64,000 bases of DNA from an uncultured Prevotella sp. (GTDB lineage Bacteria > Bacteroidota > Bacteroidia > Bacteroidales > Bacteroidaceae), in contig CAMOEW010000004.1 in NCBI GenBank assembly GCA_946612625.1, positions 3 to 64,002 of the forward strand. Reading direction: 5' to 3'. Position numbers and translations under genes: made by a program. The notes under the pieces are model-generated. The model was given only the letters and a program-made list of their open reading frames with translations, searched no databases and had not been told where the DNA came from. Below are positions 1 to 64,000 of this stretch, piece by piece (the stretch's first letter is position 1; the number at the start of each line of letters is the position of its first letter).

Positions 1-806
1 TATACGTGTCCGGCACAGCCGCCTTTCAGTTCCAGATAAGTCTTGTCGATTTCGGGCACAGTAAGTGGTGTGCTGCTGACAGCCACGATCTCGTCGCCCT
101 CTTTGGCGATATAGTTGCCGGCGTCGTCGCGCAGTGCTGTTCCGCTATCGTCGGTATAGGTGAAGTCGCCGTTGCCGCCGCCATAGATAGAGCCGATTAC
201 GATAGGCCATTTCTCTGTCACGCCGTCATCCTCGGTGGAACGGCTGGTGCGCACAAAGCAGTTCCAAGTGTCGTTGACGACGTTCATATAGGGCTTATCA
301 GAAGCAGGCGTTACACTTTCTCTGGCTTCTTCGGTTGGAATATCATCTTCCAGTTCCGTTGGCACCGTCTCGTTCACGCTTGCCGGTGTGCCGATGGTGC
401 CGGAGATGTCGTTACCGCCATATACAGCGACGGCCATGATGTCGCCGGTAGCGTTTTTGCCGTCGATGTTCACGAAGGTATGACCGCCTACGTTTGCCAT
501 TCGTGCACCGCCGAAGACGCTCTGCAGGTCGCCTTTTCTCACGGTCACCTTTGCGCTGCCTCGCACTTCGGCATGGTTTCCGCCGCCATAGACGTTTCCG
601 CCAATCTTAATCGGCTTATGTTCTTCCTGGGCAGAAGCCGGCATGGCGCATAGTGACAGAAGCCCTATGAGGCCTATGAGGCTTATAAGCCCTATATGCC
701 CTATAAGGCCTATATGCCCTATAAGCCCTATGAGCCCTATATGCCTTATAAGCCCTATAAGCCATATCATTCTCTTCGGTCCTGTTATCGTCTTCTTTTT
801 TGTCAC
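1..806 (-). CDS. 5' part of a large secreted surface protein/adhesin with VYGGG/VFGG repeats (runs off the window start)
   Basis: Manual minus-strand translation from GTG 806 (or ATG 770): KKKTITGPKRMIWLIGLIRHIGLIGLIGHIG...LLSLCAMPASAQEEHKPIKIGGNVYGGGNHAEVRGSAKVTVRKGDLQSVFGGARMANVGGHTFVNIDG...VYGGNDISG...IYGGGNGD. No stop seen in the part translated, and it has an SPI-type ASA-Q cleavage site. It is absent from the ORF track, presumably because it has no stop inside the window. Confidence 0.8.
   Translation of the reverse strand, partial: MTKKKTITGPKRMIWLIGLIRHIGLIGLIGHIGLIGHIGLISLIGLIGLLSLCAMPASAQEEHKPIKIGGNVYGGGNHAEVRGSAKVTVRKGDLQSVFGGARMANVGGHTFVNIDGKNATGDIMAVAVYGGNDISGTIGTPASVNETVPTELEDDIPTEEARESVTPASDKPYMNVVNDTWNCFVRTSRSTEDDGVTEKWPIVIGSIYGGGNGDFTYTDDSGTALRDDAGNYIAKEGDEIVAVSSTPLTVPEIDKTYLELKGGCAGHV
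661..768. repeat. 9-nt degenerate tandem array A (12 units, e.g. agccctatg/aggcttata/tgccctata)
   Basis: Directly visible; encodes the I-G-L/H triplets of the signal peptide of the 1..806 gene. Confidence 0.95.
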
Positions 807-821
807 TACTTCTTTTTTTGT

Positions 822-2105
822 TTATAAGTCCAGCGTTACCGTCGGACTATCGAGATCCGGTTCCGACAACATATATAGATATGTGGGCCGGATGGTCATA
901 TTCACTGTATATCGCCTGCCGCGATAGGTTTCGTATTGATCGGTCAGCAACTCGTTCAGTACCATAGTGTTGGTCACCTTGCAGTCCTTGCGTATCAGGT
1001 TGCCCCTGCGGTCATATACGTCGTAGATGCTGGTCAGTTTGAGTGTGCTGACAGCCTGCGGCATGAAGTGTCCCTCATGCACCGTGTAGTCTGTCGTCAG
1101 CTGCTCGCCTCCTATCGACGACCAGAACTCTGTTCCTCCGTCGATGGCGGCACCTGTCTGCTCGTAGTTGATGTCCTCGATGGCTTCTCCGCCTTCGTCG
1201 TTATGGTTCAGTGTGATGGTGATGTTGTTTTTCTGCTTGGTTGTCTCATCGCCGGCCTTGGTGCTCAGCTGCAGCGACTTCAGTTTGATGGTGCGCAGTG
1301 CGGCATAGTCGCCATAAACCTTCATTTTGATGCGCAGTGCGGCATAGAGATGGTCGAAGAGCAGGAATACGAAGTTATCTGTTCCGCCAGTGCTGGTAAT
1401 AGCCTTTGCATTAAATTTAAAGTCGCCCTGCTTCAGACCGTTGTCATGTTCCTTGTCCGTGCCGTCCTTTGCCCCAATCACCACGCATAGGTCGCCCGGC
1501 ATTATGGTGGGCACGTTCTGCAGTGTCACCTTTGCGCCTGTGCTGTAGCTGGCATTGCCGCCGGTTTTGTCGGTGACTCTGAACACGATGCCTGCCATGT
1601 TGGGTATATATCCGTAGAGGTAGTAGTTGCCTGCTGTGATTTCGTTTAAGTTTGTGCGCCATTTGTCGCTGCTCTTGAAGAAATGGCCCATCTTCGGTGT
1701 TTCTGTGTTTTGTGTGAAGGCGATGCCGATGGGCTGGTCGCCGTCATCATAGGTGGTATATCCTGTTGGCATGTCCCATGCTCTGGTGGGGGCGGCTGTT
1801 CTGGCGGCTTCGCTGGTTGTCGCGGTTGCGTTGGCCCTGCTGGTGGGGGCGGTTGCGTTGGCCCTGCTGGTGCCGTTGGCGTCTTCGTAGAGTGTGGCAT
1901 AGCTTGCCACCTCTATCTCGGCGGCCATGGCTGCCGGCGGCGCCGCCGGCTCTTCGCCGGAGCTGCAGCTCGCGAGCCCTATAAGGCTTATAAGGCCTAT
2001 AAGGCTTATAGGGCCTATATGGCTTATATGCCCTATATGGCCTATGAGGCTTATCTGCCCTATGAGCCTTATGCCTTTTTCTGCTATTGTCTCTTTTATC
2101 TTCAT
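822..2105 (-). CDS. Fimbrillin-like lipoprotein (minor type V pilin)
   Basis: Lipobox LASC after the repeat-derived h-region, TRA/SRA propeptide motifs, 'FLLFDHLYAALRIKM' and C-terminal 'YRGRRYTVNMTI' typical of Bacteroidales fimbrillins; operon context. Confidence 0.75.
   Translation of the reverse strand: MKIKETIAEKGIRLIGQISLIGHIGHISHIGPISLIGLISLIGLASCSSGEEPAAPPAAMAAEIEVASYATLYEDANGTSRANATAPTSRANATATTSEAARTAAPTRAWDMPTGYTTYDDGDQPIGIAFTQNTETPKMGHFFKSSDKWRTNLNEITAGNYYLYGYIPNMAGIVFRVTDKTGGNASYSTGAKVTLQNVPTIMPGDLCVVIGAKDGTDKEHDNGLKQGDFKFNAKAITSTGGTDNFVFLLFDHLYAALRIKMKVYGDYAALRTIKLKSLQLSTKAGDETTKQKNNITITLNHNDEGGEAIEDINYEQTGAAIDGGTEFWSSIGGEQLTTDYTVHEGHFMPQAVSTLKLTSIYDVYDRRGNLIRKDCKVTNTMVLNELLTDQYETYRGRRYTVNMTIRPTYLYMLSEPDLDSPTVTLDL
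1783..1872. repeat. 27-30 bp degenerate tandem repeat in the pilin propeptide (SRANATAPT)
   Basis: ctggttgtcgcggttgcgttggccctg / ctggtgggggcggttgcgttggccctg plus a diverged third copy. Confidence 0.85.
1975..2073. repeat. 9-nt degenerate tandem array B (11 units)
   Basis: agccctata aggcttata aggcctata aggcttata gggcctata tggcttata tgccctata ...; encodes IRLIGQISLIGHIGHISHIGPISLIGLISLIGL. Confidence 0.95.
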
Positions 2106-2120
2106 TTCTTCTTCTTTTTC

Positions 2121-3950
2121 TTACCAGTTATACACCTCATGAGTTGCCGGGGCTTCTATCCAGGGAGTGACAGCATAGTCCACCCATCCTATCGCCACAC
2201 CGCCTTCGTCGGTAATCTTGAAGACGTAGGTGTAGCTGTATCCCGGCAGCCACTGCATATATGTTGCCGGCACCACGGCGGTCTTCCCTGCTCCGTTGAC
2301 GGTTACCTTCAGCGTGTAGCTTCCCTGCTTGGTGTTGGGCACCACCGTGTACCATCCTTCCTGTGCCTCGTCGGGATATTCCTTGAGGTCGTTCTCCGGG
2401 TCGTAGTCTTCACTGATGTATGTCGAGTCGGCTGTTGCAATAGTTTCAGCTGAGAATGCCTCCTTGATATCTTTCCCTGTCATGGGGTATGAGATTGTCA
2501 CTTTTGCCTTTTTGTATATCTTGCTGTTGTCTGACGGCAGGAAGCTCTTGTTTGTAAGTGTTATTCCCTCGCGTGGTGTTGCATATATAAATTGGAATCT
2601 CACGCGTGCGAATGGCTTTATGAACTCCAGCGTCACGGGTCTGCCGAACTGTTTGTCGGGGTATGCCGTCGGGTCGCCGGTAGAGAACCACAGCCGCGAG
2701 AAGTAGGGAGCTTCATTTGTGCTGTTGGCATTAACCTTCATACTGATCTCATAGGCCTCATAGGGCATATAGGGCCCATAAGCCTCATAAGCCTTATAAG
2801 CTCCGTAGGCCTTGTTATCCTCATCCGGTTCGGTTCTCTCTTCTTCCCAATTTGTCACTGCGAAGAAGCGGTATGCCTCTGCCGACCAGTCCCAGAACTT
2901 TATTGTTTGGTTTGGTTTTTCTGTCAGTATATACTCCCATCCGTTGGTATTGGTGGCTGAGGTGGCAGCGGTGTTGGCTGTCCAGTCCACCTGATAGCCT
3001 TGGAATACCGTCTGTCTGTCGTAGTACTCGTCTGTTCCGCTGTTGTATGACATGTTCTTGTGTCCCCAGACCTGAAAGCGTTCTACAGTAGCACTCAGCG
3101 GTGTGCCATCAGCCCTGGTCACTGTCTGCTCGCGGTTTTCGGTGCCGCTGAAGGTGATGGGCTGCTGGATGTTGGTGGGCTGTTGCGGCAGCTGTGGCAC
3201 GGCGTCGCCGCCGCCGCAGGCGCTCAGCGCAAGGCTTATAAGGCTTATGGGGCCTATGAGCCCTATATGGCCTATGAGCCCTATAAGCCCTATGAGCCCT
3301 ATATGCCCTATGAGGCCCTTGAGCTTCTGCTCCAGCTCTGCTATGTGTGCTTTCAGGCTTCTGTTTTCCTGTTCCAGCTCTGCTATGCGTGCTTGCTGGC
3401 TGTTGCGATAGCCCAGACGTGCTGCCGTCATGCGCTCGCGGATGCCTCCCTGCTCTACGAATGTCTTTTCCAAATGGGCGATGTATGCCCCGATGATATT
3501 GTCGAACTGGTGCAGCAATGTGATGGTGATATTGGCTATTGCCTCATCGCTGCGCCTGTCGATGTCGTGCATGAAGTCTTTTGACAAGTCGTGCTTCTTG
3601 CAGAACTCCCTTGTTTTTTGTGTGCGATTGTCGTCGAATGTCCACATCTGCAGGTTGCGCACGCGCAGGTAGTCCTCGTAGTCCACCAGTAGTTCTTTCA
3701 TGCTGGCTCGTGCCACATTCACGAGTTTGAGTTCTGTCTCTGCCGAGGTTGCTGCCGCGGCGCATCCTTCTGCGATGTTCTGCTTACCCGAACGCGCTGC
3801 CTGCACCATCTGGTCGATGGTGCGGTCTCCCTTGACGAGGAAATGCTTGGCGAAATAGAACGTCAGGTCATATATGACCGTGGCTTTCTTGTATGATGCC
3901 AAGTCCTGGTAGTTTCCTTTCTTGGGTAGGAAGAGCTTCGGTTCTTGCAT
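2121..3950 (-). CDS. Four-helix-bundle (IVP-like, with suffix domain) protein fused in frame to a lipoprotein signal and fimbrillin domain
   Basis: aa1-~185: 'GNYQDLASYKKATVIYD...DQMVQAARSGKQNIAEG...ETELKLVNVARASMKELLVDY' and 'FVEQGGIRERMTAAR'. Then a coiled coil, IGL repeats, lipobox LSAC (Cys245), 'VTRA', 'GWEY...QTIKFWDWSAEAYRFFA', 'WLPGYSYTYVFKI' (the same motifs as the major pilin 4136..6175). Confidence 0.85.
   Translation of the reverse strand: MQEPKLFLPKKGNYQDLASYKKATVIYDLTFYFAKHFLVKGDRTIDQMVQAARSGKQNIAEGCAAAATSAETELKLVNVARASMKELLVDYEDYLRVRNLQMWTFDDNRTQKTREFCKKHDLSKDFMHDIDRRSDEAIANITITLLHQFDNIIGAYIAHLEKTFVEQGGIRERMTAARLGYRNSQQARIAELEQENRSLKAHIAELEQKLKGLIGHIGLIGLIGLIGHIGLIGPISLISLALSACGGGDAVPQLPQQPTNIQQPITFSGTENREQTVTRADGTPLSATVERFQVWGHKNMSYNSGTDEYYDRQTVFQGYQVDWTANTAATSATNTNGWEYILTEKPNQTIKFWDWSAEAYRFFAVTNWEEERTEPDEDNKAYGAYKAYEAYGPYMPYEAYEISMKVNANSTNEAPYFSRLWFSTGDPTAYPDKQFGRPVTLEFIKPFARVRFQFIYATPREGITLTNKSFLPSDNSKIYKKAKVTISYPMTGKDIKEAFSAETIATADSTYISEDYDPENDLKEYPDEAQEGWYTVVPNTKQGSYTLKVTVNGAGKTAVVPATYMQWLPGYSYTYVFKITDEGGVAIGWVDYAVTPWIEAPATHEVYNW
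2748..2810. repeat. 9-nt degenerate tandem array C (7 units, inverted relative to A/B/D)
   Basis: ctcataggc ctcataggg catataggg cccataagc ctcataagc cttataagc tccgtaggc; encodes AYGAYKAYEAYGPYMPYEAYE. Confidence 0.9.
3232..3321. repeat. 9-nt degenerate tandem array D (10 units)
   Basis: aggcttata aggcttatg gggcctatg agccctata tggcctatg ...; encodes GLIGHIGLIGLIGLIGHIGLIGPISLISL at the junction of the four-helix bundle and the pilin. Confidence 0.95.
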
Positions 3951-3986
3951 ATTGTTTTCTATTTATTTCGTTCTTTTATCTTTGTC

Positions 3987-4120
3987 CCGGGGCACCGGCC
4001 CCGGTGTTTTGTTGTTGTTTTGTTTTTTCTTTTTTCTTTTTTCTTTTGGAGTTCATCAGGGAGTCGAACCCTGATGAACTTTTTTCTATCCGAGGGAGTC
4101 GTAACTCCCGTCGGGGTAAA
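3987..4120 (-). other. Three intergenic stem-loops downstream of the major pilin
   Basis: ccggggcaccggccccgg (3987-4004); agttcatcaggg-agtcgaa-ccctgatgaact (4050-4080); ccgagggagtcgtaactcccgtcgg (~4089-4113). Confidence 0.7.
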
Positions 4121-4135
4121 TGTTAGATACACGCA

Positions 4136-6175
4136 TTAAGATGCTGAAACAACCTTGATTACTTTAACTGCATATTTATTGTTCAAGTTTCTATACTTCC
4201 TGTAACGGACTTGCTTTTTATAGTATTGAGTACTACTATCATAAGCTTCATTAGCTGGTGTAGTGCAGTCTGCATCTGTATAATATACATTATTTGTAGC
4301 ATTCCAGTCAGCAGGCTCTTCTGTCAATGTCACAGCAGTACTGAATGCATCTTCATCCCTTGTGTTGCAGTCAGCGTCTTTGTAGTACACATTCTCGTCT
4401 GATTCTACCCAATCGGCAGGAGCTGTTGACAGAACTAGCGTAGTAATGATATCACCTGGAGTGCCAGGATTTACCAAGTAAACGTATGCATATGTACCAG
4501 CAGTTGCAGGTGATAGTTTTGCAGCCTCACCAGCGTTTATGGTGATATCATTGCCATCCTCACCAGGAATTGTGGTAAAAGTATTATTTATTGTAGCAGG
4601 AGTCAGCACAAGGCCATTACGGCCAGTAATAGTAGTACCAGACACACCAGCTCGAATGTTAAGTGCATCCTCTACCAATGCCTCAGTTGGATTGGTAACA
4701 CCTGTCAGTTCGTAGAAGAAACTATTATCATTATTTAAACCGGTAATTAAAGTACCTTCGTTGTTAAGCTGTGCATAGATGTCACCTGTTTTATACTCGT
4801 CACTTGCACTATATACATGACCTTTCTGGTATGTTGTTATGCTTGGAGTAGCAACTGTTGTGATTGTGGTCTGCTTACCAGTTTCCTCATCATCAAGGAC
4901 AACAGCATCGAAGGTGATTGGGAACAAACCTTCTGGATCTGTAGTTGGATTAGTCCAACCATTGCTATTGTCGCTAATCTTAAAGATATAAGTATAAGCA
5001 TAGTTAGGCAACCACTTAGTATAAATCTGAGGTACGAACGCCCTAGCTCCATAAACTTTAATTTCCTCATTAGAACCATCATTAGAAACGAGGGTATAGT
5101 TTACACGCATCTCAAGAACAGCGCCATTTTCGTTTGGCAACATTGTCTGATAATATGTGCCAGTACCAGCAAATGAAGGATGTTGAGCTGTACGCTTAAG
5201 ATATATGTCAGGACTTCCAGTTAAAGCATCCTCACCATTAGTGTAATTCAACGCACCAAAACTTTGAGTATCTTCTGTTGTAGCACCTTCAATAGTAACA
5301 TGAGCCTTGTTGCGGTCAGTATTGCCTTCATTACCACTACCAATGTGCGGGAAGCCAATAGTATATGTACCACCTGTATAGAAGACACCATTACCAAAGA
5401 GAGTCGCATCGGTATTAGCAGAAATATTTGTACCACGAGCAGTTGAATTATCATGGAAGAAATAAACATCCTTCACAGAATAACCTGGTATAGTTTCATA
5501 AATAGCCATACGAACCTTGCTTGATAGTGAACGGAACTCGAGTTCTACTTCGTTCCTGTAATTTGTCTTAGCAACAGTCTTCATATCAGTAATGTAGCAC
5601 TTTGCCAGAGCTTCTCTAGTACCTTTCAAAGTGTATGCACTAGTAATCTGGTACTTTCCAGTTAAACCAATTTGGGTTGCATTGTAACTAATTGGTGTTG
5701 CAAGTATTTGGCTTGCTCCAGGATCACCAGAGGTTATAATAGTGTTGCCACTACCAACAGAGTAAGCTGCAAAATCATAAGCTGTTGTACTGTAATCCCA
5801 GTACTTTATTGACTGAGTTCCAGCAAGTGTAAAGTGATTTATCTTGCCAACATACTCCCAGTCAGCAGTATTACTCTCTGTCTTACCTGCAGTATTCTGC
5901 TCCCAATTTACAGTGTAGCTCTTGAATACATCTGACTGAACAGCACCAGTACCATCACCTTTCACACCAGTTACAATAAACTCTGCGCCAAGGAGATCTG
6001 CAGCATCTTTGTTGTACTTGTCGGCACGTGTTACGGCCTTGAAGTTGCCGCCGAATTTGATTTCCCCTGTCTCGGTTCCCTGTTTGATTTGGTCGGGAGC
6101 ATTGCCGAGATAGTCATTACTTGAGCAGCTTGCCATCGCAACGGCTGCGGCTGCGTAGAAAAATAATTTTTTCAT
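4136..6175 (-). CDS. Major fimbrillin / type V pilus shaft lipoprotein
   Basis: MKKLFFYAAAAVAMASC lipoprotein signal, 'IKFGG...VTRA' propeptide, 'DWEY..QSIKYWDYSTTAYDFAAYS', 'WLPNYAYTYIFKI', C-terminal beta-strand 'KYAVKVIKVV'. Confidence 0.8.
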   Translation of the reverse strand: MKKLFFYAAAAVAMASCSSNDYLGNAPDQIKQGTETGEIKFGGNFKAVTRADKYNKDAADLLGAEFIVTGVKGDGTGAVQSDVFKSYTVNWEQNTAGKTESNTADWEYVGKINHFTLAGTQSIKYWDYSTTAYDFAAYSVGSGNTIITSGDPGASQILATPISYNATQIGLTGKYQITSAYTLKGTREALAKCYITDMKTVAKTNYRNEVELEFRSLSSKVRMAIYETIPGYSVKDVYFFHDNSTARGTNISANTDATLFGNGVFYTGGTYTIGFPHIGSGNEGNTDRNKAHVTIEGATTEDTQSFGALNYTNGEDALTGSPDIYLKRTAQHPSFAGTGTYYQTMLPNENGAVLEMRVNYTLVSNDGSNEEIKVYGARAFVPQIYTKWLPNYAYTYIFKISDNSNGWTNPTTDPEGLFPITFDAVVLDDEETGKQTTITTVATPSITTYQKGHVYSASDEYKTGDIYAQLNNEGTLITGLNNDNSFFYELTGVTNPTEALVEDALNIRAGVSGTTITGRNGLVLTPATINNTFTTIPGEDGNDITINAGEAAKLSPATAGTYAYVYLVNPGTPGDIITTLVLSTAPADWVESDENVYYKDADCNTRDEDAFSTAVTLTEEPADWNATNNVYYTDADCTTPANEAYDSSTQYYKKQVRYRKYRNLNNKYAVKVIKVVSAS

Positions 6176-6311
6176 AATGCAATTGTTTTGTTTGTGAATA
6201 ATAATTTTATTTAACTCTGATTTTTGTCGTTTTTTTTCTTATGTTTTTTGTTGTTCTTTTTTCTCTGTTTTTCTGCCGTTGTTTAAAATTTAAGTTTAAG
6301 AGTTGTTCCTG

Positions 6312-7460
6312 TCACATTTCAATTTCATGAGTTACCTCTTCGAAGTCCTTCACCACAGCGTTGAATCCTGAGCCTCCCGAGCGTTGCGGTACCGGCACGG
6401 TGTCCATGTCGAGTTCCACTGTGATCACCCCACCTTTGTAGCGTCTCCTCACCTGGTCGGTTACGTCGAAGACTATTGTCGAGTCCATACCGTTGTTGAA
6501 CTGCACGTTCACGTCCATATAGTGATGTTTGTTGTCGTTCACCTGTTCTATTCTTGTTATTTTGTCGGGGTTGTTGTTGCATATTCCGAATGTCAGCACT
6601 CTTCCCCCGATGATATCCACTTTCTCTATTGTTCCGTCGGCGTGCGGGAAGTCGCAGTTGTTGCGTTTCGCCACGGTGTACGACACCGTGATTGGTTCCT
6701 CTCCCGTCACCTTTGTGTTGAGCACCACCGTTCGTGCCATTCCCGAGAGGTTCGACTGTCCATCGACGCTTGCTATCCTTCCCTTGTTGTTGTGCAGAAT
6801 CACCTGCGTCAGGTAGATGTACGTCACCGGTGTGAGTGTCATGTTCAGCTGTTTCACCCAGATGTTTCGTTCTGCGTCGAATGTGAATCCGTCGAGCTGT
6901 TCGTTTATCTCCTCTCCCTGTGAGTAAGCCGAGAATAGTTCCTCCGGTTGGTAGAACGAGCGTGTGTATTGCGGTGCGTTGTATCGTGCGGTGCTCATTG
7001 TCTGGTTGGTGAATGCCGTGACGTAGTCGAGCGATGTCTGCTCGTCGATGATGATGCTCTGCACTCCGTCTTCTGTGACGATGTCGTTCCATACGAGGAA
7101 GTCCCAGAATCCCCAGTGGTATTTGTCTATGAAGCGCATTCCCGTTATTACGTTGGCGTAAGTCGTGGTGTGCGGTGCGTATGGCACGCTTCCGGTGTAG
7201 TACCGTCTCAGCTGGAACAACGTCGGTTCGGTGTATCCTATCGGTCCGTCGGTCTCATCGCTCCACGGGAAGTGCCATTCGCTTCTCCAGTCGTATTGCA
7301 GTCCGAATTCCATCTCGTAGTCCCAATATACGTCGAGCGCCAGTTCCACCATTGGCAGTTCGCTCATCACCTCCGCCTCTTCGTAGAGGTGGAGTGGCGG
7401 TTCGCGCCTGCATCCTGCGAGGCATATCACGGCAGCTGCTATCATCATCAGTCGTCTCAT
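6312..7460 (-). CDS. Mfa2/FimB-like (DUF5119-type) pilus anchor/assembly lipoprotein
   Basis: Lipobox LAGC, 'FGIC', 'FDVTDQV', C-terminal 'GSGFNAVVKDF'; lies between the DUF3575-type gene and the pilin. Confidence 0.7.
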   Translation of the reverse strand: MRRLMMIAAAVICLAGCRREPPLHLYEEAEVMSELPMVELALDVYWDYEMEFGLQYDWRSEWHFPWSDETDGPIGYTEPTLFQLRRYYTGSVPYAPHTTTYANVITGMRFIDKYHWGFWDFLVWNDIVTEDGVQSIIIDEQTSLDYVTAFTNQTMSTARYNAPQYTRSFYQPEELFSAYSQGEEINEQLDGFTFDAERNIWVKQLNMTLTPVTYIYLTQVILHNNKGRIASVDGQSNLSGMARTVVLNTKVTGEEPITVSYTVAKRNNCDFPHADGTIEKVDIIGGRVLTFGICNNNPDKITRIEQVNDNKHHYMDVNVQFNNGMDSTIVFDVTDQVRRRYKGGVITVELDMDTVPVPQRSGGSGFNAVVKDFEEVTHEIEM

Positions 7461-8935
7461 CGTGTGCTGCCTCCTTTCCTTTGCGGTTCGTTAGGTCTGA
7501 AGCTGAATCCCCGTCTGCCGTTTTTGCGGTATAGCAGGTCGTAGGTCAGCGTCAGTCCCACTCGTGTCGGTCCGAACCAGTTGTATCTGTACTGTCTCAG
7601 CCTGAAGTCGGCGGCGCGTCCTGTCCAGCGGTAGTAGTAGAGTCCGTCGTGGTAGTTCAGGTTGATGAGGTTCTCATACTGGAACGGGTCGTACTTTGTC
7701 GTGAACACACCTGCCTGCACTCCCATCTCCAGTCGCCAGTGTCCTTTCCTGCTCAGCGGCATCACGTATCCCACTCCGAGTCCGCCGCCGAAGCCCTCTC
7801 CCTTGTACCCGCGGTCTTTGTTCAGTCCGATCTCGTAGATGAAGTAGTGCGCGTATGCCGAGATATAGAATCCCCTGAACGCCGGTCCTTGTCCCGGTGG
7901 GTTTTTCTTCAGTGAGCCTGAGCGCAGGTAGTACCTTCCTTCCAGCTGCCAGTTTCTTATTTCAAAGAACTTATGTTTCTCGTAGTTTTTCCACCATGGG
8001 AAGTCGAGCGATGCCCCTACGGTGAAGTGTCCTCCTTTTGGGTAGTATTCTATTGCCACGTTAGGTATCGGACAGAATCGGTCGTAACCGAAGGGCACGT
8101 ATGCTCCGTAGAAGAGCATGTTGGTTTTCACCGAGAGCAGTTCTCGCCTGTGGCGCGGGGGCTGCTGGGCTGCAGAGGCTATGGCGGTCTCGTAGGGCTT
8201 ATGGGCCTTATGGGGCATATAGGCCTTATAGGGCTCATGGGGCTCATTGGGCTCATTGGGCTTGCGGAAGAAGAGCATGAATCGTGCTGCCCTCAGTTGC
8301 GGGAAGTATTGGCTCTTCAGCCGTTGCCAGAGTCGTCCGCCGTCGGCGTTCTGCAGTTCTTTCTTCAGCTTGTAGTTGTCGAGCGTCGGCATGTATTTGT
8401 CGCATAGCTGTCTCACGCGTTCGTAGTCGCTGTCGCCCGCTTTCTGCATCATCAGGCACAGTGTGGTGTAGTCCTCGATGTGGTAGTCGGTGCTGATATA
8501 TTGTTCAGTCTGCGGGTATGCTAATTGCTTCACGATGAAGTCGTATAGTGCTTCCATGCGTTTCTTGCTCAGCCATTCGTTGTTGGCTATCGGTCCTTCT
8601 GGCGATGCTGCTCCGCTGAGGCTTATCCTGAGCAGCTTGAGGCTGTCTTTGCGTATCTGCGGAATCACTATGCTCACCAGCTCTGCCAGCACGCTGTCGT
8701 TCTGCGGCAGTTCGTATCTGTTTGCCGGGAATTCCACTTTGCCTGCGTCGCTGAATGTCAGCTCGTCGCTGATGTTGCTGTCCTGTCCCTGTGGCATCAG
8801 GCGGATGTATGGGTAGCGCTGATAGAACGAGGAGTCGGGCATCGCGAAGAGCGATGCTGCGAGCGTCTCTGCCGCTGCCGTGGCTAACAGGCAGATAGTC
8901 AGTAATATTCTCCGTGTAAACATCCTATAGCGCAT
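7457..8935 (-). CDS. OmpA-like periplasmic domain plus DUF3575-type beta-barrel protein of fimbrial operons
   Basis: 'GAASPEGPIANNEWLSKKR', 'YFPQLRAA', 'SVKTNMLFYG...PNVAIEY', 'WFGPTRVGLTLTY'. Confidence 0.8.
   Translation of the reverse strand: MRYRMFTRRILLTICLLATAAAETLAASLFAMPDSSFYQRYPYIRLMPQGQDSNISDELTFSDAGKVEFPANRYELPQNDSVLAELVSIVIPQIRKDSLKLLRISLSGAASPEGPIANNEWLSKKRMEALYDFIVKQLAYPQTEQYISTDYHIEDYTTLCLMMQKAGDSDYERVRQLCDKYMPTLDNYKLKKELQNADGGRLWQRLKSQYFPQLRAARFMLFFRKPNEPNEPHEPYKAYMPHKAHKPYETAIASAAQQPPRHRRELLSVKTNMLFYGAYVPFGYDRFCPIPNVAIEYYPKGGHFTVGASLDFPWWKNYEKHKFFEIRNWQLEGRYYLRSGSLKKNPPGQGPAFRGFYISAYAHYFIYEIGLNKDRGYKGEGFGGGLGVGYVMPLSRKGHWRLEMGVQAGVFTTKYDPFQYENLINLNYHDGLYYYRWTGRAADFRLRQYRYNWFGPTRVGLTLTYDLLYRKNGRRGFSFRPNEPQRKGGSTR
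8189..8260. repeat. 9-nt degenerate tandem array E (8 units, inverted orientation like C)
   Basis: ctcgtaggg cttatgggc cttatgggg catataggc cttataggg ctcatgggg ctcattggg ctcattggg; encodes PNEPNEPHEPYKAYMPHKAHKPYE in the interdomain linker. Confidence 0.9.
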
Positions 8936-9069
8936 ATCTTGTAATGGTTTTTTTATTGCCTGTATTGCCTGCGGGGAAACCGCAGGGCACTGTTAATCTC
9001 GTGTTTTTTTTTTATATTATGCGCACGTATTTTTAGATTGTGCGCGCGTCTCTTTTTAGTTTTGAAATA

Positions 9070-9128
9070 CAAATTTACAAAAAAAATACAAAAGTGTATA
9101 ATAATCTTACGATTTACTATACACTTTT
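9070..9128 (-). promoter_or_regulatory. Putative pilus operon promoter (-7 TAAATTTG) with an adjacent 11-bp inverted repeat
   Basis: caaattta at 9070-9077; AAAAGTGTATA-N17-TATACACTTTT at 9090-9128. Confidence 0.55.
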
Positions 9129-9156
9129 AATATTATTTAACAGAAAGAAACAATTC

Positions 9157-10170
9157 TTAGGTGTTCTGCGCCTTCACTTCCCAGATGTCGTTGGTCTCGA
9201 GCAGTTCCGTGAAATTGTGATATTTTTTCATCGTCTTCACCTCCTCGATTTGTGCTGTCACGGCTTCGTCGTAGGTCGGTGCGTCAACGTCGCGTATCAC
9301 TCCGAGTGCGATGGGGAATCCGTCGCCGTTGCCCATGAGTGCGAGCTTCAGCTGCAGTGTGTTGTCCTCGCAGTGTGCGTCGTGCACGAGTATGTCGTCC
9401 TCGGTGACTCCGTTCTCTCCGATTTTCACCACCTTCAGTCCGAATCCCTGCTGCACGAGTCCGTATTCGTTGTTTGGTCCGAAGACGAGTGGTTTTCCGT
9501 GTTCCACGTATATTGCGTTTTCCTTTCGTGCCTCAGCCTTATAAACGGCGTCGTGGCAGTGGTCGTTGAAGATTACGCAGTTCTGCAGAATCTCGCACAC
9601 AGCCGCTCCCTTGTGGTTGTATGCCGCCTTGAGTATGTCAACGGTTCCTTTTGCATCCGTAGCCACGGCTCTGGCGAAGAAATGTCCGCGCGCTCCGAAG
9701 CACAGCTCAGCTGGCCGGAATGGGTCTTCTACAGTGCCGTATGGGCTTGACTTCGACACGAATCCTCTTGGTGATGTGGGTGAATACTGTCCCTTGGTGA
9801 GTCCGTAGATACGGTTGTTCAAGAGTATCATGTTCAGGTTGACGTTCCTTCTGTTGGCGTGTATGAAGTGGTTTCCTCCGATTGCGAGTCCGTCGCCGTC
9901 GCCCGACACCTGCCACACGGTGAGGTTCGGGTTAGCCACCTTTGCTCCTGTTGCTATTGCGGCGGCACGTCCGTGGATTGTGTTCATGCCGTATGTTGCC
10001 ATATAGTGTGGCAGTCTGCTTGAGCATCCGATACCTGAAATCACTGCGATGTCTTTCGGTGCGACACCGATTTCTGCCATTGCCTTGTGTAGTGATGCGA
10101 GGAAGAAGTGGTCGCCGCATCCCGGACACCATCGAGGCTGTCCTTTTTTGAAATCATTTGCTGTAAACAT
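9157..10170 (-). CDS. korB: 2-oxoacid:ferredoxin oxidoreductase beta subunit
   Basis: WCPGCGD, SGIGCSSR, IHGRA, GDGD TPP-binding motif, YGLTKGQYSPT. Confidence 0.93.
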   Translation of the reverse strand: MFTANDFKKGQPRWCPGCGDHFFLASLHKAMAEIGVAPKDIAVISGIGCSSRLPHYMATYGMNTIHGRAAAIATGAKVANPNLTVWQVSGDGDGLAIGGNHFIHANRRNVNLNMILLNNRIYGLTKGQYSPTSPRGFVSKSSPYGTVEDPFRPAELCFGARGHFFARAVATDAKGTVDILKAAYNHKGAAVCEILQNCVIFNDHCHDAVYKAEARKENAIYVEHGKPLVFGPNNEYGLVQQGFGLKVVKIGENGVTEDDILVHDAHCEDNTLQLKLALMGNGDGFPIALGVIRDVDAPTYDEAVTAQIEEVKTMKKYHNFTELLETNDIWEVKAQNT

Positions 10171-10216
10171 ATTTTTCCTTGCAGTTATTCTGTTTTCGCT
10201 GTTTCCTCAGTTTGTT

Positions 10217-12067
10217 TTATTTATTGTTGATTATTTCTTCAAATTTTTTCACCAGTTCTTCTACCACGAATGGCTGTCCTTTCACCTCGTTGTATCGGTA
10301 TGGCACGAAGTTGTCGATTTTCATTCGCAGGTAAGCCGCGAGCTGTCCCATGTTCTGTTCAGCCACGACGACCTTGCTGTATCGTGCGAGCACCTCTGCG
10401 GTGTTTGCCGGCAGCGGGTTGATGTATTTGAAGTGCGCCTGTGCCACGCGGTATCCCTTAGCCCTGAGTTCGTCCATAGCCGAGTGCAGATGTCCGTATG
10501 TAGAGCCGAATCCCACTATCAGCAGCTGTGCGCTGTCGGCGTCGCCCTCCACTTCGAGTTCTGGCACCTTTATATTAGCTATTTTCTGTGCCCTGAGCCT
10601 TGTCATCTTGTCGTGGTTCTCCGGGTTTGTCGAGATGGCTCCTGTGTCGCTGTCCTTCTCCAGTCCTCCGAGTATATGTTCGAATCCCTCACGTCCCGGT
10701 ACAGCCCAGTATCGTGCTCCGTTGTCGGTGCGCATATACGGTGTCCACTTGCCCTTCATTTCCTCCGGCACGTATGGTGGTTTGATGTCGGGCAGCGTGT
10801 TGATGTCGGGCAGCCTGAAGGCTCCCGAGCCGTTTGCGCAGTATGCATCGGTGAGCAGCACCACCGGTGTCATGTGCTCCAGTGCGATTTTCGAAGCCTG
10901 GTATGCCGCGTCGAAGCAGTCTGTCGGGCTTGTAGCCGCGAGCACGGGCATTGGGCTTTCTCCGTTACGTCCGAAGAGCACCTGCAACAGGTCGGTCTGT
11001 TCCGACTTTGTCGGCAGTCCTGTTGCCGGTCCTCCGCGCTGTACGTCGAGCACCACGAGCGGCAGTTCCATGATTACTGCGAGGTTCATTGCCTCGCTCT
11101 TCAGGCAGATGCCCGGTCCGCTTGTCGAAGTCACTCCGAGCGCTCCTGCGAACGATGCTCCGAGTGCCGATGCACATCCGCTGATTTCGTCTTCACACTG
11201 CACGGTGGTCACTCCGAGGCTCTTGTGCTTCGACAGCTCGTGGAGCACGTCGGTAGCCGGTGTGATGGGGTATGAGCCGAGGTATAGCTTCAGTCCGGCT
11301 TTCTCTGCAGCAGCTATGAATCCGTATGCCGTGGCCTTGTTGCCGGTGATGTCCATGTATCGTCCCGGCTCCTTCACCTTCGACTCTATCCTCCGCACGT
11401 TGGTTGCGCTTGAGTGAGTGTTGTGGCCGTAGTCGTATCCTGCCTGTATGACGCGTATGTTCGCTTCGGCGACCGCCGGTTTCTTTGCGAACTTCTCCCT
11501 GAGGAAGTTATCCACCAGCTGCAGGTCTCGGTCGAAGAGCCAGCACACCAGTCCGAGTGCGAACATGTTGCGGCACTTCAGCATCGCCTTGTTGTCCATT
11601 CCGGTGTCGGCGAGTGCATCCTTCACCATCTGCGTCACTGGGCACTGTATGACGCGGTCGGGGTCGATGTTCATTTCTCCGAGGTAGTCGTCGCTCTTGA
11701 ACTCCGCCTTCTTCAGGTCGGCCGGTCCGAATGAGTCGGTGTCGATGATGATGGTGGCGTCTCTTTTTGCATATTTATACTGCGTCTTGAGTGCAGCTGC
11801 GTTCATCGCCACGAGCACGTCGGCCTTGTCGCCGGGAGTATATACCTTTCCTGCGCCGATGTGCACCTGGAATCCGCTGACGCCTGTGAGCGACCCTTGC
11901 GGAGCCCTGATGTCGGCGGGATAGTCTGGAAATGTCGAGATGCCGTTGCCCACGGTTGCGCTGACCGTGGAGAAGATGTTTCCGGCCAGCTGCATGCCGT
12001 CGCCGGAGTCGCCAGAGAATCGTACTACGACCTGGTCGAGTTCTTTTACTTCTAATTGTTCTGCCAT
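10217..12067 (-). CDS. korA: 2-oxoacid:acceptor oxidoreductase alpha subunit
   Basis: GDSGDGMQLAG, YPITPA, QCEDEI, QRGGPATGLPTK; start placed at MAEQLEV. Confidence 0.93.
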   Translation of the reverse strand: MAEQLEVKELDQVVVRFSGDSGDGMQLAGNIFSTVSATVGNGISTFPDYPADIRAPQGSLTGVSGFQVHIGAGKVYTPGDKADVLVAMNAAALKTQYKYAKRDATIIIDTDSFGPADLKKAEFKSDDYLGEMNIDPDRVIQCPVTQMVKDALADTGMDNKAMLKCRNMFALGLVCWLFDRDLQLVDNFLREKFAKKPAVAEANIRVIQAGYDYGHNTHSSATNVRRIESKVKEPGRYMDITGNKATAYGFIAAAEKAGLKLYLGSYPITPATDVLHELSKHKSLGVTTVQCEDEISGCASALGASFAGALGVTSTSGPGICLKSEAMNLAVIMELPLVVLDVQRGGPATGLPTKSEQTDLLQVLFGRNGESPMPVLAATSPTDCFDAAYQASKIALEHMTPVVLLTDAYCANGSGAFRLPDINTLPDIKPPYVPEEMKGKWTPYMRTDNGARYWAVPGREGFEHILGGLEKDSDTGAISTNPENHDKMTRLRAQKIANIKVPELEVEGDADSAQLLIVGFGSTYGHLHSAMDELRAKGYRVAQAHFKYINPLPANTAEVLARYSKVVVAEQNMGQLAAYLRMKIDNFVPYRYNEVKGQPFVVEELVKKFEEIINNK

Positions 12068-12207
12068 AGTATGTGAATTGTGATGAAAATATTCAGTGTG
12101 CAAAGAAACAAAAATTAATCGTAATCTCCAAATATATTTCATGAAAATGCATAAAACGCCCTCAATTTCTTAATATATATTCAGACGTTCTGCATATTTT
12201 TGCAACA

Positions 12208-12361
12208 GAAATGCTGTCGTTCGGAACGACGGGAATTCCTGAGCTGCGGAAATGGTGTCGTTCGGAGCACAGAGGAAACTGAAAAATCGGAAATCGTGTC
12301 GTTCGGAACGACGGGAATTCCTGGGTTGCGAAATTGGTGTCGTTCGGAGCGACGGGAAACC
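12208..12361. repeat. 41-bp palindromic tandem repeat, 4 copies (REP/BIME-like)
   Basis: gaaatgctgtcgttcggaacgacgggaattcctgagctgcg-type units at 12208, 12249, 12290, ~12330; internal palindrome GTCGTTC-G-GAACGAC. Confidence 0.85.
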
Positions 12362-12390
12362 CCACCGCGAGGTTGCCCTTTGAGTGCCCT

Positions 12391-12490
12391 ATACGTACCC
12401 CCCCCCCGTAAGGGAAGGGGGGGGTAGTATAAGGCCCTCAGAAGGGGGTGCATCCTCGGGTGCCCGGCACCCCTCCGCATCCTCTTTTTC
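12391..12490. repeat. GC-rich intergenic hairpins (poly-C/poly-G stems)
   Basis: atac..ccccccccc-gtaaggga-ggggggg..gtat and agaagggggtgc...gcatcctctttt. Confidence 0.55.
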
Positions 12491-12553
12491 CTCCGTGTTC
12501 AAGAAAATCCAAAAAAAATCCCGGAAATCCTTGCATTTGTTTGTTTTTTTTGT

Positions 12554-12561
12554 TATCTTTG
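12554..12561 (+). promoter_or_regulatory. Bacteroidetes -7 promoter box TATCTTTG
   Basis: Matches TAnnTTTG with a TTTG about 20 bp upstream. Confidence 0.6.
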
Positions 12562-12595
12562 CATTGTTTTTCCGTAACTAAAACCAATCGAAACA

Positions 12596-14257
12596 ATGAC
12601 CAAGACAGTAAAAATACGCTGTAAGAACACCGGCACGGAGCTGGAAGTGGCAGCCGGCAGCACGCTGGAAGACGTGTATGCCCAAAGCGGGCTGACGATG
12701 GCCTACGGTCCGCTGTCGGCGAAGGTGAACAACAAGGTGGAGGGTATGCACTACCAGGTGTATAACTCGAAAGACGTGGAGTTTCTCGACCTTCGCTCAC
12801 CGTCGGGCCACAGGGCATACACCCGTTCGCTGTTCTTCGTGCTGTGCAAGGCCGTACACGACCTCTACGCCCATGCGTCGGTGTATATCGACATCCCCGT
12901 GAGCAACGGCTACTATTGCGACATCCAGACGGGCGAGCCCGTCACTGCCGATGTTGTTGCCGCCATCCGTGAGCGTATGCATGAGCTCATCGCCGCCGCG
13001 CTGCCCATCCACCGTCATGAGAGCACCACCGACGAAGCTGTCGCGCTGTTCTCCCGTTATGGTGCCGCCTCGAAGGTGAAGCTGCTCTCGAGCACGGGCA
13101 AGCTCTACACCGTGTATTACGACATCGACGGCTACTACGACTACTACTACGGTGCGCTGCTGACGAACACGTCGCAGCTGCATCTGTTCGGACTGGAGAA
13201 ATACTTCGACGGCGCCCTGCTCCGCATCCCCCGTATTGACAGCCCCGGCGAGCTGGGTGCGCTGACGCGCCAGGACAAGATGTTCGAGGTGTTCAACGAG
13301 CACATCGCCTGGCAGAAGCTGCTCGGTCTGCGCACCGTGGGCGACCTGAACAGCGTTGTGGCGGACAATATGTCAACGCTTCTCATCAACGTGTCGGAGG
13401 CACTGCAGGAGAAGAAGATCGGCGCTATAGCCGACGAGATTGCGCACCGCCGGGGCGTGAAGATCGTGCTCATCGCCGGTCCGTCGAGTTCTGGCAAGAC
13501 CACCACTTGCAAGCGCCTGTCGGTACAGCTGCTCACGTGCGGCATCCGTCCTGTGGGCATCTCGCTCGACGACTATTTCCTGGACCGCGAGCAGACCCCA
13601 CGCGACGCCAATGGCGACTACGACTTCGAGAGCCTGTATGCGCTCGACCTTGAGCGTCTGAACGCCGACCTGAACGCGCTGCTCGACGGGCGCGAGGTGG
13701 AGCTGCCGCGCTACAACTTCCATACGGGCCGCAGCGAGCAGAGCGGACGGCGGCTGCGCCTGGAGGCGGGCGACGTGCTCGTGGTGGAGGGCATCCATGC
13801 GCTGAACCCCGAGCTGACGTCGCACGTGGCCGACAGTCAGCTCTTCCGCGTGTATGCCTCGGCGCTGACCACCATCCTTCTCGACGCCCACAACTACATC
13901 CCCACCACCGACAACCGTCTGCTGCGCCGCATCATCCGCGACTACAAGTACCGCGGAGTGAGTGCACAGGAGACAATCCGGCGCTGGCCGAGCGTGCGTG
14001 CCGGCGAGAACAAATGGATATTCCCGTTCCAGGAGAATGCCGACGCGATGTTCAACACGGCGATGATCTTCGAACTGGCGGTGCTCAAGAGTCAGGCGCA
14101 GCCGCTGCTGGAGCAGGTGCCGGAGTGGTCGGCGGAATACAGCGAGGCGTACCGTCTGAGGAAGTTCCTGAGCTACATCCGTCCGATCCCGGACAGCCAG
14201 ATTCCGCCGACATCGCTGCTGAGGGAGTTTCTCGGAGGGTCGTCGTTTGAATACTGA
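12596..14257 (+). CDS. Nucleoside (uridine) kinase with N-terminal ThrRS-like TGS/editing-type domains
   Basis: P-loop AGPSSSGKTT, SLDDYF, VEGIHALN, RRIIRD; ThrRS-like N-terminus. Confidence 0.88.
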   Translation: MTKTVKIRCKNTGTELEVAAGSTLEDVYAQSGLTMAYGPLSAKVNNKVEGMHYQVYNSKDVEFLDLRSPSGHRAYTRSLFFVLCKAVHDLYAHASVYIDIPVSNGYYCDIQTGEPVTADVVAAIRERMHELIAAALPIHRHESTTDEAVALFSRYGAASKVKLLSSTGKLYTVYYDIDGYYDYYYGALLTNTSQLHLFGLEKYFDGALLRIPRIDSPGELGALTRQDKMFEVFNEHIAWQKLLGLRTVGDLNSVVADNMSTLLINVSEALQEKKIGAIADEIAHRRGVKIVLIAGPSSSGKTTTCKRLSVQLLTCGIRPVGISLDDYFLDREQTPRDANGDYDFESLYALDLERLNADLNALLDGREVELPRYNFHTGRSEQSGRRLRLEAGDVLVVEGIHALNPELTSHVADSQLFRVYASALTTILLDAHNYIPTTDNRLLRRIIRDYKYRGVSAQETIRRWPSVRAGENKWIFPFQENADAMFNTAMIFELAVLKSQAQPLLEQVPEWSAEYSEAYRLRKFLSYIRPIPDSQIPPTSLLREFLGGSSFEY

Positions 14258-14385
14258 CCCGGAGAAATTTTGGAACAAGGATGAAACGGCAGCGGAAAAA
14301 ATGCGGTGTGTCTGAAAAGAAAAATCGCGATTCTTTTTGTGGTTCGTATGAAATTTCGTAATTTTGTCGGCAAATTTACTTTTTT

Positions 14386-16104
14386 ATGGATATCTGGATA
14401 ATTTTCAAGCTTCTCGGTTCATTGGCATTGCTGATGTTCGGAATGAAGTCGATGAGTGAATCCCTTCAGAAGATGGCCGGTCCGCAGCTGCGCCATGTTC
14501 TCGGTGCAATGACCACTAACCGTTTCACCGGAATGCTCACGGGAATGCTCGTGACGGCGTCGGTGCAGTCATCGACAGCCACCACGGTGATGACGGTGTC
14601 GTTTGTCAATGCGGGTCTGCTGACGCTGGCGCAGGCCATCTCGGTGATTATGGGTGCGAATATCGGCACCACGCTCACGGCTTGGATTATGTCGGCGGGC
14701 ATGTCGTTCGACATCACTTCGGCGGTGTATCCCGCCTTCTTCGTCGGCATCATGCTCATTTACCTGAAGAAGTACCGTTATATCGGCGACTTTCTCTTCG
14801 GTCTGTCGTTTCTGCTGTTAGGCTTGGGCACGCTTCGCATGACCGGTGTGGAGATGAACCTCGGTCACAACCAGTGGCTGCTCGGCTTCTTCTCGTCGTT
14901 CGACCCGACGTCGTTCTCGACGACAATCATCTTCTTGGTGCTCGGCGGCGTGATGACCTTCTGCGTGCAGTCGTCGGCAGCGGTGATGGCCATCACGATG
15001 ATACTCTGTTCGAGCGGTGTGCTTCCCATCTATCAAGGCATCGCGCTGGTTCTCGGCGAGAACATCGGCACCACCGTGACGTCGAACCTCGCCGCTCTGA
15101 GCGCGAACACCCAGGCTCGGCGTGCCGCCTTCGCCCACATGTTCTTCAACGTGTTCGGCGTGCTCTGGATACTCATCGTGTTCAAGCCCTTCATCGACCT
15201 TGTGTGCGGATGGGTGGGCTACGACGTGACGATGACGAAGGCGAGCGCCGGTGCCGCCGCCTTTGCCGCCAACGCCGCGAAGCTGAGTTTCGTGCTCGCC
15301 GCCTTCCACACCACGTTCAACGTGTCGAACACCTTAATCCTGATATGGTTTATCCCGCAGATCGAGAAGCTGGTGTGCTGGGTGATCAAGCCCAAGCGCG
15401 TTGACGAGGAAGAGGACTTCCGCCTGCACTTCATCACCGCCGGCTTCATGAAGACCCCCGAGCTCTCGGTGCTCGAGGCCCAGAAGGAGATACAGTCGTT
15501 TGCCGAGCGTATGCAGCGCATGTTCGGCATGGTGAGGGTGCTGCTGACGGAGAAAGACGAGCAGAAGTTCAACAAGCTCTACTCGCGGATAGAGAAATAC
15601 GAGAGCATCAGCGACAACATGGAGATAGAGATAGCGAAATACCTGGACCAGGTGAGCGACGCCCACCTGAGCGACGACACGAAGGCCAAGATACGTGCGA
15701 TGCTCAGGGAGATCAGCGAGCTGGAGTCGATCGGCGACGCCTGCTACAACATGGCGCGCACCATCAACCGCAAGGTGCTGGGCAAGCAGGACCACTTCAC
15801 CGAGAAGCAGTATGAGCACATGCACCAGATGATGGAGCTGACGGAACAGTCGCTGACGCAGATGAACTCGCTCCTGGGCGGCAGGAAGGAGGCTTACAAC
15901 GTGAACCGCACGTTCAACATCGAGAACGAGATCAACAACTACCGCAACCAGCTGAAGAGCCAGAATATCAGCGACGTGAACAACCACGTATATAGTTATG
16001 CCATCGGCACGATATACATGGACATCGTCAGCGAGTGCGAGAAGCTCGGCGACTACGTGGTGAACGTGGTTGAGGCCCGCATGGGAACGAGAGTAAAGAA
16101 CTGA
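14386..16104 (+). CDS. Na+/Pi cotransporter family protein with PhoU domains
   Basis: Two QSS(T/A)A motifs, GANIGTT/GENIGTT, C-terminal helical 'ELESIGD', 'CEKLGD'. Confidence 0.92.
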   Translation: MDIWIIFKLLGSLALLMFGMKSMSESLQKMAGPQLRHVLGAMTTNRFTGMLTGMLVTASVQSSTATTVMTVSFVNAGLLTLAQAISVIMGANIGTTLTAWIMSAGMSFDITSAVYPAFFVGIMLIYLKKYRYIGDFLFGLSFLLLGLGTLRMTGVEMNLGHNQWLLGFFSSFDPTSFSTTIIFLVLGGVMTFCVQSSAAVMAITMILCSSGVLPIYQGIALVLGENIGTTVTSNLAALSANTQARRAAFAHMFFNVFGVLWILIVFKPFIDLVCGWVGYDVTMTKASAGAAAFAANAAKLSFVLAAFHTTFNVSNTLILIWFIPQIEKLVCWVIKPKRVDEEEDFRLHFITAGFMKTPELSVLEAQKEIQSFAERMQRMFGMVRVLLTEKDEQKFNKLYSRIEKYESISDNMEIEIAKYLDQVSDAHLSDDTKAKIRAMLREISELESIGDACYNMARTINRKVLGKQDHFTEKQYEHMHQMMELTEQSLTQMNSLLGGRKEAYNVNRTFNIENEINNYRNQLKSQNISDVNNHVYSYAIGTIYMDIVSECEKLGDYVVNVVEARMGTRVKN

Positions 16105-16116
16105 AAAGACAAGACA

Positions 16117-17946
16117 TTGAAAGAGTTTATATCCGTATTGAGGCGCTTCCTGCCTCCGTATAAGAAGTTCATCGCGATGGCGATAGGCTTCAACATCCTG
16201 TCGGCGCTGCTGAACATCTTCTCGTTTGCGGCACTCATCCCCATCCTTCAGATACTGTTCAAGACCGGCGACGGCATCAAGCCCGAGCGTCTGATGGAGT
16301 GGAGCGAGGGCAGTTTCAGCGACGTGGCGGTGAACAACGTGTATTACTACATCAACATGTATATCACCGACATGGGTTCTACGACGACGCTGCTCTTCAT
16401 CGGACTGTTCCTGATAGTGACCACGCTGATGAAGACTGCGTCGAACTTCGCAGCCGCGGCGAGTGTGATTCCGATGCGCACGGGAGTGGTGCGCGACATC
16501 CGCAACATGCTCTACGCCAAGATTGTGGCACTGCCGTTAGGCTTCTTCTCCGAGGAGCGCAAGGGCGACATCATCGCCCGCATGACCGGCGACGTGCAGG
16601 AGGTGGAGGGCAGTCTGATCTCTCAGATCGACATGCTCTTCAAGAACCCCATCCTGATAGTGTCGTACTTCACCACGCTGGTATATATCTCATGGGAGCT
16701 GACGCTCTTCTCTGTGGTGTTCATCCCCTGCATCGGCTGGATTATGGGCATCATAGGGCGCAAGCTCAAGGCCCAGTCGGTGAAGGCTCAGGCACTGTGG
16801 AGCGACACGATGAGCGTGGTTGACGAGACCCTCGGCGGTCTGCGTATCGTGAAGGCGTTCTGTGCCGAAGACAAGATGTACAGCAAGTTTGCCCGCATCA
16901 ACGACATCTTCCGCACCGACACGATGCGTGTGAGGATCCGCCAGGAGCTGAGCCATCCCCTGAGCGAGTTTCTCGGCACGGCGATGATTGTCATCGTGCT
17001 GTGGTTCGGCGGCATCCTCGTGCTCACCAACCACTCGCTGTCGGGCCCGGTGTTCATCTACTACATGGTGATACTCTACTCGATTATCAATCCGCTGAAA
17101 GACGTGTCGCGCGTGGGCTACAACGTGCCCAAGGGTCTGGCGTCGATGGAGCGCATCGACAAGATCCTGCAGGCAGAGAACACCATCCGCGAGAAGGCTT
17201 CTCCGACGCACATCGCCTCGTTTGAGCACCAGATAGAGTTCCGCGACGTGTCGTTCCGCTACGGCGAGCAGTGGATACTGAAGCACATCAACCTCGTGAT
17301 ACCGAAGGGCAAGACGATAGCCCTCGTGGGACAGAGCGGCAGCGGCAAATCGACGATGGTAGATTTGATACCGCGCTACTACGACGTTCAGGAGGGTGAG
17401 GTGCTCATCGACGGCATCAACGTGAAAGACCTTGCCATCCACGACCTGCGCCAGCTTATCGGCAACGTGAACCAGGAGGCGATCCTCTTCAACGACTCGT
17501 TCACCAACAATATCTCGTTCGGCGTGGAGAGTGCCACCGACGAGCAGATAGCCGAGGCAGCTAAGATTGCCAATGCCTACGACTTCATCATGCAGTCGGA
17601 GTACCAGTTCGACACCAATATCGGCGACCGCGGCGGCCGTCTCTCCGGCGGTCAGCGTCAGCGCGTGTCGATAGCGCGTGCGATACTGAAGAACCCGCCG
17701 ATACTGATTCTCGACGAGGCCACGTCGGCGCTCGACACCGAGAGTGAGCGTCTGGTGCAGGATGCCCTTGAGCGGCTGATGAAGACCCGTACGACGGTAG
17801 CCATCGCCCACCGTCTGTCCACCATCCGCAATGCCGACGAGATCTGCGTGATCCACGACGGCGAGATAGTGGAGCGCGGCACCCACGAGTCGCTGCTCGC
17901 ATTCGAAGGATACTACAAGAGGCTGCACGACATGCAGCAAGTATAG
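16117..17946 (+). CDS. ABC transporter ATP-binding/permease (MsbA-like)
   Basis: GQSGSGKST, LSGGQRQR, ILDEATSALD; N-terminal transmembrane domain; TTG start. Confidence 0.9.
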   Translation: MKEFISVLRRFLPPYKKFIAMAIGFNILSALLNIFSFAALIPILQILFKTGDGIKPERLMEWSEGSFSDVAVNNVYYYINMYITDMGSTTTLLFIGLFLIVTTLMKTASNFAAAASVIPMRTGVVRDIRNMLYAKIVALPLGFFSEERKGDIIARMTGDVQEVEGSLISQIDMLFKNPILIVSYFTTLVYISWELTLFSVVFIPCIGWIMGIIGRKLKAQSVKAQALWSDTMSVVDETLGGLRIVKAFCAEDKMYSKFARINDIFRTDTMRVRIRQELSHPLSEFLGTAMIVIVLWFGGILVLTNHSLSGPVFIYYMVILYSIINPLKDVSRVGYNVPKGLASMERIDKILQAENTIREKASPTHIASFEHQIEFRDVSFRYGEQWILKHINLVIPKGKTIALVGQSGSGKSTMVDLIPRYYDVQEGEVLIDGINVKDLAIHDLRQLIGNVNQEAILFNDSFTNNISFGVESATDEQIAEAAKIANAYDFIMQSEYQFDTNIGDRGGRLSGGQRQRVSIARAILKNPPILILDEATSALDTESERLVQDALERLMKTRTTVAIAHRLSTIRNADEICVIHDGEIVERGTHESLLAFEGYYKRLHDMQQV

Positions 17947-17978
17947 CAGGCGGCATTTCCGGCGTAGGAGGGATTGAA

Positions 17979-19814
17979 GTGAGAATCGTTTTCCTGATAT
18001 TGACATACCTGTGGACGCTCCTTGTGTTCGTGGCAGCCAAGGCAGCGTTCATGCTGTCGTGCCGCGACGGTCATCCGTTCGCTGCCGGCGACATGGCCGA
18101 CGTCGTGGTGCACGGCATGAGCCTCGACATGTCAACGGCACTGTATATTCTGGCCGTGCCGTTTCTCGTGACAATGGTGAGCGTGTGGACAGGATGGCGC
18201 CGGTGGGTCGGCGTGGTGCTGAAGGCCTACTTTGCAGTGGTGGCGGCAGCGCTGTCGCTCGCCTTTGTCGCCGACACCAGCCTCTACCCCTTCTGGGGCT
18301 TCAAGCTCGACTCCTCGTGCCTGCAATATCTCGCCACCCCCACCGAGGCGATGGCGAGCGTCAGTAGCGGCTATCTGCTGGTGAGGTTGCTGGCACTCGT
18401 GGCAGTGGCGGCAGCGGTCTTCTGCGGCTATGTGCCTTCGCTGCGCTTCCTGCGGCCGTCGCTGAATGCGCGGCAGAAGGCAGGCTACAGCGTGGCAGGG
18501 CTGCTGGCGGTGCCACTGATAGTGATAGGCATCCGCGGCGGCACAGGCGAGAGCACCACCAATGTGGGTCAGGTGTATTACTCCGACAACCAGTTTCTGA
18601 ACCACGCCGCCGTGAACCCCGTGTTCAGCTTCCTCTCGACCCTCGGCAGTTCGACGGGCGACATCGTGACCTACAGTTTCATGTCCGACGGCGAGAGCGA
18701 GCGCATAGTGAGCGAATACTACGACACGCGCAGCACCGGCGGCGACACGCTGCTGACGGCGGCCAACCCCAACGTAGTGATAATCCTGCTGGAGAGCTGC
18801 GGCGGCGAGTTCACCGAGATTGGCGGCCGCCACGACATCATGCCGCGGCTGGACAGCATAGCCCACGAGGGCGTGTATTTCACCAACTGCTACGCCAACT
18901 CGTGGCGCACCGACCGCGGCACGGTGTGCACGTGGAGCGGCTACCCCTCGTTCCCCTCGATGTCGGTGATGAAGATGCCGTCGAAGACGCGCAACATGCC
19001 CAACATCGCGCGGAGCCTGAAGGAGCAGCGCGGCTACGAGACCGTGTATCTCTACGGCGGCGACATCAACTTCACCAATATGCGCGGCTACCTGATTTCC
19101 GGCGGCTTCGACAGCCTGGTGTGGAAGAACAACTACAGCGACGAGGAGCAGCGCACGGCACGATGGGGAGTGAGAGACGACATCACCTTCGGCACCCTCT
19201 ACGACATCCTCGACAGCCGTGGGGCGCGCAAGGGCGACGGCAGGAAGCCGCTGCTCGTGGGATTCTCGACACTGAGCAGCCATGAGCCGTGGGACGTGCC
19301 CGTGAAGAAGACCATCGACCCGATAGCCAATGCCTTCGGCTATCTCGACGACTGCATAGCGACGTTCATCGACCGTCTGCGCACGAGCGACCTCTGGGAC
19401 AACACCCTCGTGGTGATGCTGCCCGACCACGGCATGTTCTACATCGGCATCGACGACTACAGCCGACTGAAGAACCACATCCCGATGGTGTGGACGGGCG
19501 GAGCCGTGAAGCGCCCGTACAGGATTGACGCCGTGTGCAACCAGACCGACCTGGCAGCGACGCTGCTCGGGCAGTTAGGCGTCAGCCACGACGAGTACCG
19601 CTTCAGCCGCGACGTGACGAGCACCACCTACACCAAGCCCTTCGCCATACATACCTTCACCGATGCCCTGGAGATGATTGACTCGGCGAGCTTCATCATC
19701 TACGACCTGAACGCGGGCAAGGCAGTGGTTGAGGAGGGCGTGAAGAACGACCGTCTGCTGCACCGCGGCAAGGCCATCCTGCAAGCAGCGGCAAAAGACC
19801 TTGAGAAGAGATGA
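17979..19814 (+). CDS. LTA synthase/sulfatase family membrane protein (phosphoglycerol/phosphoethanolamine transferase-like)
   Basis: About 5 TM helices, NVVIILLES, TLSSHEP, PDHG. Confidence 0.82.
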   Translation: MRIVFLILTYLWTLLVFVAAKAAFMLSCRDGHPFAAGDMADVVVHGMSLDMSTALYILAVPFLVTMVSVWTGWRRWVGVVLKAYFAVVAAALSLAFVADTSLYPFWGFKLDSSCLQYLATPTEAMASVSSGYLLVRLLALVAVAAAVFCGYVPSLRFLRPSLNARQKAGYSVAGLLAVPLIVIGIRGGTGESTTNVGQVYYSDNQFLNHAAVNPVFSFLSTLGSSTGDIVTYSFMSDGESERIVSEYYDTRSTGGDTLLTAANPNVVIILLESCGGEFTEIGGRHDIMPRLDSIAHEGVYFTNCYANSWRTDRGTVCTWSGYPSFPSMSVMKMPSKTRNMPNIARSLKEQRGYETVYLYGGDINFTNMRGYLISGGFDSLVWKNNYSDEEQRTARWGVRDDITFGTLYDILDSRGARKGDGRKPLLVGFSTLSSHEPWDVPVKKTIDPIANAFGYLDDCIATFIDRLRTSDLWDNTLVVMLPDHGMFYIGIDDYSRLKNHIPMVWTGGAVKRPYRIDAVCNQTDLAATLLGQLGVSHDEYRFSRDVTSTTYTKPFAIHTFTDALEMIDSASFIIYDLNAGKAVVEEGVKNDRLLHRGKAILQAAAKDLEKR

Positions 19815-21745
19815 CAGCAAGAGAGACAATGACAGAGATGTGGCGCCTGGCGCCGGTGCGCGTGGCGTGGAACCTGCTGATGGCATTTGCTGTATATCAG
19901 ATAGCGCGGTTAGCATACTATGCCGAGAACGCGAGCTATCTGACATACACCGCCGACGTGTTCCGCGGCGGACTGCTCTTCGACACCTCGGCAATACTAT
20001 ACACCAACGTGCTCTACGTGGCGCTGGCACTCTTCCCCCTGCAGCCCTCCGACAGCCGGGCATACAGGGCGGTGTGCCGTTGGCTGTTCGTAGTGGTGAA
20101 CACGACGGCACTGGCGGTGAACCTCGCCGACGCAGTATATTTCCAATACACCATGCGGCGTACGACGACCACCGTGTTCAGCGAGTTCGCCCACGAGAAC
20201 AACCTCGCGGCAATCATCGCCACGGAATGCGCAAACCACTGGTACTTCGTGCTGCTCGCCGTCGCCGTGGCGGCGGCACTGTGGAAAGGATATGCCGACG
20301 CCGGGCGCTGTGACAGTGGGAAACGACGGCTGCTGTACCTTGCGTCGTTGGCAGTGTTCGCACCACTGTGCATCGCCGGGATGCGCGGCGGCTTCACCAC
20401 TGCCGTCAGGCCCATCACCATCTCCAACGCCCACGGCTATGCCCTCAGGCCCGTGGATGCCGCCCTCGTGCTGAACACCCCCTTCTCGCTGATACGCACC
20501 ATCGGCAAGAACGTGTTCACGGTGACGAAATATTACGGCGACGAGGAGCTGGCGGCAATCTACTCACCGGTGCACAATGCGCGGAGAGCCGCCACGCCTT
20601 GCGACACTGCCGTCAGGAAGAATGTAGTGGTGATTATCATAGAGAGCTTCGGCCGCGAATATATCGGAGCACTGAACCGCGACCTGGAGGGCGGCAGCTA
20701 TGCAGGCTACACCCCCTTCACCGACTCGCTCATCGCCCACAGCACCACCTTCGCTCACAGCTACTGCAACGGCAGGAAGAGCATCGACGGAATGCCGTCG
20801 ATACTCTCGGGCATACCGATGTTTGTGGAACCCTTCATCCTGACCCCAGCGTCGATGAACGACTTTACTGGCATGGCAGGCCTGCTCGCCGCCGAGGGCT
20901 ACCATACCGCTTTCTTCCACGGCGCGGAGAACGGCAGCATGGGCTTCCAGGCCTTTGCCCGGAAAACCGGCTTCGAGCGATACTACGGCCGCACGGAATA
21001 CGAGGCTGCGCGCGGCAGCGGCGACTTCGACGGCACGTGGGCAATATGGGACGAGCCCTTCCTGCAGTATTTCGCCGACGAGATGACTAAGATGCAGGAG
21101 CCGTTCATGACCGCCGTCTTCACCGCGTCGAGCCACCACCCGTTTGTGGTGCCCGAGGCATACCGTGCGACGCTGAAGGAAGGCCCGCTGCCCATACACA
21201 AGTGCATACGCTACACCGACCACGCACTGCGCCGCTTCTTCGACAGCGCACGTCGGCAGCCGTGGTTCGCCAACACCATTTTCGTCATCACCAGCGACCA
21301 TACCAACATGAGCGACCATGCCGAATACCAGAGCGACATCGGCGGCTTTGCAGCACCTATTATAATATACGACCCGTCGAAGCCCGTGGGAGAGGTGCAG
21401 GACAAGGTGGCTCAGCAGACCGACATCCTGCCCACGGTGATGGGTATGCTCGGCTACGGAAAACCCTTCATAGCCTTCGGCATCGACGTGCTGAAGGCGC
21501 CCGCCGACTCGACATGGGCGGTGAACTATCTCGGAGGCATATACCAGTATGTGCGCTACGGCCACGTGCTGCAGTACGGCGGCGACGGCACGCGCGCGGT
21601 GTATAGCCTCGACGACCGGCTGATGAGGCACAACCTCGCAGGACGATGCAGCGTGCAGCCGCTGATGGAGCGCGAGCTGAAGGCAATCATACAGCAGTAT
21701 ATGCAGCGAATGAACAACGACCAACTAACAGTAAAGGAGCGATGA
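19811..21745 (+). CDS. LTA synthase/sulfatase family membrane protein
   Basis: TM N-terminus, NVVVIIIESF, SSHHPF, TSDH. Confidence 0.82.
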   Translation: MTARETMTEMWRLAPVRVAWNLLMAFAVYQIARLAYYAENASYLTYTADVFRGGLLFDTSAILYTNVLYVALALFPLQPSDSRAYRAVCRWLFVVVNTTALAVNLADAVYFQYTMRRTTTTVFSEFAHENNLAAIIATECANHWYFVLLAVAVAAALWKGYADAGRCDSGKRRLLYLASLAVFAPLCIAGMRGGFTTAVRPITISNAHGYALRPVDAALVLNTPFSLIRTIGKNVFTVTKYYGDEELAAIYSPVHNARRAATPCDTAVRKNVVVIIIESFGREYIGALNRDLEGGSYAGYTPFTDSLIAHSTTFAHSYCNGRKSIDGMPSILSGIPMFVEPFILTPASMNDFTGMAGLLAAEGYHTAFFHGAENGSMGFQAFARKTGFERYYGRTEYEAARGSGDFDGTWAIWDEPFLQYFADEMTKMQEPFMTAVFTASSHHPFVVPEAYRATLKEGPLPIHKCIRYTDHALRRFFDSARRQPWFANTIFVITSDHTNMSDHAEYQSDIGGFAAPIIIYDPSKPVGEVQDKVAQQTDILPTVMGMLGYGKPFIAFGIDVLKAPADSTWAVNYLGGIYQYVRYGHVLQYGGDGTRAVYSLDDRLMRHNLAGRCSVQPLMERELKAIIQQYMQRMNNDQLTVKER

Positions 21746-22743
21746 CACTACGACGAAAGCTATACTATCTGCTGCACAACGGCAAGAACAACCATCTCAC
21801 CTATTTCGCCCGGGCATACCTCAGAGAGAGCGTGCCGGCGTGGCTCTTCCGCTGCCGGAAAGAGCGGCTGCTCGGCGAGATTGAGCGGCGCAGCGACCGC
21901 GACTATATCCACCGCAGGGCCGACTACTACTGCAAGATAGGCAGTGACACGCCCATCGACCCCACGGCATGGCGTGAGCACAGCTGCGAGATCGGCCGGC
22001 AGCCGATGCTGAAGCAGAAGACCTACTTCTTCGACGCCGTGGAGTATGCCCGCTATTTCGACAGCCACCTGAGATGGGCGATACTGCCCGGCGACGTCAC
22101 CTTCCTCACCCCCGTGCCGACGATACTGAAATGCCGTCCGCTGAGAGACGACAACGCCTCGTCGGTGATTCTGAACCTCGACAAGGTGAGGCACTTCCTC
22201 TTCGTCAGCGACAGCAAACCCTGGCGCGAGAAGCGCGACGTGGCAATCTTCCGCGGCGACCTCGGGCCGGTGAAGCCCAACCGCGACGTGTTCATGGGGA
22301 TGTTCGGCAACGGACAGTCGGCGATGGTGGATGCCGCCTCGACAAACATCATCGACGGACACGAAGAATGGCACAGCGGGAAGATGACCATCGGAGAGCA
22401 TCTCGACTATAAGTTCGTGATGTCGCTCGAAGGCAACGACGTGGCAAGCAACCTGAAATGGGTGATGTCGTCGAACTCGATAGCCGTCACGCCACGGCTG
22501 ACGCGCGAGACATGGTTCATGGAGGGAACGCTCGTGCCCAACTACCACTACATCGAGGTGAAGCCCGACTTCAGCGACCTGGAGGAGCGGCTGCGCTACT
22601 ATATCAGCCACCCCGATGAGGCAGAGGCAATCATCAGCCATGCCCATGAATACGTAAGACAGTTTCAGGACAAGCACCGCGAGAAGCTCATCGCGCTGCT
22701 CGTGCTGAAGAAATATTTCGACTCAACAAACCGTAAGCAATGA
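21742..22743 (+). CDS. LPS biosynthesis glycosyltransferase (GT90/LpsA-like)
   Basis: YKFVMSLEGNDVASNLKW, ETWFMEG; ATGA overlap with the upstream gene. Confidence 0.8.
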   Translation: MTLRRKLYYLLHNGKNNHLTYFARAYLRESVPAWLFRCRKERLLGEIERRSDRDYIHRRADYYCKIGSDTPIDPTAWREHSCEIGRQPMLKQKTYFFDAVEYARYFDSHLRWAILPGDVTFLTPVPTILKCRPLRDDNASSVILNLDKVRHFLFVSDSKPWREKRDVAIFRGDLGPVKPNRDVFMGMFGNGQSAMVDAASTNIIDGHEEWHSGKMTIGEHLDYKFVMSLEGNDVASNLKWVMSSNSIAVTPRLTRETWFMEGTLVPNYHYIEVKPDFSDLEERLRYYISHPDEAEAIISHAHEYVRQFQDKHREKLIALLVLKKYFDSTNRKQ

Positions 22744-23603
22744 TTTTCGCACGCGACAAAAGCCAGATGTGCAACAACCTGTTGCAATATGCCCACGTAT
22801 ATGCGTGGGGCAGGGAGCATGGGCGCAAGGTAATATCCATGCGGTTCAGCTATAAGTACCGGTATTTCAAGATCTGCCATACTCCGCTCACCAGCTTCCC
22901 ACTGTATCTCGCGGCAAAGTATGCGGCGGCACTGAAGCTGCTGCCCACGGCAAGCTTCAAGCACGCCGACTGCGACCGCGAGGCACTGGAGCGGAAGATG
23001 CTGCGCAAGAGGAATATCGTGGTGAGCGGATGGAACGTGCGCTTCTACGACCTGTTCCTGAAATACCGGAGTGAGATTTGCGACCTGTTCACCCTCGACA
23101 GCTGCTACTGCGACCCTGTGCGCGTGAAGATGCAGCAGGCCGAGGGTCGTGGTGACGGCGGTGACGGCCGGCACGCGGCACAGGGGGCGCACGACATACT
23201 GCGCTTAGGCGTGCATATCCGCCGCGGCGACTATGCCGCCTGGGGCGACGGCCGCTATTTCTACAGCGACGAAGTGTTTGCGGAGTTTATACGGCGCTTT
23301 GCCGCGCTGCATCCCGAGAAGAGCGTTCATGCATATCTCTCGACCAACGACCCGGCGGTGAGTGAACAGGCGTTCCAGGCATTATGTCCCGAGGTTACGG
23401 TACATTGTTTCCAGGGCAGTGCACCCGAAGACCTGTTCATGCTCTCGGAGTGCGACTACCTCATCGGGCCGCCCAGCACCTACTCGCTTGTGGCGGCAAT
23501 GTACCGTGACATTCCGCTCTTCCGCATGGACAGCGCCGATGCCGGGGCAATGACCGCCGACGCCTTCCGGCGCTTCGACTATTGGTTCAGGAGAATCGTC
23601 TGA
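22740..23603 (+). CDS. GT11-like (alpha-1,2-fucosyltransferase family) glycosyltransferase
   Basis: GVHIRRGDY, CDYLIGPPSTYS. Confidence 0.72.
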   Translation: MIFARDKSQMCNNLLQYAHVYAWGREHGRKVISMRFSYKYRYFKICHTPLTSFPLYLAAKYAAALKLLPTASFKHADCDREALERKMLRKRNIVVSGWNVRFYDLFLKYRSEICDLFTLDSCYCDPVRVKMQQAEGRGDGGDGRHAAQGAHDILRLGVHIRRGDYAAWGDGRYFYSDEVFAEFIRRFAALHPEKSVHAYLSTNDPAVSEQAFQALCPEVTVHCFQGSAPEDLFMLSECDYLIGPPSTYSLVAAMYRDIPLFRMDSADAGAMTADAFRRFDYWFRRIV

Positions 23604-23608
23604 CAGGG

Positions 23609-24388
23609 CTACTCGTCTTCCAAGGGAATGCGCTGCTTCCAGAACGAGTCCCAGTAGCGGGCGTTGGTGTCGTGGCATCCGAAGGGCATCGTGCCGCGAG
23701 TGAGCTTCAGGCACCATGCCGGCGCCTTCTCGAACGAGAAATAGAGAGCAGTGCGCCAGCGGGGGATGTAGAGATTCTCGCGTTTGCGCAGCAGGATGGA
23801 AATGAGCACATCCTCCATGTGCTCGTGCTTGCCTCGCACGGTGGAGATATAATCTTTGTTGCGCTCCATAATTTCAGCCATCTTGCTGATGCGACGCAGG
23901 CTGAAGCCGCCGTTGCCCACCTTGTGGAACAGGTGGCACGAGTGCATGTGGTTCTCGCTGATGGGCTGCAGGGCAAGCAGTCGCTGCACCCACTGCCCGA
24001 TGTGGCGTTCGTAGAAATTGTCGTTGAGAAGCCAGGGAGCGCCGATATAGTCGTAGCCCTGCGCTGCCCAGTAGTTGAGCTGGTCGCTGAACACATAGGC
24101 ATCGGTCTGGCAGATGAGCATATAGTCGTAGTCGGCAAACCGTCGGTAGAACCACGCGCTGAGCATCATCTTATTGTATGTCTCGACGCTGCGGAAGTGC
24201 TCGTCGGGAAGAGCCATCTCCTGCAGCGAGGGATGCTCGCGGAGAAGATAGCCGACGGAATAGCTCTCCGGGTGGACGATGACAAAAGGATGGCTGCCGA
24301 GAATCCTTACCGCCTGATGGAAAAAGGTGCGCTCCTTGCGATTGAGGTCGCGATAGATAAAGGTGACAACGACATTCTTGTTTTCCAT
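23609..24388 (-). CDS. DUF5672-type putative glycosyltransferase
   Basis: LICQTDAYVF, YDYIGAPW, VGNGGFSLR, PFGCH. Confidence 0.75.
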   Translation of the reverse strand: MENKNVVVTFIYRDLNRKERTFFHQAVRILGSHPFVIVHPESYSVGYLLREHPSLQEMALPDEHFRSVETYNKMMLSAWFYRRFADYDYMLICQTDAYVFSDQLNYWAAQGYDYIGAPWLLNDNFYERHIGQWVQRLLALQPISENHMHSCHLFHKVGNGGFSLRRISKMAEIMERNKDYISTVRGKHEHMEDVLISILLRKRENLYIPRWRTALYFSFEKAPAWCLKLTRGTMPFGCHDTNARYWDSFWKQRIPLEDE

Positions 24389-24407
24389 TGTATGCTCGTT
24401 TTGAGTG

Positions 24408-24507
24408 CAAATTTACAAAACTTTTCCCGATATATGCTCCGGCATGTCTGATTTAACGTATTTTTAGACTGAAAAGCCGCCTTTTCGTAATAATTGTAGT
24501 ACCTTTG
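24408..24507. promoter_or_regulatory. Divergent -7 promoter boxes (TAAATTTG minus at 24408-24415; TACCTTTG plus at 24500-24507)
   Basis: TAnnTTTG consensus just upstream of both divergent genes. Confidence 0.55.
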
Positions 24508-24514
24508 CACCAAT

Positions 24515-25531
24515 ATGCAGACTATTCGCAGGTACGTGCTGAAGATTTTGGCATACATCGTGTTTGCCCTCTTGTGGGTGCTCTCGCTGGTGCCTTTCAC
24601 CGTGGCGTATGTCTTGTCGGACATGCTCTTCGTCATGGTGTATTACGTGGTGAGATACCGCCGCAGGGTGGTGAGAGCGAACCTCACGTCGGCCTTTCCC
24701 GAGAAAGACGGCAAGGAGATACGGCAGACAGAGCGCGCGTTCTACCACTGGTTCTGCGACTATATCGTAGAGACATTCAAGCTGATGACCATCAGCGAGA
24801 GCGAGATGAAGCGCCGCATGGTGTTCAAGGGTACCGATGTGATTGACGCAATCGTAGGCGAAGGGCAGTCGTGCGGAGTGATGCTCGGCCACTACTGCAA
24901 CTGGGAGTGGGTGAGCACGCTGCCACTGTCGGTGAAGAGCAACGGCGTGTGTGCCGAGCTGTATCATCCGATAGAGAATCCCGACTTCGACCGTCTCTTC
25001 CTGTATATGCGCCAGCGCTTCGGCAGCGTGTGCATACCGATGCAGGAGACGCTGCGCCACATGGTGAGGTATCAGCGTGAGGGGCGGCAGCTGATAATAG
25101 GATATATCGCCGACCAGAAACCCCTCTGGCGCAACATCCACCTGTGGGTGGATTTCCTGAACCACACCACGCCGGTGTTCACAGGTTCGGAGCGTCTCAT
25201 ACGCCACGGGCGTCAGGCATTCTTCTACGGCGACGTAAGGAGAGTGAAACGAGGATTCTACGAGTGTGAGTTCAGGCTCATCGACCGTCATCCCGAGGCA
25301 ATGGAGGAAAACGAGCTGACGCGCATCTATATGCGCGAGCTGGAGAAGAGCATACGACGCGACCCCTCGCTGTGGCTCTGGAGCCATAACCGCTGGTCGC
25401 GGACGAAGGAAGAGTTCGACCTGCGTTTCGAGGTAAGAGACGGCAAGGTGTATGAGAAGATTAACGAGGTGCAGTATGCCCAGATGCAGGCAGAGGAGCG
25501 CCGGAAGAAGAAAAAGGAGGCAGGCGCATGA
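24515..25531 (+). CDS. Lipid A late acyltransferase (LpxL/HtrB family)
   Basis: GHYCNWE, IADQ, WLWSHNRW. Confidence 0.87.
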   Translation: MQTIRRYVLKILAYIVFALLWVLSLVPFTVAYVLSDMLFVMVYYVVRYRRRVVRANLTSAFPEKDGKEIRQTERAFYHWFCDYIVETFKLMTISESEMKRRMVFKGTDVIDAIVGEGQSCGVMLGHYCNWEWVSTLPLSVKSNGVCAELYHPIENPDFDRLFLYMRQRFGSVCIPMQETLRHMVRYQREGRQLIIGYIADQKPLWRNIHLWVDFLNHTTPVFTGSERLIRHGRQAFFYGDVRRVKRGFYECEFRLIDRHPEAMEENELTRIYMRELEKSIRRDPSLWLWSHNRWSRTKEEFDLRFEVRDGKVYEKINEVQYAQMQAEERRKKKKEAGA

Positions 25532-26532
25532 AGACGAACCCCTTGGTGACGGTGATTATACCCAATTATAACCACGCACCCTATCTGCGTGAGCGCATCG
25601 ACAGTGTGCTCGCTCAGGACTACGACAACTTCGAGGTGATAATCCTTGACGACTGTTCGACCGACAACAGCCGCGACATCATCATGGAGTATGAGGGCAG
25701 GGAGCACGTGAGCAAGATTGTGCTCAACGACAAGAACACGGGAAACACCTTCATACAATGGGACAAGGGCATCGGGCTTGCCAAGGGCGAATATATCTGG
25801 ATTGCCGAGAGCGACGACGTGGCACGGCCGCAGCTGCTCACGACACTGGCAGGCGAGCTGCAGAAGCATCCGGAGGCCACGGTGGCATACTGCCATTCGC
25901 GGCTGATCGACTCCGACGGCAATGTGCTTGTAGAGCAGAACAGCCGCTATAAGGAGGCTGACGACACGGTGCGGACACACGACGGACGGGCATACCTGAA
26001 ATGCTATCTGCTGGCCTTCAACTATATATACAATGCCAGCATGGCAGTGTTCCGCAAGAGTGCCTTTGCAGGCGTGGACAGAGAGTTCATGAAGCTGAGA
26101 TACTGCGGCGACTGGCATTTCTGGGCAAGTATCTGCGTGCAAGGCACGGTGGTGGAGGCGTATGCCATGCTCAACGACTTCCGCCAGCACCGCAATAAGG
26201 TGACGGTGAGAGCCAGTGCCGACACCAGGCGGCGCATGGACGAAGCCGTGAACTACAGGCACATAGCAGCGCTGGCACAGCTGTCGGCATTTGAGCGGCG
26301 GTGCCTGAGAGGACGGCTGACGAAACGATTAGGGAAGGACATACGCGGGGGCGAGATTCCACTCGGCGAGGCAGAAGAGCTGAAGGCGACATACCCCGAC
26401 ATCTATGGCGGCGGATGGACGGACATTGCACTGTATGAAATAGGAAAGCACACAACGGGATTCCTGAAGTACAGGCAGAAGTTCACATTCCTCGCCGAAT
26501 GTTTCGCTAACGCTAAGAAAGGAATAATTTGA
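25528..26532 (+). CDS. GT2 glycosyltransferase
   Basis: VTVIIPNYN, DDCSTD, WIAESDD. Confidence 0.87.
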   Translation: MKTNPLVTVIIPNYNHAPYLRERIDSVLAQDYDNFEVIILDDCSTDNSRDIIMEYEGREHVSKIVLNDKNTGNTFIQWDKGIGLAKGEYIWIAESDDVARPQLLTTLAGELQKHPEATVAYCHSRLIDSDGNVLVEQNSRYKEADDTVRTHDGRAYLKCYLLAFNYIYNASMAVFRKSAFAGVDREFMKLRYCGDWHFWASICVQGTVVEAYAMLNDFRQHRNKVTVRASADTRRRMDEAVNYRHIAALAQLSAFERRCLRGRLTKRLGKDIRGGEIPLGEAEELKATYPDIYGGGWTDIALYEIGKHTTGFLKYRQKFTFLAECFANAKKGII

Positions 26533-26536
26533 CGAT

Positions 26537-26941
26537 ATGCTAAGGGAACCGGAGATTATCGAACTGCCGAAAATCGGCGACAGGAGAGGAAACCTCTCGT
26601 TTATTGAGGAGGGCACGCACATACCCTTCAAGATAAGGCGCAGCTACTGGATCTACGACGTGCCGGGAGGCGAATGCCGCGGAGGGCACTCATACTACGA
26701 GAACGAGGAGTTTATCGTGGCGCTCTCGGGCAGTTTCGACGTGGTGCTCGACAACGGCAGGGAGCAGCGCACATACCAGCTGAACCGCTCTTACTACGGA
26801 CTCTACGTGCCGCGCGGATGGTGGCGCGAGCTGAAGAACTTCTCGACCAACTCGCTCGGGCTGATTCTCGCCTCATGCCACTACAATCCCGATGACTATA
26901 ACCGCGATTACGAACTGTTTAAAAGAGAAATCTGCCAATGA
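26537..26941 (+). CDS. dTDP-sugar 3,4-ketoisomerase, cupin (FdtA/QdtA/WxcM-like)
   Basis: DRRGNL, RGGHS, GSFDVVLDNG. Confidence 0.82.
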   Translation: MLREPEIIELPKIGDRRGNLSFIEEGTHIPFKIRRSYWIYDVPGGECRGGHSYYENEEFIVALSGSFDVVLDNGREQRTYQLNRSYYGLYVPRGWWRELKNFSTNSLGLILASCHYNPDDYNRDYELFKREICQ

Positions 26942-27354
26942 AGCAATCAACGGTATATGACTGCACCGTCGTGGAACTCGACAAGCATCATCACGAGACA
27001 GGAAACATCACCGTGGTGGAAAACGACGTGACCGTGCCATTCGACGTGAAAAGGACATACTATCTGTATGACGTGCCGGGAGGAGAGAGCAGGGGCGGAC
27101 ATGCACACAGAGGCCTGTATCAGCTGATACTCGCTGCCAGCGGAAGCTTCACCGTCACGCTCGACGACGGAAAGATAAAACGCTCGTTCATTCTCAACCG
27201 ACCGTATATGGGGCTGCTCGTGGTGCCGGGAATATGGCGGACGCTCGACGACTTCTCGTCGGGCTCGGTATGCCTCGTGCTCGCATCGGAGAAATACGAT
27301 GCCGGCGACTACATACGCGACTATGACGAATTCTTAAGACTGAAAAATGAGTAA
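26938..27354 (+). CDS. dTDP-sugar 3,4-ketoisomerase, cupin (FdtA/QdtA/WxcM-like), second paralog
   Basis: [25 protein letters not shown]. Confidence 0.85.
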
Positions 27355-27871
27355 ATTAATTCATCCTCTGGCCGATGTGCAGACAACGGCAATCGGCGAC
27401 GACACAAGGATATGGCAGTTCTGCGTGGTGCTCAAGAACGCACGCATAGGCAGCGGCTGCAATATATGTTCGCACGTGTTTATCGAGAACGACGTGGTGA
27501 TAGGCAACAACGTCACCGTGAAATGCGGCGTGCAGCTATGGGACGGCATCACCGTGGGCGACAACGTATTCATCGGAGCCAACGCCACATTTACCAACGA
27601 CATGGTGCCGCGGTCGAAGCATGAGTGGACAAGGCTGGACACCGTGATAGAAGAAGGGGCGACGATAGGTGCCAATGCCACCGTGATGGCAGGGCTTAGG
27701 ATAGGCAGATATGCCTTTGTGGGCGCCGGCAGCGTGGCTACGCACGACGTGCCGCCGTTCACCCTGTGGTATGGCAATCCAGCAGTGCAGAAGGGATACG
27801 TCACTGCCGACGGCATCGTGCTCGATATGGAAAAGAAAGACAAAGAAGGAAAAGTACATTCATTATGGTAA
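27347..27871 (+). CDS. Hexapeptide-repeat N-acetyltransferase (WxcM/QdtC-like)
   Basis: IHPLADVQ, left-handed beta-helix repeats, FTND, GNPA. Confidence 0.85.
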
Positions 27872-28971
27872 AGTTTTTGGATTTAAAGGAAGTGACGGCA
27901 CTGCACGGCAGAGAGATTGGCGAAGCTGTGAGCCGAGTGGTCAACGGAGGATGGTATCTGCAGGGGCAGGAAAACGCCGCCTTCGAACAGCACTATGCCG
28001 AGTATATAGGCACGAAATATGCCGTGGGATGCGCCAACGGACTGGATGCGCTCATCTGGATATTCCGCGCATATATCGAGATGGGCGTGATGAAAGAGGG
28101 CGACGAGGTGATAGTGCCTGCCAACACTTACATCGCAACCATTCTCGCCATCACGGAGAACGGTCTGAAGCCAGTGCTCGTGGAACCGAGGCTCAATACG
28201 CTGGAGATTGACGACGAACAGATAGAACCACTCATAAGCGAGCGCACCAGGGCGATATGCATCGTGCATCTGTACGGACGCATAGCATGTACGCCGAAGA
28301 TTACAGAGCTGTGCAGGAAGTACGGCCTGAAGCTGGTGGAGGACAATGCCCAGGCCCATGGGTGCATCTATGGCGAGACAGGACAGCGTACCGGCAGTCT
28401 CGGCGACGCCGCAGGCCACTCGTTCTATCCGGGCAAGAACCTCGGTGCACTGGGCGACGGAGGTGCTGTCACTACAAACGACCGTGAGCTTGCCGACGCC
28501 GTAAGAGCTCTCGCCAACTACGGTTCGCAGCGCAAGTATGTGTTCAAATATACCGGCCGCAACAGCCGCCTCGACGAGATTCAGGCTGCCGTGCTCGACG
28601 TGAAGCTGAAATACCTGGACGAGGACAACCGCCACCGCAAGGAGGCGGCCCGCTACTACATAGACCATATAGACAACCCCTGCGTGACGCTGCCCGACAC
28701 GCTGGCAGAGGAGCAGAACGTGTTTCATCTCTTCCCGATTCTTTGTTCACGACGCGACGAACTGCGCGACTATCTCGAAGAGAAAGGCATAGGCACGGTG
28801 ATACACTACCCGATAGCACCACATAAGCAGGAGTGCTACAAGCAGTGGAACACGTTGTCGCTGCCTGTCACCGAGAAGATAGCAGCCGAGGAGCTGTCGC
28901 TGCCCATGGGACCGACCATCACGCCGGAGCAGGTGAAGGAAGTGGTGCGGGCGATAAACGAGTTCAGGTAG
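27865..28971 (+). CDS. DegT/DnrJ/EryC1/StrS aminotransferase (FdtB-like)
   Basis: [33 protein letters not shown]; start at MVKFLDL. Confidence 0.9.
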
Positions 28972-28983
28972 TACGGAGAGAAT

Positions 28984-29889
28984 ATGAATACCCCTTTCTA
29001 TAGCGTTGTCGTGCTCTGCTACAACACGGCAGAGACGGTCGTAGAGACCCTTGAGAGTATCAAGGGGCAGACCTTCAGGGACATTGAGCTGATAATATGC
29101 GACGATGCCTCTGCTGACGGCAGTGTGGAGATATGCCGCCGGTGGATAGAAGACAACGGCGACAGGTTCAGCCGCGCACTGCTGATGACCGCCGACCGGA
29201 ACCGGGGCACTGCTGCGAATGCAGACAGAGGATGCCGCGAGGCAAGAGGGCAGTGGCTGAAGGTGATTGCTGCTGACGACTGTCTGTTGCCGACGGGACT
29301 TGAAGAATACAAACATTTTATCGACAGCCATGCAGACAGCGACATACTGTTCTCGAAGATGACGGCAATGGGCGACATGACAATGGCAGAGCACTCGTCG
29401 ATACTCGACACAGGAAAGTATTTCAGCCGGCTCACACGGCGACAGTTAGAGATGAGGCTGCTGAAGGGAAACTTCCTGCCGGCAGCATCGGCACTGATAC
29501 GGCGTGACTGCTATGACAGGCTGGGAGGATATGAGATGTCGGTGGCGCTGATGGAAGACTGGCCGTTCTGGGTGAAGGCCATTCTCAACGGCTGTGTGCT
29601 GAGGTTCTACGACGGTTATACTGCTGCCTATCGTTTCAGCCAGCACTCGATATCCATGTCGGAGATGCACGAGCGTAGGAAGGCGTACCTGAAGACCGAC
29701 CGTGCGGCCCACGACTTCGTGCTGCGTCTGCTGAGAAGCAAGCACCGATACTGCGACTGGTATTACCAGCTGACATACTATCACAGAACACTGCAGCCCG
29801 ACAGTATGCTATGGAGGGCACTCTACCGTATGAACGTGCTTAACCCCGTGTATTATGAGGATAAGCGCTACAAGAAAATCGAGCTATAG
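28984..29889 (+). CDS. GT2 glycosyltransferase
   Basis: SVVVLCYN, DDASAD, AADD, EDWP. Confidence 0.85.
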   Translation: MNTPFYSVVVLCYNTAETVVETLESIKGQTFRDIELIICDDASADGSVEICRRWIEDNGDRFSRALLMTADRNRGTAANADRGCREARGQWLKVIAADDCLLPTGLEEYKHFIDSHADSDILFSKMTAMGDMTMAEHSSILDTGKYFSRLTRRQLEMRLLKGNFLPAASALIRRDCYDRLGGYEMSVALMEDWPFWVKAILNGCVLRFYDGYTAAYRFSQHSISMSEMHERRKAYLKTDRAAHDFVLRLLRSKHRYCDWYYQLTYYHRTLQPDSMLWRALYRMNVLNPVYYEDKRYKKIEL

Positions 29890-31767
29890 CGCAAGGCGCA
29901 TACCTACGGTGCGTTCGCGCCGCCAATACGTGAACTGGTAGCGGTTGCTGACGCGCAGGTAGCGGAGGGTGTTGGCGTAGCTGCCGCCACGGATGACGTG
30001 GAACTTACGACGCATCAGGCGCGTGAAGAAGTTGGAAGGTGCTCCTTGATACTCACTGTATTCGTTCTCGCACCATTCCCATACGCCGCCGCTCATGTCG
30101 TAGAGGCCAAGCTCGTTGGGCCGCTTGCTGCGAATGGGCGTGTGGAAGTTGATGTTGCCGTCGGAGGCGTTCACCGACACTGCCCCGGCATCGTTGCCGC
30201 CGGCATACAGATAACCGCGAGAACGGTTTCCGCCGCGCGCCGCATACTCCCATTCCTCTTCAGTGGGCAGACGGAAGCGCTCGCCGGTGAGGGCGTTGAG
30301 CTTAGAAATGAACTCATGGGCATCGTCGTAGGATATGCTCTCCATCGGCCAGCCCGTGTGCTGATACTTGGCGATATTCTTGCCCATGACTGCCACCCAG
30401 AGGTCTTGTGACACCTCGCACTCGCCAATGTAGAAGTCGGCAACAGTAACCTTATGTGCCGGATACTCATCGCTGTCGCCGCCATTATAGGTGGTGCCCA
30501 TGAGATAGGTGCCGCCCTTCACGGGCTTCATCACGAACCTGACTCCACCAACATCATAGGTCTTGTCCTGAGCTCTGACGCTGAGCGTGGCTCCCGTGGC
30601 AAGCAGCAGAAAGGTAGCCACGGTGCGGCAGGAGACTGACGGAGAGAAGGAGGGGCCTGTGGCCCTCCACACTATCATGACCCATGCGATGAACATGCAA
30701 TAGACATCGGTCCAGAATGTCTTGTGGATATATTCGTGAAGCCATGCCGGGCAGAGCACGTCGGTGGGCAGGATGCTGAAATTGACAAACAGCAGCCAGA
30801 AGAGTAGCCAGTCGAAGCGCGTGCGGCGTGGCATCAGGAAGAATGCCATGGCATAGCCCGTGAGCGAGATGACATAGGTGTGGGTCTCGGGACTGTCGCT
30901 GAACAGGATGATATAGCCCATGATTACGGCGAGCACCTGGACACGGAAGTTGAAATCACGCCACCGCTTGTAGCGCCAGAAGAACAGCACTGCGAGGAGC
31001 AGGAACACAATAATCTGGACGGCACGGTAGTTGGGAAGCAGCAGCGGCTTCAGACCCCTTGCAAAGAGAATGCCGATGAAGTCGGCATCGCTGTGGTGCG
31101 ACGCTATCATCTCGAACATCTCGCGGTAGAGCACGAAGACATTGTCGAACGACGGATTAATCGCCGGCAGCAACAGAAATCCAGCTCCGCAGGCAACAGC
31201 ATAGCCGAAGTTGCGCCATACGTGGGGATAGCAGAACAGCAATGCAAGCTCGACGACACCATATACCTTCGTCGTTGCCGACAGCATTATCAGCAACACT
31301 GCCCAGAACGCACGGCCACGCTCAAGCAGATTGAAGGCGAAGACGAAGATGTAGCATACCACAAGGTTGTACTGGTAGCAGAAGACGCTCTGCAGCACTA
31401 CCGACAGGGTGAAGAGGAAAATCTTCAGCCGGTAGGGGGCAAATGCCTTCGGCAGCGTCCAGATGGCGAGTGTGAACATACAGTAGTTGAAGATGTTCCA
31501 TACGAACGGTCCCAGCCACTGCGGCAGGGCAAAGACGGGGTAGAAGACCGTGCTGAACACCGGTGAATAAAGGAAGTAGAGACCGCGAGTCTCGGCATAT
31601 TCCAACGTGTATGAACTGATGCCGCTCCAGAACATCATCGTGGAGTCGTAGTAGTCGAAATAGTTGGTGTTGCGACCGCGTATCACTTCGATTGCTGTGG
31701 CTGCCATGGCAACAAGCAGTCCGATGCCCCACCAGAACCTCCGGTCATGAATAATCCTTTTCCACAT
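29884..31767 (-). CDS. GT87/DUF2029-type polytopic glycosyltransferase fused to a C-terminal FGE-sulfatase (SUMF1-like) domain
   Basis: Multi-TM N-terminal region 'YFLYSPVF...SDSPETHTY'; C-terminal 'RLPTEEEWEYAARGG', 'PNELGLYDMSGGVWEWC', 'RGGSY...GMRL'. Confidence 0.8.
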   Translation of the reverse strand: MWKRIIHDRRFWWGIGLLVAMAATAIEVIRGRNTNYFDYYDSTMMFWSGISSYTLEYAETRGLYFLYSPVFSTVFYPVFALPQWLGPFVWNIFNYCMFTLAIWTLPKAFAPYRLKIFLFTLSVVLQSVFCYQYNLVVCYIFVFAFNLLERGRAFWAVLLIMLSATTKVYGVVELALLFCYPHVWRNFGYAVACGAGFLLLPAINPSFDNVFVLYREMFEMIASHHSDADFIGILFARGLKPLLLPNYRAVQIIVFLLLAVLFFWRYKRWRDFNFRVQVLAVIMGYIILFSDSPETHTYVISLTGYAMAFFLMPRRTRFDWLLFWLLFVNFSILPTDVLCPAWLHEYIHKTFWTDVYCMFIAWVMIVWRATGPSFSPSVSCRTVATFLLLATGATLSVRAQDKTYDVGGVRFVMKPVKGGTYLMGTTYNGGDSDEYPAHKVTVADFYIGECEVSQDLWVAVMGKNIAKYQHTGWPMESISYDDAHEFISKLNALTGERFRLPTEEEWEYAARGGNRSRGYLYAGGNDAGAVSVNASDGNINFHTPIRSKRPNELGLYDMSGGVWEWCENEYSEYQGAPSNFFTRLMRRKFHVIRGGSYANTLRYLRVSNRYQFTYWRRERTVGMRLAL

Positions 31768-31789
31768 ATGCTCCTTTGCTTCTCTACTC

Positions 31790-32713
31790 TTAGAAATTCA
31801 ACTTCTCATCGATGATATATGACGGGCGCTTCTTCACCTCGTCGAAAATGTTGCCTATATACACGGCGATTATTCCCATCACCATTATCATTATGCCGGC
31901 AATGAACCACATGGAGACGAACAGCGTAACCCATCCGCTGACGTCTATTCCCGTGACGATAGTCTTCACAACGAGAAAGACGGCAAGCACGATGGCAAGC
32001 AGCGTAATCATGATGCCGAAATACACTATCAGCCGCAGTGATTTAGTGGAGAAGGAAACGGCGGTGGTGACGGCGAGCTCGATGCGCTTGCGCATGGTAT
32101 ATGACGACTCCTTGCCGTCGGTGCGCTCGTCGTGGTTGACCTCAAGCTTGGTTGACTTGAAGCCTACCCACTGGTTCATCAGAGGATAGTAGCGGCGGTA
32201 GTCGCCCATCAGCGACATCGCATCGACCACCTTGCGGCGATAGATGGCAAACTCGGCGAGCGACTCGTCCTGGCGTGTGTCGGTAAGGAATCCCATCAGA
32301 CGGTTGAAGAGACGCGACCCCTGAGTCATGAAGAAACTGTCGGGGCGGTTCTGACGGCTGGCAAACACAATGTCGTAGCCCTCGCGTACCTTATTATATA
32401 AGTGGGGTATCTCAGACGGCGGATTCTGGAGGTCGCAGTCGAGAGTGACGACATAGTCGCCGCTCGACATGTCGAAACCCGCATTGAGAGCATACTGCTG
32501 GCCGAAGTTGCGGCTGAGAAATACTCCCTTCACTTTCTTGTCGGTGCGGCAGATGTCGGTGATTATCTCACGGCTGTCGTCGGGACTGTGGTCTTCGACG
32601 AGAATAATCTCATAGTCGGCAGTGAACGTCTCGACGGCAGACTCTATCTGCCTGACAAGTTCCTTGATTAGTGTGGGCGCTCCATAGACGGGGCTTATGA
32701 CTGATATTTCCAT
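31790..32713 (-). CDS. GtrB-like undecaprenyl-phosphate glycosyltransferase (GT2)
   Basis: LSRNFGQ, DCDLQNPP, two C-terminal TM helices, KKRPSYII. Confidence 0.87.
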   Translation of the reverse strand: MEISVISPVYGAPTLIKELVRQIESAVETFTADYEIILVEDHSPDDSREIITDICRTDKKVKGVFLSRNFGQQYALNAGFDMSSGDYVVTLDCDLQNPPSEIPHLYNKVREGYDIVFASRQNRPDSFFMTQGSRLFNRLMGFLTDTRQDESLAEFAIYRRKVVDAMSLMGDYRRYYPLMNQWVGFKSTKLEVNHDERTDGKESSYTMRKRIELAVTTAVSFSTKSLRLIVYFGIMITLLAIVLAVFLVVKTIVTGIDVSGWVTLFVSMWFIAGIMIMVMGIIAVYIGNIFDEVKKRPSYIIDEKLNF

Positions 32714-32740
32714 ACTTTAAACAGGTAAGCGGGATTTGTA

Positions 32741-33868
32741 TCAACAGCTGAAAAACCGTTTGACATGCTCTGCCACGAAAGCTGCTTCGTCGTCGCTAAG
32801 CTCATAGAACAGCGGCAGGCGCACAAGACAGTCGCCATAGCGAGCGCAGTTAACCAGAGGCGCACCCGTGTATTTGTCGCGGTAGTAGTCGCTGGAGTGA
32901 AGGGGTATATAGTGGAACGTGGCCTGGATGCCATTGTCTTTCAGATACTGCATCAGTGATGTGCGCTCGTCGAGCGAACGGCATACGAGATAATACATGT
33001 GGCCGTTGTTGACTGCATATCCGGGAATCAGAGGCAGGTTGACACGACTCTCATCGACACTGCCGCGGAGTGCCGTGTCGTAGATTTCCCAGATGTGCTT
33101 GCGGCGGTTCTGGATGTCGTCGAGCTGTTCAAGCTGTGCCCAGAGGAAGGCGGCATTGAACTCGGACGGAAGGAACGAAGACCCCGTGTCGCACCATCCG
33201 TATTTGTTCACCATTCCGCGGTAGAACTCCGCACGGTTGGTGCCTTTCTCCCAGAGTATCTCTGAGCGGCGCACAAAGCGCTCGTCGTTGACAACAAGCA
33301 TTCCGCCTTCGCCGCTACTGATGTTCTTCGTCTCGTGGAACGAGAAGGCTGCAAGATGGGCGATGCCACCAAGCGGACGACCCTTGTATGTGGCGTCGAT
33401 GGAGTGGGCTGCATCCTCGACGACAATGATGCCGTGGGCATTGGCAAGCTCCATGATGGAATCCATGTCGCAGGCTACGCCGGCATAGTGAACCACGGCG
33501 ATGACCTTAGTACGGGACGTAATCAGGGGCTGTATCGTCTCGGCAGAAATGTTTGGGCTCTCGGCAGTGCTGTCGGCAAAGACGAGCGTGGCTTTCTCGC
33601 GAAGGAAGGCCAGGGCGGTTGACACGAAGGTATATGACGGAACAATCACCTCGTCGCCGGGCTGAAGGTCGCAGAGCATGGCGCACATCTCAAGGGCATC
33701 AGTGCCCGAAGTGGTGAGAAGGCATTTGCGGAAGCCGTATTTCTGCTCAAAGAAGGCGTGGCACTTTTTTGTGAAGTCGCCGTTGCCCGACATCGTCATA
33801 GAGTGGCATACCTCCTCCATGTATTTCAGTTCCCTGCCGGAACAGTATGGCTTGTTGAAAGGAATCAT
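32741..33868 (-). CDS. wecE: dTDP-4-amino-4,6-dideoxygalactose transaminase (WecE/RffA-like)
   Basis: MIPFNKP, FSFHETKNISSGEGG, EKGTNR, HYIPLH. Confidence 0.82.
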   Translation of the reverse strand: MIPFNKPYCSGRELKYMEEVCHSMTMSGNGDFTKKCHAFFEQKYGFRKCLLTTSGTDALEMCAMLCDLQPGDEVIVPSYTFVSTALAFLREKATLVFADSTAESPNISAETIQPLITSRTKVIAVVHYAGVACDMDSIMELANAHGIIVVEDAAHSIDATYKGRPLGGIAHLAAFSFHETKNISSGEGGMLVVNDERFVRRSEILWEKGTNRAEFYRGMVNKYGWCDTGSSFLPSEFNAAFLWAQLEQLDDIQNRRKHIWEIYDTALRGSVDESRVNLPLIPGYAVNNGHMYYLVCRSLDERTSLMQYLKDNGIQATFHYIPLHSSDYYRDKYTGAPLVNCARYGDCLVRLPLFYELSDDEAAFVAEHVKRFFSC

Positions 33869-33942
33869 CGTATATTCAATTTTCAGCTTTTTTAATTCTT
33901 CAGTTTGTAGATTCTTCAATTTTTCAATTATCTTTGCAGGCG

Positions 33943-34317
33943 ATGATTGACAGGCAGACATTTCGCGAAATTCTTCGCTTTGGCATTGTGGGCACGATAT
34001 CCACAGCGTTCCACTACGGTATCTACTGGGTGCTGCAGCACTGGATGAATGTGAACATTGCCTATACTGCCGGCTATCTGCTCAGCCTGATGCTCAACTA
34101 CTATCTCTCGGCACGCTTCACCTTCAGGAAAGGGCTCTCGGCAAAGAGCAGCGTGGGATTCAGCGGTGCACATCTTGTCAACTATCTGTTGCATATTGTG
34201 TTGCTCAACACGTTCATCTCGTTTGGCGTAGGCAATGAAGTGGCTCCGCTTCTGGTCTTCTGCATCGCAATTCCTGTCAATTTCGTGCTCGTGCGCTTTG
34301 TCTTCCGCCATTCGTGA
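33943..34317 (+). CDS. GtrA family protein (putative lipid-linked sugar flippase)
   Basis: RFGIVG, NYYLSARFTF, 4 TM helices, RFVF. Confidence 0.87.
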   Translation: MIDRQTFREILRFGIVGTISTAFHYGIYWVLQHWMNVNIAYTAGYLLSLMLNYYLSARFTFRKGLSAKSSVGFSGAHLVNYLLHIVLLNTFISFGVGNEVAPLLVFCIAIPVNFVLVRFVFRHS

Positions 34318-34334
34318 CATTGCGTTTGCCGCTG

Positions 34335-34342
34335 CAAAGTTA
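34335..34342 (-). promoter_or_regulatory. -7 box TAACTTTG pointing antisense through gtrA toward the wecE operon
   Basis: ctgcaaagtta on the plus strand, in AT-rich context like the other promoters in the window. Confidence 0.5.
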
Positions 34343-34463
34343 CGAAATTATGCTGATATAGAAAAGCGATTTTAGAAGATTAACGCAGTTCGTACAATAA
34401 ATAAAAGCATTTTCATTATTATTCCCGTGTTCCTTTGTGGGAAGAAAAGCAGTAGAAATGATG

Positions 34464-34506
34464 CAATCAACGAGGGCGAGCCTTGATAAAGGCCCGCCCT
34501 CGATTG
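34464..34506 (-). terminator. Hairpin downstream of secDF
   Basis: cgagggcgagcctt-gata-aaggcccgccctcg. Confidence 0.55.
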
Positions 34507-34532
34507 TTATTATGTATGTACGCGCGTGAAGA

Positions 34533-37500
34533 CTATTCTTTCGGAGCTTCTTCCTCGCGGATGGTCTTACCCATGGTGAGGTAAGCCACTGGGGATGCGA
34601 TGAAGATAGACGAGAGAGTACCGAACACAACACCGAGAATCATTGCGAACGAGAAGCTGCGAATGCTGTCGCCACCAAGGACGAAGATTGCGAGCAGTAC
34701 GATCAATGTAGTAACAGAAGTGTTGATGGTACGTGCGAGAGTCTGGTTCAGCGACTCGTCGAAGAGTTCCTGACGGTCGCGCTTGCCAAACAGACGGAAG
34801 TTCTCGCGAACACGGTCGAATACCACCACCTTGTCGTTGATGGAGTAGCCGATAACCGTAAGAATAGCACCGATGAATGTCTGGTCGATTTCAAGCGACA
34901 TGGGCAATATACCCCACAGGGCACTGTAGAATCCGATAACGATAAGCGTATCAAGAGCCAAGGCAACGATAGCACCTACGGAGAAGGCGAAGTTGCGGAA
35001 GCGTAGCAGGATATAAAGGAAGATTGCCGCGAGAGCAATAAACACTGAAATGATTGCGCCGTGAGTGATGTCCTTAGCGACAGACGGTCCTACCTTTGCT
35101 GAGCTTATGATGGAACCGCCCTGGCGGATGTCTGGATTCTTGAATGATGTCACGTCGGGCTGGCTGACAAAGCCGCCTTTCTTCAGTGACTCGTAGAGAA
35201 TGGTCTCTGCCTTGTCGTCAACGTCAGGATTGTTTGACTCGATATCCCAGTTGGTAGATACACGAACGGTCTTGCCGTCGGTTCCCAAGGCGATAACGCT
35301 GGTGTTGGCCTCTTCGCCTTTCTTCTCGCCCATGGTGTTGATGAAGGCACCCTGAAGAGCTGTACGTACCTCCTCAACAGGAGTCTGCTTGTCGAGGGTG
35401 ACAACATAGTTGCGACCACCGGTGAAATCGATGCTTTGGCTCAGACCGCGAACAGCGAAGCAGACGATGAACAGAACGGCTGCAACACCCCAGATGGTGA
35501 AGGTGGTCTTGTACATCTCCATGAAATGGAAGTGTTTGTTCTGCATCAGGTTGCGAGAGTAGGCGGTAACGAACGAGAGGTTCTGCCACTTGTCCTTGTT
35601 CAGCTTTGCCTCATATACCAGACGGGTGAGGAATACGGCTGTGAAGAAAGAAACCACGATACCGATGATGTAGGTGGTGGCAAAGCCGCGGATAGGACCT
35701 GTTCCGAATACGTAGAGGATGATACCCGTGAGAAGTGAAGTCAGGTTGGAGTCGAAGATTGCCGAGAAGGCATTGGAATAGCCCAGACGGAGGGCTTCCT
35801 TGACATTGAGACCCTTCTTCAGCTCTTCCTTGATACGCTCGTAGATAAGCACGTTAGCATCCACTGCCGTACCGAGTGTAAGCACGATACCGGCGATACC
35901 GGGCATTGTCAGAGCGGCTTGGAACGACGTGAGGATTCCGAGGGTGAAGAACAGGTTGAGGATAAGGGCGCAGTTGGCAATCATACCGGGGATGGTGCCG
36001 TAGAGCATCACCATGTAGATCATCAGTAGCACGAAAGCAACGATGAACGAGATGATACCCTGCTGGATTGACTGTGCACCAAGTGACGGACCTACCACCT
36101 CTTCCTGAACGATGCGGGTAGGAGCCGGCATCTTACCGGAGTTGAGGGTGTTGGCAAGGTCCTTGGTGTCCTCGATGGTAAAGCTACCCGTAATCTGCGA
36201 GTTGCCACCGTCAATCTGACTAAGGATGCGAGGAGCAGAGTAAACGGCATCGTCGAGCACAATAGCTACAGCCTTGCCGATGTTCTGCTTGGTAATCTGC
36301 GACCAGCGGCGGGCACCGTCGGAGTTCATCTGCATGGATACTGAGGGATGACCCATCTGGTCGAAGTCGTCCTTGGCTGAGGTGATAACGTCGCCCTCAA
36401 GAGGAGCGCGGCCTGACGGCTCGGTGACCTTCAGGGCATGGAGCTCGAAGACATCGCCCTTGGAGAATTCTGCCGGCTTGGCACTCCAGCGGAGCTTCAG
36501 CTCTGAGGGGAAGATGGTGGAGGCAATGTCGGAGTAGATAATCTTGTCAACATCGGCAGTATCGCGAGCCAAGGCATAGCCTACCACGCTCAGCGCCTGA
36601 CCCTGTACGGGCTGGAAGACAGCAAACAGAGGATTCTTCTTCTTCAGATCGTCCATCTGCTTGTTAGCAGCTGCGTCGGCAGCCTTAATATCTTTCTTGG
36701 CAATGGCCGATGCGAGGCTCTTGGCACTGTCGGCAACTTCGGCCTCGACAGCCTCGGCGGTTGTAGTGTCTGCGGCAGCTGGAGCAGCATCGACATCACC
36801 GCCCATGGCAGCATATTTCTGGTTGAGCTGGGAAAGCAGCGGAACAATCTCCTGACTGTTGTAGGTCTCCCAAAACTCAAGGTTGGCACTTCCCTGAAGA
36901 AGCTTGCGCACGCGCTCCGGCTCCTTGATACCAGGCATCTCGACCATGATACGGCCTGACTGACCTTCGAGTTTTTGGATGTTTGGCTGAACGACACCGA
37001 ACTTGTCGATACGGTTGCGGACAACGTTGAACGAATTGTCAACAGCCGACTGTACTTCGGCGCGGAGGGCTGTCTCTACTTCGGCGTCGGTGCTCTTGGT
37101 GTTCACCTTGCCCTTCATCTGCTGGGTGGCAAAGATAGAGGCAAGGGGACGGCCGTTGCCGTTCTTCTTCCAGTGCTTGATGAACAGGTCGATAAACTCT
37201 GCCTGACTGGTTTCCTCTTCCACCTTGGCATCGGCAAGAGCTTTTTTGTAGGCTGCATCGTTCTTGTGGTCGGCAAGCACATCGATAACATCGGGTACTG
37301 ACACCTCGAGAATAACGTTCATACCGCCTTTAAGGTCAAGACCAAGGCCAATCTCCATTTCCCGGCACTGCTTCAGAGAATAGACACCGAGATACACTTT
37401 CTCGTTCATGATGGAATCGAGATACTCCTGACCTGCTTTCTCGTCCATGGCGGCTGCCTTACTCTCGTAGTGGCGTGTCACGAATGAGAAGGAGAGGTAG

Positions 37501-37559
37501 AAGCAGCACACGAGTGTGAGCAGAAGTGCAATTACTTTTACAATTCCTTTGTTTTGCAT
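34533..37559 (-). CDS. secDF: Protein translocase subunit SecDF
   Basis: LGLDLKGG, GPSLG, AVDANVLIYERIKEE, IDFTGG, GYSINDKVVVFDRVRE. Confidence 0.96.
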   Translation of the reverse strand: MQNKGIVKVIALLLTLVCCFYLSFSFVTRHYESKAAAMDEKAGQEYLDSIMNEKVYLGVYSLKQCREMEIGLGLDLKGGMNVILEVSVPDVIDVLADHKNDAAYKKALADAKVEEETSQAEFIDLFIKHWKKNGNGRPLASIFATQQMKGKVNTKSTDAEVETALRAEVQSAVDNSFNVVRNRIDKFGVVQPNIQKLEGQSGRIMVEMPGIKEPERVRKLLQGSANLEFWETYNSQEIVPLLSQLNQKYAAMGGDVDAAPAAADTTTAEAVEAEVADSAKSLASAIAKKDIKAADAAANKQMDDLKKKNPLFAVFQPVQGQALSVVGYALARDTADVDKIIYSDIASTIFPSELKLRWSAKPAEFSKGDVFELHALKVTEPSGRAPLEGDVITSAKDDFDQMGHPSVSMQMNSDGARRWSQITKQNIGKAVAIVLDDAVYSAPRILSQIDGGNSQITGSFTIEDTKDLANTLNSGKMPAPTRIVQEEVVGPSLGAQSIQQGIISFIVAFVLLMIYMVMLYGTIPGMIANCALILNLFFTLGILTSFQAALTMPGIAGIVLTLGTAVDANVLIYERIKEELKKGLNVKEALRLGYSNAFSAIFDSNLTSLLTGIILYVFGTGPIRGFATTYIIGIVVSFFTAVFLTRLVYEAKLNKDKWQNLSFVTAYSRNLMQNKHFHFMEMYKTTFTIWGVAAVLFIVCFAVRGLSQSIDFTGGRNYVVTLDKQTPVEEVRTALQGAFINTMGEKKGEEANTSVIALGTDGKTVRVSTNWDIESNNPDVDDKAETILYESLKKGGFVSQPDVTSFKNPDIRQGGSIISSAKVGPSVAKDITHGAIISVFIALAAIFLYILLRFRNFAFSVGAIVALALDTLIVIGFYSALWGILPMSLEIDQTFIGAILTVIGYSINDKVVVFDRVRENFRLFGKRDRQELFDESLNQTLARTINTSVTTLIVLLAIFVLGGDSIRSFSFAMILGVVFGTLSSIFIASPVAYLTMGKTIREEEAPKE

Positions 37560-37671
37560 TTTTGTTTGTGATATTATTTGTTATTATTTCTTATTTTTAT
37601 GCCCATTTTAGCGTGCAAATATAATGAATTATTTACATTTTCAGAAATTATTTCGGGATTTTCACACATTT

Positions 37672-38769
37672 TTAATGCAATTCGTTGTTTTTTAGCCAAC
37701 AAATCAGCGGATAATGGTCGCTTATTTCGATTTTATTGTCAACATATGCATTCATGGGAGTGAAGTGATGAGATACCATCATGTGGTCGATCCGGAAATT
37801 AAATCCCTTCTGATTATATGACAAACCGAGCCCGCGTCCGCTCTCGCAGAAACAGTCGGTGAGACCTCGGGCAATGGTTCGACGGGTGTATGAGATGGGG
37901 GTGTCGTTGAAGTCGCCGCATACAATTATCGGGTAGCGGCTGAAAGAGTCGATGTACTTGTGTACGGAGTCGGCTTGGCTGCTGCGGGTTTTTGCGGCAG
38001 ACATCAGTTTGCCAAGGATGAATGCCGACTCTTCTTTTGCACTGTCGCCATCGAGGTTGCCTTTGATGATTTCCTTGTATTTGGTGCGGTCTTTCAACGA
38101 GAGGTGGTTGCTTTCGAGGTGGTTGTTGATGACAATGACAGTGTCGTCGCGCATCTGCAGCCAGTAGGCAACACTGCCGTTGGCTGCAGATTCATAATAT
38201 ATCCGCTCTTTCTTTAATATAGGGAAGCGCGACAGAATGCCGACATAATTAAGCAGACCCTCTTTTGTGCTCTTGCTCACCAGGGTGGTGTCAATATATG
38301 CATAGAGGCTGTCGAACCGTTTGATTGAGTTCTGGTGTGTGTCTATGGCTTCCTGCAGGCACACTATGTCGGCATTCTGCTCCTTGATATAGTTGAGAAC
38401 GTGTTCAAAACCGTCGCTGAGAAACGGCTGTCCGGAGTATGCCTCGACATTGAAGGTCATCACCTTGACGGCATCGTCGGGAATCGTGCTCTTGTAGTTA
38501 AAGGGTAGATAAGTGGCTATGGGAAGATAGCAACAGATGAGACCGGCGATGGGTATAATAGTGTATTTCCACTTGATGGTGAGCCAGAAGAACAGAAACA
38601 AGAAGTTGACGACAAGGAGCAGCGGAAATCCCATTCCTGCAAGCGACAACAGAGGAAAGTCGGCAGGGCTGATATAGTCAGCATAGCCAGAGAATACGGT
38701 CAGTACTACCGTGGCGGCATTGGCTCCGGCAATCAGTCGGAGGGTGAACGACTTCAGTTGGGCGAACAT
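37672..38769 (-). CDS. Endonuclease/exonuclease/phosphatase family protein
   Basis: TFNV, CLQE, NNHLES, CGDFN, RIDH, SDHYP. Confidence 0.87.
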   Translation of the reverse strand: MFAQLKSFTLRLIAGANAATVVLTVFSGYADYISPADFPLLSLAGMGFPLLLVVNFLFLFFWLTIKWKYTIIPIAGLICCYLPIATYLPFNYKSTIPDDAVKVMTFNVEAYSGQPFLSDGFEHVLNYIKEQNADIVCLQEAIDTHQNSIKRFDSLYAYIDTTLVSKSTKEGLLNYVGILSRFPILKKERIYYESAANGSVAYWLQMRDDTVIVINNHLESNHLSLKDRTKYKEIIKGNLDGDSAKEESAFILGKLMSAAKTRSSQADSVHKYIDSFSRYPIIVCGDFNDTPISYTRRTIARGLTDCFCESGRGLGLSYNQKGFNFRIDHMMVSHHFTPMNAYVDNKIEISDHYPLICWLKNNELH

Positions 38770-38782
38770 TACCGTAGCGATG

Positions 38783-39694
38783 TCAGTTGCGGTTTTCGAA
38801 AAGGGTACGCTTCTCCTCTTTTGTAAGACTGTCGTATCCGCTCTTGCGTATCTTGTCGAGGATGCGGTCTATCTCCTCCTGATTGGCTTTCTTGCGCTCG
38901 TTGTACTCCCAGTCTGTCTCATGGCGTGTGGGGTCTTCGTCGCGACGGCTGCCGCCTCGACGACGCTCGAAATTATGTTTCAGGTTGTCGAAGAACTGAC
39001 GTCCGCCGCTGATGTTGAAGTCGTTGACGGAGTGGCGGTTCCAGTATCTGATTATGAGGAAACCAAAAAGCATGCCTCCGAGGTGGGCGGTGTGGGCAAC
39101 ACCGTCGCCAGGGCTGCCAAGGGCGGAGAAGAGTTCTACGGCAGCATAGAACATCACGAACCATTTAGCCTTTATTGGTATCGGAAGTGGGAAGATGAAT
39201 ATGCGCTCGTTGGGGAATATCATGCCAAAGGCAAGAAGGATGGCATATACTGCGCCGGAGGCTCCGATGGTTGTCCATCCGTTGAGCTGCGACGACACTT
39301 GCCTGCCTATTTCAAAGACTTCGATAAAAGGGAGCTCAGGATACTGGGCTGAGACATTGAGGTAGAATTGTACAAACTGTGCTATCTGCTGAATTATACC
39401 GGCTCCGATGCCGCATGAAATGTAATAAAAAAGAAATTTCTTCGGTCCCCATACATTTTCAATTACACATCCGAACATCCAGAGGGCAAACATATTGAAT
39501 AATATATGTGTAAAGCCTCCGTGGAGGAACATGTAGGTCACGAACTGGTAAAGATGATAGTTCTCGGCCATGAAGAAGTGAAGACCGCCGATGGCTGCAA
39601 TGTCTATTCCACGCATCTCAAGCACTGCACTCGCCATAAAGACGATTACATTGATGATGAGCAGATTTTTTGTTATAGTCGGTATTCTATTCAT
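38783..39694 (-). CDS. Rhomboid intramembrane serine protease
   Basis: HGGFTHILFNM, GASG, AHTAHLGG; C-terminal 'IDRILDKIRKSGYDSLT'. Confidence 0.92.
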   Translation of the reverse strand: MNRIPTITKNLLIINVIVFMASAVLEMRGIDIAAIGGLHFFMAENYHLYQFVTYMFLHGGFTHILFNMFALWMFGCVIENVWGPKKFLFYYISCGIGAGIIQQIAQFVQFYLNVSAQYPELPFIEVFEIGRQVSSQLNGWTTIGASGAVYAILLAFGMIFPNERIFIFPLPIPIKAKWFVMFYAAVELFSALGSPGDGVAHTAHLGGMLFGFLIIRYWNRHSVNDFNISGGRQFFDNLKHNFERRRGGSRRDEDPTRHETDWEYNERKKANQEEIDRILDKIRKSGYDSLTKEEKRTLFENRN

Positions 39695-39926
39695 ATAAAT
39701 GACTGTACTCTTTCGTGTTTGGACACTTTATCCTTATTTCGCGTGCAAAATTACGAAAAATATCTTTCTTTCGACACAAAATGAGGCTTGAATGAAGTTT
39801 TTTTCATAAAAAAAGTCATTTTTTTCGGTTTTTTGTTTGTTTTGTGAATTCTTTCACCTATATTTGCGGCATAAAATCAAAAAATGAGATAAAAGTAATT
39901 ATTATTAACTCAAAAAATGTAAAATT

Positions 39927-40199
39927 ATGAACAAGTCAGAATTAATTGAAAAGATTGCAGCAGGTGCCGGTTTGAGCAAGGCTGATGCAAAGAAAGCTCT
40001 CGATGCAACAACAGCAGCTATCAAGGATGCTCTCGTGGCAGGTGACAAAATAGCTCTTGTAGGTTTCGGTACATTCAGTGTTAATGAGCGTCCTGCACGT
40101 GAGGGAATCAATCCTTCGACAAAGCAGAAGATTACAATTGCTGCAAAGAAGGTTGCAAAGTTCAAGGCCGGTGCTGAGTTAGCTGACGCAATAAACTAA
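39927..40199 (+). CDS. hup: HU DNA-binding protein
   Basis: MNKSELI, GFGTF, REGINP; -7 box TATATTTG at 39859-39866. Confidence 0.96.
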
Positions 40200-40217
40200 T
40201 TATATTGTAAAATTAAA

Positions 40218-40260
40218 ATCAAAAAAGAGAGGTGTTGTCAAACGCCTCTCTTTTTTTGAT
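40218..40260. terminator. Bidirectional intrinsic terminator
   Basis: aaaaaagagaggtgtt-gtca-aacgcctctcttttttt between convergent genes. Confidence 0.85.
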
Positions 40261-40270
40261 TGTGTTATGA

Positions 40271-41074
40271 TTATTTAGGCTGCTTGCCGATGTATGCGAG
40301 AATGCCGCCGTCAACATATAGTATATGACCGTTAACGGCATCAGAAGCATGAGATGCAAGGAATACAGCCGGGCCTCCAAGCTCGGATGGATCGAGCCAG
40401 CGTCCGGCAGGGGTCTTTGCACAGATGAACGAGTCGAACGGATGGCGGCTGCCGTCGGGCTGACGCTCGCGCAGAGGTGCTGTCTGAGGTGTAGCGATAT
40501 AGCCCGGACCGATACCGTTGCACTGGATGTTATACTCGCCATACTCTGAGCAGATGTTGCGTGTGAGCATCTTCAGACCACCCTTGGCGGCAGCATAGGC
40601 GGAAACGGTCTCGCGTCCGAGTTCCGACATCATTGAACAGATGTTTATAATCTTGCCTTCTTTGCGTTCCATCATCTCGGGGATGACAGCTGCACTGACG
40701 ATATAGGGTGCTACGAGGTCAACGTCGATTACCTGCTGGAACTCTGCACGCTTCATCTCGTGCATGGGGATGCGCTTGATGATGCCGGCGTTGTTTACGA
40801 GGATGTCTATCTGTCCAACTTCAGCGTGAATCTTCTCAACAAGGGCTTTCACGGCATTCTCGTCGGTAACGTCGCACACATAGCCGTGAACGTTCTCGAT
40901 ACCGGCCTCCTTGTAGTTGGTAAGACCGCGCTCAAGGGCTGCCTCGTTGATGTCGTTGAAGATGATGTTCTTAATACCTGCTGCAACAAATGCCTTAGCA
41001 ATGTTGAAACCAATACCATAGGATGCGCCTGTGATCCAGGCGTTCTTTCCTTCCAGTGAAAATGGATTTGCCAT
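40271..41074 (-). CDS. SDR dehydrogenase, gluconate 5-dehydrogenase/KduD-like
   Basis: TGASYGIG, NNAG, YAAAK; adjacent to kduI. Confidence 0.85.
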   Translation of the reverse strand: MANPFSLEGKNAWITGASYGIGFNIAKAFVAAGIKNIIFNDINEAALERGLTNYKEAGIENVHGYVCDVTDENAVKALVEKIHAEVGQIDILVNNAGIIKRIPMHEMKRAEFQQVIDVDLVAPYIVSAAVIPEMMERKEGKIINICSMMSELGRETVSAYAAAKGGLKMLTRNICSEYGEYNIQCNGIGPGYIATPQTAPLRERQPDGSRHPFDSFICAKTPAGRWLDPSELGGPAVFLASHASDAVNGHILYVDGGILAYIGKQPK

Positions 41075-41118
41075 AGTCGTTAATTTTTAAATTTTAGTTC
41101 TAATATCCCTTATAGTTC

Positions 41119-41961
41119 TTACATAAGTTCTGTTATCTTCGAGAAATCCTGGTCGCCATAGTCGAGGTTCTCGCCTCCCATTCCCCAGATGAATGTGTAA
41201 TTATGTGTAGCAGCGGCTGAGTGGATGCTCCATTCAGGCGACAAGACCGCCTGTTCGCCTTGCATCCATATATGGCGAGTTTCCTGTGGCTCGCCCATGA
41301 AATGGCAGACGGCCTGATCGGTTGGCAGCTCGAAGTAGAAGTATGCTTCCATTCGCCGGCTGTGGACATGCGCTGGCATAGTGTTCCATACAGAGCCTGG
41401 GGCAAGCTCGGTCATTCCCATCTGAAGCTGGCATGTGGGAAGTACCTGATTGACAATCATCTTGTTGATGTTACGTTCGTTAGACATCTCCAGACTTCCC
41501 ATGTGAGCTACGACTGCTTCGGCCTTGGTTATTTTGCGACTCGGAAATGCACAGTGAGCCGTGGTGGAGTTAAAATAGAACTTTGCAGGATGAGCCTTGT
41601 CGTCGGAACAGAACACGACATTGCGGTCGCCACGGCCAACATAGAGAGCCTCCTTGAAATCAAGTTTGAAGATTTCGTTGCCAACTTTCACACTGCCGCT
41701 GCCACCTACATTGTAGATGCCCAGTTCACGGCGTGTGGTGAAAAACTCTGCCTTCAACGGGTCTATAGCCTCTAAGGTAATTTCTTCATTTACGGGCATT
41801 GCGCCTCCCACTACCATGCGGTCGTACATGGAATATACCATATTCACCTCGTCGTCAGCAAACAAGCGTTCGATAAGGAAGTCGCGGCGCAGGCGTCGGG
41901 TGTCGTAGTGTCTGGCATCCTCAGGATGTGATGCATAGCGTATTTCGTAATTAGTCTTCAT
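41119..41961 (-). CDS. kduI: 5-dehydro-4-deoxy-D-glucuronate isomerase
   Basis: WNTMPAHVHSRRME, ETRHIW, SPEWSIH, GENLDYGD. Confidence 0.95.
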   Translation of the reverse strand: MKTNYEIRYASHPEDARHYDTRRLRRDFLIERLFADDEVNMVYSMYDRMVVGGAMPVNEEITLEAIDPLKAEFFTTRRELGIYNVGGSGSVKVGNEIFKLDFKEALYVGRGDRNVVFCSDDKAHPAKFYFNSTTAHCAFPSRKITKAEAVVAHMGSLEMSNERNINKMIVNQVLPTCQLQMGMTELAPGSVWNTMPAHVHSRRMEAYFYFELPTDQAVCHFMGEPQETRHIWMQGEQAVLSPEWSIHSAAATHNYTFIWGMGGENLDYGDQDFSKITELM

Positions 41962-42080
41962 TTGTTTGTCTTTTCAGTCAGACTGCAAAGTTACTAAATA
42001 TAATACGTAACGTGAAAAAAGAATGCTTAAAAAATAATAAAAAACAAGGATTCGCTTATATTGCAAATCCCTGTTCTCTG

Positions 42081-42151
42081 TTGTCCAAGGCGGATTCGAA
42101 CCACCACAAACAGAACCAAAACCTGTTGTGCTACCATTACACCATTGGACA
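42081..42151 (-). tRNA. tRNA-Gln (TTG)
   Basis: TGTCCAA-TGGTGTAATGGTAGCAC-ACAGG TT TTG GT TCTGT-...GGTGGTTCGAATCCGCC-TTGGACA-A cloverleaf. Confidence 0.93.
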
Positions 42152-42214
42152 ATCCTGTTCTTTTGCGGGTGCAAAATTAATCAAAAATTCTGTTTCCGCC
42201 AAATTTTGTGCCAA

Positions 42215-43513
42215 CTATTTCACGATAAGAAGATAATAGTTCTTCTTGCCTTTCTGTGCCAGCAGATATTTTCCGTCGATAAGGTCGTCGGCGGTGACGG
42301 GACGGTCGAACTGCGACAGCTTCTCTTTGTTCAGTGAGAACCCTCCTCCTTGCACCATCTTGCGCATCTCGCCTTTCGATGGGAATACCGGTGCCGACTG
42401 CGTCATAATCTCTACAGCTGGCTGTCCGAGGATGTCGCGGCTAACCTCGTAGTGAGGAACACCGTCGAATACATCGAGGAATGTCTGCTCGTCGAGTTTC
42501 TCAAGAGCATCTTTCGTCGCTTTGCCGAAAAGAATGCTGGATGCCTCGATTGCAGTATCGAGATCCTCGCGAGAGTGAACCAGTACGGTCACTTCTTCTG
42601 CCAAGCGTTTCTGGAGTACTCTGCGGCCGGGATCCTGCTTGTGTTCGTCGATAAGACCGTCGATGGTCTCCTTGTCGAGACTGGTGAAAATCTTTATATA
42701 GCGCTCGGCATCATCGTCGCTCACATTAAGCCAGAACTGGTAGAACTTATACGGAGTGGTGCGGTTGCGGTCGAGCCAGATATTGCCGCTCTCGGTCTTT
42801 CCGAATTTCTTTCCGTCGCTCTTGGTGATAAGAGGGCAGGTTAGGGCATATGACTCGGCGTCGTTGCCTAACGTGCGGCGGATGAGCTCAGTGCCGGTGG
42901 TCATGTTGCCCCATTGGTCGTTACCGCCAAGCTGCAGCTTGACGCCCTTATGCTGGTAGAGGTACAGGAAGTCGTATCCCTGAAGCAACTGGTAGGTGAA
43001 CTCTGTGAACGACAGGCCGTCGCGAGCCGTTCCGTTAAGACGTTGCTGTACGCTCTCCTTTGCCATCATGTAGTTGACAGTGATATGCTTACCCACTTCA
43101 CGGGCAAAGTCAAGGAAGGTAAAGTCCTTCATCCAGTCGTAGTTGTTCACCATCTCTGCGGCATTCTCTTCCTTACTCTCGAAGTCAAGGAACTTTGCCA
43201 CTTGCTTCTTTATGCACTCCTGATTGTGACGCAATGTCTCGTCGTTAAGGAGATTACGTTCCTGGCTCTTCCCTGAAGGGTCGCCAATCATTCCCGTTGC
43301 CCCTCCTACGAGGATGATGGGTTTGTGACCACACTTCTGAAGATGACGAAGCATCATGATACCGCAGAGGTGACCGATGTGTAGAGAATCGGCAGTAGGG
43401 TCGGTACCCAGGTATGCCGTGATCATCTCCTTCTGAAGCGCCTCCTCAGTGCCAGGCATTATCTGTGCCAGCATTCCGCGCCATTTCAGCTCTTCAACAA
43501 AATTCTTTCTCAT
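42215..43513 (-). CDS. tyrS: Tyrosine--tRNA ligase
   Basis: [24 protein letters not shown]. Confidence 0.97.
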
Positions 43514-43546
43514 TTATATTACTCTTAATTCTTAATTCTTAACTCT

Positions 43547-43798
43547 TCACGGCACCGGGTCGTATCCCGAGCCTCCCCAGGGGTTGCATCTCAGTATTCT
43601 CCATATTGCAAGAGCCAGTCCCCTTATCGGACCGTGCTTGATGAGTGCCTGACGGGCATATTCCGAACAAGTGGGCGTGAACCGGCATGAAGGAGGGGTA
43701 TAGGGTGTGATGCATGTCTGATAGAATCTTATCGGCAGTAACATTATCCACACGACGACTTTTGAAACCAGTGCTGCTGCTGTCTTCAGAATATTCAT
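43547..43798 (-). CDS. yidD: Membrane protein insertion efficiency factor
   Basis: [27 protein letters not shown]. Confidence 0.94.
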
Positions 43799-44193
43799 AG
43801 CTTTTCTGCAAGCCTCTGCAACAGTTTCGTTGTTTTCTCGCTCACTTCCTCTGTCGATACGAGTTCGTTGCCCGTCCAGATTATTGCCATTGCAATTTTC
43901 TCTGTGGCAGGCCTGCCTGCCATTCGACTCATGACCATCGCCTTGTTCATGCGATATGCCTCTCTTATCTGTCTTTTCACCCTGTTGCGCTTTACTGCTC
44001 TTTTGAAGTGCCTTTTAGGCACGCTTATCAGTAGCTGTGCCGCCTCTTCGCCATCGCTGCGCTCTCCCAGCATATACACAAGTCGCAGAGGGAATACAGC
44101 CATTGAACGGCTTTTCTCGCCTCCAAAGAGCTCCTCAATCAGTTTCTTGCTGACGATACGCTCCCCTTTCTTGAAAGTGTGGTTCGCGTACAT
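43795..44193 (-). CDS. rnpA: Ribonuclease P protein component
   Basis: [33 protein letters not shown]. Confidence 0.94.
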
Positions 44194-44211
44194 TAATATA
44201 TATGGTGGCCG

Positions 44212-44961
44212 TTAGTCGCTGTTTACGATTAGGTAGTGCTGTAGTGCGCCTGTCATCGACGGGTATTTGTCGTTCGGAGCTTCAAGGTCCAGTCTTAGTC
44301 CGGCATCTTTTACGGCTTTCGCTGTTGCAGGACCAAAGGTCGCAATGGCAATATCACCCTGCTTGAAGTCGGGGAAGTTCTTCTGTAGTGCCTCTATACC
44401 CGAAGGGCTGAAGAATATTAGCATGTTATAGTCGAATGCTTTTTTCTCCTCGTCGGTGAAGTCGTTGCTTACCGTGCGATACATTATGCACTCCTTGTGC
44501 TGAAGTTTCTTCGCGTCAAGAATTTCTGCCAGATTGTCTTTGTGGACGTCGCTCATGGGAATGAGATACTTCTCTGTCTTGTGCTTTACCATCTGCGGGA
44601 TAAGGTCAGCGACTTTTCCTGTCGTTCCGAAGAACACCTTACGCTTTCGGTAGAGAACGTATTTCTGGATATAGAGTGCGATGGCCTCAGTGACGCAGAA
44701 ATACTTCATGTCTTCCGGAATGTTTACTCTCATTTCACTCGCCAGCGTGAAGAAGTTGTCGATGGCGTGCCTTGATGTGAATACAATAGCCGTGTAGTCA
44801 AGGATATTAACCCGCTGCTGGCGGAATTCGCGTGCGGTTAGGCCTTCAACCTTGATAAAAGGCCGGAACACAAACTTCACGTCAAATTTCTCTGCAAGAG
44901 CGAAATACGGTGACTTCTCGCTTGTTGGCTTTGGTTGTGAAACCAGAATCTTCTTTGTCAT
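44212..44961 (-). CDS. hemD: Uroporphyrinogen-III synthase
   Basis: ILVSQPKP, FTSRHA, FFSPSG; Bacteroidetes HemD-like, located before rnpA. Confidence 0.82.
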   Translation of the reverse strand: MTKKILVSQPKPTSEKSPYFALAEKFDVKFVFRPFIKVEGLTAREFRQQRVNILDYTAIVFTSRHAIDNFFTLASEMRVNIPEDMKYFCVTEAIALYIQKYVLYRKRKVFFGTTGKVADLIPQMVKHKTEKYLIPMSDVHKDNLAEILDAKKLQHKECIMYRTVSNDFTDEEKKAFDYNMLIFFSPSGIEALQKNFPDFKQGDIAIATFGPATAKAVKDAGLRLDLEAPNDKYPSMTGALQHYLIVNSD

Positions 44962-44968
44962 AGATGTC

Positions 44969-46012
44969 TTAAAAATTAATCCTCAAATTTTGGCCGACAA
45001 TGTCTATTATCCCGATGACCGCAGCCAAGGGTGTGATTTCGAGGGTGCAAAGGTACAAAAAAAACTGTAAACAGGCACTAATTTGTCCGAAAAAGATTTG
45101 AAAAGCCTTGTAAAATGAGAGAATTTTAACGAAAATAAATACAAAAGCGCAATAATATGCAATGTCTTTCAACTCCAAAGAGAAATATATTTCTATCAAG
45201 AGCGCAGGAAAAAGCAATATGCATTCCACCGATGTGATGAACATCAGCGTCTTGTTCCATTGTAAACACGATTTATCGTCGAAGAAGGTTTTGTTGACAA
45301 TGTTATAGGCAAGCAATTTTGTCGCAAAATATCCTACAATGATAGCCCAGAAGATGCCTATCATCTGGTATTCGGATTGTATGGCGAATGTTTGGCCAAC
45401 ATATTCCTTTGTATATATGTATGCGATGAGTCCGAGTTGTAGCGATGTGAGAAGTGTAAGGAACAGCTGAGCCCTTATCTCTGTTGACGTCTCGTTGATG
45501 ACCGTTATGCCTTCGGAGTGTTGCGGATGGAAGAAATGTTTTGTCTGCCGACGCATGAACTGTTTTGACTGTGCCACAAACACAATTACCAGTAATATGC
45601 ATCCTATAATGAAGCTTGATATGAGGTCGTCGTTGCGTATGGTATAAGGCACGGGGTCGCCTGCCAGACCATAACGTCCGCCACTGAGTTCCGGATGGAG
45701 CAGCGAGTCGTTTGAGAAGAACGACTCGCGGTAGTATTGCGGCAGGTTGACTTCTTTCAAGCTCTTGCCAACTCCGTGTCCAGGTATGTGTAGCGTGTCG
45801 GGACGTAAGCTGTAGTGAATCTCGTTGGGCTGGAATGCCGCCTGTATGGCAGAGTCCTGCTGTGCCGGAGTCGCGTCGTTGGGGAGTGACCGCAGTACCT
45901 TGTAAGGAGTCAGTGTCCCACTAACCGTAGCCTTGTCCGTCGCAAGAGGTGCTGAAGCTTCATCGTCGGTCGCTACGGCTGTTGCTGTTATAGTGTCCTG
46001 CGGCAACATCAT
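44969..46012 (-). CDS. DUF4271-type membrane protein
   Basis: Multi-TM C-terminus with FLYLCTLEI motif; located upstream of hemD. Confidence 0.72.
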   Translation of the reverse strand: MMLPQDTITATAVATDDEASAPLATDKATVSGTLTPYKVLRSLPNDATPAQQDSAIQAAFQPNEIHYSLRPDTLHIPGHGVGKSLKEVNLPQYYRESFFSNDSLLHPELSGGRYGLAGDPVPYTIRNDDLISSFIIGCILLVIVFVAQSKQFMRRQTKHFFHPQHSEGITVINETSTEIRAQLFLTLLTSLQLGLIAYIYTKEYVGQTFAIQSEYQMIGIFWAIIVGYFATKLLAYNIVNKTFFDDKSCLQWNKTLMFITSVECILLFPALLIEIYFSLELKDIAYYCAFVFIFVKILSFYKAFQIFFGQISACLQFFLYLCTLEITPLAAVIGIIDIVGQNLRINF

Positions 46013-46030
46013 GACTGTGGATGATACTGT

Positions 46031-47287
46031 TTAAATACCAAATTCGCGCTTGATGTCGTCCACTCTGTCGAGCTTCTCCCATGTGAAGAGTTCCACGTCT
46101 ATAGTCTTTGCTTCGTGATAGTGGCTCGTGAAGGTTTTTCTGACGGTCTTGGACTCGCGTCCCATGTGGCCGTAGGCGGCGGTCTCGCTGTACATGGGCT
46201 GGCGCAGCTTAAGGGTGCGCTCGATTGCCTTTGGGCGTAAGTCGAAAAGATTCTCTACCTTTGCTGCAATCTCAGCATCGGTGATGCCTACGTTGCTCCT
46301 GCCGTATGTATTCACGTAGATGTTCATCGGCTTTGCCACTCCAATGGCGTATGCCACTTGTACCAGAATCTCGTCGGCAACGCCTGCCGCCACAAGATTC
46401 TTGGCAATATGGCGTGCGGCGTAGGCTGCCGAACGGTCAACCTTAGACGAGTCCTTGCCGCTGAAGGCTCCGCCTCCGTGGGCGCCCTTTCCACCGTAAG
46501 TGTCAACGATTATCTTGCGGCCTGTCAGTCCGGTGTCGCCATGGGGACCGCCTATTACGAATTTGCCGGTAGGGTTGACGAAGTATTTTATGTCGTCTCC
46601 GAAGAGCGACAGCACCTTCTTGCTGTGTATGCGCTCCTTAACTCTCGGCATGAGTATGTTGATTACATCGTGACGGATTTTCTCAAGCATTTTCTCGTCG
46701 GTATCGAACTCGTCGTGCTGAGTTGAGACAACTATGGTGTCGATGCGCTCCGGTATTCCGGCATCGCTGTATTGTACGGTTACCTGGCTCTTTGAGTCGG
46801 GACGCAGATATGTCATGACCGCTCCTTCCTTTCTTATTTCAGCCAGAGTGCTCATGATGAGATGGGCCAAAAAGAGACTTACGGGCATGTAACTTTCTGT
46901 CTCATTGGTGGCATAGCCGAACATCATGCCCTGATCGCCGGCTCCCTGATCTTCGTCATCTTCACGATCCACGCCACGGTTGATGTCGTCACTCTGTTCG
47001 TGGATGGCACTGAGAATTCCGCACGAATCGCCGTCGAATTGGTATTCGGCTTTAGTATATCCTATTTTCTTTATGGTATTTCGTGCGATGGTCTGCAAGT
47101 CGATATAAACATCGCTGCGTACCTCTCCCATAATAACTACCTGACCAGTGGTGACGAATGTCTCACATGCTACGCGTGCCTTATCGTCGTAAGCAAGGAA
47201 CTGGTCTAATATAGCATCGGAAATCTGATCTGCTACTTTGTCAGGATGTCCCTCAGAAACTGATTCTGATGAAAAAAAATATGACAT
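46031..47287 (-). CDS. metK: S-adenosylmethionine synthetase
   Basis: [26 protein letters not shown]. Confidence 0.97.
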
Positions 47288-47314
47288 ATTGTGTTCTTTT
47301 ATTTAATTTGGCTG

Positions 47315-47374
47315 CAAAGTTACAATTTTTTTTGTTATTTTCTGCCTTTAGCTTAAATTTTTTGAGTACCTTTG
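47315..47374. promoter_or_regulatory. Divergent -7 boxes (TAACTTTG minus at 47315-47322; TACCTTTG plus at 47367-47374)
   Basis: TAnnTTTG consensus upstream of metK and the MBOAT gene. Confidence 0.55.
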
Positions 47375-47427
47375 CATGTTAAAAGAAAAAAGACGAATCT
47401 TGTCAACAACATACAATCAAGATACAG

Positions 47428-48864
47428 ATGCTGTTTAATTCATTAGAGTTCCTTTTATTCCTGCCGATAGTGTTTCTGCTCTATTGGTTCGTCTTCTGTC
47501 GGCGCCGTACGCAAAATCTGTTTGTGGTTGCTGCCAGCTATGTGTTCTACGGATGGTGGGACTGGCGTTTCTTGATTCTCATTGCCTTCACGTCACTTTG
47601 CAGCTACCTGAGCGGCATACTGTTGGAGAAGTGGGAGGGCAATCGCCGTCGGCAGCAGGCTGTCAGTGCTTCAAACATCGTGTTGAATCTGTTCATCCTT
47701 GCCGTATTCAAATACTACAACTTCTTCATGGAGAATATGGCGGCATTGTTCTCGTCGGTAGGATACGAGCTCGACTGGGCTACGCTCAACATCATCCTGC
47801 CCGTGGGCATCAGTTTCTACACGTTCCAGGCGCTGAGCTATACCATCGACGTGTATCGCCACAACATACGTGCCACCCACGACCCCGTGGAATTCTTCGC
47901 CTACATCAGTTTCTTCCCGCAGCTCGTGGCAGGTCCTATCGAGCGTGCCACAAATCTTCTGCCTCAGTTCCAGCGCGAACGGCGGTTCGACTATGCCAAG
48001 GCCGTGGATGGCTGCCGGCAGATGCTGTGGGGATTTCTAAAGAAGCTTGTCGTTGCCGACGGCTGTGCCGCTGCTGCGAATATTATATGGAGCAACTATG
48101 AGGTTCAGCCAGGAATAGTGCTTTTCATCGGAGCCCTACTCTTCACATTCCAAATCTATGGTGATTTCTCCGGCTACAGCGATATTGCCATCGGCTGTTC
48201 CCGGCTGTTCGGCTTCGACCTGAAGCGCAATTTTAATTATCCCTATTTCTCGCGTAACATTAACGACTTCTGGCGTCGCTGGCATATCTCGCTGATGACG
48301 TGGTTCCGCGACTATATTTACTTCCCCCTTGGCGGCAGCCGCTGCTCAATGGCTAAGTCTATTCGCAACACTATTATTGTGTTTGGAGTCAGTGGTCTGT
48401 GGCATGGGGCCAACTGGACGTTTGTGGCATGGGGCTTGTATCATGCTTTCCTTCTTGCGATGTTCATGCTCCTTGGATGGAACGTGAAATACACTGACGA
48501 CGTGGCGGCAGGCAGAGCGTTGCCCTCGCTGAAGGAGACGGGGCAGATGTTGTCAACGTTCGTGCTGGCAGTGTTCGGATGGATTCTGTTCCGTGCCGAG
48601 ACCATCGGGCAGGCTTATGAGTATATAGTGAGGATGCTTACCCCGTCGGCGTTCACCTTCAGTAATGTAAGCGGTGCAGGAGTATTGATTAACTGCCTCG
48701 TGGTAATCATTATCGAGTGGATTCAGCGTAGCCGGCAACATGCTTTCGACTTTTCGCATGTGCGTTCGGTTTTTCTTCGCTATGCTGTCTATGTGGCTAC
48801 TGTCGTCGCAATCTATTTCCTTATGCCTCAGCAGAAGAGCGAGTTCATATACTTTCAGTTCTAA
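47428..48864 (+). CDS. MBOAT family O-acyltransferase (AlgI/DltB-like)
   Basis: MLFNS, LPVGISFYTFQ, FFPQLVAGPI, DFSGYSD, FWRRWHISL, SGLWHG, FIYFQF. Confidence 0.92.
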   Translation: MLFNSLEFLLFLPIVFLLYWFVFCRRRTQNLFVVAASYVFYGWWDWRFLILIAFTSLCSYLSGILLEKWEGNRRRQQAVSASNIVLNLFILAVFKYYNFFMENMAALFSSVGYELDWATLNIILPVGISFYTFQALSYTIDVYRHNIRATHDPVEFFAYISFFPQLVAGPIERATNLLPQFQRERRFDYAKAVDGCRQMLWGFLKKLVVADGCAAAANIIWSNYEVQPGIVLFIGALLFTFQIYGDFSGYSDIAIGCSRLFGFDLKRNFNYPYFSRNINDFWRRWHISLMTWFRDYIYFPLGGSRCSMAKSIRNTIIVFGVSGLWHGANWTFVAWGLYHAFLLAMFMLLGWNVKYTDDVAAGRALPSLKETGQMLSTFVLAVFGWILFRAETIGQAYEYIVRMLTPSAFTFSNVSGAGVLINCLVVIIIEWIQRSRQHAFDFSHVRSVFLRYAVYVATVVAIYFLMPQQKSEFIYFQF

Positions 48865-48870
48865 CCGCGC

Positions 48871-49791
48871 ATGAATAAGTTCCTGATAAAAATATCACTC
48901 TGTATATTGTGTGTCGTCTCATCACTCTATGGATTCCAGTATGTTTATGACACGTCGGCCCGCAATTATGTCGCTGAATGGCCGTATAGTGTCTTGAATA
49001 CATTCTACGACCGCCGTTATGATGCCGATGTGCTCATCATGGGCAATTCGCGCACAGGCAATTATCTGTCGCCGGTTATAGATTCCGTTCTCCAGGTGAA
49101 AAGTCTGAATATAGGTTTTCCTGGTTTTCCTTTTGATTTCGACTATAATCTGATGTATAAACCGTATATTGCATGTAATGTCAAGCCGCGACTTATCATT
49201 CAGGATGTATGCCAATGGGCTTTTTTCGGCGATGTCAATTCCCGCTATCAGATAGAGTTCCTGCCGTATATTGACCTGCCTCAGTTCCGGTTCTATATAG
49301 AGTCGTGCAGCGAACTCTCTGGCAGCCGCTGGCTGCCATTCAAGTATGCTGGCCATCCGGCAAGCATCGGTAATCTGGTGAAGTTTCTGACCGTTGATTC
49401 GCTTCATCTTCCACCTCTCGATATTCCCTATCACAGCGAAGGCTACTTCGCCGGCGAGATATTCCATCCGCTTGAGCATGATGAGCGTATTATGTGTGAT
49501 TTCCTTGAGTTCCTTGGTGACTGTCGCAGACGTGGTATCGAGGTTGTTCTTATCTGCTCGCCGACACATACTGCCGACGGTTGTCCTCACTTCGATATGG
49601 ATGCGTTTCGCCGCCAGATAGGTGACATTGCCAGCAAGGAAAGATTACAGTTGTTAGATTATACGTCGCTCTTCGGCGCTGATGACAGCATGTTTGTTGA
49701 CCCGATGCATCTCAGTGCGCGCGGACGCAGGCTCTTCTCTGAGCGCGTGGCTCATGATATTTTAGAAATGAGGAGGGCATGCCAGAAATAA
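48871..49791 (+). CDS. SGNH/DltD-like periplasmic partner of the MBOAT
   Basis: N-terminal TM, GNSR block, D-x-x-H (FVDPMHLS) near the C-terminus. Confidence 0.65.
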   Translation: MNKFLIKISLCILCVVSSLYGFQYVYDTSARNYVAEWPYSVLNTFYDRRYDADVLIMGNSRTGNYLSPVIDSVLQVKSLNIGFPGFPFDFDYNLMYKPYIACNVKPRLIIQDVCQWAFFGDVNSRYQIEFLPYIDLPQFRFYIESCSELSGSRWLPFKYAGHPASIGNLVKFLTVDSLHLPPLDIPYHSEGYFAGEIFHPLEHDERIMCDFLEFLGDCRRRGIEVVLICSPTHTADGCPHFDMDAFRRQIGDIASKERLQLLDYTSLFGADDSMFVDPMHLSARGRRLFSERVAHDILEMRRACQK

Positions 49792-49805
49792 CAGACATGC
49801 CCTCC
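49772..49805. terminator. Hairpin between convergent genes
   Basis: ggagggcatg...catgccctcc. Confidence 0.5.
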
Positions 49806-49809
49806 GGCT

Positions 49810-52635
49810 CTATTCTTTATTTTCCGTTTGCATGATTACCTCGGCTCGGTTGCCGGAGCTCAGTACTTCGGCAACGAAGCGAGATATTGTTTCTGGCGTC
49901 TGCGCCTTTACTGTCTGCTCGTAGTCTGTGTGCATGTCGATGCCCCACTGTCGGAAGGCAGCAATGATGCCTGCCCAGTAACCGTTGGTCTTTACGTCGT
50001 CGCCGTGCTGCTTGAGCATGTATTCCTTCACCTTCGTGAGCATGTCGCTGTCGCAGCTTCGCGCGAGGCGCTCCACCTCGTCGCGCATCATCAGCAGTGC
50101 AGTGTCGGCCTTTTCCGGGCGCAGTTCGTTCATGGCGATGATGGCACTTTGGCTCTTATAGTCGTCGCGCGTACATCCGGCCTGTGCTATTGGGCTGTAT
50201 GCCACACCAGCTTCTTCGCGTATTTCTTTTGTTGCCATCATCATGAGCACCTGTCCTGCCATGCTTGCCCTGATGCTGTTTTCGAGCGAATATGGTATTT
50301 CTTCTGTTATCCATGCCATCACGGCCATTGCCTTCGGTGTCTCCATCTTGCGACGGAAGCTGTTGACGAGTACTCCTTTGATGGGGGTCTGGATGTCGTG
50401 CCCCTTTACGATATTATTTGTCGAAGGCAGCGATGCGAGATATGTTTCAATGAGTGGGAGCAGCCGGGCTTCGTCGTAGTTGCCTATGATGGTGAACGTG
50501 AATGCGGCAGCATTGCTCGTCTGTTCGCGGGCTATCTGGAGTATGCGGTCGTAACTGACGGCAGCAAGGCGTTCGACGGTCATCGGAACCATGCGCGGGT
50601 TATAGTTTGACAGCGTCACCTTCACTGAGTCGCTGAATGCGCTCTCGGGCGACTGCGCTTTGTTCTTCAGCTCGAGCTCGGTAGTCTTCATCATATTATC
50701 GAACGACTCTTGGTCTTTGTTGATAGCCGTGAAATTGAGATATACCAACTGCAGCAGGGTCTCCACATCGGTCGGAGTTGCCGAACCGCTCACGTGGGTG
50801 CGGCTGTCGCCTATAGTCAGTCTGGCGCTGGCAATCTTTCCGGCGAGAGCTTTTTCTAATTCGGTGCTTGAGAAATTACCCAGTCCACTGGCTGCGATGG
50901 CATCGTCGAACATGTCGATATTGTCGAAGTCGTCAGCTCCGTATAGTGAGTAGCCTCCGAAGCCTTCACCTCTGAGCAATACTTGATCTTTCTTGAAATC
51001 GGTAGGTTTCAGGATTACTGTAGCACCGTTGGAGAGCTTCAGCTCCTTATATCCGAATGTGGCGTTGACGGTCTCATTCACAATCTTTCCCGGCTTGGGC
51101 GTCGATGCCATTAGTGGCTCGTCTTTCACATTGTCGATATATGGCGTTACGGCTTCAGCACGCCCGTCGTGCAGAGCCTTCAACAGACTTTGCTCGGTTG
51201 GGTAGGTTGCACCTTCTTTCTCGGCATTGAAGTTAATGATGATAACGTTGGAGTCGTTGTTTAGCACCATCTGTTTCATCAGCTCGTTGACTGCCTCGAC
51301 GGGAATGTTCGGTACCACTTGTTTCATCATCTGATAGGTTATGTCGATAGAGGGGATAGGTTCGTTGCTGAGGAAGTGGTTTTTGTATTGGTTGGCAAAC
51401 TGCACGTTGTAACGCTTGTCCTTGTTGGAGTAGTTTTTTTCGAGTGTGCTGAGATAGTCGGCGGTATAGCGCTTATATTCGGTTGCCGTGAATCCGAATT
51501 CTGCGGCACGGCGTGCTTCGATGAGCACTGCTTTCAGTGCCTCTTCAGTCTGTCCGTCCTTGGGAACGGCCGAGAGGTCGAAGGCTTCCAGACTCTTCGA
51601 GAAAAGGAACTGACCGTAGCTGGCACCGGCTTGTAGAAACGGACAGTCAGCTTTCTTCGCTGCTTCGCCGATGCGGTTGTTGAGCATGGTGGTGGCTGCT
51701 CCGATGAGGTAGTTGACCATCAGATATTGAATGTTGTTTTTCTCTGCCTCTGGATATGCCTCATGCTTGAATATCAGTTCCACTTCGTTGATGCTCATTT
51801 CCTTGTCCTTGTCAACCACAACGATTGCCTCGGCATTGTCGGGAACGGGATAGGTCGATACCGGCGTGGCGTTCTCTGGCATTATGATGTTGCCGAAGAG
51901 ACGTTGAATCTCGGCTTCCACATGAGCTACATCAACGTCGCCCACTACGATGATGGCCTGGTTGTCGGGGCGGTACCACTTCTCGTAATAGTCGCGTAGT
52001 GTCTGCGGCTTGAAGTTGTCAACCACCGACATCAGTCCGATGGGAAAACGGTGTCCGTATTTCGAACCTGGATAGAGCTTAGGCAGCGAACGCTCGAACA
52101 TGCGCATCGCGGCACTTGTGCGCATTCGCCATTCCTCGTGAATCACGCCACGTTCCTTGTCTATCTCCTCTGGTTCCAGCAGAAGACCGTCGGCCCAGTC
52201 GTGGAGGATGAGCAGGCACGAATCGAGGGCACTCTGGCGGTCGGTTGGCACGTTGGATATGTTATATACCGTCTGGTCGATGCCGGTATAGGCGTTGAGG
52301 TCGCGTCCGAACTGTACGCCGATGCTCTCGCAGTAGCGCACCACATTGTTCGACGGGAAGTTGTCGGTGCCGTTGAAACACATGTGCTCAAGGAAGTGGG
52401 CCAGTCCGCGCTGGTCGTCTTCTTCCTGGATAGAACCCACACGCTGGGCGATAAAGAACTCGGCACGGTGCTCAGGCCACTCGTTGTGGCGGATATAGTA
52501 GGTGAGCCCGTTGGCAAGCTTACCTATTTTCACATCTGGATCAACCGGAATTGGCGGCATCATTTGTGCCATCATGGCTGTCGTTATGCTGAGCATCAGC
52601 GTGACAGTGGCAAGGAATCTTTGTCTTGTGTTCAT
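49810..52635 (-). CDS. M16 family zinc protease (PqqL-like)
   Basis: Signal peptide, inverted zincin GLAHFLEHMCFNG, ERGVIHEE. Confidence 0.92.
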   Translation of the reverse strand: MNTRQRFLATVTLMLSITTAMMAQMMPPIPVDPDVKIGKLANGLTYYIRHNEWPEHRAEFFIAQRVGSIQEEDDQRGLAHFLEHMCFNGTDNFPSNNVVRYCESIGVQFGRDLNAYTGIDQTVYNISNVPTDRQSALDSCLLILHDWADGLLLEPEEIDKERGVIHEEWRMRTSAAMRMFERSLPKLYPGSKYGHRFPIGLMSVVDNFKPQTLRDYYEKWYRPDNQAIIVVGDVDVAHVEAEIQRLFGNIIMPENATPVSTYPVPDNAEAIVVVDKDKEMSINEVELIFKHEAYPEAEKNNIQYLMVNYLIGAATTMLNNRIGEAAKKADCPFLQAGASYGQFLFSKSLEAFDLSAVPKDGQTEEALKAVLIEARRAAEFGFTATEYKRYTADYLSTLEKNYSNKDKRYNVQFANQYKNHFLSNEPIPSIDITYQMMKQVVPNIPVEAVNELMKQMVLNNDSNVIIINFNAEKEGATYPTEQSLLKALHDGRAEAVTPYIDNVKDEPLMASTPKPGKIVNETVNATFGYKELKLSNGATVILKPTDFKKDQVLLRGEGFGGYSLYGADDFDNIDMFDDAIAASGLGNFSSTELEKALAGKIASARLTIGDSRTHVSGSATPTDVETLLQLVYLNFTAINKDQESFDNMMKTTELELKNKAQSPESAFSDSVKVTLSNYNPRMVPMTVERLAAVSYDRILQIAREQTSNAAAFTFTIIGNYDEARLLPLIETYLASLPSTNNIVKGHDIQTPIKGVLVNSFRRKMETPKAMAVMAWITEEIPYSLENSIRASMAGQVLMMMATKEIREEAGVAYSPIAQAGCTRDDYKSQSAIIAMNELRPEKADTALLMMRDEVERLARSCDSDMLTKVKEYMLKQHGDDVKTNGYWAGIIAAFRQWGIDMHTDYEQTVKAQTPETISRFVAEVLSSGNRAEVIMQTENKE

Positions 52636-52653
52636 TTTTATGTATTTTTGGTT

Positions 52654-53559
52654 TTACAATTGTTTGTGCATGTTGCGTGGATGATGCTCGAGAATCTCAC
52701 GACGCAGAGTGGTGGTGTCGATATGTGTGTAAATCTCGGTAGTACCGATGCTTTCGTGGCCCAGCATAGCTTGGATGGCACGCAGGTCGGCTCCCCCCTC
52801 GAGCAGCGACGTGGCAAACGAGTGGCGCAGCGTGTGTGGGCTGATGGTCTTGGTGATGCCGGCCTTGATAGCCTGACGCTTTATCATGATGAGAATCATT
52901 GTGCGTGTGAGATGATGACCGCGGCGGTTCAGAAACACGTAGTCTTCCTCGCCGGGTTTGATGTTCAAGCTGTTGCGGTCGATGAACCACAGCTCAAGTT
53001 CGTGGATGGCCTTGGGTGATATAGGCACAAGGCGCTCCTTCGAACCTTTGCCGTTGACCTTAATAAACTTTTCGTCGAGATATAGGTTGGAGATGAGCAG
53101 AGTGCACAGTTCGCTGACGCGCAGCCCGCATGAGAAGAGCACTTCGATGATGGCGCGGTTGCGCTGGCCTTCGTTCGTGCTCAGGTCGATGCTCTCTTCC
53201 ATGCTGTCGATTTCCTCGGTGGAGAGCACCTCTGGCAGATGCTCTCCAATCTGTGGCGACTCGAGCAGCTCGGTAGGGTCGTTGTCGATATATCCGTCGA
53301 TCTGAAGGAATCGGTAGAAGGAGCGCACGCCGCTCAGTATGCGACACTGCGAGCGGGGATGGATGCCGATGTCGTGCAGGCCGGCGGCAAAGTGTTGAAG
53401 GTCGGCAAGTTCAACCTCGGTCACGTGTTTATGCTCGCGCTGAAGATAGGCGAGAAGCTTGTCAAGGTCGTGAAGATAAGCATCGAGAGTGTTCGGTGAA
53501 TATCCGCGTTGCAGTTTGAGGTAGCGACGATAGTCGCGTACGTAGTCTTTTGCCTCCAT
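52654..53559 (-). CDS. xerD: Site-specific tyrosine recombinase XerD
   Basis: GLRVSEL, GKGSKER, HTLRHSFATSLLEGGADLRAIQAMLGHESIGTTEIYTH. Confidence 0.88.
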   Translation of the reverse strand: MEAKDYVRDYRRYLKLQRGYSPNTLDAYLHDLDKLLAYLQREHKHVTEVELADLQHFAAGLHDIGIHPRSQCRILSGVRSFYRFLQIDGYIDNDPTELLESPQIGEHLPEVLSTEEIDSMEESIDLSTNEGQRNRAIIEVLFSCGLRVSELCTLLISNLYLDEKFIKVNGKGSKERLVPISPKAIHELELWFIDRNSLNIKPGEEDYVFLNRRGHHLTRTMILIMIKRQAIKAGITKTISPHTLRHSFATSLLEGGADLRAIQAMLGHESIGTTEIYTHIDTTTLRREILEHHPRNMHKQL

Positions 53560-53694
53560 CTGACAAATTTTTCTGCAAAAGTACGGATTTTAATGTTATT
53601 AGCCGAAATTTTATCCAAAAATATTTAATATTTTTTGTTATTTCTGCATTTTAGGCTACCTTTGCATCTGATTTTTTTGAAAATATAGATTTGA

Positions 53695-54264
53695 ATGGTA
53701 AAGACATTGAAAATGATGATCATGGCAGTGCTTATGCTGCTGCCGGTGTGCGCAAGTGCACAGAACGCTGGGCTGCAAAAGATGGCCTCAATACTGAAGA
53801 AAACAAGTACGATTACTGCTGATGTGGTCCGTACGCGTCATCGTGAGGCAGTGACAAAAGATGCTGTTGCAAAGGGTAAGTTCACGTACAAGAATTCCTC
53901 GAAGATGAATATTGTTTTTTCGGCCGATGACAAGCTGATAATGGAGGGCAAGACCTTTACCATGGTACGCGACGGAAAGAAGCGCGTGGCAGAAGTGGGT
54001 GGCAAGAGTCCGATGGAACCGATGCTGAACATGCTCAGCTGTATTGTCAGCGGTACGGAATTGAAGAACGCAAAGGTGGAGGACAATGGCAGTGTTGTAA
54101 CAATTACTCCGCAGACAGCTAATGGCAAGAAACAGAAACGGCAAATGTATCAGTCGTTTGTGCTGACCATCGATGGCAAGAATCATCTGCTCAAATCTAT
54201 ACGCCTGAATGAGAAGGGAGCGAACTACACGCAGTTTGATTTCAGCAATGTCATACAAAAATAA
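53695..54264 (+). CDS. LolA-like outer-membrane lipoprotein carrier family protein
   Basis: Signal peptide, all-beta pattern 'KGKFTYK', C-terminal 'YTQFDFSNV'. Confidence 0.5.
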   Translation: MVKTLKMMIMAVLMLLPVCASAQNAGLQKMASILKKTSTITADVVRTRHREAVTKDAVAKGKFTYKNSSKMNIVFSADDKLIMEGKTFTMVRDGKKRVAEVGGKSPMEPMLNMLSCIVSGTELKNAKVEDNGSVVTITPQTANGKKQKRQMYQSFVLTIDGKNHLLKSIRLNEKGANYTQFDFSNVIQK

Positions 54265-54289
54265 GCATAGGTAATTATTCCAGACAATA

Positions 54290-54610
54290 ATGACGCAGGA
54301 AGAAAAGACTCTGACCGAGGAACGCATCGTTGACGTGCTGAAGACTGTATATGACCCGGAAATACCTGTAAACATCTACGACCTGGGAATGATTTACAAG
54401 ATTGAGGTGAACGATGATGGCAGCGTGGATGTTGACATGACCTTCACCGCACCAAACTGTCCTGCTGCCGACTTTATTCTCGAGGATGTGCGCACAAAAC
54501 TCGAAAGCGTTGACGGAGTGAAGAGTGCCAACGTGAATCTCGTGTTTGAGCCGGCGTGGGATCAAAGCATGATGAGTGAAGAGGCACGAGTGGAACTGGG
54601 ATTTGACTGA
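54290..54610 (+). CDS. SUF Fe-S assembly factor (SufT/DUF59)
   Basis: VYDPEIPVNIYDLG, MTFTAPNCP, FEPAW. Confidence 0.9.
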   Translation: MTQEEKTLTEERIVDVLKTVYDPEIPVNIYDLGMIYKIEVNDDGSVDVDMTFTAPNCPAADFILEDVRTKLESVDGVKSANVNLVFEPAWDQSMMSEEARVELGFD

Positions 54611-54654
54611 TAATCAAGCGACGTCGCTTTTCGGCGTAGCAACAAGAAAGACTT

Positions 54655-55419
54655 ATGAAGAACGTATATTTTCTTTCCGATGCCCATCTCGGGTCGCTTG
54701 CCATTCCGCACGGACGAATGCAGGAGCGGCGGCTTGTACGATTTCTCGACAGTATAAAGGAGAAAGCCTCGGCTGTGTTTCTGCTGGGCGACATGTTTGA
54801 TTTTTGGTATGAATACCGCTATGTAGTGCCGAAAGGTTATACGCGATTCTTGGGAAAGTTGTCGGAGCTTACAGACATGGGTGTAGAGGTACATTTCTTT
54901 ACCGGAAACCACGACATCTGGGCATATGACTATCTGGAAAAAGAATGTGGCGTGGTACTTCATAAAACCCCGATAACGACCGAGATATACGGAAAGGTGT
55001 TTTTTCTTGCTCATGGAGATGGACTCGGAGATCCCGGAAAGGGATTCAAGGTGATACGGTCAATCTTCCACAATAGTGTTTGTCAGTGTCTCTTTTCTGC
55101 ACTGCATCCACGGTGGGGAATGTGGTTTGGACTAAATTGGGCGAAGCACAGCCGACTGAAGCGCCCTGACGGAGAAGAACCGCCGTATATGGGCGATGAC
55201 AAGGAATTCCTTGTACAGTTTACGAAGAAATACATCGAGACTCACGATAATATCGACTATTTCATCTACGGGCACCGGCATATCGAGCTTGACATCAAGG
55301 TGTCAAAAAAGGCACGCATGATGATTATCGGCGACTGGATAAACCATTTTACATACGCTGTCTGGGACGGCGACCATATGTTCTTAGAGGAATACGTGGA
55401 AGGTGAGAGCCGACCATAA
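54655..55419 (+). CDS. lpxH: UDP-2,3-diacylglucosamine diphosphatase (LpxH-like metallophosphoesterase)
   Basis: SDAHLG, LGDMFDFW, GNHD, HGDG, GHRH, GDW. Confidence 0.82.
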   Translation: MKNVYFLSDAHLGSLAIPHGRMQERRLVRFLDSIKEKASAVFLLGDMFDFWYEYRYVVPKGYTRFLGKLSELTDMGVEVHFFTGNHDIWAYDYLEKECGVVLHKTPITTEIYGKVFFLAHGDGLGDPGKGFKVIRSIFHNSVCQCLFSALHPRWGMWFGLNWAKHSRLKRPDGEEPPYMGDDKEFLVQFTKKYIETHDNIDYFIYGHRHIELDIKVSKKARMMIIGDWINHFTYAVWDGDHMFLEEYVEGESRP

Positions 55420-55421
55420 CG

Positions 55422-55452
55422 AAAAAACGCTGCGAAAGCGCAGCGTTTTTTT
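55422..55452. terminator. Bidirectional intrinsic terminator
   Basis: aaaaaacgctgcg-aaag-cgcagcgttttttt. Confidence 0.9.
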
Positions 55453-55470
55453 GTTATGGAATCGATTGTG

Positions 55471-56661
55471 TTAAATCAGATTCATAGTGTCGGTGGCAAT
55501 CATCAGCTCCTCGTCGGTAGGAATGACCACAACCTTGACCTTTGAATCGTCGGCAGAGATGACAGCCTCTTCGCCACGGATGTTGTTCTTCTTGGTGTCG
55601 AACTTTACGCCGAGGAACTCAAGACCCTTGCAGACCTCTTCGCGCATGGATACTTGATTCTCACCAACACCGGCGGTAAAGACGATAACGTCAACACCGC
55701 CCATGGCAGCTGCGTAGGCACCGATATACTTCTTGATGCGATAGAAATACATGTCCTGTGCCAGACGAGCGCGCTCGTCGCCACCCTTGGCGGCATTCTC
55801 AACGTCGCGCATGTCGCTCGAACCGCCCGTGATACCGGCAACGCCGCTCTTCTTGTTCAGAAGGTTCGACATCTCATCAGGATTAAGGTTCAGCTTCTTC
55901 TCAAGGAATGTCACCGCACCACCGTCGATGTCGCCAGAACGCGTTCCCATTACAAGGCCCTCAAGAGGTGTGAGGCCCATTGATGTGTCAACGCACTTGC
56001 CGTCAACGACAGCAGCAATGGAGCCACCGTTGCCAACATGGCATGTGATCACTTTCGAACCCTCTGCCTTCATGCCCAGGAACTCCAGCGCACGGGCGCT
56101 GACATAGCGATGCGATGTTCCGTGGAAACCATAGCGACGGACGCCATACTTCTCGTACAACTCGTAAGGAATGGCATACATGAATGCCTTTGCAGGCATA
56201 GTCTGATGGAATGCCGTGTCGAAGACTCCCACCTGAGGCAGGCCGGGCATCAGCTCGTCAACGGCACGAACGCCCTTTAGGTTGGCGGGGTTGTGAAGGG
56301 GAGCAAGGTCGCTCACGGCCTCGAAAGCTGCGAGCACCTCTGGAGTGAGGCGTACGCTCTTGTTGAACTTCTCGCCGCCATGCACCATACGGTGGCCTAC
56401 GGCATCAATCTCCTTCAAGTCCTTGATAACACCAATTTCAGGATCGGTCAGCAGGGAAAAAATAAACTTCACTCCCTCGGTGTGCTCGGGAATGTCGTGC
56501 ATAATCTGTTTCTTCTCGCCATTGGCAAGCTTTACTTTCACAAATGCACCGTCAAGACCAACGCGCTCAGCACCGCCGCTGGTCATCACCTTCTTCGAAT
56601 CCATATCGTAAAGTGCATACTTAATCGAAGAAGAACCGCAATTCAAAACTAATATTTTCAT
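55471..56661 (-). CDS. ackA: Acetate kinase
   Basis: LNCGSSSIK, HRMVHGG, APLHNP, FDTAFH, MGTRSGD. Confidence 0.97.
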   Translation of the reverse strand: MKILVLNCGSSSIKYALYDMDSKKVMTSGGAERVGLDGAFVKVKLANGEKKQIMHDIPEHTEGVKFIFSLLTDPEIGVIKDLKEIDAVGHRMVHGGEKFNKSVRLTPEVLAAFEAVSDLAPLHNPANLKGVRAVDELMPGLPQVGVFDTAFHQTMPAKAFMYAIPYELYEKYGVRRYGFHGTSHRYVSARALEFLGMKAEGSKVITCHVGNGGSIAAVVDGKCVDTSMGLTPLEGLVMGTRSGDIDGGAVTFLEKKLNLNPDEMSNLLNKKSGVAGITGGSSDMRDVENAAKGGDERARLAQDMYFYRIKKYIGAYAAAMGGVDVIVFTAGVGENQVSMREEVCKGLEFLGVKFDTKKNNIRGEEAVISADDSKVKVVVIPTDEELMIATDTMNLI

Positions 56662-56670
56662 AACCTTTTT

Positions 56671-57681
56671 TTACTTCTTTGCATCCATTGCTTGGCAGGC
56701 TGTGATAGCCACCATCTTATAAATATCGTCAACAGAACAGCCGCGTGAGAGGTCGTTGACCGGACGGGCGATACCCTGAAGGATCGGGCCGAGAGCCACT
56801 GCGCCGCCGATACGCTCTATGAGCTTGTATGCGATATTACCCACTTCGAGGCATGGTGCAACAAGAACGTTGGCATGACCGGCAATCTCACTGCCGGGAG
56901 CCTTCTTCTCGCCCACCTTCGGAACAAGAGCTGCGTCGGCCTGAAGCTCGCCGTCGATTTTCAGCTCGGGAGCCATCTCCTTGGCTATCTTCGTGGCAGC
57001 TATAACCTTGTCAACTACTTCGTGAGTGGCACTGCCTTTCGTAGAGAAGCTGAGCATGGCTACGCGAGGATCGGCAAAGCCGGCTACGCTCTTGGCGGTC
57101 TGAGCCGTGCATACGGCAATCTGAGCCAGCTGGTTCTCGTCGGGCATCGGAGTTACGGCTACGTCGCCCATCACGAGAATGCCGTCTTCGCCATACTGAT
57201 GTGCCTGGGTGATGAGAAGCATTGCTCCGCTTACGCATGTGATGCCTGGAGCGGTCTTGATAATCTGGAGCGCAGGACGAAGTGTATCGCCTGTAGTGGA
57301 GAGAGCACCGCTGATCTGACCGTCGGCACCTTCGGTTTTGATAATCATGCATCCAAGATAGAGAGGATTCTTGACGAGCTCACGAGCCTGCTCGATGGTC
57401 ATGCCCTTCTTCTTGCGAAGCTCTGCCAGAAGCTGTGCATATTCCTCGCTCTTCTCGCAGTTCTCGGGGTCGATGAGCGTTGCCTTGTCAATGTGCTGAA
57501 GTCCGAATTCCTTTGCCATTGCGTGTACTTTGTCTGGGTTGCCGATGAGGATAAGGTCGGCAATGTCGTCACGCAACACCATGTCGGCTGCCTTCAGTGT
57601 GCGCTCCTCTTCTGCCTCAGGAAGAACGATGCACTGCTTGTTGCTCTTTGCACGAGCAATGATTTGTTGTACTAAATCCAT
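56671..57681 (-). CDS. pta: Phosphate acetyltransferase
   Basis: LSFSTKGS, DGELQADAA, GPILQG, NDLSRGCS; -7 box TACCTTTG at 57734-57741. Confidence 0.96.
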   Translation of the reverse strand: MDLVQQIIARAKSNKQCIVLPEAEEERTLKAADMVLRDDIADLILIGNPDKVHAMAKEFGLQHIDKATLIDPENCEKSEEYAQLLAELRKKKGMTIEQARELVKNPLYLGCMIIKTEGADGQISGALSTTGDTLRPALQIIKTAPGITCVSGAMLLITQAHQYGEDGILVMGDVAVTPMPDENQLAQIAVCTAQTAKSVAGFADPRVAMLSFSTKGSATHEVVDKVIAATKIAKEMAPELKIDGELQADAALVPKVGEKKAPGSEIAGHANVLVAPCLEVGNIAYKLIERIGGAVALGPILQGIARPVNDLSRGCSVDDIYKMVAITACQAMDAKK

Positions 57682-57781
57682 TTCGTTTGTTTTTATTTGA
57701 TGAATAAATTATATGATTGTTATCAGTCTGCTGCAAAGGTAGTGAAAATATTCGGAATAGTGATTGATAGTCTATAACCTT

Positions 57782-58561
57782 TTAACTTTTTAACATTTTG
57801 AGAGACAAAAGGCTCTCCAGCTTCTCTGTGCTGAGGCGGAGCTTCATTTCGCCTCCCACAAAGACGCTGATGCTTCCTGTCTCTTCGGAAACCACTACTG
57901 CAAGAGCGTCGGTCTCCTGGCATATTCCTAATGCAGCACGGTGGCGCAATCCCAGTTCCTTAGGAATGTCAAGGTCGTGGCTCACAGGAAGGATGCATCC
58001 GGCTGCCTGTATTCTGTTTCCGGTGATTATCATGGCGCCATCGTGAAGAGGTGAATTCTTGAAGAAAATGTTCTCTATTAGAAGCTGGTCGATACGTGCA
58101 TCGATTGTGTTGCCGGTGGCTATTATGTCGTCGAGAGGGATGCTGCGCTGCATCACTATCAGTGCTCCCTCTTTGCGCCTCGACATGTTCTGACATGCCA
58201 TTACTATTGGCATAATCATCTCTTTGTCGGCCACATTGGATTCCTTGGTGTCCTGTGAAAATATTCGCATGAGCGAACGCATCTTGCCGTGGGCGCCAAG
58301 GTCGTAGAGAAACTTGCGTATGTCTTCCTGGAAAAGGATAATAAGCCCGATTACTCCCACGCTCACAAGCTTGTCCATGATGCTGCCCAATAACCGCATT
58401 TCAAGAATCTGCGAAACAATGAGCCACAGCACCACGAATATCATTATGCCGATAAAGACATTTATGCTGCGCGATTCTCGCATCACCCGGAATATATTGT
58501 AGAGCATCAGGGCGACAAGGATGATGTCGATGATGTCTTTTAGTTCAATGTGGAAAAACAT
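57782..58561 (-). CDS. cdaA: Diadenylate cyclase CdaA
   Basis: 3 TM helices, PLHDGA, GLRHRAA, VSEETG. Confidence 0.92.
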   Translation of the reverse strand: MFFHIELKDIIDIILVALMLYNIFRVMRESRSINVFIGIMIFVVLWLIVSQILEMRLLGSIMDKLVSVGVIGLIILFQEDIRKFLYDLGAHGKMRSLMRIFSQDTKESNVADKEMIMPIVMACQNMSRRKEGALIVMQRSIPLDDIIATGNTIDARIDQLLIENIFFKNSPLHDGAMIITGNRIQAAGCILPVSHDLDIPKELGLRHRAALGICQETDALAVVVSEETGSISVFVGGEMKLRLSTEKLESLLSLKMLKS

Positions 58562-59384
58562 GAGGGATTTTACTGTTTGAGTATTTGCTGTTTGACAATT
58601 TACTACTTATAAGCACTGTTTCGCGTGCTTCGCGCACATCGTGAACCCTTAGTATCGAGGCTCCCTTCATCAGGCTGATGGCATTCAGCACTGTAGTGCC
58701 GTTGAGCGACTCGTCGGCTGTGAGGCCAAGCACTTTCTGAATCATCGACTTGCGCGAAATGCCCACCAATACCGGCAGCCCGAGTACAGCGAGGTTCTCC
58801 AGTTCCGACAGGATTGCATAGTTCTGCTCCAGAGTCTTGCCGAATCCGAATCCCGGGTCGATGATGATGTCTTTTTGCCCGAGGTCGCGCAGCTGTTGCA
58901 CCTCGCGTGAAAAGGTGATGAGCATGTCGTGCAATGTCGGCTGCGTTGACATTAATATATAAGGTACGCGCAAGGCGGCTGCCGTGCGGAACATTTCTTC
59001 CCTTGTGTCGGCATTGCCAACGTCGTTGATGATGGCAACACCATATTCCCCGACACACATCTTTGCAACATCGGGACGGAATGTGTCGATGCTCAGCGGA
59101 ACACCGCTCGCTTCGTGGGTAATGACTTTAAGGGCACTTCTCAGCCGCGACATTTCCTCGGACTCGCTCACAATGGCTCCGCCGGGACGCGTGGAACAGG
59201 CTCCGATGTCGATGATGTCGGCACCATCGGCAATCATACGGCGGACTTGTCCGGATATAATTTCTGGACTCTGAGCACGGCTTCCGCAGAAAAACGAATC
59301 GGGAGTCACGTTCAGGATTCCCATCACCTTGGGCGATTCCAAATCCATCAGACATCCGCGTAGATTAATAGTATATTCTGCCAT
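58545..59384 (-). CDS. folP: Dihydropteroate synthase
   Basis: MGILNVTPDSF, STRPG, DPGFGFGK, SRKS, LRVHDV. Confidence 0.95.
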   Translation of the reverse strand: MAEYTINLRGCLMDLESPKVMGILNVTPDSFFCGSRAQSPEIISGQVRRMIADGADIIDIGACSTRPGGAIVSESEEMSRLRSALKVITHEASGVPLSIDTFRPDVAKMCVGEYGVAIINDVGNADTREEMFRTAAALRVPYILMSTQPTLHDMLITFSREVQQLRDLGQKDIIIDPGFGFGKTLEQNYAILSELENLAVLGLPVLVGISRKSMIQKVLGLTADESLNGTTVLNAISLMKGASILRVHDVREARETVLISSKLSNSKYSNSKIPHVFPH

Positions 59385-59521
59385 TTCTTCGCAAAAATAC
59401 AAAGAATTATTGAAACATCGGCATTATCATGGAAATAATTTAAGAAATTCACATTATTTGGATAAAATAATTGTCTGCGAATGCAGAAAATGTGTACCTT
59501 TGCCGAAAATTTCAAAGCAAG

Positions 59522-60823
59522 ATGAATGAAACACTGATAAGCAGTTTATATGAACTATACAAGAGTCATCCGATAATCACCACCGACAGTCGCAACTGTC
59601 CGGAAGGCTCGATATTCCTGGCATTGAAGGGCGAGTCGTTCGACGGTAATAAGTTTGCGCTCCAGGCATTGGAGAAAGGTTGCGCCTACGCTATTGTTGA
59701 CGAGGCTGATCTGAAGGCGAAAAACGACAGAATCATTGTGGTGGACGACTGTCTGCAGACATACAAGGATATGGCTCGCGAGCACCGCCGCCAGTTCAAC
59801 ATCCCGGTAATCGGTATCACGGGCACCAACGGCAAGACCACCACAAAGGAACTCATCGCTGCCGTACTCTCAGAGAAGTACAACGTGCTTTACACGCAAG
59901 GTAACTTCAACAACGATGTTGGAGTGCCGAAAACACTCTTCCGACTTAATCAAGAACATGACATTGCTGTGATTGAAATGGGCGCCAGCCATCCCGGGGA
60001 TATTAAAACGCTTGTCGAGACTGTGGAACCTACCTGCGGACTGATAACAAACGTGGGACGAGCGCATCTGCTGGGCTTCGGATCGTTTGAGGGCGTGAAG
60101 AAGACCAAAGGCGAACTTTATGATTTCTTGCGAGACTCGCTGATTTTTATCAATGCCGACAACGACCATCTGATGAAGATGGCAGAAGAAAGGGGAGTGA
60201 GCCGGTTATATACCTATTCCCAAAACGGCGATGGACAGGTGAACGGACGGATTATTGCGTGTGACCCATTCCTGCGCTTCGAATGGAGCAAGACTGACTC
60301 GCAGACATACGCCGTCAATTCTCAACTTATCGGCTCATACAATCTCGATAATATGCTTGCTGCTATCGCGGTGGGTATGCAATTCGACATTAACCCACAG
60401 CAGATTTGCCATGCACTGGAAAACTATGTCCCCAGCAACAACCGCTCACAGATGACTGTAACGGCAAGCAACCGACTGATAGTAGATGCCTATAATGCCA
60501 ATCCCTCGTCGATGAAAGCCGCCCTTGAAAACTTCGCACTGATACAGGCTGACCACAAGATGGCAATCCTCGGCGACATGCGCGAACTGGGCGAGGCATC
60601 TGCCGAAGAACACCAGAAGGTGGTGGACTATCTGCAGACAACCGGCATCGAGGAGGTATGGCTTGTAGGCGAGGAGTTTGGCAAGACCCAATGCCATTTC
60701 CGCAAGTTTACCGACGTGGAGGCTGTGAAAACCGCCATAGCCACACAGCGCCCTGAAGGGAAGTGCATACTCATCAAGGGCTCGAACAGCACCCGACTCT
60801 ACCAACTGCCAGACCTGCTGTGA
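59522..60823 (+). CDS. murF: UDP-N-acetylmuramoyl-tripeptide--D-Ala-D-Ala ligase
   Basis: TDSR, GTNGKTTTKE, DAYNANPSSM, GDMRELG, KGS. Confidence 0.95.
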   Translation: MNETLISSLYELYKSHPIITTDSRNCPEGSIFLALKGESFDGNKFALQALEKGCAYAIVDEADLKAKNDRIIVVDDCLQTYKDMAREHRRQFNIPVIGITGTNGKTTTKELIAAVLSEKYNVLYTQGNFNNDVGVPKTLFRLNQEHDIAVIEMGASHPGDIKTLVETVEPTCGLITNVGRAHLLGFGSFEGVKKTKGELYDFLRDSLIFINADNDHLMKMAEERGVSRLYTYSQNGDGQVNGRIIACDPFLRFEWSKTDSQTYAVNSQLIGSYNLDNMLAAIAVGMQFDINPQQICHALENYVPSNNRSQMTVTASNRLIVDAYNANPSSMKAALENFALIQADHKMAILGDMRELGEASAEEHQKVVDYLQTTGIEEVWLVGEEFGKTQCHFRKFTDVEAVKTAIATQRPEGKCILIKGSNSTRLYQLPDLL

Positions 60824-61695
60824 CCCGCATCCTATATGTCATACTGTCTATACTGCTCCTGACGGCCTGCCACGGCAACCGCGGGGAGATGGCAACTGGC
60901 AACGCCGTCTATTATTGGCGGACAGACCTTCGTCTCGACAGCACCGAACGCACATTCCTCAAACAGTATAATATTAATAAGGTGTACTGCCGCTACTTCG
61001 ACGTAGTGATGGACGGTCATAATCCCATGCCCAACGCCACCCTGACCTTCAGCGACACACTGCCCGAAGGCGTAGAGATTATCCCCACCGTCTATATCAC
61101 CGAGGACTGTATGCACGAGTACCACGAAGACCTGGCGGAGAAGGTCGTCGACCGTATCCTGCAGATGAACGAGACCAACGACATCCACAGTGTCAGCGAG
61201 ATACAAATAGACTGCGACTACACCGCGCACAGCCTGACGAACTACTACCGCTTTCTCAAGACTATAGAGAATGGAGAGTGGAGGACTAAAGGTGAGGGGA
61301 GGAGGAGAATCTCCACCACCATCCGACTGCACCAGCTCTCAATGCCCGCACCACCCGTGGACTACGGCGTGCTGATGCTCTACAACACCGGCGACCCGCG
61401 CCGGTTCACAGAGCGTAATCCGATACTCGACATTCGCGACGTCAAACCCTATCTCAGCCGTCTCACCGACTACCCGCTGCCTCTGGCCGCGGCCTATCCC
61501 ATCTACCAGTGGCAGCGACATATCCACGGCGTCTGGATAACCCACGAGGTGGCAGCAGAAGAGATTCTCCGCGTGAAACAGGCGGCAGAACAAGAGCGCC
61601 GGAGTTTGCGACAGACCATCATAACTTATCACTTAGACAAAGAGAACGTAAACAGATACACTCCTGAAGACTATGAGAAAATATATCATCACTAA
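60820..61695 (+). CDS. Hypothetical lipoprotein with a GH18-like/TIM-barrel QIDCD motif
   Basis: GTG start overlapping the murF stop; lipobox LTAC; YYWRT, RYFDV, EIQIDCD, STTIRLHQ, LMLYN. Confidence 0.65.
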   Translation: MTRILYVILSILLLTACHGNRGEMATGNAVYYWRTDLRLDSTERTFLKQYNINKVYCRYFDVVMDGHNPMPNATLTFSDTLPEGVEIIPTVYITEDCMHEYHEDLAEKVVDRILQMNETNDIHSVSEIQIDCDYTAHSLTNYYRFLKTIENGEWRTKGEGRRRISTTIRLHQLSMPAPPVDYGVLMLYNTGDPRRFTERNPILDIRDVKPYLSRLTDYPLPLAAAYPIYQWQRHIHGVWITHEVAAEEILRVKQAAEQERRSLRQTIITYHLDKENVNRYTPEDYEKIYHH

Positions 61696-63718
61696 CCTGC
61701 TGGCAGCCATCGCAGCACCGATGCTCGCCTGCGGATGGATGGATACCCACAACTATTATCTGTTCAGTGTCTACAACCGCGAGAGTTTCTCTCAGCGGGT
61801 AAACCGTATTGCCGACAACAACTGGCAAGCCTATCTCGGCACTACCGACAGTTACTTCTTCTTCGATGCCGACGAGATTATCAAGGCAGCACAGAAGAAA
61901 AACGATGCCCTGATGGTGGGCTACGTCAAGAACCTACGCAAATACCTGAACTGTGCCGAGGCCGCCCGCGACCGTTGGGAATATCCCACCAAGCAGCAAC
62001 TCGCCCAACGGCGGCAGACGCTCCAGACCATACGCACCTACGCACAAGGCAAGCTGAAGACCCGCCTGCGCAGTCAGCATGCCCTACTCTTCATGCGTTG
62101 CAACATGATGCTGGGCCGCCACCAGGAGAACGTCACCTTCTGGGAACAGACTGCCAGCAAGTACATTGAGACCGTCTACCGCGACATGATGCAGAACATC
62201 TATGCCGGCGCACTCCTTAAGACCGGCAAGACCGACCAAGCCGTCGGCATGTTCGCCGCCATGGGCGACGCAGAGAGCCTGATGACCCACTACTACAAGA
62301 AACGCTCATACGAAGCCATACGGCAGGAGTACATGCAGAATGCCAACTCGCCCGTGCTGCCCTTCCTTGTGCAAGACTTCGTGAACAATGCCCAGGAGAC
62401 GCTCGATGCCGAGAACGAGGGCTACAACTGGCCCGGAAAGATGTTTGTGCGCAACATACAGGCCAAGGAAGCTGCACAGATGAGACAGTTCTGCCAGCAG
62501 GTGGTCAAGGAGGGAAAGTCCGAGTCGCCAGCACTCTGGCAGAGTGCCAAGGCCTGGCTGGAGTATCTCTTCAGCGACAGGCAGCAGGCCCTGCAGGACA
62601 TCCGTAAAGCCACGACCCTGAAAGGCACGCCGCGCATGGCCGACAATGCCCATGTGCTGCAGCTCTATATCTGTGCTGCACAGACACAGATGACCGACGA
62701 CCAGCTGGCACAGGAACTGCAGTGGCTCTCGAAGAAAGACGATGAGGAAAAGAAAGCATACGGCGACATCGAAGGCACCCACTACACCGAAGTGCTAGAC
62801 CGGCTGACGCATCAGGTGCTCATAGACAAATATACACGGGCCGGACGCCAAGAAGTTGTTGCAGCACTGCTCAACATCACCAAGAACGGCTATCGGAACT
62901 ATATCGACACTATGCGTGTAGACCGTCTGATAGCCCTCAACCGCTACATCAAGAGTCCGGCAACGACAGCCATCGACCAGTGGCTGAAGCCCCGTATGGA
63001 GAGCAACGACACGCTGATGACCGACCTCATCGGCACGAAATACCTGCGTCTCTGCCAGTGGGAACAGGCACAGGAGTGGCTCAAGCAGGTGCCCATCGCC
63101 TACCTCAACAGCCAAGGCACCGCCGTCTATGCCGCCCACCGCAACTACAACGTTGAACCCTGGATGAAGCGCCAATGGCTACCGCTGAGCATCGTCTACG
63201 GCGACGAGCCTCAGCACCTGAAGCACAACTACAAACTCGCCTTCGCCCAGGAGATGCAGCGCTTAGAGAGCGGACAAAGCATGCTCTCCGAGCAAGCCCG
63301 GCAGCAGCGAGCCTACGACCTCGCCGTGCGCTATGCACAGGCCAGTTTCAGGGGCGACTGCTGGTACCTAACCCAATATGGCAAGAGCGTAAACGACACC
63401 CTGCGCGCCAACGAGACAGACTTCACCGCCAAGGCCGTCGCCCTGTTGCGGCAGGCTGCTGCTACCACCGACAACAGCTTCAGGGAGAAAGTGCTCTTTG
63501 CCCTCACCTGGCGGGAACTCTACGCCACACCATGGCGGGAGAGCGTGTGGGATGAGCAAAAGGGCGACTTCGTCACGCAACTCAACAAACAGTCGCAGCA
63601 CTATCAGACCCTGGCCGCCCTCGCCGCCTTTGAGCATGCTAACGGCAGCAAGCCAAGCCAGTACGTGTCGCGATGCGACGAGTTCAAGCAATTCAAGATG
63701 AGGGGAGCGAAGAAATAG
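61673..63718 (+). CDS. Hypothetical large alpha-helical (TPR-like) exported protein
   Basis: 681-aa ORF, signal-like N-terminus (MLAC), helical composition, overlaps the upstream gene. Confidence 0.7.
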   Translation: MRKYIITNLLAAIAAPMLACGWMDTHNYYLFSVYNRESFSQRVNRIADNNWQAYLGTTDSYFFFDADEIIKAAQKKNDALMVGYVKNLRKYLNCAEAARDRWEYPTKQQLAQRRQTLQTIRTYAQGKLKTRLRSQHALLFMRCNMMLGRHQENVTFWEQTASKYIETVYRDMMQNIYAGALLKTGKTDQAVGMFAAMGDAESLMTHYYKKRSYEAIRQEYMQNANSPVLPFLVQDFVNNAQETLDAENEGYNWPGKMFVRNIQAKEAAQMRQFCQQVVKEGKSESPALWQSAKAWLEYLFSDRQQALQDIRKATTLKGTPRMADNAHVLQLYICAAQTQMTDDQLAQELQWLSKKDDEEKKAYGDIEGTHYTEVLDRLTHQVLIDKYTRAGRQEVVAALLNITKNGYRNYIDTMRVDRLIALNRYIKSPATTAIDQWLKPRMESNDTLMTDLIGTKYLRLCQWEQAQEWLKQVPIAYLNSQGTAVYAAHRNYNVEPWMKRQWLPLSIVYGDEPQHLKHNYKLAFAQEMQRLESGQSMLSEQARQQRAYDLAVRYAQASFRGDCWYLTQYGKSVNDTLRANETDFTAKAVALLRQAAATTDNSFREKVLFALTWRELYATPWRESVWDEQKGDFVTQLNKQSQHYQTLAALAAFEHANGSKPSQYVSRCDEFKQFKMRGAKK

Positions 63719-63811
63719 TAAAAAAAATCCCCCTTTTCGAAATTTTTCTCTAAAATCCTGCACGTATTTGAAAAAAATGCATTAACTTTGCACCCGCTTT
63801 TCAAAAGCATT

Positions 63812-63887
63812 CGGGATGTAGCGCAGTTGGTAGCGCACTACGTTCGGGACGTAGGGGTCGGGCGTTCGAGTCGCCTCATCCCGACCA
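63812..63887 (+). tRNA. tRNA-Pro (CGG) with encoded CCA
   Basis: CGGGATG TAGCGCAGTTGGTAGCGC A CTACG TT CGG GA CGTAG ... GTTCGAGT ... CATCCCG A CCA; -7 box TAACTTTG at 63783-63790. Confidence 0.95.
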
Positions 63888-63907
63888 AAGGTTAATTTGG
63901 TGTTCGG

Positions 63908-63944
63908 TGGAAGTGGCTGGTTGTCAGTTGCTTCCATTTTTTTT
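63908..63944 (+). terminator. Intrinsic terminator after tRNA-Pro
   Basis: tggaagtggctg-gttgt-cagttgcttcca followed by a T tract. Confidence 0.75.
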
Positions 63945-63947
63945 ACT

Positions 63948-64000
63948 GAAATGCTGTCGTCAGGAGCGATGCGAATTCCTGAGTTTTGGAAATGCTGTCG
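63948..64000. repeat. Second locus of the 41-bp repeat family (truncated by the window end)
   Basis: gaaatgctgtcgtcaggagcgatgcgaattcctgagttttg, next copy starting at 63989 (41-bp period). Confidence 0.8.

Follow-up and report, generated by a model that had tools for sequence, protein, structure and literature searches.

Nine-nucleotide tandem arrays in a Prevotella pilus operon point to a likely mobile gene-plus-repeat system around a four-helix-bundle protein

The window (the whole 64,000-nt stretch of DNA analysed, from an uncultured Prevotella sp., a gut bacterium) begins with a pilus operon that holds five tandem arrays of a 9-nt unit, A to E, and a four-helix-bundle (4HB) gene fused to a minor pilin. 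The features are as follows.

3..806, minus strand: large secreted pilus-associated protein, 5′ part, with array A; cut by the contig end (the orthologue at locus L080 has 2,510 aa)
660..767, minus strand: array A, 12 units, from weight-matrix scan and register check
822..2105, minus strand: minor pilin lipoprotein with array B; called a pilin from its signal and its place in the operon
1974..2072, minus strand: array B, 11 units, from weight-matrix scan and register check
2121..3218, minus strand: mature minor pilin behind the 4HB domain, type V pilin fold
2751..2813, plus strand: array C, 7 units, opposite in orientation to A, B and D
3231..3320, minus strand: array D, 9 units plus 1 degenerate
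3315..3401, minus strand: coiled-coil tail and fusion junction, from alignment with L076
3402..3950, minus strand: 4HB domain and 4helix_suffix, aa 1–183, S23p/Avd fold
4051..4079, minus strand: perfect hairpin, its loop resembling a tRNA T-loop; lies behind the major pilin gene
4136..6175, minus strand: likely major pilin lipoprotein, no array; one same-species strain has other sequence instead
6312..7460, minus strand: DUF5119 lipoprotein, no array
7457..8935, minus strand: DUF3575 protein with array E
8192..8263, plus strand: array E, 8 units, opposite in orientation to A, B and D

The preliminary description had reported five 9-nt arrays, in frame and in both orientations. All five are real, at positions shifted by 1–3 nt from those it gave, and all are in frame, in four genes, with A, B and D running one way and C and E the other. 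It had seen none elsewhere in the 64 kb; when the whole 2.18-Mb genome was scanned with a weight matrix, runs of at least three units occurred only at the five sites, a broader unit pattern again returned only these, and the same weight-matrix scan of three shuffled genomes gave nothing beyond two-unit runs. A candidate remnant near 285–299 is a single unit, and the 12 such 12-mers elsewhere in the genome are within chance (5–19 in shuffles). The unit (YATA-RGSCH) is quasi-palindromic, so that array orientation is a matter of degree. The order of unit variants was indistinguishable from random (lags 1–4, P 0.06–0.73), no ordered runs of units were detected in the window arrays, and copying between arrays was seen for only two of the ten pairs, A–D (30 nt, P = 0.003) and A–E (22 nt, P = 0.017), which is a hint after correction for ten pairs.

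The protein contexts of the arrays had been called unrelated, which is wrong: A, B and D all form signal-peptide cores, and C and E lie in loops or linkers. Array A, in an I-G/S-L/H frame, supplies the hydrophobic core of the signal peptide predicted for the large pilus-associated protein, B is the core of a minor pilin's lipoprotein signal peptide (LASC), and D serves both as the downstream arm of the 4HB cassette and as the core of the pilin lipoprotein signal (LSAC, Cys245). Array C, within the ORF at 2121–3950, fills a loop of the pilin part and is read in a polar frame (KAYGAY...); E is likewise in a polar frame, in a variable linker ahead of the DUF3575 domain. The 2121–3218 pilin has a type V (Mfa/Fim) fold: Foldseek matched its product to Bacteroidales fimbrial proteins, FimA and Mfa2/3/4 (best E = 8e-8), and a sequence search of solved structures gave no match. 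The other pilins of the operon were assigned by signal, DUF5119/DUF3575 and weak similarity.

Array sequence is constrained as nucleic acid. The isoleucine codon of the units is ATA in 32 of 32 cases, against 28% across the genome, and synonymous positions are fixed while the amino acids vary. The arrays fold as RNA hairpins (z −1.5 to −6.5, with array A at −6.5).

The arrays are present in other strains of the same species, where they change length in whole units, by steps of 9 nt. Array A is 27 nt longer in one such strain. In run X8 (same species) array B is also 27 nt longer; adjacent units are duplicated with 26 of 27 positions identical, so this allele is ordinary slippage, and slippage explains the change in array length. 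Array D has 7 to 11 units across four full-length alleles, E differs internally in 12 of 13 other alleles, and the protein sequence of C is identical in all five cluster members. An assembly artefact was rejected because contigs from other studies span the arrays and the fusion, and because all four full-length proteins of the cluster, among them that of the window, keep the 4HB–pilin fusion.

The 4HB domain matched TIGR04258 (66.7 bits, cut-off 40, E = 1e-18) and TIGR02436 (28 bits, cut-off 24, E = 2e-6), with a weak match to PF05635 below cut-off. Avd is the reverse-transcriptase partner in diversity-generating retroelements (DGRs), and the resemblance to Avd and IVP proteins noted from the sequence alone held at the level of fold. 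The predicted model best matched 2GSC, the Xcc0516-type fold (Z 15.7, rmsd 1.5, 110 aa); Avd structures 4DWL (Z 11.4, rmsd 2.2, 104 aa) and 8UB7 (Z 11.8), at 8–9% identity, ranked below S23p structures. It is the only 4HB gene (TIGR02436/TIGR04258) found in the genome, and it lies together with the only arrays inside 8.3 kb, between pilus genes and not in a 16S or 23S rRNA gene. No Rfam family reached or approached its gathering score in positions 1–13000. The domain had been said to abut array D directly; an arm does lie next to the gene, but about 26 aa of coiled coil separate the two. In orthologous operons the 4HB gene stands alone between two arms. The ribosome-binding site and ATGA stop/start overlap of relatives, intact in L076, L079, L080, L159, L162, L164, L174 and L178, are deleted at the window junction, showing that a short deletion fused the 4HB gene to the pilin. 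The upstream arm of the window cassette has been lost: the arm that follows the hairpin in L076 is replaced by an A-rich tract.

Among the 114 relatives with both flanks, 98 (86%) carried a 9- or 10-nt array within 330 nt of the 4HB gene, 44 of them on both sides, compared with background rates of 89 of 2,082 distal windows (4%) and 30 of 6,550 genome windows. The upstream arm is missing in one subclade of the proteins. Units of 7/8 nt make up the arms of short-type 4HB genes (5 of 8 loci), and units of 9/10 nt those of the window's type. Arm pairs fitted direct better than inverted orientation in 34 of 43 loci, with 6 clearly inverted and units partly self-complementary; the inverted-arm model of intervening-sequence (IVS) stems is not the rule in this subfamily. 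When unit families, labelled by hand-made motif rules that left 41 of 120 rows unlabelled, were mapped on a quick tree of the 120 proteins, 8 changes sufficed for the 79 labelled rows; 300 shuffles needed 44 on average and never fewer than 39. Protein pairs at 85–95% identity, which are not independent of one another, had neither neighbour in common in 98 of 123 cases, and the unit family was common to all 60 labelled pairs. The 111 4HB loci fall into 74 contexts, and one unit word persists over host families and phyla even as units themselves turn over within species. Co-transfer alone yields part of this tree signal. The proposal that the arrays are one family tied to the 4HB gene is borne out by the sole 4HB gene of the genome, by the flanked relatives, by the unit word tracking the protein tree and by the fold match to Xcc0516 and Avd. 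No recurrent partner gene was found near the relatives; the largest shared neighbour family covers 9 of 80 loci because these share insertion sites. A viral collection contained a single relative and nine exact array matches, with no 4HB gene in the loci of those matches, and phage carriage was rejected.

Local mobility or gene conversion, also proposed from the sequence alone, was supported by tree conflict, by alleles that lack the gene and by arrays resembling the arms of their own locus. Across eight orthologous operons, the 4HB gene tree conflicts with the trees of both neighbours, and tests of a 4HB clade against the trees of the gene upstream and of two genes downstream rejected it (p-AU 2e-56, 5e-8 and 0.002). 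The major pilin tree does not follow that of the minor pilin either; pilus operons recombine anyway, which counts against the cassette reading. Some alleles without the 4HB gene retain one hybrid arm: at L171 and L173 a 4HB-type leader and polar-frame arm are joined straight to a hydrophobic pilin signal, and L172 retains an arm and a 4HB stub. Gene-less arrays resemble the arms of their own locus (0.50 versus 0.23; 0 of 20,000 permutations). Satellite arrays occurred in all six pilus loci with a 4HB gene and in 10 of 34 without it, a link that is non-significant once kinship is handled (about four of eight independent pairs agree, none oppose, P = 0.125), and satellite word and 4HB similarity are weakly associated (Mantel rho 0.19–0.36, P 0.02–0.11). 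The cassette showed neither a catalytic partner nor a terminal duplication, and no circular form of it was seen.

Arrays scattered genome-wide without a detected cognate 4HB gene, in part the outcome that the preliminary description had counted against its proposal, were found in several other genomes but not in that of the window. A long-type 4HB gene with matching arms was present in only two, possibly three, of ten other genomes with the repeat family, and none was detected in G090 (99% complete), G093, G195 or G267, which speaks against a role of the protein in the repeats. In 20 selected regions of three other genomes, dispersed arrays were intergenic in 27 of 28 cases, unlike in the window's genome. 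They occupied ten convergent and no divergent spacers (27 and 29 available), which places them in transcribed 3′ regions.

On balance, we favour the reading that arrays A to E are copies of the 9-nt repeat that brackets the 4HB gene, with gene and arms likely forming a mobile cassette and the protein likely recognising its own word. Since repeats of the same type bracket the gene across many bacteria, each lineage with its own word, this is likely an undescribed mobile gene-plus-repeat system. The cassette would enter, be replaced and leave when its arms recombine with matching arrays, presumably using host recombination or replication functions, and excision would leave a single array behind. 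Arrays may then be copied further and homogenised by gene conversion, and selection would filter those that survive, in hydrophobic frames in signal peptides, in polar frames in loops, or else in spacers downstream of genes. The 4HB protein would putatively bind the repeat, as DNA or RNA.

A serious, if unlikely, alternative is that the arrays are self-propagating REP-like repeats that multiply through slippage, conversion and template switching at hairpins. The 4HB gene would then be a passenger, carried along by its chance position between recombinogenic arrays, and its protein would have no part in the repeats. Arrays are indeed abundant in genomes without a detected cognate 4HB gene, are nearly all intergenic in the selected regions, fold as hairpins and show slippage-type alleles. 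A passenger gene would leave unexplained why 86% of 4HB genes have arms, why one word holds across host families and phyla despite unit turnover within species, and why arm unit length differs between the short and the window's type of protein. We consider it still less probable that the 4HB protein is an RNA-binding regulator. Its own gene and the minor-pilin genes would then carry the arrays at their 5′ ends as hairpin operators, and pilus stoichiometry would be set through translation or through processing of the transcript. The three arrays A, B and D sit just behind start codons or an ancestral start, with folding energies of −44 to −52 kcal/mol, the major pilin has no array, L078 has arrays at four consecutive pilin starts, and the convergent spacers would also fit; Avd works with RNA (PMC6182149), and the 4HB domain is basic (pI 8.8). 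Against such regulation, family arrays are absent from 24 of the 34 orthologous pilus loci that lack the gene, arrays C and E lie internally and run in reverse, the same site differs in orientation between species (L076 versus the window), and the contexts of 4HB genes are unrelated.

Rewriting by a DGR-like system, in which an Avd-like protein and a reverse transcriptase (RT) add or rewrite units from a template and so diversify pilus proteins, seems very improbable to us. It would suit the Avd-like fold, the variation of units in a fixed alphabet among strains and their random-looking order. The templated addition suggested earlier nevertheless went unsupported, with no RT, no template copy and allele change by ordinary slippage. 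No RT was found in the genome (83% complete; a control search found RT in 3 of 14 genomes), nor by a motif of uncalibrated sensitivity in 797 neighbour ORFs of 80 loci. The genome yielded no non-coding template copy of the unit, no template/variable repeat pair differing at adenines (variable positions include G/C and C/T) and no HUH (Y1) transposase of PF01797. Three arrays, moreover, encode parts of signal peptides, which would be removed by cleavage, and not displayed binding surfaces. Least credible of all is that the arrays lack a common source and arose by independent local slippage of codon triplets, favoured by selection on the protein for stretches that are hydrophobic or flexible. 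Reading frames do suit their sites and lengths change by whole units, but the fixed synonymous sites, with amino acids free to vary, largely refute it, and the same word serves in either orientation and in several reading frames, and is also present between genes in other genomes.

The favoured cassette can be set beside known systems. REP/BIME elements comprise a RAYT transposase (HUH/Y1) gene flanked by its own 20–40-nt single palindromes. The window's family is laid out alike, its gene lying between palindromic repeats that match it in lineage, and it has, in three other genomes, though not the window's, dispersed copies downstream of genes and none between divergent genes; it differs in its tandem 9-mers and in having no HUH/Y1 transposase but an all-helical bundle without known catalytic role. 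With DGRs it shares an Avd-like fold and variation in surface-structure genes, but it has no RT, no template/variable pair and no adenine-specific pattern, and here unit number and identity vary. S23p-bearing 23S rRNA intervening sequences (Coxiella, Leptospira) encode the same protein superfamily (PF05635 weakly, 2GSC as best structural match) and are likewise patchy, horizontally moved selfish units. Unlike them, the window element is not in rRNA, its arms are degenerate 9/10-nt tandem arrays, mostly direct, its gene-less copies have spread into coding genes and spacers, and its protein has a TIGR04258 suffix and a coiled coil. Rickettsia palindromic elements are fast-evolving, in-frame insertions in genes. 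Like these and like Borg tandem repeats (excerpts of PMC9879509), the arrays are in frame in genes and evolve fast; Borg repeats arise independently at each site, whereas here one family recurs, following a protein lineage. Long simple sequence repeats of 5–11 nt (Mrazek 2007, as summarised in PMC4679880) and the TAACTGA repeats described in PMC4679880 are also sporadic, near start codons, tolerated in genes in multiples of three and without a known mode of spread; the window units differ in being degenerate, quasi-palindromic and tied to a gene family. The text of PMC4679880 does not mention 'four helix', 'helix bundle' or '23S'. Our literature search, largely confined to the main text of open-access papers, found no paper linking a 4HB gene to repeats. 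The nearest in print, and the only one found, are the heptamers beside the Coxiella S23p gene, whose start is preceded by three to four tandem heptamers in variable number (excerpts of PMC4990558).

A bolder version, which we put forward tentatively as an unlikely extension, is that the Avd-like protein itself specifies the repeat, binding its cognate word and driving the writing or copying of arrays without an RT of its own. 4HB lineages would then be the source of unexplained 7–11-nt bacterial tandem repeats, and would here have authored pilus signal peptides. The finding makes two old questions testable together, namely the role of the widespread S23p/4HB proteins and the origin of sporadic 7–11-nt tandem repeats in bacteria, with built-in controls for binding and swap experiments because the repeat word differs from one protein lineage to the next. 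It also offers a possible evolutionary link to the Avd of DGRs, and a case of a selfish repeat recruited as function, in the variable-length signal-peptide cores of three pilus proteins.

Analysis with Tandem Repeats Finder, and with a weight matrix, confirmed the five in-frame 9-nt repeat arrays of the preliminary description:

Array A, 660-767, 12 units
Array B, 1974-2072, 11 units
Array C, 2751-2813, 7 units
Array D, 3231-3320, 9 units plus one degenerate unit
Array E, 8192-8263, 8 units

No array of the family had been seen elsewhere in the 64 kb, and this extends to the whole genome assembly (G000; 2.18 Mb, 83% complete, with the window as its contig C4): no run of three or more family units occurred outside arrays A-E, and shuffled genomes yielded two-unit runs only. 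A candidate remnant near 285-299 is a single unit, at a frequency indistinguishable from chance. Since the contig ends 660 nt beyond array A, the remainder of the operon is out of view. The unit is quasi-palindromic, and hairpin folding of the arrays gave z-scores of -6.5 (A), -3.9 (B), -2.4 (C), -4.1 (D) and -1.5 (E). Separate from this 9-nt family, a 27-nt repeat (1812-1872, 2.3 copies) encodes a stretch rich in Ala and Thr within the propeptide region of ORF 822-2105, the probable minor pilin with array B, and a 41-nt repeat (12208-12358, 3.7 copies) lies in the spacer upstream of a 2-oxoacid oxidoreductase-like operon. The assembly also holds about 17 heptamer arrays, on other contigs and at window positions 43523-43547; no four-helix-bundle (4HB) gene of the short type was found in the assembly.

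The operon encodes a type V pilus, in the order DUF3575, DUF5119, likely major pilin, then minor pilins. In ORF 2121-3950, a 4HB with a 4helix_suffix domain (residues 1-183) is fused to a minor pilin with a fold like Bacteroidales fimbrial proteins; no other such 4HB gene turned up in the 83% complete assembly. This 4HB belongs to the S23p/four-helix-bundle family, and its model matched Xcc0516 (Z 15.7), BT_0352 (Z 12.7) and Avd (Z 11.4). Invariant polar or acidic residues in alignment A1 (D42, R43, D46, Q47, Q50, R53, S54, Q57, N58, E61, E71, E73, E86, D90, D93) point to a conserved functional surface. The frame used in arrays A, B and D is hydrophobic, and these arrays build signal-peptide cores; in C and E it is polar, and they occupy loops or linkers. 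Ile is encoded by ATA in 32/32 units (28% genome-wide) and Gly by GGG in 15/22 (6% genome-wide). With such codon usage and amino acids that vary, constraint acts on the arrays as nucleic acid. Behind the major pilin gene, a minus-strand hairpin at 4051-4079 has a loop like the tRNA T-loop and recurs in L076, L080, L162, L163, L171, L173, L176, L182 and L185, the loop constant and the stems varying between species; it is possibly an RNA processing or stability signal.

We compared relatives of the 4HB gene across species genomes. Among the best 80 of at least 492 confirmed relatives, an array lay within 500 nt upstream in 44/76 and downstream in 52/75, against 2-18% per distal bin. Pooling the long-type loci, the kind found in the window, gave 120 distinct proteins. 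Both flanks were available for 114, of which 98 had an array no more than 330 nt away and 44 had one on each side, compared with 89/2,082 distal and 30/6,550 genome control windows. Nearly all of these flanking arrays ("arms") had periods of 9 or 10 nt; among the eight short-type genes checked, five had arms with a period of 7 or 8 nt. Arms at the same locus are alike: an arm's own partner ranked first in 25/43 pairs, and direct orientation fitted better in 34/43. Unit families, labelled by our own motif rules (79 rows labelled, 41 not), required 8 changes on the protein tree against a mean of 44 when shuffled, and track protein clades, in different host families and also in other phyla. The proposed link between arrays and bundle gene holds. 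Among protein pairs at 85-95% identity, which are not independent, neither neighbour was common in 98/123, and the unit word was the same in 60/60 labelled pairs. As the word follows the protein and the neighbours do not, gene and arms move jointly between sites. No recurrent partner gene was found among 797 neighbouring ORFs. A single chromosomal slot (L089-L092, L108, L111, L123) holds two 4HB lineages with differing words and periods, and unrelated secreted proteins in other genera have an N-terminal signal region formed by family arrays (L016:1501-1560, L023:1444-1560).

From 76 other matches to ORF 822-2105 in 68/400 genomes, we fetched 40 loci around the best orthologs. The long-type gene, whole or partial, occurred in 6/40, all with at least three family arrays; of the 34 others, 10 had at least one array and 3 at least two. 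On the pilin tree, presence was scattered, with 10 changes for the 10 carriers among 29 rows. An independent-pair test for the association of gene-less arrays with the 4HB gene was not significant. For eight operons that carry the 4HB gene in one shared slot, the 4HB tree disagrees with the tree of the gene upstream and with those of the two genes downstream, so the gene has been exchanged there; the case for a special mechanism is weakened because the major pilin is itself often swapped. In eight relatives, the 4HB gene has a ribosome-binding site at its end, its stop codon overlaps the start of the pilin gene, and an arm encoding the signal core comes next. The window has lost this junction through a short deletion, and the upstream arm as well. 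L076 carries the same downstream arm reversed, in another reading frame. L171 and L173 retain a 4HB-type leader and a polar-frame arm that runs straight into the hydrophobic signal, and L172 retains an arm plus a 4HB gene stub; these three are probably losses of the 4HB gene, two by arm-to-arm deletion. Gene-less arrays were closer to the arms of their own locus than to those of other loci, and corresponded weakly with 4HB similarity (P 0.02-0.11) and not with pilin similarity. Many 7-, 8- and 11-nt tandem arrays mark junctions and starts of pilus genes in L156-L195, and L193 has a short-type 4HB gene with inverted heptamer arms.

Contigs assembled in other studies run across both the arrays and the fusion; the latter is kept in 4/4 full-length protein-cluster members, the window's own included; among these four, D has 7 to 11 units and C is unchanged. 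In one sequencing run of the species, A gained 27 nt, B gained 27 nt by duplication of the three units next to it (26/27 identical), and D lost 27 nt. Record spans imply +18 and +9 nt for B in two further runs. For E, 12/13 other alleles were unlike the window's and one had an extra unit. Strains vary by whole units, and length change therefore requires only slippage or unequal exchange. The major pilin slot (4136-6175) also swaps alleles among strains: three other runs gave scant coverage there, and a single contig had about 2.2 kb of different sequence.

We lean towards a mobile cassette, with arms that would serve as targets for recombination and a protein that likely recognises the cassette's own word. 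Single arrays would be left behind by its insertion, replacement and excision, A, B, C and E being putative scars or copies; conversion and slippage would remodel these, and selection would retain arrays whose frame suits the site. Passive carriage of the 4HB gene is an unlikely alternative. A required protein role is opposed by arrays in genomes where no long-type gene was found (G090, 99% complete; G093; G195; G267). The window's word occurs in 10/300 family genomes, with a TIGR04258 gene in 6 of these 10 against 78/290 others (P 0.03, kin not being independent) and matching arms in only two, possibly three. Copies in genomes without the gene were intergenic in 27/28 cases, in 20 regions chosen around arrays, with 10 convergent spacers and 0 divergent, a REP-like distribution; such arrays may be relics outliving the gene, or self-spreading.

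RNA regulation of the minor pilins, with which the hairpin folding could be reconciled, is less likely again. The statistically random order of unit variants agrees with the "shuffled tape" of the preliminary description, yet no template follows from it. DGR-like templating is very improbable: the suggested search found no RT in the 83% complete assembly. A Y1 transposase was likewise absent from the hits there. The templated addition of units proposed earlier was not upheld, as slippage suffices for length change; slippage arising independently at each array is, as an origin, hardly credible.

Despite its family membership, the 4HB system is not an rRNA intervening sequence, nor is it a DGR or a member of REP/RAYT, a system with a similar layout. 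Published sources describe heptamers preceding the Coxiella S23p start (PMC4990558), similarity of PF05635 to Avd (PMC10053308) and Avd as a positively charged pentamer (PMC6182149); for comparison, other papers cover simple and TAACTGA repeats (PMC4679880; Mrazek 2007 as cited there) and Borg tandem repeats (PMC9879509). No description of a general gene-repeat link was found in the openly available literature searched. The arrays are real, and they are part of a broad gene-plus-repeat system.
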